A DNA stretch of 20,541 bases, taken from positions 1 to 20,541 of the forward strand of contig JAZDFI010000003.1 in assembly GCA_043808015.1 (NCBI GenBank), written 5' to 3'. The first letter of the stretch is position 1. Every line of letters begins with the position of its first letter. This document shows positions 1 to 20,541 of this stretch, in pieces. The position numbers and the translations under genes are program-made. The notes under the pieces are model-generated. The model worked only from the letters and a program-made list of their open reading frames with translations. It did not search any database and was not told where the DNA came from. The stretch comes from Candidatus Aenigmatarchaeota archaeon. GTDB taxonomy: Archaea; Aenigmatarchaeota; Aenigmatarchaeia; QMZP01; QMZT01.

Positions 1-1
1 C

Positions 2-562
2 CTCGTGGAGAAAGACATAGAGGATTTCATGGTTCTCGCGAAGACGGCGATAGAGGCCGCTAACTCGCTCCGCCAGAAGACCGAGATAAAGCTGAAGTGG
101 CCCGTGTCAGAGCTGGTAATCGCGGCGAATGGCGAGGCGGCGGAAAACGCTCTGAAAAGCATGGAGCCCATCCTGCGCAACATGGCGAACGTGGAAAAGG
201 TCATCTTTGTCAAAGGTCTTGAAGAGAAACACAAAGAGACGCTGGATTTCGAGCATGGAAAGCTGGCGCTGGGCGACGTCCTGGAAGACAAGGCTTTCGC
301 GCGCGAGCTCATGCGCACGATACAGATGGCGAGGAAGAAGGAAGGCCTGAATGTGAACGAACGCATCGAACTGTGGGTCGAAGCGGAAGGCAAGGCCGAG
401 TCGCTGCTGGAGCGCAGCAAAGACATGGTTCTCAGGGAAGTGGGCGCTCAGAAACTCCACAGGGGCCTGCCGCACAAGGTCGGTATAAAGGGAACGCTCG
501 AATTCGACGGGAAAAAAGTCAAGGTCTATTTCGAGCGAGCCGATAAAACCCATAAACAATAA
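2..562 (+). CDS. ileS: Isoleucyl-tRNA synthetase, C-terminal part (5'-truncated by window edge)
   Basis: Frame is open from the window start. ANSLRQKTEIKLKWPV and ARELMRTIQMARKKEGLNVNERIEL resemble the C-terminal region of archaeal/eukaryote-type IleRS. HIGH/KMSKS motifs lie outside the window. Confidence 0.8.
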   Translation, partial: LVEKDIEDFMVLAKTAIEAANSLRQKTEIKLKWPVSELVIAANGEAAENALKSMEPILRNMANVEKVIFVKGLEEKHKETLDFEHGKLALGDVLEDKAFARELMRTIQMARKKEGLNVNERIELWVEAEGKAESLLERSKDMVLREVGAQKLHRGLPHKVGIKGTLEFDGKKVKVYFERADKTHKQ

Positions 563-616
563 AGATAAAGGCATCGTTTTTTAAAGCATTTAAGAATGAC
601 AACAGAATAATAAAAT

Positions 617-856
617 ATGGGTTATAAGATAGTCGTCTGGCCTGTAATCGTGTTTCTGATATTCCTTTCCCTCTACGCGTTTGGCGTCGTGCCCGGCTAC
701 TGGACTCTCATGTTCGCGGTCATATACATAGTCGTGGGCTTCGTCGTCGGCGTGCTCCTGCTCGGCTCCGGCCGCGAGAGCATGAAGATGGGCATACCAA
801 TGCTAATACTGGGCATAATACTTTTCCTGATAGTCTACTTATTCCCGCACGTTTAA
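617..856 (+). CDS. Small integral membrane protein (79 aa, about 3 TM helices), unknown function
   Basis: ATG after an AT-rich spacer; three hydrophobic stretches; codon style like its neighbours. Confidence 0.7.
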   Translation: MGYKIVVWPVIVFLIFLSLYAFGVVPGYWTLMFAVIYIVVGFVVGVLLLGSGRESMKMGIPMLILGIILFLIVYLFPHV

Positions 857-912
857 GACGCTTGGATAAAACCCGTGGAAATCTTTAAAAAGAATGGATT
901 AGAACATGCTTT

Positions 913-1965
913 ATGCGGGCAGATAAAATAATAGGCAAACCCGACATCGCCAGGACAAAGGCATGGATGAGCGGCAGCGGACGCAAGATTCTCGTCTACC
1001 ACAGGGACGCCGACGGCGTATGCTCTGCTGCGTTGTTTCTCAAGTTCTTCTCGGGCTTCGAGACCCTGCCGCGCGAAGGGCCGGTCATAGACAATGATTT
1101 TCTCAAGATATTAATTGAAAAAAAGCCCGACGTGCTGGTCTTCCTGGACATACCCGTGGACCAAGAATGGAAGAAAATCCATAAGCTTCAGGAGAACGTC
1201 GCCGGCATGAAGATGATGATACTCGACCACCACATTCCCGTAAAGGACATGAACTCCGAGCGCCTGGTCCACATAAACCCCATGTTCCACGGCGACCTCT
1301 ACATACCAGCGTCGTGCGTGATGTTTCAACTGCTCAAGAGCATGGGTTTCGCCGCCGACGAATGGATGTGGATTGCCATCATCGGCCTGATAGGCGACTA
1401 CGGCATGAAGGACTGCGCCTGGATGATGCAAGAATACGATGCGAAGAAGATGGACCCGCCGTGCAAGTCGCTTTTCCGCGCGTCCGACATCATCTCGTCT
1501 TCCATAACACTCAAGGGCGCCGAAGGCGCGGAGAAGTCGCTGCGTCTCATTGTCAAGAGCCAGAAATACGACGACCTGAAGAATTCAGAAGAGCTCAAGA
1601 AATGGAATGAGATAGTCCAGGGCGAAGTCAAGAAAATAGTGGACGATTTCGAGAAGTGTAAGGAAGTCGCCGCCAAGCGCATCATATTCTACGAGATACG
1701 CAGCAAGATGAACATCACTTCGATAATAGCGACCATAACCGCGGAGAAGCATCCTGAAGCGATAATCATAATAAGGAAGAGATCAGGCGACTTCTGGAAG
1801 ATATCGCTCCGCTGCCAGGAAGGCAACGTCAATGTGGGCGACCTGTCTAAGTTCGCTTCGGATGGCATAGGCTCCGGCGGCGGGCACGTGAAGTCATCGG
1901 GCGCGCTGGTCAACAGCTGGGAAACGTTCAAAGAGCGCGTGTTCCTTTACCTAGAAAAGGCCTGA
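913..1965 (+). CDS. DHH/DHHA1 family phosphoesterase (RecJ/NrnA-like)
   Basis: Motifs YHRDADG, FLD, ILDHH, GLIGD and the C-terminal DHHA1 GGGH; TATA-like TTTAAAAA about 25 nt upstream. Confidence 0.9.
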   Translation: MRADKIIGKPDIARTKAWMSGSGRKILVYHRDADGVCSAALFLKFFSGFETLPREGPVIDNDFLKILIEKKPDVLVFLDIPVDQEWKKIHKLQENVAGMKMMILDHHIPVKDMNSERLVHINPMFHGDLYIPASCVMFQLLKSMGFAADEWMWIAIIGLIGDYGMKDCAWMMQEYDAKKMDPPCKSLFRASDIISSSITLKGAEGAEKSLRLIVKSQKYDDLKNSEELKKWNEIVQGEVKKIVDDFEKCKEVAAKRIIFYEIRSKMNITSIIATITAEKHPEAIIIIRKRSGDFWKISLRCQEGNVNVGDLSKFASDGIGSGGGHVKSSGALVNSWETFKERVFLYLEKA

Positions 1966-2042
1966 AAACGAACCTGAAAGGCTTTAAAAATCCTCTTTCT
2001 ATAAGTTTTTACTATAAAGTGACAAATATATATTGTGATATT

Positions 2043-2894
2043 ATGTGGAAGCGCGCCAGAAAGGACCCTTGGAAAGTTGCCCTTGAAAAATACGGCGATA
2101 AATTGATGGACCCCCGTGAAAAAATTGACATAACCATCGGGGAGGAGGAAGCGCCCAAAAGAAAATCCAAGGCGCCTGTTTTCCTGTTTCTTCTCGGTTT
2201 GCTGGCGTCTAACAGGATGATAAGGGACCCGAAAGGCAGCGTCCGGACAATCGATGAATTCAGGGGACCAGTTCCCGACGACGTCGCCGCGGCCAACCCT
2301 GAGGTGCACGGCATCGAAGGCGTGACCGAAGACGTCGCGAGGAACATATACGCATGGATTAAGAAATACAACGGCGGCGAATACGTCAACAGTAATACAG
2401 GGGATGTCCGCATTCTTTACAAGCTCCTGCTGAACGACCCAAAGACCGCACAGAAGCTCCTGCGCGAAACGAGGAAGAGCAAAACCCTCATTAAGCCGGA
2501 GGACATGCAGTTTCTTACGTTCGGCTCGGCCATAGACTACGGCCACAGCGGCGACATGACGCATCTGATAGAGCAAAGCGGCATAGACGACAGGACAAGG
2601 GAAAGGCCGCAGAGAATACTGGACAAATATTACCGTTCGCTGCCAGCTTATCTGCAAAACGTGAGAGACGTCGTTGCGGAGCATCTCATGAACGGCGACC
2701 ACTCCCCCATTTATGCAGCTGAAGTCAAAAGGGTATTCGGATACGGCGAAGATGACGGACTGTTCGACGTGGACGTATACACGGTAAAGAACGAGATGAG
2801 AAAGCTCAGGTTCTACATCAAGAACAATAATGTGCGCGGCTGGTGGATGCTTTCCGAAGACGGAAATTCCATTGCGACGGATTTCAGTTTTTAG
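2043..2894 (+). CDS. Hypothetical protein with a single hydrophobic anchor
   Basis: Long ORF with host-like codon bias. ATG 2043 preferred over GTG 2019 because it follows an AT-rich TATA-like segment. Basic patch (PKRKSK) then hydrophobic PVFLFLLGLLA. Confidence 0.65.
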   Translation: MWKRARKDPWKVALEKYGDKLMDPREKIDITIGEEEAPKRKSKAPVFLFLLGLLASNRMIRDPKGSVRTIDEFRGPVPDDVAAANPEVHGIEGVTEDVARNIYAWIKKYNGGEYVNSNTGDVRILYKLLLNDPKTAQKLLRETRKSKTLIKPEDMQFLTFGSAIDYGHSGDMTHLIEQSGIDDRTRERPQRILDKYYRSLPAYLQNVRDVVAEHLMNGDHSPIYAAEVKRVFGYGEDDGLFDVDVYTVKNEMRKLRFYIKNNNVRGWWMLSEDGNSIATDFSF

Positions 2895-3034
2895 GCGGAT
2901 ACTCATACGTTTGTACTATTTCCAGTCACCCCGTCAGACCCACCCCCCCGTTCCTGAACATTAACCGTTTGTTATGCCGGGAAAAAAACGATATAAAATT
3001 TTATATGAATATACTATTTATTCTGTCGCTAGCG

Positions 3035-3862
3035 TTATTCGCCCGTGTTTATGAACGTAGTAGTGTCGTAGCCATCGAAAGCGTCGCGGCTGCCGGGATA
3101 GTCGCCGGTCGTGCTGTCAATGACGATATAGAAAGAGTCGATGTTCTTGCCCATCTCAAGTGTCTTCTGGAGCGTCTCGCACTCCTTGCTGTTCTCGCCG
3201 AAAACGACGAAGTTGAACGGCTTCTCGCTGAAGTACGGCGTATATCGCTCGAGTATGTTCTTGTAGAACTTCAGGAACGAGTCCAGGTCCTGCTCCACCT
3301 TCAATATGACGAAAACGTGGCCCTTGTCAGGCCTGTAAACTTCGACGATGCTGGCGTCCATGCCTATCGCCTCATACATGCTGGCGAGCAGTATCGAGTA
3401 GTCGTCACAGTCGCCTCCCATCGCATCCCACGTTTCCATGGGAGTCGCGACGTACTCGTCTTTCCTCGGGTCGGAGACATAATATATCCTGTTGGAGACC
3501 TCGTTGTAGACGCCGAAGACCTTTGTCGCCGGCGCGTTGGGAGCGGAATATTTGACCACGGACTTGACGGCTATGTTGCGCACCGCGCTCGTGTTGACCT
3601 TTGGCGAGAACTCCTCGTCATTCTCGAACGTCACGTTCCAGAAGCATCTCCACTGATTGCGAAAGGTGATGGGCTCCTTGCAGTAACAGGTGTTCTCGGT
3701 CACGTAAGCGACCTCGCCTTTCTGCGAGCACATCTTGTTGCACTGCTCCTCGACGGAGAGCGTCGCCCCGACCAGCGATTCCTCGATGTACTTGAGTTCG
3801 AAAGCCAGGCCTCCGAGCAGGACGGCGACTATGAGAACGAGAATCGCCTTCTGCATGTCCAT
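3035..3862 (-). CDS. Membrane-anchored/secreted transglutaminase-like (Cys-His-Asp) protein
   Basis: GGDCDDYSILLASM (catalytic Cys), GHVF (His), VIDST (Asp); N-terminal hydrophobic helix KAILVLIVAVLLGGLAF. Start at ATG 3862 or 3856. Confidence 0.85.
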   Translation of the reverse strand: MDMQKAILVLIVAVLLGGLAFELKYIEESLVGATLSVEEQCNKMCSQKGEVAYVTENTCYCKEPITFRNQWRCFWNVTFENDEEFSPKVNTSAVRNIAVKSVVKYSAPNAPATKVFGVYNEVSNRIYYVSDPRKDEYVATPMETWDAMGGDCDDYSILLASMYEAIGMDASIVEVYRPDKGHVFVILKVEQDLDSFLKFYKNILERYTPYFSEKPFNFVVFGENSKECETLQKTLEMGKNIDSFYIVIDSTTGDYPGSRDAFDGYDTTTFINTGE

Positions 3863-3882
3863 ATTAAATATTTGAGCGGCTC

Positions 3883-3902
3883 TTATAAAAACGGTTTTAT
3901 AA
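3883..3902. promoter_or_regulatory. Back-to-back TATA boxes of a divergent promoter (transglutaminase-like gene / nop5)
   Basis: Inverted repeat TTATAAAA-ACGG-TTTTATAA gives TTTTATAA on each strand, 20-32 nt before each start codon. Confidence 0.65.
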
Positions 3903-3933
3903 AACGCGAGCAAATATACTATAAGTGATTTTC

Positions 3934-5034
3934 ATGAAAGCATACGTTGCGAATAACATTGCGGGCGTGTTCGCCTTCGACGAGCACGGCAAGGTCATAG
4001 CCATGAGGCTCTTCCCGAAAGACGCGGAAGCGATAGCCGAGCGGCTTGATGCATCGAGAGCCGGCGGCCTGATAGACGAGGAGCGCGCCGTCCTCGAGGA
4101 GCTGAGACGAAAGGGAATCGTCGAGATAGTCATGGACAAGAGCGCGCGCATCGATGGTCTCAGCATAACTGTCGAAGCGGAACACAAGGGCAAGAAGCTC
4201 GCCTCCGATGATTTCAGGAAGCTCGCCGCCGAAGCGGAATGGATAGTCACGCCCGCCCAGATGAACATGATCATGAGCAAGGTCAACGTCATCCTCGCCG
4301 GCAGGAAGATAAAGTCCGTCAGCAAGGACAAGGTCATAATCCAGGTAATAGGCGTCGTTGACGAGCTCGAAAACGACCTCAACTCGCTTTACGAGCGCCT
4401 GCGAGAATGGTATGGACTGCACTTCCCGGAACTATCTAAGGAAATGAAGTCGCACGAGCGTTTCGCTGAAGTCGTGCAGAAATACGGCTCCCGCGATAAG
4501 ATAGACGATGCCCAACTGGTCAATCTGGCATCCAGGTCCATAGGCATGAGCTTCAACGACGAAGATGCGGCCGTCGCTTCTGCGTTTGCCAAGTCAGTTC
4601 TTGAGATGACGAAGACCAGGGAAAAACTGTCCAAGTATCTCGAGCTCGTGTGCGGCGAGACCATGCCCAACCTTTCGGCGATAGCCGGGCACCTGCTGGC
4701 AGCGAGGATGGTCGCCCAGGCCGGCGGGTTGGAGAAGATAGCCAAGATGCCGAGTTCGACGATACAGCTTCTCGGAGCTGAGAAAGCGCTGTTCCGCCAT
4801 CTCAAGGGGCAGGGCCGCGCCCCAAAATACGGCGTGCTCTTCGGACACCCGCTCATACAGCAGGCGCCGAAGCATCTAAGGGGCAAGGTCGCGAGGCTCA
4901 TCGCCTCCAAGCTCTCGCTTGCGGCCAAGATGGATTTCTATTCCAAGCGCGACGACAGCAAGATGATGAGAGGGGACATGGACAAAAGGGTCCAGGCGCT
5001 CATCAAAGGCTCTGGCGGAGATGAAGGTCAATGA
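3934..5034 (+). CDS. nop5: Box C/D RNP scaffold protein Nop5 (Nop56/58)
   Basis: ERLREWYGLHFPEL, MPSSTIQLLGAEKALF and PKYG motifs. ATG 3934, alternative GTG 3925. Confidence 0.95.
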   Translation: MKAYVANNIAGVFAFDEHGKVIAMRLFPKDAEAIAERLDASRAGGLIDEERAVLEELRRKGIVEIVMDKSARIDGLSITVEAEHKGKKLASDDFRKLAAEAEWIVTPAQMNMIMSKVNVILAGRKIKSVSKDKVIIQVIGVVDELENDLNSLYERLREWYGLHFPELSKEMKSHERFAEVVQKYGSRDKIDDAQLVNLASRSIGMSFNDEDAAVASAFAKSVLEMTKTREKLSKYLELVCGETMPNLSAIAGHLLAARMVAQAGGLEKIAKMPSSTIQLLGAEKALFRHLKGQGRAPKYGVLFGHPLIQQAPKHLRGKVARLIASKLSLAAKMDFYSKRDDSKMMRGDMDKRVQALIKGSGGDEGQ

Positions 5035-6044
5035 AAGCCGGAAGAAAAGACGAGCACGTTGACCTGGAAAAGAGGGTCTTCGACGTCACGAACGAGCGAA
5101 TGCCCGGAGGGGCGTGGTGGTGGTGGTTCTGGCTGTTTTTCTTCGACAACCCGAAAGACCCGTCCAAGCCCCGCCAGCTGATGATACTGTGGTCCGCCAA
5201 GAACGTGAAGAAAATAAACTGCAACAATCTCAACATAAGCGTGAAGCTGCCGCTTGACAAGGGGAATCTCGATGGAGCCGTCGCAGCCTGGTATTTCGAC
5301 GGCGAGCGGATGCACCACAACTTCCTTCTGGAGCAGTGCAACATAAAGGTCAGCGAAAGGGGATTGTCGTCCGAGTCCGGAACGCCGACATCATTCTCCA
5401 TCGCCGGAAAGAAAAGCGTGGTCAGGATAGGCGATAAATTCGAGTTCATCGCTGTCGAGAGCGCTAGCGACGAGTTCAGAAAGGCATGCTATCACAACAG
5501 GAATTTCATAGGGGACAAGGGATATTCGATAATGAAGGTCAATCACGCCAACCTCACGGGAAACGTGGACGGCGAAAAGATAAACGGCTCAGCGTATTTC
5601 CAGAGAGTCTTCGTAAACGCCCCGGCCATACCGTGGTACTGGGGCATATTTCATTTCGACCGCGGGGCCGTCATGACATACACGAACCACATGGTGCTCG
5701 GAAAATCCATAAGAAAGGACATATCGCTTTTCGACGGCGAGCGTGTGCACAAGTTCGACAGCATCAAAGTGAAAAGGTCCGAAGCGACGCTGCCAACTTT
5801 CAGGATAACTGGAGAGAATGAACAGGAAAGGATAAACTTCTCCGTCGTATCGTACGCGCATTCCTCATGGACTTTCCGCAAGAAGTCACGCGGCGTAATA
5901 CCCAACAAGCTCGTTTACAACGAGTATCCGGCCACCATAACCGACATCGAGATTGAGGACAAAGCGACCGGGGCGAAGGTCACGTCAAAGGAACTCGGCA
6001 GGGCCGTCGGGAACGCGGAGCACGCGACTGGTATGCTTTTCTGA
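5031..6044 (+). CDS. Hypothetical Trp-rich, beta-rich protein (possible AttH/tocopherol-cyclase-like fold)
   Basis: 337-aa ORF overlapping the nop5 stop (ATGA). AWWWWFWLFFF and a second PWYWGIFHF repeat suggest a duplicated beta domain; the fold is inference. Confidence 0.7.
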   Translation: MKAGRKDEHVDLEKRVFDVTNERMPGGAWWWWFWLFFFDNPKDPSKPRQLMILWSAKNVKKINCNNLNISVKLPLDKGNLDGAVAAWYFDGERMHHNFLLEQCNIKVSERGLSSESGTPTSFSIAGKKSVVRIGDKFEFIAVESASDEFRKACYHNRNFIGDKGYSIMKVNHANLTGNVDGEKINGSAYFQRVFVNAPAIPWYWGIFHFDRGAVMTYTNHMVLGKSIRKDISLFDGERVHKFDSIKVKRSEATLPTFRITGENEQERINFSVVSYAHSSWTFRKKSRGVIPNKLVYNEYPATITDIEIEDKATGAKVTSKELGRAVGNAEHATGMLF

Positions 6045-6075
6045 AAATTTAAAACTTATTTTCAATTAAAATAAT

Positions 6076-6834
6076 ATGCGCAGACGAGACTTCGTTATAG
6101 ACACATCATCCATTCTTGCAAGTTTCGTGTTCGGCTTTGCTGGCGAACAGAAAGCCGCTCCCGGCACGATTCTCGTTGCCAACGTGCCTGACTTCACCAT
6201 GGAATTGCTCGCTGACGGAAGGTCTGTTAAAAAATACGAAATTTCCGTGGGAAGGCCGGAAACGTCCACGCCTTTGGGCGAATATTCCATACTAACGAAG
6301 GCCAACTGGGACAGCCAGTTCGCCGGAACGTGGATGAGGTTCAAGGAAAACGGTGAATTCGGGGGGTGGGGAATCCACGGTTATCCGCACAGGGAATTTA
6401 ACGGCCATGCCGTTTCCCAGGGATGTATAAGGATGCTGCCTGAGGAGGCCGAAGAGTTGAAGAAAAGCGTTTCTGTTGGAACGCCGCTGATAAACGTTTA
6501 TGAGATTTTAATCCCGGGCGAAGAATTTTTGGAACTGTGCTCGGACATATACGGTCGTGTAAAGAATCCCGAGGATAAAATATCTTTGCTGATGACTGAT
6601 AGAGGCCTTAGATTAGACAAGCCCAAACTTGCAGACAAGTTGAACGAATGGGCGGATAAAACGCAAAAATACAGGATCACCCAGAAGGCGTTGTACACAA
6701 AGTACATAAAAAATCTCCCACCCGACCAGATGCATCCAAATCTTATAAAAGACAATCCGGAAATAATGGAATATCTCGATATTATGAAAAATAATTCAAA
6801 GACATACCTGCGAATAAACAAAATCGTTTCCTAG
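6076..6834 (+). CDS. L,D-transpeptidase catalytic-domain protein (YkuD/ErfK family) with Tat-like N-terminus
   Basis: YEISVGRPETSTPLGEYSI and GIHGYPHREFNGHAVSQGCIRM (His...SxGC); N-terminal MRRRDFV followed by a hydrophobic stretch. Confidence 0.85.
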   Translation: MRRRDFVIDTSSILASFVFGFAGEQKAAPGTILVANVPDFTMELLADGRSVKKYEISVGRPETSTPLGEYSILTKANWDSQFAGTWMRFKENGEFGGWGIHGYPHREFNGHAVSQGCIRMLPEEAEELKKSVSVGTPLINVYEILIPGEEFLELCSDIYGRVKNPEDKISLLMTDRGLRLDKPKLADKLNEWADKTQKYRITQKALYTKYIKNLPPDQMHPNLIKDNPEIMEYLDIMKNNSKTYLRINKIVS

Positions 6835-7493
6835 ATTTTCTTCATGACAAGGAACATGTGGTCTTTTTCAAAAGGGTCCAGCCTGACTTTGCTCAGGATT
6901 TTGAAATGATCTTCCAGCTTGGCGATTTCCTGCCTGTAGATTTCTTCCGGGTTTTTGATTACGTCGATAGACCTCGATTTTATGGCAATCATGGCGAAGC
7001 CATCCGGCTTCAGGAAGCGTTCACAGTTGCGTATCATGATGGCGCTCTGGTCGTCAGAAGCGACGTCCTCGAACACGATATCGACTTTCTCAATCCACCC
7101 GTATTCCTCCGGCTTGCGCGCGTCCGCGACAATCGGGACTATGTTCCCTCGCTTCTCGGCTATCGGGTTCAAATCGCGCACGCAGCGTTCCGAGATTTCG
7201 ACGCCGTAGATTATCCCTTCGCTGCCGACGATGTCCGAGAAGAACGTGGAAGTTTGTCCGCTAGCTATGCCCAGGTAAAGCACCTTCGCTTTCTCAACCA
7301 GCGGAAACGTCTTCAGCCCGTTCGCTATCGCGGCCGCCGGCTTCGAACGGTTGGGGTTCCACTCGCGGAACTCGTGGCCATCGGCTTCGACGAACGTTCT
7401 GCAGTATGTCTTGTCTCCTGGCAGGAGGTTCCTTGTAAAAATGTGTTTTCCTTGTCTCCACACGCCGGGGAAAATCTGCTCCATCTTTTCCAT
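6831..7493 (-). CDS. flpA: Fibrillarin-like rRNA/tRNA 2'-O-methyltransferase
   Basis: REWNPNRSK, VLYLGIASG, NIVPIVADARKP, AIKSRSID and LDPFEKDH motifs. Confidence 0.95.
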   Translation of the reverse strand: MEKMEQIFPGVWRQGKHIFTRNLLPGDKTYCRTFVEADGHEFREWNPNRSKPAAAIANGLKTFPLVEKAKVLYLGIASGQTSTFFSDIVGSEGIIYGVEISERCVRDLNPIAEKRGNIVPIVADARKPEEYGWIEKVDIVFEDVASDDQSAIMIRNCERFLKPDGFAMIAIKSRSIDVIKNPEEIYRQEIAKLEDHFKILSKVRLDPFEKDHMFLVMKKI

Positions 7494-7518
7494 GCGTTGT
7501 TATTTGAGAACGTGGCTT

Positions 7519-8403
7519 TTATCTTTTCTTTTCCGCGCGCCTGCCTAGAAAAAATATATAGCTCAGCAGGACCTGCACCAGCTTCGCCGCCAGGAAATCC
7601 GGCGCCTTGTTGCGCTCGTCCGGGCAGAGCTCGACGACGTCGAAGCCGACGATGTTCTTCTTCTCGACGACTGCGCGGAGCAGACGGGTGACTTCATACC
7701 AGCCAAGGCCGCCAGGTTCCGGCGTCCCTGTAGACGGCATGATGCCGATCTCGAAAACGTCGAGATCGATGGTTATGTAAACATTATCCGAGAGCGAATT
7801 GACTGCCTTGCTTATCCAGTCGTCCCTGCCGTGGATTTCATGCGCGTAGAAAACCTTGTCTTCATCCAGGCTTTCCATCTCGGATGAGTCGAAGCTGCGT
7901 ATGCCGACGGAGACGACTTTTCGCACGCTCTCCTTTGCGCGCGCTATTACGCAGCCGTGGTTGCATCTGCTGCCATGGTATTCGTCGCGCCTGTCGCCGT
8001 GCGCGTCCAGATGGAGGACGCTCAGACCAGCGAACTTCTCTGCGTGCGCGCGAATCGGGCCTACCGATATCGAATGCTCGCCGCCGAGCGTGACTACGAA
8101 CTTGCCGTCCGCTAGCAGCGCTTTCACCCGCTCATACGTGTCTTTAATCATGCTTTCCGGTGTTTTGGAAATGACGGGCTTGTCGGTGTAAATGCCATTG
8201 TCGCAAACCTCGGCCTTTGTCTCAGGCTCGCAGTACTCAAGATACCCGGAAGCTGAAACCAGGGCTTCAGGACCTTTGTCCGCCCCTTTCATCCACGTGC
8301 TTGTGCCGTCGAAAGGCACCGGAAGTATTGCTATCTGTGATTTTTTATATCCAGAATACGCCGGTGGAAGGTTCATGAATTTGCCGGAAAAACCGCTTTT
8401 CAT
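7519..8403 (-). CDS. speB: Agmatinase / N1-aminopropylagmatine ureohydrolase (arginase family)
   Basis: GGEHS, DAHGD, TIDLDV, TGTPEPGG and DVVEL metal-binding motifs; polyamine gene context. Confidence 0.93.
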   Translation of the reverse strand: MKSGFSGKFMNLPPAYSGYKKSQIAILPVPFDGTSTWMKGADKGPEALVSASGYLEYCEPETKAEVCDNGIYTDKPVISKTPESMIKDTYERVKALLADGKFVVTLGGEHSISVGPIRAHAEKFAGLSVLHLDAHGDRRDEYHGSRCNHGCVIARAKESVRKVVSVGIRSFDSSEMESLDEDKVFYAHEIHGRDDWISKAVNSLSDNVYITIDLDVFEIGIMPSTGTPEPGGLGWYEVTRLLRAVVEKKNIVGFDVVELCPDERNKAPDFLAAKLVQVLLSYIFFLGRRAEKKR

Positions 8404-8427
8404 ATTTCATCCTGCGCATAAAGCTTT

Positions 8428-8994
8428 TTATTGTTCGGGAGCGACGGTTGCGGGCGGCACGAAAACCGCGGCGCATATCACGCTCGTCCACAGGCCGTCC
8501 TTGTGGCCTTCCGCGGACTGGCATATGTGCGTCGTCTTGAATATGTGCCCGCTCGCCTTGTACTGCTGCCTTCTTTCGTCCCATGCCTTGTCCGCATCAA
8601 AGGGAACGCCCAGCGTCGTGGCAAGCATCGTGGCCGCGAGGTCCTCGGCGTATTCGCCGGCTTTCTCGCCCTTCTCGCCGAATCCGTGATGCTCGGAAAG
8701 ATAACCATAATGACCCCTGTCTTTGGGCAGGGCAAGGCCTATGGCCACCGATATGAGCCTGTTGGGCTCGTTAGTGTCCGTTCTCGCCATCACGCAAAAA
8801 ACCACTTCGCCCGGATTGAGGTGCTTGAGTCCCTGGTCCCTTGTGACCACTTCACAATTTGGCGGCAGTATGCTTGAAACGTTCACGAGATTGAAGGGCT
8901 CTATGCCCGCGTGTCTCAAGGCGGCTTCGAAAGAAGCAAGCTTGTCCTTGTGGACGCCTACACCCTTCACGAAAAAAACTTTCGCAGGTATCAT
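8428..8994 (-). CDS. pdaD: Pyruvoyl-dependent arginine decarboxylase
   Basis: SFEAALRHAGI, FNLVNVSSILPP (Ser-Ser autocleavage site), GYLSEHH, AEDLAATMLA. Confidence 0.93.
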   Translation of the reverse strand: MIPAKVFFVKGVGVHKDKLASFEAALRHAGIEPFNLVNVSSILPPNCEVVTRDQGLKHLNPGEVVFCVMARTDTNEPNRLISVAIGLALPKDRGHYGYLSEHHGFGEKGEKAGEYAEDLAATMLATTLGVPFDADKAWDERRQQYKASGHIFKTTHICQSAEGHKDGLWTSVICAAVFVPPATVAPEQ

Positions 8995-9019
8995 GATGGA
9001 ATAAGATAAGTGAATTTTA

Positions 9020-9027
9020 TATTTAAA
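9020..9027 (-). promoter_or_regulatory. Putative internal TATA box for pdaD-speB-flpA
   Basis: TTTAAATA on the minus strand, 26 nt upstream of the pdaD ATG, in an AT-rich spacer. Confidence 0.55.
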
Positions 9028-9075
9028 GATAAAACCCCGGTAGCGAAACCGAATAAAAACGTGCTGCCCGAAAAA

Positions 9076-9918
9076 TCAGCCGTAAAGGGCCTGCGCCAGG
9101 AAATTTGGCAGCTTGAACGCGGCTTTATGATAGTCGGTGTTGTAGCACTTCAGGCCGGGTATCGCTATCGTTCTCGGGTTCTCCGGGTCGTGCTTCTTGG
9201 AGCCGATAATCAGCGGCCATGTCGTGCCGTACGCCGGTATGTCGCACAGGTAAACCCTGGTTATGGGGAAGAACTGCGACACTGGAACGAAAGAATATTT
9301 CTTTATCAGGTCCGCCCTGAAGAACTTGCAGCCTCCCTGCATCGAGAATACGCCGTCCGGCTTTAGCGCCGTGAAAAGATTCTTGAAGAAAGCCGGATTG
9401 TAAAGAGCCTTGGCCTCGTCCATTATCGGGTCGGTCAGGTCGAGAATTATCACGTCGAACCTGTTCCTGCATTTTGCCATGTAGTCCGCGCCGTCTCCGA
9501 CTATGACTTCTGCGCGCCTGTCATCGAATGCCCCGTTGCTGAGCGACGGGAGGAATTTCTTGGAAACCTCTATGACCTTGCCGTCGAGCTCGACCATGAC
9601 CACCTTCTTTACAGGATGCTTGAGCGTCTCCCTCAGCGCGCCGCCGTCGCCCGCGCCGACTATCAGCACTTCCTGCGGGTTTGGGTGGGTCGCCATGGGA
9701 ACGTGGACCAGCATCTCGTGGTAAAGGAACTCGTCGAACTCCGTGGTCTGGAAACCGCCGTCGAGGATGAGCACGTTGCCGAACTCAGGGTTGCGTATTA
9801 TCTTTATGTCCTGGAACCTGCTTTTACCGTCATAAAGCTTCTTTGACACCCTGAAGCTCACGCTGATAGTGTCTTTTGAATCGACTTCCCTGAACCAGCC
9901 ATCATTCGTCTCGGGCAT
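9076..9918 (-). CDS. speE: Polyamine aminopropyltransferase (spermidine synthase family)
   Basis: SRFQDI, LDGGFQTTEFDEFLYHEMLVH, GAGDGG, VELD, FDVIILDLTDP, IPAY..W. Confidence 0.95.
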   Translation of the reverse strand: MPETNDGWFREVDSKDTISVSFRVSKKLYDGKSRFQDIKIIRNPEFGNVLILDGGFQTTEFDEFLYHEMLVHVPMATHPNPQEVLIVGAGDGGALRETLKHPVKKVVMVELDGKVIEVSKKFLPSLSNGAFDDRRAEVIVGDGADYMAKCRNRFDVIILDLTDPIMDEAKALYNPAFFKNLFTALKPDGVFSMQGGCKFFRADLIKKYSFVPVSQFFPITRVYLCDIPAYGTTWPLIIGSKKHDPENPRTIAIPGLKCYNTDYHKAAFKLPNFLAQALYG

Positions 9919-9923
9919 CGCCT

Positions 9924-10283
9924 CTATTTCCTTATGATTTTTCTAGCGACCGATTTCTTCGCCTCGAAGAACTCCCTGGTGAACTTTTCGACGTTCTTGT
10001 CGTTGAACGGCGCGCAGCTGAAAATGTCTATATGCGCAGACAATCGCTCTTCGGAGAAATGCCCTACGATAGAACTTACCTCGATCAATTGCATGAACGA
10101 GTATCCTGTAAGGTGCTCCTTGCCATAACGCTTGAGAACAGGTTTACCCTCACGCTTTACTTTTAGAACATCAGCGCATAAAACGCGTATAAATTTTTCA
10201 ATGTATTCTCCGCTTCTTATTTTTTCATATTTGCATCCGTATAAGTCAACACATAACTCCCAACCAAATGGTTTTTTGCTCAT
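9924..10283 (-). CDS. speD: S-adenosylmethionine decarboxylase-family proenzyme (short, non-ESH type)
   Basis: GWELCVDLYGC, GYSFMQLIEVSSIVGHF, AHIDIFSC; Shine-Dalgarno-like GGAGGTG/GGTGA upstream; 5 nt from speE. Confidence 0.85.
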   Translation of the reverse strand: MSKKPFGWELCVDLYGCKYEKIRSGEYIEKFIRVLCADVLKVKREGKPVLKRYGKEHLTGYSFMQLIEVSSIVGHFSEERLSAHIDIFSCAPFNDKNVEKFTREFFEAKKSVARKIIRK

Positions 10284-10287
10284 ATGT

Positions 10288-10301
10288 CTTCACCCACCTC
10301 C
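10288..10301 (-). promoter_or_regulatory. Shine-Dalgarno-like element of speD
   Basis: Minus strand reads TAGGAGGTGGGTGAAGACAT-ATG. Confidence 0.7.
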
Positions 10302-10406
10302 TAATAAAAAATTCCTTTTTCTTTAGAAACAATTACTCCTTTGTTGAACATATCTTCAGGGCTTTTTCAGAATTTATAATTTCTATAAACATATTGTCAT
10401 AATATC

Positions 10407-10423
10407 TTTATAAAGTATTTAAA
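10407..10423 (-). promoter_or_regulatory. Tandem TATA-like boxes upstream of the speD leader
   Basis: Minus strand reads TTTAAATA-C-TTTATAAA, about 125-140 nt upstream of the speD ATG. Confidence 0.5.
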
Positions 10424-10517
10424 TGCATTCCTCCCGGCGGCCATTTGCGACTGGAAAACGCCTCACGGGCCTTCGCATAAAAGAACTTTAATTACCGGCC
10501 CGCACCAAAGGAATATC

Positions 10518-11147
10518 ATGGAAGAGATATTTTTGGTCATACTCCCCAGGCTTCTCATAACGTTTATACTGTCCATGGCTTTCGGCCTGCACAGGCAGCG
10601 CGCCCACAAGCCGGTCGGCTTCGGTACATTCACCTTCATCTCGATAGGCTCGTGCGCCCTCGCGATAACCGCGCTGAACCTGTATCCGGAGAATCCGCTT
10701 TCGCTGCTCGGAGCGATAGTGAGCGGCATCGGCTTCCTCGGGGCGGGAGCGCTGATAAAGACGACGGACAAGGTTTACGGCTTTACCAGCGCGGCTTCGG
10801 TCTGGCTCTTCGCGATTTTCGGCCTTATCATAGGCGTGGGCGAATACCTGACGGGCTTCCTGGTATATGCCATGATATGGGCCGTGATAGCCATCGACAG
10901 CAGGCTGAAGGCGCACGGCGTCGGTTCCTACCAGCGCAAGCTGACGATAACGACCAACCGGATAATAGACGAGAAGGAAATCGAGAAGGAGCTGGGCTCT
11001 AACTTCAAAAAAGTCTTCGTCAAAGTCGACAAGAAGAACGGCAAGATAAGCGTGAGCTACCTGGTCGAAGGGACGAAGGAACAGGTCAGGGAAATTCCCG
11101 AGCGTCTGGCGAAGGACGAGTGGCTCGAGTATTTCGAGGTTGAGTGA
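10518..11147 (+). CDS. MgtC/SapB family membrane protein with C-terminal ACT-like domain
   Basis: GLHRQ..HKPVGFGTF, IVSGIGFLGAGAL, VYGFTSAASVW; TATA-like TTTAATTA about 24 nt upstream. Confidence 0.9.
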   Translation: MEEIFLVILPRLLITFILSMAFGLHRQRAHKPVGFGTFTFISIGSCALAITALNLYPENPLSLLGAIVSGIGFLGAGALIKTTDKVYGFTSAASVWLFAIFGLIIGVGEYLTGFLVYAMIWAVIAIDSRLKAHGVGSYQRKLTITTNRIIDEKEIEKELGSNFKKVFVKVDKKNGKISVSYLVEGTKEQVREIPERLAKDEWLEYFEVE

Positions 11148-11204
11148 TTACGCTTTCGGTTTTCGTGATTAAACATTTATTGGGGCGGCCTCAAATAGTA
11201 AATT

Positions 11205-12143
11205 ATGATAATAATCGCCGTCATTATTTTTCTCATCGCTCTCGCGGCGCTGATATTCGCTTCCAAGTGGGTCATAGACTCGTCTATAGCAATTTCCGAA
11301 TACACGGGCATCTCGCAGCTCGCGATAGGCTTCATACTTATCGCCTTCTCGGTCTCGATACCGGACTTCATGGTGTCGGTTATGGCTACGAGCATGCAGA
11401 AGGCGCCCATGGCGATCGGCGACGTGCTCGGCTCGAGCATAGCGAACATATGCCTCGTGCTCGGTGTCGTCACACTCCTGAGAAAGGTGCGCGTCGAGCG
11501 GCTGCACACGCTCGAAAGCGCCGAGCTGCTGCTGCTCATAAGCATCGTCCCTGCCGTGATACTCTCGAAAGGCGTGGTGGGCCCGATAGAGGGCATAATA
11601 CTGCTAATTGTGTTCTGCCTTTACTGTTTCTTCATCTTCAGGGACAAGTTCAGCCTTAACATAAGGGACGGCGTCACGAAAAAGGAATGGAGAAGGGCAA
11701 TAGTTCTTTTCCTGCTGGGCATGATTATAGTCATAGGAAGCTCCTACTTTGTCGTCGGCTCGGCGGCGGAAATAGCGACTTTCTTCGGCGTATCCGAAGC
11801 TGTCATAGGCCTGACGCTCATATCCTTCGGGACGACGCTTCCTGAGCTCGCGCTCGACTTCACCGCCATCCGAAAGGGCCAGTGCGCCCTGGCGATAGGC
11901 GATATTTTAGGCAGCACGGTCATCAACCTGACGCTCATACTGGGAACCGTTCTGGTCATGTCGCCCATAGGCGGCATGGCCCTGATGAGCTACACGATAC
12001 CTCTCGCCTTCATAATCATCGCCAACACGTTCCTTTTCTACAGCATGGTAAAGCACGAGGGCATAGGCCACAAGCAGGGCATGGTGTTCATCCTGCTCTA
12101 CATAATCTTCATAATAACGATGCTGACGACACGGATGGTGTGA
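11205..12143 (+). CDS. Cation/Ca2+ exchanger (YrbG/NCX_Mj-like, CaCA superfamily)
   Basis: About 10 TM helices in two repeats; alpha-repeats SVSIPD...GDVLGSSIAN and GTTLPE...GDILGSTVIN. Confidence 0.9.
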   Translation: MIIIAVIIFLIALAALIFASKWVIDSSIAISEYTGISQLAIGFILIAFSVSIPDFMVSVMATSMQKAPMAIGDVLGSSIANICLVLGVVTLLRKVRVERLHTLESAELLLLISIVPAVILSKGVVGPIEGIILLIVFCLYCFFIFRDKFSLNIRDGVTKKEWRRAIVLFLLGMIIVIGSSYFVVGSAAEIATFFGVSEAVIGLTLISFGTTLPELALDFTAIRKGQCALAIGDILGSTVINLTLILGTVLVMSPIGGMALMSYTIPLAFIIIANTFLFYSMVKHEGIGHKQGMVFILLYIIFIITMLTTRMV

Positions 12144-12174
12144 GTGCCAACACAGAAACCCTGAAAATCCCGGC

Positions 12175-13248
12175 TCACTTCTTCTTCGCCGAGGCGAAAA
12201 TCCAGTTGGCGCAGTAGGATGGTATGAATGACGACGAGAAATTGACGTCGATGAAATGTTTTTTAAGTATGCGCTTTATCATCCTGAACGTCTCGTAATC
12301 GAACTCCGTACCGCACTGCACCGTCACCATGCCGCCGCTGTTGAGGCTTTTCTTTATCCTCATGAAAAGCTTCGAAAGATACGCTTCCCTGTCTATTTTT
12401 ATGAAGGCCTCCGGGTGTATGGTGAGGTCGTAGATGACGGCGTCGTATTTCCTGCTGCTGGCCACGACCCTGTACGCATCGCCGATTGTGACCTTTACTT
12501 TCGGGTTCTTGAAAACGTTCCTGTTAATCTTCCTCAGGTATTTTTTCGAGACGGCTATGACTTCCTTGTCTATGTCGACAATCGCGATTTTCTTCGCGCC
12601 GTTCTGCATGAGCTCCGCGGCCGCGGCGCCGTCGCCTCCGCCCAGTATCATGACTTTCTGGAGGCTGTTGCCGGACGCGACGAGCGGCATGACGAGGTTC
12701 TTCGTGTACGAATTCGCATCCTTCTCCGCTATCTGCACGTCCTTGTCGAGGAGCAGCATGCGGCCGAAGTTGTCGTTTTCTATGATGTCTATCTGCTGGA
12801 ACTTCGAGCGGCTGCTGTGGACGACTTTCTTGACGTGGTAGCGCACCTCGAAGCCGACCGTCGAAAAACCCTCCATCCAGTCCGCGTACTTTATCTCCAG
12901 CGGGTTCCCTCTGCACACGTGGCCGACGCGCAGCGTCTTGGGTTTTAGCTGTTTCTTGAGATAGTTGAGAAGCATGAACGGTTTTTCCGGGCCGGGCGAG
13001 CACGTGAATATGTCGACTGACGCGTGCCTCGCCTCAGGGTAAGTGTGTATCGCGATGTGCGACTCGCTTATTATGGCGAGGCATGTGATGCCCGCAGGGT
13101 TGAACTTATGTGTGTGAATGCTCACGACCGAGAGTCCTGCGTTCGTTATGCCGTCGCTGAGAATCTTTTCGATTTTTTCCTTGCTGTTGAGAACGTCTTT
13201 AGAACAATATATGAACTCGGCGATTATGTGGTGACCAGTTGGCCTCAT
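12175..13248 (-). CDS. AdoMet decarboxylase-aminopropyltransferase fusion (SpeD-SpeE type, spermine-synthase-like C-terminal domain)
   Basis: N-terminal GHHIIAEF, HKFNPAGIT, ISESHIAIHTYPE, VDIFTC; C-terminal SKFQQI, ILGGGDG, VDID, YDLT, IPSY..W, all in one ORF. ATG 13248 lies about 23 nt after a TATA-like TTTTATAC. Confidence 0.92.
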   Translation of the reverse strand: MRPTGHHIIAEFIYCSKDVLNSKEKIEKILSDGITNAGLSVVSIHTHKFNPAGITCLAIISESHIAIHTYPEARHASVDIFTCSPGPEKPFMLLNYLKKQLKPKTLRVGHVCRGNPLEIKYADWMEGFSTVGFEVRYHVKKVVHSSRSKFQQIDIIENDNFGRMLLLDKDVQIAEKDANSYTKNLVMPLVASGNSLQKVMILGGGDGAAAAELMQNGAKKIAIVDIDKEVIAVSKKYLRKINRNVFKNPKVKVTIGDAYRVVASSRKYDAVIYDLTIHPEAFIKIDREAYLSKLFMRIKKSLNSGGMVTVQCGTEFDYETFRMIKRILKKHFIDVNFSSSFIPSYCANWIFASAKKK

Positions 13249-13336
13249 AGCATAATAATGCAAAGTGTAGTATAAAAAATTTCCACGGGAAATTTCAGCA
13301 TGTTTTCCGGAAAAACTGGTCAAATGGACTCGTGAG

Positions 13337-13400
13337 AAAAGTCACAAAACAATCTTTATATATTAATTAATATATAATATTAATTAATCAAGTGACTTTT
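13337..13400. repeat. AT-only palindrome and flanking inverted repeat in the divergent promoter region before gyrB
   Basis: Perfect 22-bp palindrome TTATATATTAATTAATATATAA (13356-13377) flanked by AAAAGTCAC (13337-13345) and GTGACTTTT (13392-13400). Confidence 0.85.
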
Positions 13401-13402
13401 AA

Positions 13403-15373
<1,971 letters not shown>

Positions 15374-15392
15374 TTCGAAACATGGTGAATTG

Positions 15393-17891
15393 ATGGCAGC
15401 CGGAAAGAAAATCGAAGAGGAAGCGAAGAAGGCGCTGGCCCAGAAACCGGAAGACAAGAAGCCGGAGAACATAAAGCCGCGCGTAATCGAGGAAGAGATG
15501 AAGGAGAGCTATCTCGATTATTCGATGTCCGTCATAGTAGGCAGAGCGCTTCCCGACGTGCGCGACGGGCTCAAGCCGGTCCACAGAAGGATACTTTACG
15601 CGATGCACGAAATGGGCATGCTCCATTCCAAACCATATAAGAAGTCGGCAAGGATCGTCGGTGAGGTGCTTGGTAAATACCATCCTCACGGCGACCAGGC
15701 CGTTTACGACGCGCTCGTGCGCATGGTGCAAACGTTCTCGTTACGCTACCCGCTGATAGACGGACAGGGCAACTTCGGCTCGGTCGACGGCGACGGCGCG
15801 GCAGCGATGCGTTATACGGAAGCGCGCATGGCAAGGACCGCGCAGGAAATCCTGGCGGACATCGAAAAGGAAACCATAAAATTCGTTCCGAATTTTGACG
15901 GCTCGCTTAAGGAGCCTGCCGTCCTTCCCAGCAAGTTCCCTAATCTCCTAGTCAACGGTTCGTCCGGCATAGCGGTCGGCATGGCGACGAACATCCCGCC
16001 GCACAATCTCAACGAAGTCGCGGACGGCGTTATATCAGCGATAGACAATCCTCAGGTAACGCTTCCCGAGCTCATGAAAATAATCCAGGGTCCGGATTTC
16101 CCGACGGGCGGCTCGATTATCGGCACTGCTGGTCTCATACAGGCATACACTACAGGCAGGGGCGGCATAACGCTCCGGGGGACGGCTCAAATCGAGAAGC
16201 GAGGCGGGGAGAAGGAAAGAATCATAATCACCGAGATTCCATACCAGGTGAACAAGTCGAAACTCATAGAGGACATGGCGAGACTCGCTAGAGACAAGGT
16301 GATAAAAGGCGTAACGAATCTCCGCGACGAATCTGACAAAGATGGCATGCGCATAATCGTCGACGTGTCCCAGAACGAACAGGCGGACGTCGTTCTCAAT
16401 CATCTATACAAGCACACGCAGCTGCAGACGACTTTCGGCATAAACATGCTTTCGCTGGTCGACGGCCAGCCGCGCGTCCTGAGTCTGAAGGACATGGTCG
16501 AAGAGTTCATTCGCCATCGAAAAGACGTCATCACGAAGCGCACTAAATTCGATCTGAACGAAGCGGGCGACAAGGCACATATTCTCGAAGGCCTGCTGGT
16601 CGCGCTCAACGACATCGACAACGTGATAAAAACCATACGAGCCGCCGACACGGTCGAGACCGCTAAGAAGCATCTCATAGAGCGCTTCAAGCTCAGTGCG
16701 AAACAGGCGCAGGCGATTCTTGAAATGCGGCTGCAGCGGCTTGCTTCGATGGAGCGGCAGAAGGTCAAGGACGAGCACGTGTCGCTCATCAAGCTCATCG
16801 CGGAGCTCAAGAACATACTCGAGCACGAGGAAAAGATTTACGGCATAATCAAGAGCGAGATGCACGAGCTGAAGAAGCGCTACGGAGATGCGAGAAAGAC
16901 TCAGATATCGTGCAACGGCGATTCGGTCGAGGACCTGCAGGACGACCGCCTCATAAAGAAAGAAGACGTCGTCATTACTTTTTCGAATGACGATTACGCG
17001 AAGCGCATACCGCTGGAAGAATACAAGCAGCAGAAGCGCGGCGGCAAAGGCGTCATAGGCGCGAAGAACAAGGAAGGCGACATCGTCAAGGAAATATACG
17101 TCATGAACAGCCACGATTACCTGCTCTGCTTCACCAGCAAGGGCAAGGTCCACTGGATGAAAGCGTATCGCATCCCCGAAGCGGGGCGCTACGCCCGCGG
17201 CAGGCCCATCGTCAATCTGCTGAACCTCGAGGAAGGCGAGCGCCTGAGGGACATGATACCCGTGGACAAGTTCGAGGAAGGCAAGTTCATATTTTTCATG
17301 ACGAAGAAGGGCCTTGTCAAGAAGACGAAGCTTGTCGAATACTCGAATCCGAGGAGCTGCGGCATAATAGCGCTCAAACTCAATGAAGGCGACGATCTGA
17401 TACAGGCGAGGCTGACGAACGGTAAGGAGGATATTCTCATCGCGACGAGGCATGGATATGCGATTCGCTTCGGCGAGAAGGACGTCCGGCCGACAGGACG
17501 AGCGTCTCTCGGCGTGCGCGGCATACGTTTGCGAGCGAAGGACGAGGTCGTCGGCGTCACCAGAATCGAACATGGCTCGCTTTTCACGGTCACTGAGAAA
17601 GGGTATGGGAAACGCACCAAATTCGAGTTTTACAGGCAGCAGAGGCGAGGCGGAAAGGGAGTCAAGAACCTGAAGGTCACATCAAAGAACGGCAACGTGA
17701 TAGGCATCGTGCCGCTGCACGACAGCGACCAGATAATGTTCGTCTCCAAGGAAGGCCAGGTAATCCGCATATTCGCGAAAGACGTCCATGAGATCGGCCG
17801 CGCGACGCAGGGCGTGCGCGTCATGCGCCTCAACGACGGCGACACGCTGGTTTCATACGCCAGAATAAGAGACGCGGAAAACGGGCAGTGA
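15393..17891 (+). CDS. gyrA: DNA gyrase subunit A
   Basis: [26 protein letters not shown] (catalytic Tyr), GyrA-box QKRGGKG, beta-pinwheel repeats; GGTGA SD upstream. Confidence 0.97.
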
Positions 17892-17927
17892 ATTCTTCTT
17901 TTTAAGCCGAAAACCAACCATTAAATT

Positions 17928-20396
17928 ATGGGTAGGGTGGAATTCTGCCTTTTTGACGTAGATTACGTAATCGAGAACGGCGAGCCCGTCACGCGCCTCT
18001 GGGGCAAAACGAAGAGCGGCAAAACCGTCCTCGCGCTCGACCGCAAATTCAGGCCTTATTTTTATCTGGAGCTCGACGAGAAGCACATCGAGAATTTCAA
18101 CCTGAGCCTGTTCAGGGAGAAGCTCGCCGCCATAAAGGATTACGGCAGCGCCTTCATAGGAGCCGAGACCGTCGAGCGGCTGCTGCTCGGCGAACCGAAA
18201 AAGTTCGTCAAGGTGACCGTCAAAGCGCCCGGCGACGTGAACGAGGTTCGAAGGGCAGCGGAGCACTGGCACGAGATAAAGAAGCCCTACGAATACGACA
18301 TCCCGTTCTACAGGCGATACATGATTGACAAGGACCTCGTTCCAACGGGCTGGGCTGTCGCGACCGGCGAGATGAAAGAAGGCGAACTCGACGTAGTGGA
18401 GCTCGAAAGCGTTCATAAGACAGATGGTAATACGCACAAACTTGCGACGCTCGCGATAGACATAGAGACGTACGGAGAAGAAATAATCATGATATCGCTT
18501 TACAACCATTCTTACAAAAAGGTCCTGACGCACGGCTGGTCAGTCGCTAGCGAACACGTGGAAATCATGGAAGATGAGAAGGCGATGCTGCAACGACTAG
18601 TGGCAGTCATCGCAGAGAAGGATCCGGACGTGATAGTCACGTACAACGGCGACCTTTTCGACTGGGTGAAGATAAAGGAGCGCGCGGATAAACTGAAGGT
18701 ATCGCTAGCGATTGGAAGAGATGGAAAAGCGATTGAATTCGTGAAGCGCGGCCGGATGTTTTCGGCTTCGATAAACGGGCGCTTGCATCTCGACTTATAC
18801 ACGTTCATAGAGAACATACTGGCGGACTCGCTGCAGTCGGAGACGTTCACGCTTGATATGGTTTCCAAGGAGCTGCTCGGAGAGGGCAAGGAAGCGCTCG
18901 AATGGAAGGATATGGAAAAGATGTGGGAGGAAAAGCGTGACATTACGACTGTCGCTGATTACTGTCTCAAGGATTCCGAACTGACTCTGCATCTCGCGGA
19001 CAGGCTAATGCCCCAGATATTCGAGCTCTCGAAACTCGTCGGGCAGACGCCTTTCGATACGTCACGCATGACTTATTCGCAACTGGTCGAATGGCTGTTC
19101 ATACGGAAGGCATTCGAGAAGAATGAGACAGCCCTCAATCGTCCGGAGCAGTCCGAGATTGACAAACGGCGCGAAGCGAGCCCGTACGTCGGCGGCTACG
19201 TCCTGCTGCCGGAACCCGGCATACATGAAGACATAGCGCTGTTCGACTTCGCGAGCCTTTACCCCACGACTGTCATCACGCACAACATCTCGCCCGAGAC
19301 GCTCGACAAGGGCGACGGTGCGGAGAACAAGGTGCCGGACAGCGACCATTACTTCTCGACGAAGAAAAAGGGCTTCATACCGGAAATACTCGAAGATGTG
19401 GTAAAGAAGAGAGTGGCGCTGAAAAAAGAGATGGAATTTCTGGACACGGCGTCGAAGCGGTACAAGGACCTTTACAGCATGCAATACGCCCTCAAGATAA
19501 TAGCCAACGCCAGCTACGGCTATTACGCCTACGCGGGTTCGCGCTGGTATTCGAGGATTTGCGCCATGGCCATCGCCGCTTTCGGTCGCTACTACATACA
19601 GAAGGTCATAAACTTCGCGAAGGAACAGGGCCTTAACGTCATTTACGGCGACACTGATTCGCTGTTCATTTCGAAGTGCACCGAGAAGCGGGCGGCCAAG
19701 TTCCTGAAAGACGTCAACGACACGTTACCGGGAGTCATGGAGCTCGATTTCGACGCCATGTATGTTTCAGGCATCTTCGTCCCTGCCAAGAGCGGCGTGA
19801 CGGCGAAGAAGCGCTACGCATTGTTAGGGAAGGATGGCAACATAACGATACGCGGTTTCGAGAAAGTCCGCCGCGACTGGTGCAAGATATCGAAAGACAC
19901 GCAGGAGAAAATACTGTTCGCGATTCTGAGGGACAGGGACGAGAACAAGGCGATTGCGCTCGTCCGCGACGTCGTGGCCAAAATCAACAAGGGCGACATC
20001 GACGCGAAAGAGCTGGTGATATACACGCAGCTGTCGCGCCCGCTGGAAGCGTATGAGCAGATAGGCCCGCACGTCGCCGCGGCAAGGAAATACGCGGCGC
20101 GAGGCCACGTCGTCAAGGAGGGCTCTGTAATCGGCTACATAATCACACGTGGCGACGGCTCGATATCAAACCGTGCCGAACCGTTCGAATACGCGCAGAA
20201 CTACGACCCCGACTATTACATAAACAACCAGGTACTGCCGGCGGCCATGCGAATTCTTTACGGTCTCGGGTTCTCAGAAGACGACGTGCTTGGCGGCACG
20301 GGCGACGACGAGAGCCAGCGCTCGCTCAACATGTTCATGAAGAAGTCAATGAAGCGCAAGCTCAAGGAAAAGTTCGAGAAGTTCAAGAGCGACTGA
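17928..20396 (+). CDS. polB: Archaeal family B DNA polymerase with 3'-5' exonuclease, no intein
   Basis: Exo motifs DIET, YNGDLFD, YCLKD; polymerase motifs DFASLYP, KIIANASYGY, YGDTDS, KKRY; N-terminal DY/PYFY/EYDIPF; C-terminal PIP-like QRSLNMF. Confidence 0.96.
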   Translation: MGRVEFCLFDVDYVIENGEPVTRLWGKTKSGKTVLALDRKFRPYFYLELDEKHIENFNLSLFREKLAAIKDYGSAFIGAETVERLLLGEPKKFVKVTVKAPGDVNEVRRAAEHWHEIKKPYEYDIPFYRRYMIDKDLVPTGWAVATGEMKEGELDVVELESVHKTDGNTHKLATLAIDIETYGEEIIMISLYNHSYKKVLTHGWSVASEHVEIMEDEKAMLQRLVAVIAEKDPDVIVTYNGDLFDWVKIKERADKLKVSLAIGRDGKAIEFVKRGRMFSASINGRLHLDLYTFIENILADSLQSETFTLDMVSKELLGEGKEALEWKDMEKMWEEKRDITTVADYCLKDSELTLHLADRLMPQIFELSKLVGQTPFDTSRMTYSQLVEWLFIRKAFEKNETALNRPEQSEIDKRREASPYVGGYVLLPEPGIHEDIALFDFASLYPTTVITHNISPETLDKGDGAENKVPDSDHYFSTKKKGFIPEILEDVVKKRVALKKEMEFLDTASKRYKDLYSMQYALKIIANASYGYYAYAGSRWYSRICAMAIAAFGRYYIQKVINFAKEQGLNVIYGDTDSLFISKCTEKRAAKFLKDVNDTLPGVMELDFDAMYVSGIFVPAKSGVTAKKRYALLGKDGNITIRGFEKVRRDWCKISKDTQEKILFAILRDRDENKAIALVRDVVAKINKGDIDAKELVIYTQLSRPLEAYEQIGPHVAAARKYAARGHVVKEGSVIGYIITRGDGSISNRAEPFEYAQNYDPDYYINNQVLPAAMRILYGLGFSEDDVLGGTGDDESQRSLNMFMKKSMKRKLKEKFEKFKSD

Positions 20397-20540
20397 CTAC
20401 AGCGCCTTCTCCATGAGGATTCTGGTGTCCTTGTACTTCAGCTTCTTGTACAGCTTGTGGGCGGGGCAGTTCGTGCCCGTGACCATTATCTCCATCTTCT
20501 TCGCGCCTTTCATTTTCAGGTATTTTTCGGCGTCTTTGAC
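20397..20540 (-). CDS. GNAT-family N-acetyltransferase, C-terminal fragment (truncated by window edge)
   Basis: Hand translation gives VKDAEKYLKMKGAKKMEIMVTGTNCPAHKLYKKLKYKDTRILMEKAL*, matching GNAT motif B (N.PA..LY.KL.Y). Not in the supplied ORF track. Confidence 0.75.
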   Translation of the reverse strand, partial: VKDAEKYLKMKGAKKMEIMVTGTNCPAHKLYKKLKYKDTRILMEKAL

Positions 20541-20541
20541 C

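Follow-up and report, generated by a model that had tools for sequence, protein, structure and literature searches.

The gene on the reverse strand of this 20,541-nucleotide stretch of DNA (the window) raises the question of whether one archaeal protein both produces decarboxylated S-adenosylmethionine (dcAdoMet) and uses it as an aminopropyl donor, which polyamine it would make, and how it relates to the spermine synthase (SMS) of animals. The host belongs to the Aenigmarchaeota (DPANN) and has a genome of about 0.93 Mb (G000). A preliminary description had proposed a fusion of S-adenosylmethionine decarboxylase (AdoMetDC) and aminopropyltransferase (APT) in a single archaeal ORF, and Pfam domains at residues 7-114, 124-175, and 192-355 of the same ORF confirm this architecture (Table 1). 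A TTG codon 75 nt upstream of the ATG offers an alternative start, giving 382 aa; the ATG is preferred because the family N-terminus, where M1, P3, and G5 are near-invariant across 118 homologs, agrees with it. The TATA-like run upstream of the ATG might serve as an archaeal promoter for a leaderless transcript.

Table 1. Features of the fusion gene and of the neighboring polyamine genes in the window
Feature	Position	Strand	Evidence or remark
Agmatinase (arginase family)	7519..8403	-	TIGR01230 208.3 bits vs cut-off 174.3
Pyruvoyl-dependent arginine decarboxylase	8428..8994	-	Pfam PvlArgDC E 3e-62; NF009064 213.5 bits vs cut-off 207
Canonical spermidine synthase SpeE	9076..9918	-	NF002010 305.5 bits vs cut-off 260; outgroup of APT tree
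Divergent SpeD-like pyruvoyl protein, 119 aa	9924..10283	-	Pfam AdoMet_dc 53 bits; TIGR03330 23 bits vs cut-off 75.65
AdoMetDC-aminopropyltransferase fusion, whole ORF (357 aa + stop)	12175..13248	-	ATG start, uninterrupted, single ORF
Catalytic Rossmann-like aminopropyltransferase domain, residues 192-355	12184..12675	-	Pfam Spermine_synth, E 1.3e-30
Aminopropyltransferase N-terminal beta-strand domain, residues 124-175	12724..12879	-	Pfam Spermine_synt_N, E 6.6e-14
Flexible interdomain linker, residues 115-133	12850..12906	-	Low pLDDT in AlphaFold2 model
Class 1b S-adenosylmethionine decarboxylase domain, residues 1-116	12901..13248	-	Pfam AdoMet_dc, TIGR03330, PDB 1tlu
Glu62-Ser63 codons, predicted self-cleavage site; Ser63 would become pyruvoyl group	13060..13065	-	Family conservation
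TATA-like run (ttttttata), centered ~26 nt upstream of fusion ATG	13271..13279	-	Read from sequence

The N-terminal part of the protein has the hallmarks of a working decarboxylase. The AdoMet_dc match (E 1.8e-31) is accompanied by a TIGR03330 score of 107.1 bits, above the AdoMetDC cut-off of 75.65, and residues 1-116 match the T. maritima AdoMetDC (1tlu) in a search of PDB sequences. The translation reads ISESH...HTYPE...DIFTC in this region, with the residue string ISESHIAIHTYPE...DIFTC. In the family alignment, S63, H64, H68, P71, E72, and D79, together with GGGDG, D227, and Y273-D274-L275-T276 of the transferase, are found in all 118 members, C83 in 117, and E62 in 114; the fusion itself keeps all of the 118-member positions and C83. 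S63, H68, and C83 (T. maritima numbering) are reported as essential for AdoMetDC self-processing and catalysis (PMC10407285). Thus, the earlier reading of an intact decarboxylase, based on the E-S-H site and the DIFTC cysteine, was borne out, and the domain has every essential residue plus the proline of bona fide AdoMetDCs.

The catalytic transferase domain contains GGGDGA, DID, YDLTIHP, and SYCANW, within a motif set that includes DKDVQIAEKDANSYTK, KKYLRK, IYDLTIHP, and IPSYCANWIF. GGGDG, D227, D257, D274, Q172, Y181, and Q311-C312 are all retained. D206 and D274, invariant in the 118 family members, correspond to the two catalytic Asp motifs in human SMS. The fusion departs from near-invariant family positions at G208A, M277I, N182T, and C313G. 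Purifying selection on both domains is strong: compared with the 95%-identical ortholog in G003, dN/dS is 0.077 for the whole ORF, 0.067 within the AdoMetDC domain, and 0.084 over residues 117-357, which comprise the APT part.

The window also encodes a canonical SpeE (TIGR00417/NF002010), 2.3 kb from the fusion, and the two share the fold and the dcAdoMet-binding motifs. As had been pointed out before, they differ in other motifs: SpeE reads DEFLYHE and DLT..DP, whereas the fusion has neither DEFLYHE nor the second Asp of DLTDP (it reads YDLTIHP). The two proteins are only 30% identical, SpeE falls in the outgroup of the tree, and the fusion scores under both NCBIfam SpeE equivalog cut-offs (157.1 vs 260 and 139.3 vs 249.55).

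The claimed resemblance to animal spermine synthase is clearest at the level of fold. In the AlphaFold2 model of the fusion (pLDDT 88.8, falling below 50 at residues 115-122 and 129-133), Foldseek places human SMS (3c6m/3c6k) at ranks 1-7 and 9, with a best E of 5e-28; the top six of these chains align over 364-372 columns spanning both domains, with TM scores of 0.56-0.60. Human SMS is thus the best solved fold match over both domains. The model has the same three-part fold as in 3C6K and 3C6M, namely an AdoMetDC-like N-domain, a beta-strand domain, and a Rossmann catalytic domain, and the two proteins have motifs in common at the two catalytic Asp residues, at KKY(L/M)RK, and at the C-terminal PSY..W.F. 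However, Foldseek identity is only 25-29%, and in the model the orientation of the domains relative to each other is different or else uncertain (rmsd of about 9 Å, with a low-confidence linker). The N-domains also differ: animal SMS has lost both AdoMetDC sequence and activity, whereas in the fusion the AdoMetDC domain is intact. The human motifs cited in the preliminary description are correct, as gdvnlaesdlaytra, kkymrktcg, vindltavp, and vpsylelwvfyt can be read in the HMMER alignment of a Krumholzibacteria homolog to PDB chain 3c6k_A.

The sequence likeness to the human enzyme is less close. The active site of SMS has an acidic triad of Asp201, Asp276, and Glu353 (PMC13700777), which is incomplete in the fusion: the equivalents of both Asp residues are present as D206 and D274, but Ala stands at position 347, which corresponds to Glu353 (residue numbers are mapped on the assumption that chain 3c6k_A has a 15-residue tag). 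Of 118 family members, 95 have Glu there, and the nearest relatives have Val. Among PDB sequence matches, human SMS ranks 17th for the fusion (75 bits), 30th for an Aenigmarchaeota relative, and 1st for two bacterial fusions (91 and 104 bits). The best PDB sequence matches of the fusion and of its homolog P0002 are broad-specificity/agmatine-type aminopropyltransferases of Pyrobaculum (7xif) and Thermus (3anx). With the linker region as query, 3c6k appeared at rank 12, and with an unfused gammaproteobacterial relative at rank 10; for the last 62 aa of the protein, all matches were spurious ones to immunoglobulin receptors. The suggested special closeness to the ancestral state of the animal enzyme therefore did not survive: rank and the Ala at the Glu353 position speak against it, and so does the phylogeny described below.

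Proteins of this kind have precedents. AdoMetDC-SpdSyn fusions were reportedly described earlier by Green et al. in 2011. In the account of Li et al. (JBC, December 2025), two bacterial fusions are AdoMetDC-active spermine synthases, and the spermine synthase of animals has its source in their family (PMC12803844). The claim that the family is the progenitor of the animal enzyme is thus correct as far as that report sets it out, and the idea of an AdoMetDC-active fusion as that source is already published. The enzymes it describes are from a delta-proteobacterium (MBW2649524, 358 aa) and Ca. Krumholzibacteria (MCK4773364, 376 aa); for both, complementation of E. coli speD and production of spermine with some spermidine are reported, the delta-proteobacterial one being presented as a highly specific spermine synthase (PMC12803844). 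The screen is described there as covering bacterial proteomes only, and coral homologs of the animal enzyme as thermospermine synthases (PMC12803844). Domain order, length, processing and catalytic residues, and placement in the APT clade are all alike between the bacterial enzymes and the archaeal fusion. The latter is 48% and 52% identical to P0115 and P0053, whose taxon labels and lengths match the tested bacterial enzymes but whose accessions differ, so these values measure its identity to a characterized enzyme only indirectly. What sets it apart is the archaeal host, a separate supported sub-clade (96/93), and Ala or Val instead of Glu. Fusions from Ca. Pelagibacter, likewise an AdoMetDC joined to an aminopropyltransferase, are reported to have functional AdoMetDC and to produce spermidine and spermine/thermospermine in E. 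coli (PMC11107197).

The fusion is far beyond what chance would produce. Searches returned 403 homologs, and all 120 listed contain both domains at 48-73% identity. Among the best 150 representatives (clustered at 50% identity), 110 are two-domain proteins at 25-50% identity; thus, the fused architecture is broad. The APT domain falls in an 82-row clade separate from canonical SpeE (SH-aLRT 99), within which the Aenigmarchaeota-type sub-clade is supported at 96/93 in the careful tree. This sub-clade adjoins fusions from Syntrophales (labeled "Deltaproteobacteria") and one other Thermodesulfobacteriota fusion; the node joining them has support of 91/85 in the careful tree, where the bootstrap had not fully settled, and 97 in the quick tree. 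Whether rooted with canonical SpeE outgroups or with 33 distant fused representatives, the tree nests the archaeal sub-clade within bacterial diversity. Aenigmarchaeota looked basal when L103, a distant archaeal fusion, was the only outgroup, but both of these rootings contradict such a placement. That all archaeal copies share one archaeal origin is rejected by the AU test (p 0.0003, for a group defined after inspection of the tree). A fused form occurs in just 7 of the 371 genomes of the phylum, a rarity that suggests acquisition from bacteria, most likely ones related to Thermodesulfobacteriota.

Within one Aenigmarchaeota genus, the gene has a stable place in the polyamine locus: G004 has the same locus, with gyrB, the fusion, a Na/Ca exchanger, MgtC, arginine decarboxylase, agmatinase, and fibrillarin. 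In the sister species G001 and G004, the fusion is the sole Spermine_synth match and the sole AdoMet_dc match in the genome. Deoxyhypusine synthase, which requires spermidine, is encoded in all five genomes of the genus; since G001 and G004 have it, spermidine must be made there. A PLP-dependent decarboxylase of the Orn/Arg/carboxyspermidine type was found in none of the five. No S-adenosylmethionine synthetase matched in G000 (genome 90.7% complete), and a bacterial-type enzyme is present in all four of its relatives. Searches of the window for tRNA genes and Rfam families returned none. The 119-aa SpeD-like protein beside speE, for which only 18 homologs were found, retains the Ser, His, and Cys and has no Pro; from its sequence, it is probably not an AdoMetDC.

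On balance, conserved residues and analogy favor the reading that the gene encodes a functional, two-in-one polyamine enzyme, a member of the known class 1b AdoMetDC-aminopropyltransferase ("AdoMetDC-SpmSyn") fusion family. Both domains are very probably active, and by analogy we lean, with modest confidence, toward spermine as the main end product. The mechanism we propose draws on the conserved residues and on characterized relatives. The N-terminal domain would cleave itself between Glu62 and Ser63, generating a pyruvoyl group, and would then decarboxylate S-adenosylmethionine; the C-terminal domain would transfer the aminopropyl group from the decarboxylated product to putrescine and then to spermidine, yielding spermidine and most likely spermine. 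Putrescine would be supplied by the adjacent pyruvoyl arginine decarboxylase and agmatinase. The fusion is probably the only true AdoMetDC in G000 and, if so, would supply the neighboring canonical SpeE as well.

The nature of the product is where other readings have to be weighed. The tetra-amine synthase activity suggested in the preliminary description is inferred here from relatives of the tested bacterial enzymes. It is somewhat unlikely, but conceivable, that in the archaeal sub-clade the transferase acts chiefly as a triamine synthase, converting putrescine to spermidine, or agmatine to N1-aminopropylagmatine and then to spermidine through the adjacent ureohydrolase, with little or no tetra-amine. 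On the one hand, G001 and G004 encode deoxyhypusine synthase and have the fusion as the only aminopropyltransferase found; the acidic Glu353 equivalent of the spermidine pocket is absent (Ala, or Val in the nearest relatives); the top PDB sequence matches are the Pyrobaculum enzyme and the triamine/agmatine enzyme of Thermus; and agmatine is reported to be aminopropylated by most spermidine synthases tested (PMC11107197). On the other hand, the second Asp of the DLTDP putrescine site is absent too (YDLTIHP; compare human VINDLTAVP), and G000 already has a canonical SpeE for spermidine. Moreover, the adjacent Syntrophales clade also has T, S, or V instead of Glu and holds all five rows labeled Deltaproteobacteria; the tested delta-proteobacterial fusion, with its reported high specificity for spermine (PMC12803844), presumably belongs to this clade.

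The history of the G000/G003 branch bears on two further possibilities. Between G000 and G004, the APT domain is 65% identical and the AdoMetDC domain 87%, compared with 69% and 72% between G004 and G001; judged by these identities, the APT domain has evolved faster on the G000/G003 branch, which is long in the APT trees (0.28-0.36). This disproportionate divergence falls on the exact branch with the extra speD-like and speE pair, near-invariant positions are substituted beside the dcAdoMet and amine sites, and coral relatives of animal spermine synthase are reported to be thermospermine synthases now (PMC12803844), all of which would fit a change of specificity after canonical speE was gained, toward thermospermine, norspermine, or a longer or guanidino-polyamine. 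We regard such a change as distinctly unlikely: neither the catalytic Asp residues nor the motif set as a whole has changed, no known spermine-to-thermospermine switch residue was identified in the fusion, and past relaxed constraint, since ended, would explain the faster evolution equally well. A broader scenario, which we consider unlikely, is that Aenigmarchaeota have their own fusion sub-family, which in their genomes of about 1 Mb works as a complete module for making spermidine and tetra-amine, that the gain of canonical speE and a SpeD-derived amino acid decarboxylase in G000/G003 freed the transferase for a new polyamine product, and that from then on two transferases depended on the decarboxylase domain alone for dcAdoMet. 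It is highly improbable that the transferase domain is dead or purely structural, a mirror image of animal SMS, and that the gene serves as the AdoMetDC for canonical SpeE. The SpeD-like neighbor does look neofunctionalized (23 bits against 75.65, and no Pro), so the N-domain of the fusion may be the only AdoMetDC of the genome, and the transferase scores under the NCBIfam SpeE cut-offs (157 vs 260). Yet its dN/dS of 0.084 is as low as the decarboxylase value, the residues from GGGDG to Q311-C312 listed above are retained, and G001 and G004 have no other transferase.

The two-in-one polyamine enzyme that we favor is a real but largely expected member of its family, and it leaves the account of the animal enzyme's origin unchanged. 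What it adds is that archaea, including DPANN lineages with very small genomes, have also received this bacterial fusion of AdoMetDC and spermine synthase, a type published as the ancestor of animal SMS. In some of these species, no other route to aminopropylated polyamines was found. The family offers a natural series (Glu, Val, Ala, Thr, and Ser) for the role of the Glu353-equivalent position in substrate choice, and G004 versus G000/G003 is a natural comparison for product change in a fused transferase once a second transferase arrives.

The fusion comprises 357 uninterrupted codons from an ATG start, with a TATA-like run visible by inspection about 26 nt 5' of it. An in-frame TTG upstream would add 25 residues; we prefer the ATG because the N-terminus of the family agrees with it (M1, P3, and G5 are near-invariant in 118 homologues). 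All strings that the preliminary description quoted from the window are present in the sequence. The protein exceeds the cut-off of the NCBIfam AdoMetDC equivalog model (107.1 bits, cut-off 75.65) and falls below those of the SpeE equivalog models (157.1 versus 260 and 139.3 versus 249.55), which the canonical SpeE, encoded 2.3 kb away, clears with 305.5 bits.

Features of the fusion, its locus, and related loci
Feature	Location	Strand	Remarks
Fusion ORF	window 12175-13248	-	
AdoMet_dc	fusion residues 7-114		Pfam E 1.8e-31
Spermine_synt_N	fusion residues 124-175		Pfam E 6.6e-14
Spermine_synth	fusion residues 192-355		Pfam E 1.3e-30
SpeD-like gene	window 9924-10283	-	119 aa
Canonical speE	window 9076-9918	-	
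speD-like + speE pair	window 9076-10283	-	compared with locus L017, 7075-8896
Deoxyhypusine synthase paralogue	G001:C27:6832-7776		in polyamine locus
Deoxyhypusine synthase paralogue	G002:C7:2932-3861		in polyamine locus
S-adenosylmethionine synthetase	G003:C6:160544-160960		bacterial type
Unfused transferase	L077 5986-6708		example from L063-L091
YkuD L,D-transpeptidase domain ORF	window 6076-6834	+	E 1.4e-17
ORF without Pfam match	window 1947-2906	-	one of three, 319-361 aa; strand uncertain because a 291-aa ORF overlaps on the opposite strand
ORF without Pfam match	window 2843-3928	+	one of three, 319-361 aa
ORF without Pfam match	window 5031-6044	+	one of three, 319-361 aa

A word-indexed search returned 403 homologues; among the matches listed, all 120 contain both Pfam domains and are 48-73% identical to the fusion. 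In the family alignment (118 of these, two of <340 aa being omitted), S63, H64, H68, T69, P71, E72, and D79 of the AdoMetDC part and GGGDG (203-207), D227, Y273-D274-L275-T276, P279, and Q311-C312 of the transferase part are invariant, and C83 (117/118) and E62 (114/118) nearly so; the window's protein keeps them all. At E <= 1e-30, a wider scan covering 1.84 billion representatives found 138 matches, and the best 150 representatives comprised 110 with both domains, 26 with the transferase alone, 12 with the decarboxylase alone, and two partial sequences.

The proposed resemblance to human spermine synthase is borne out by fold. In a Foldseek search of PDB with an AlphaFold2 model built from the 118-sequence alignment (pLDDT 88.8, pTM 0.66, low confidence in linker 115-133), chains of the human enzyme took all of ranks 1-7 as well as rank 9. 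For the six best, the alignment ran over 364-372 columns spanning both domains (best E 5e-28, TM 0.56-0.60, 25-26% identity), with an rmsd of ~9 A that we attribute to domain orientation; the matches that followed were single-domain spermidine synthases (~240 columns). By sequence, two archaeal fusions are less close to the human enzyme than two bacterial ones: human entry 3c6k ranked 17 of 32 (75.2 bits) for the window's protein and 30 (66.6 bits) for an Aenigmarchaeota relative (P0002), but first for homologues from Krumholzibacteria (P0053, 91.3 bits) and a 'Deltaproteobacteria' member (P0115, 103.8 bits). The best PDB sequence matches of both archaeal proteins were polyamine aminopropyltransferases from Pyrobaculum and Thermus. 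The human motifs given in the preliminary description do appear in the alignment of P0053 to 3c6k, where the family motif FCENW pairs with human YLELW; we take the Glu of the latter to be Glu353, provided that chain 3c6k_A has a 15-residue tag. The corresponding position is Glu in 95 of the 118 family members, Val in the nearest relatives, and Ala solely in the window's fusion, as also in its G003 orthologue outside that set. Active-site acidic residues of the human enzyme are Asp201, Asp276, and Glu353 (review, PMC13700777).

Among 40 relatives, the full-length fusion was confined to the window's genus (three of the four other species, G001-G004), with none in 18 genomes from other genera of the family or in 18 from other families of the order. 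Phylum-wide, 9 of 371 genomes had a match at E <= 1e-40, seven fused (one at just 33% identity) and two unfused. Among the best 80 loci from 185,579 species genomes, 43 encode the fusion as a full-length ORF, almost always in bacteria; at least 10 phyla are represented, and the hosts include cultured Syntrophus buswellii and a Melioribacter. The closest named relative is from a Candidatus Aenigmarchaeota MAG (73% identical).

A quick transferase-domain tree (90 rows) separated an 82-row fusion-type clade from canonical SpeE, the window's own included (SH-aLRT 99). Because 26 unfused proteobacterial and Balneolota enzymes nest within this clade, secondary loss of their decarboxylase domain is suggested. 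Nested unfused transferases (L063-L091) occur in Ectothiorhodospiraceae, Balneolota, Lysobacteraceae, Alcanivorax, and others.

A careful full-length tree of 55 rows omitted two duplicates (L005, L007), L053 with its internal gap, L090 with a branch length of 7.15, and P0053, which equals L021 across the aligned transferase part. Its 97/95 split set 11 rows against 41 bacterial and three other archaeal rows. The 11-row side holds the window, G003, G004, and G001, all of one genus, a genome from another family of the order (G330, its fusion identical to one that bears the name Aenigmarchaeota), four proteins whose origin is unknown, and one distant long-branch fusion. With 33 distant fused representatives as outgroups and L103 dropped (87 rows), a careful tree whose bootstrap was not fully settled recovered a 10-row Aenigmarchaeota-type clade (96/93), joined by Syntrophales fusions (80/30) and then by another Thermodesulfobacteriota fusion (91/85), all within the bacterial radiation; the same 22-row group had SH-aLRT 97 in the quick tree. 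The remaining archaeal copies (Methanobacteriota, G231, and a 'Heimdallarchaeota' protein) were placed apart, the last, from 2-kb contigs, in a Nitrospirota clade. A single group of all ten archaeal rows, chosen after tree inspection, was rejected (p-AU 0.0003). Because of distribution and tree taken together, we favor transfer from bacteria to Aenigmarchaeota, followed by vertical descent inside the genus.

According to Li et al. (JBC 2025, PMC12803844), the bacterial proteins closest to animal spermine synthase are fusions of a class 1b AdoMetDC with an aminopropyltransferase. Two were assayed there, one of 358 aa from a delta-proteobacterium and one of 376 aa from Ca. Krumholzibacteria; each complements E. 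coli speD, yielding spermine and some spermidine, with spermine:thermospermine ratios of ~10^4 and ~60. Animals are reported to have gained the fusion horizontally and then lost decarboxylase function (PMC12803844). Pelagibacter fusions are likewise bifunctional (PMC11107197). The survey covered bacterial proteomes, and the main text of PMC12803844 mentions no archaeal fusion, its three uses of 'archaea' being unrelated; the other papers searched yielded none. Thus, the central idea of the preliminary description, a fusion akin to animal spermine synthase, was correct and already in print for bacteria (PMC12803844); protein identity and resemblance stand, special nearness to the animal ancestor and conceptual novelty do not. 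We regard the protein as an archaeal member of a characterised family, apparently gained by horizontal transfer and probably bifunctional.

The window, contig 3 of a 934-kb, 90.7% complete assembly, also encodes fibrillarin, Nop5, PolB, and gyrase. It includes a YkuD catalytic domain, typical of bacterial cell-wall enzymes although the genome is archaeal. The minus strand carries, in order, agmatinase, pyruvoyl arginine decarboxylase, canonical SpeE, the SpeD-like gene, the fusion, and gyrB; between the SpeD-like gene and the fusion, the opposite strand encodes MgtC and a Na/Ca exchanger. The five genomes of the genus all have pyruvoyl arginine decarboxylase, agmatinase, and deoxyhypusine synthase, and none has a PLP-dependent Orn/Arg/DAP-type decarboxylase. 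Bacterial-type S-adenosylmethionine synthetase occurs in all four relatives and the archaeal type in none of the five genomes; the window's assembly has neither, probably because it is incomplete.

In G001 (84% complete) and G004 (88%, 4 contigs), the fusion is the sole transferase and the sole AdoMet_dc match; G002 has neither a fusion nor an AdoMet_dc match. Because archaeal aIF5A modification requires spermidine (established knowledge, stated in PMC11107197), gene content implies that the fusion must produce at least spermidine in G001 and G004. Two sister species, G001 and G002, have an extra deoxyhypusine synthase paralogue that may be a SpeY-type homospermidine synthase; therefore, the variable module of the locus differs among species. 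Both the window's genome and G003 have the speD-like and speE pair, which is missing from G004, whose gene order is otherwise the window's; the pair seems to have been inserted between MgtC and arginine decarboxylase.

Against the G003 orthologue (95% identical), dN/dS of the fusion is 0.077 overall, 0.067 in the decarboxylase domain, and 0.084 in the remainder. AdoMetDC and transferase domain identities are 87% and 65% between the window's genome and G004, 72% and 69% between G004 and G001, and 71% and 62% between the window's genome and G001. They show faster transferase-domain change on the branch of the window's genome and G003, the branch with the additional speE, a pattern that fits either a specificity shift or bygone relaxed constraint.

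The window's genome has only two Spermine_synth and two AdoMet_dc matches, in the fusion, SpeE, and the SpeD-like gene directly upstream of speE. The SpeD-like protein keeps the pyruvoyl Ser, His, and Cys, has V-S-S in place of the E-S-H context, and lacks the Pro of HT(Y/W)PE, which is completely conserved among true AdoMetDCs (PMC10407285). Its score on the AdoMetDC equivalog model, 23 bits, is far under the cut-off, and it has just 18 homologues, one named Pacearchaeota. We consider it rather likely to be a decarboxylase of ornithine or arginine that arose from SpeD by neofunctionalisation, in which case the N-terminal domain of the fusion would be the sole AdoMetDC of the genome.
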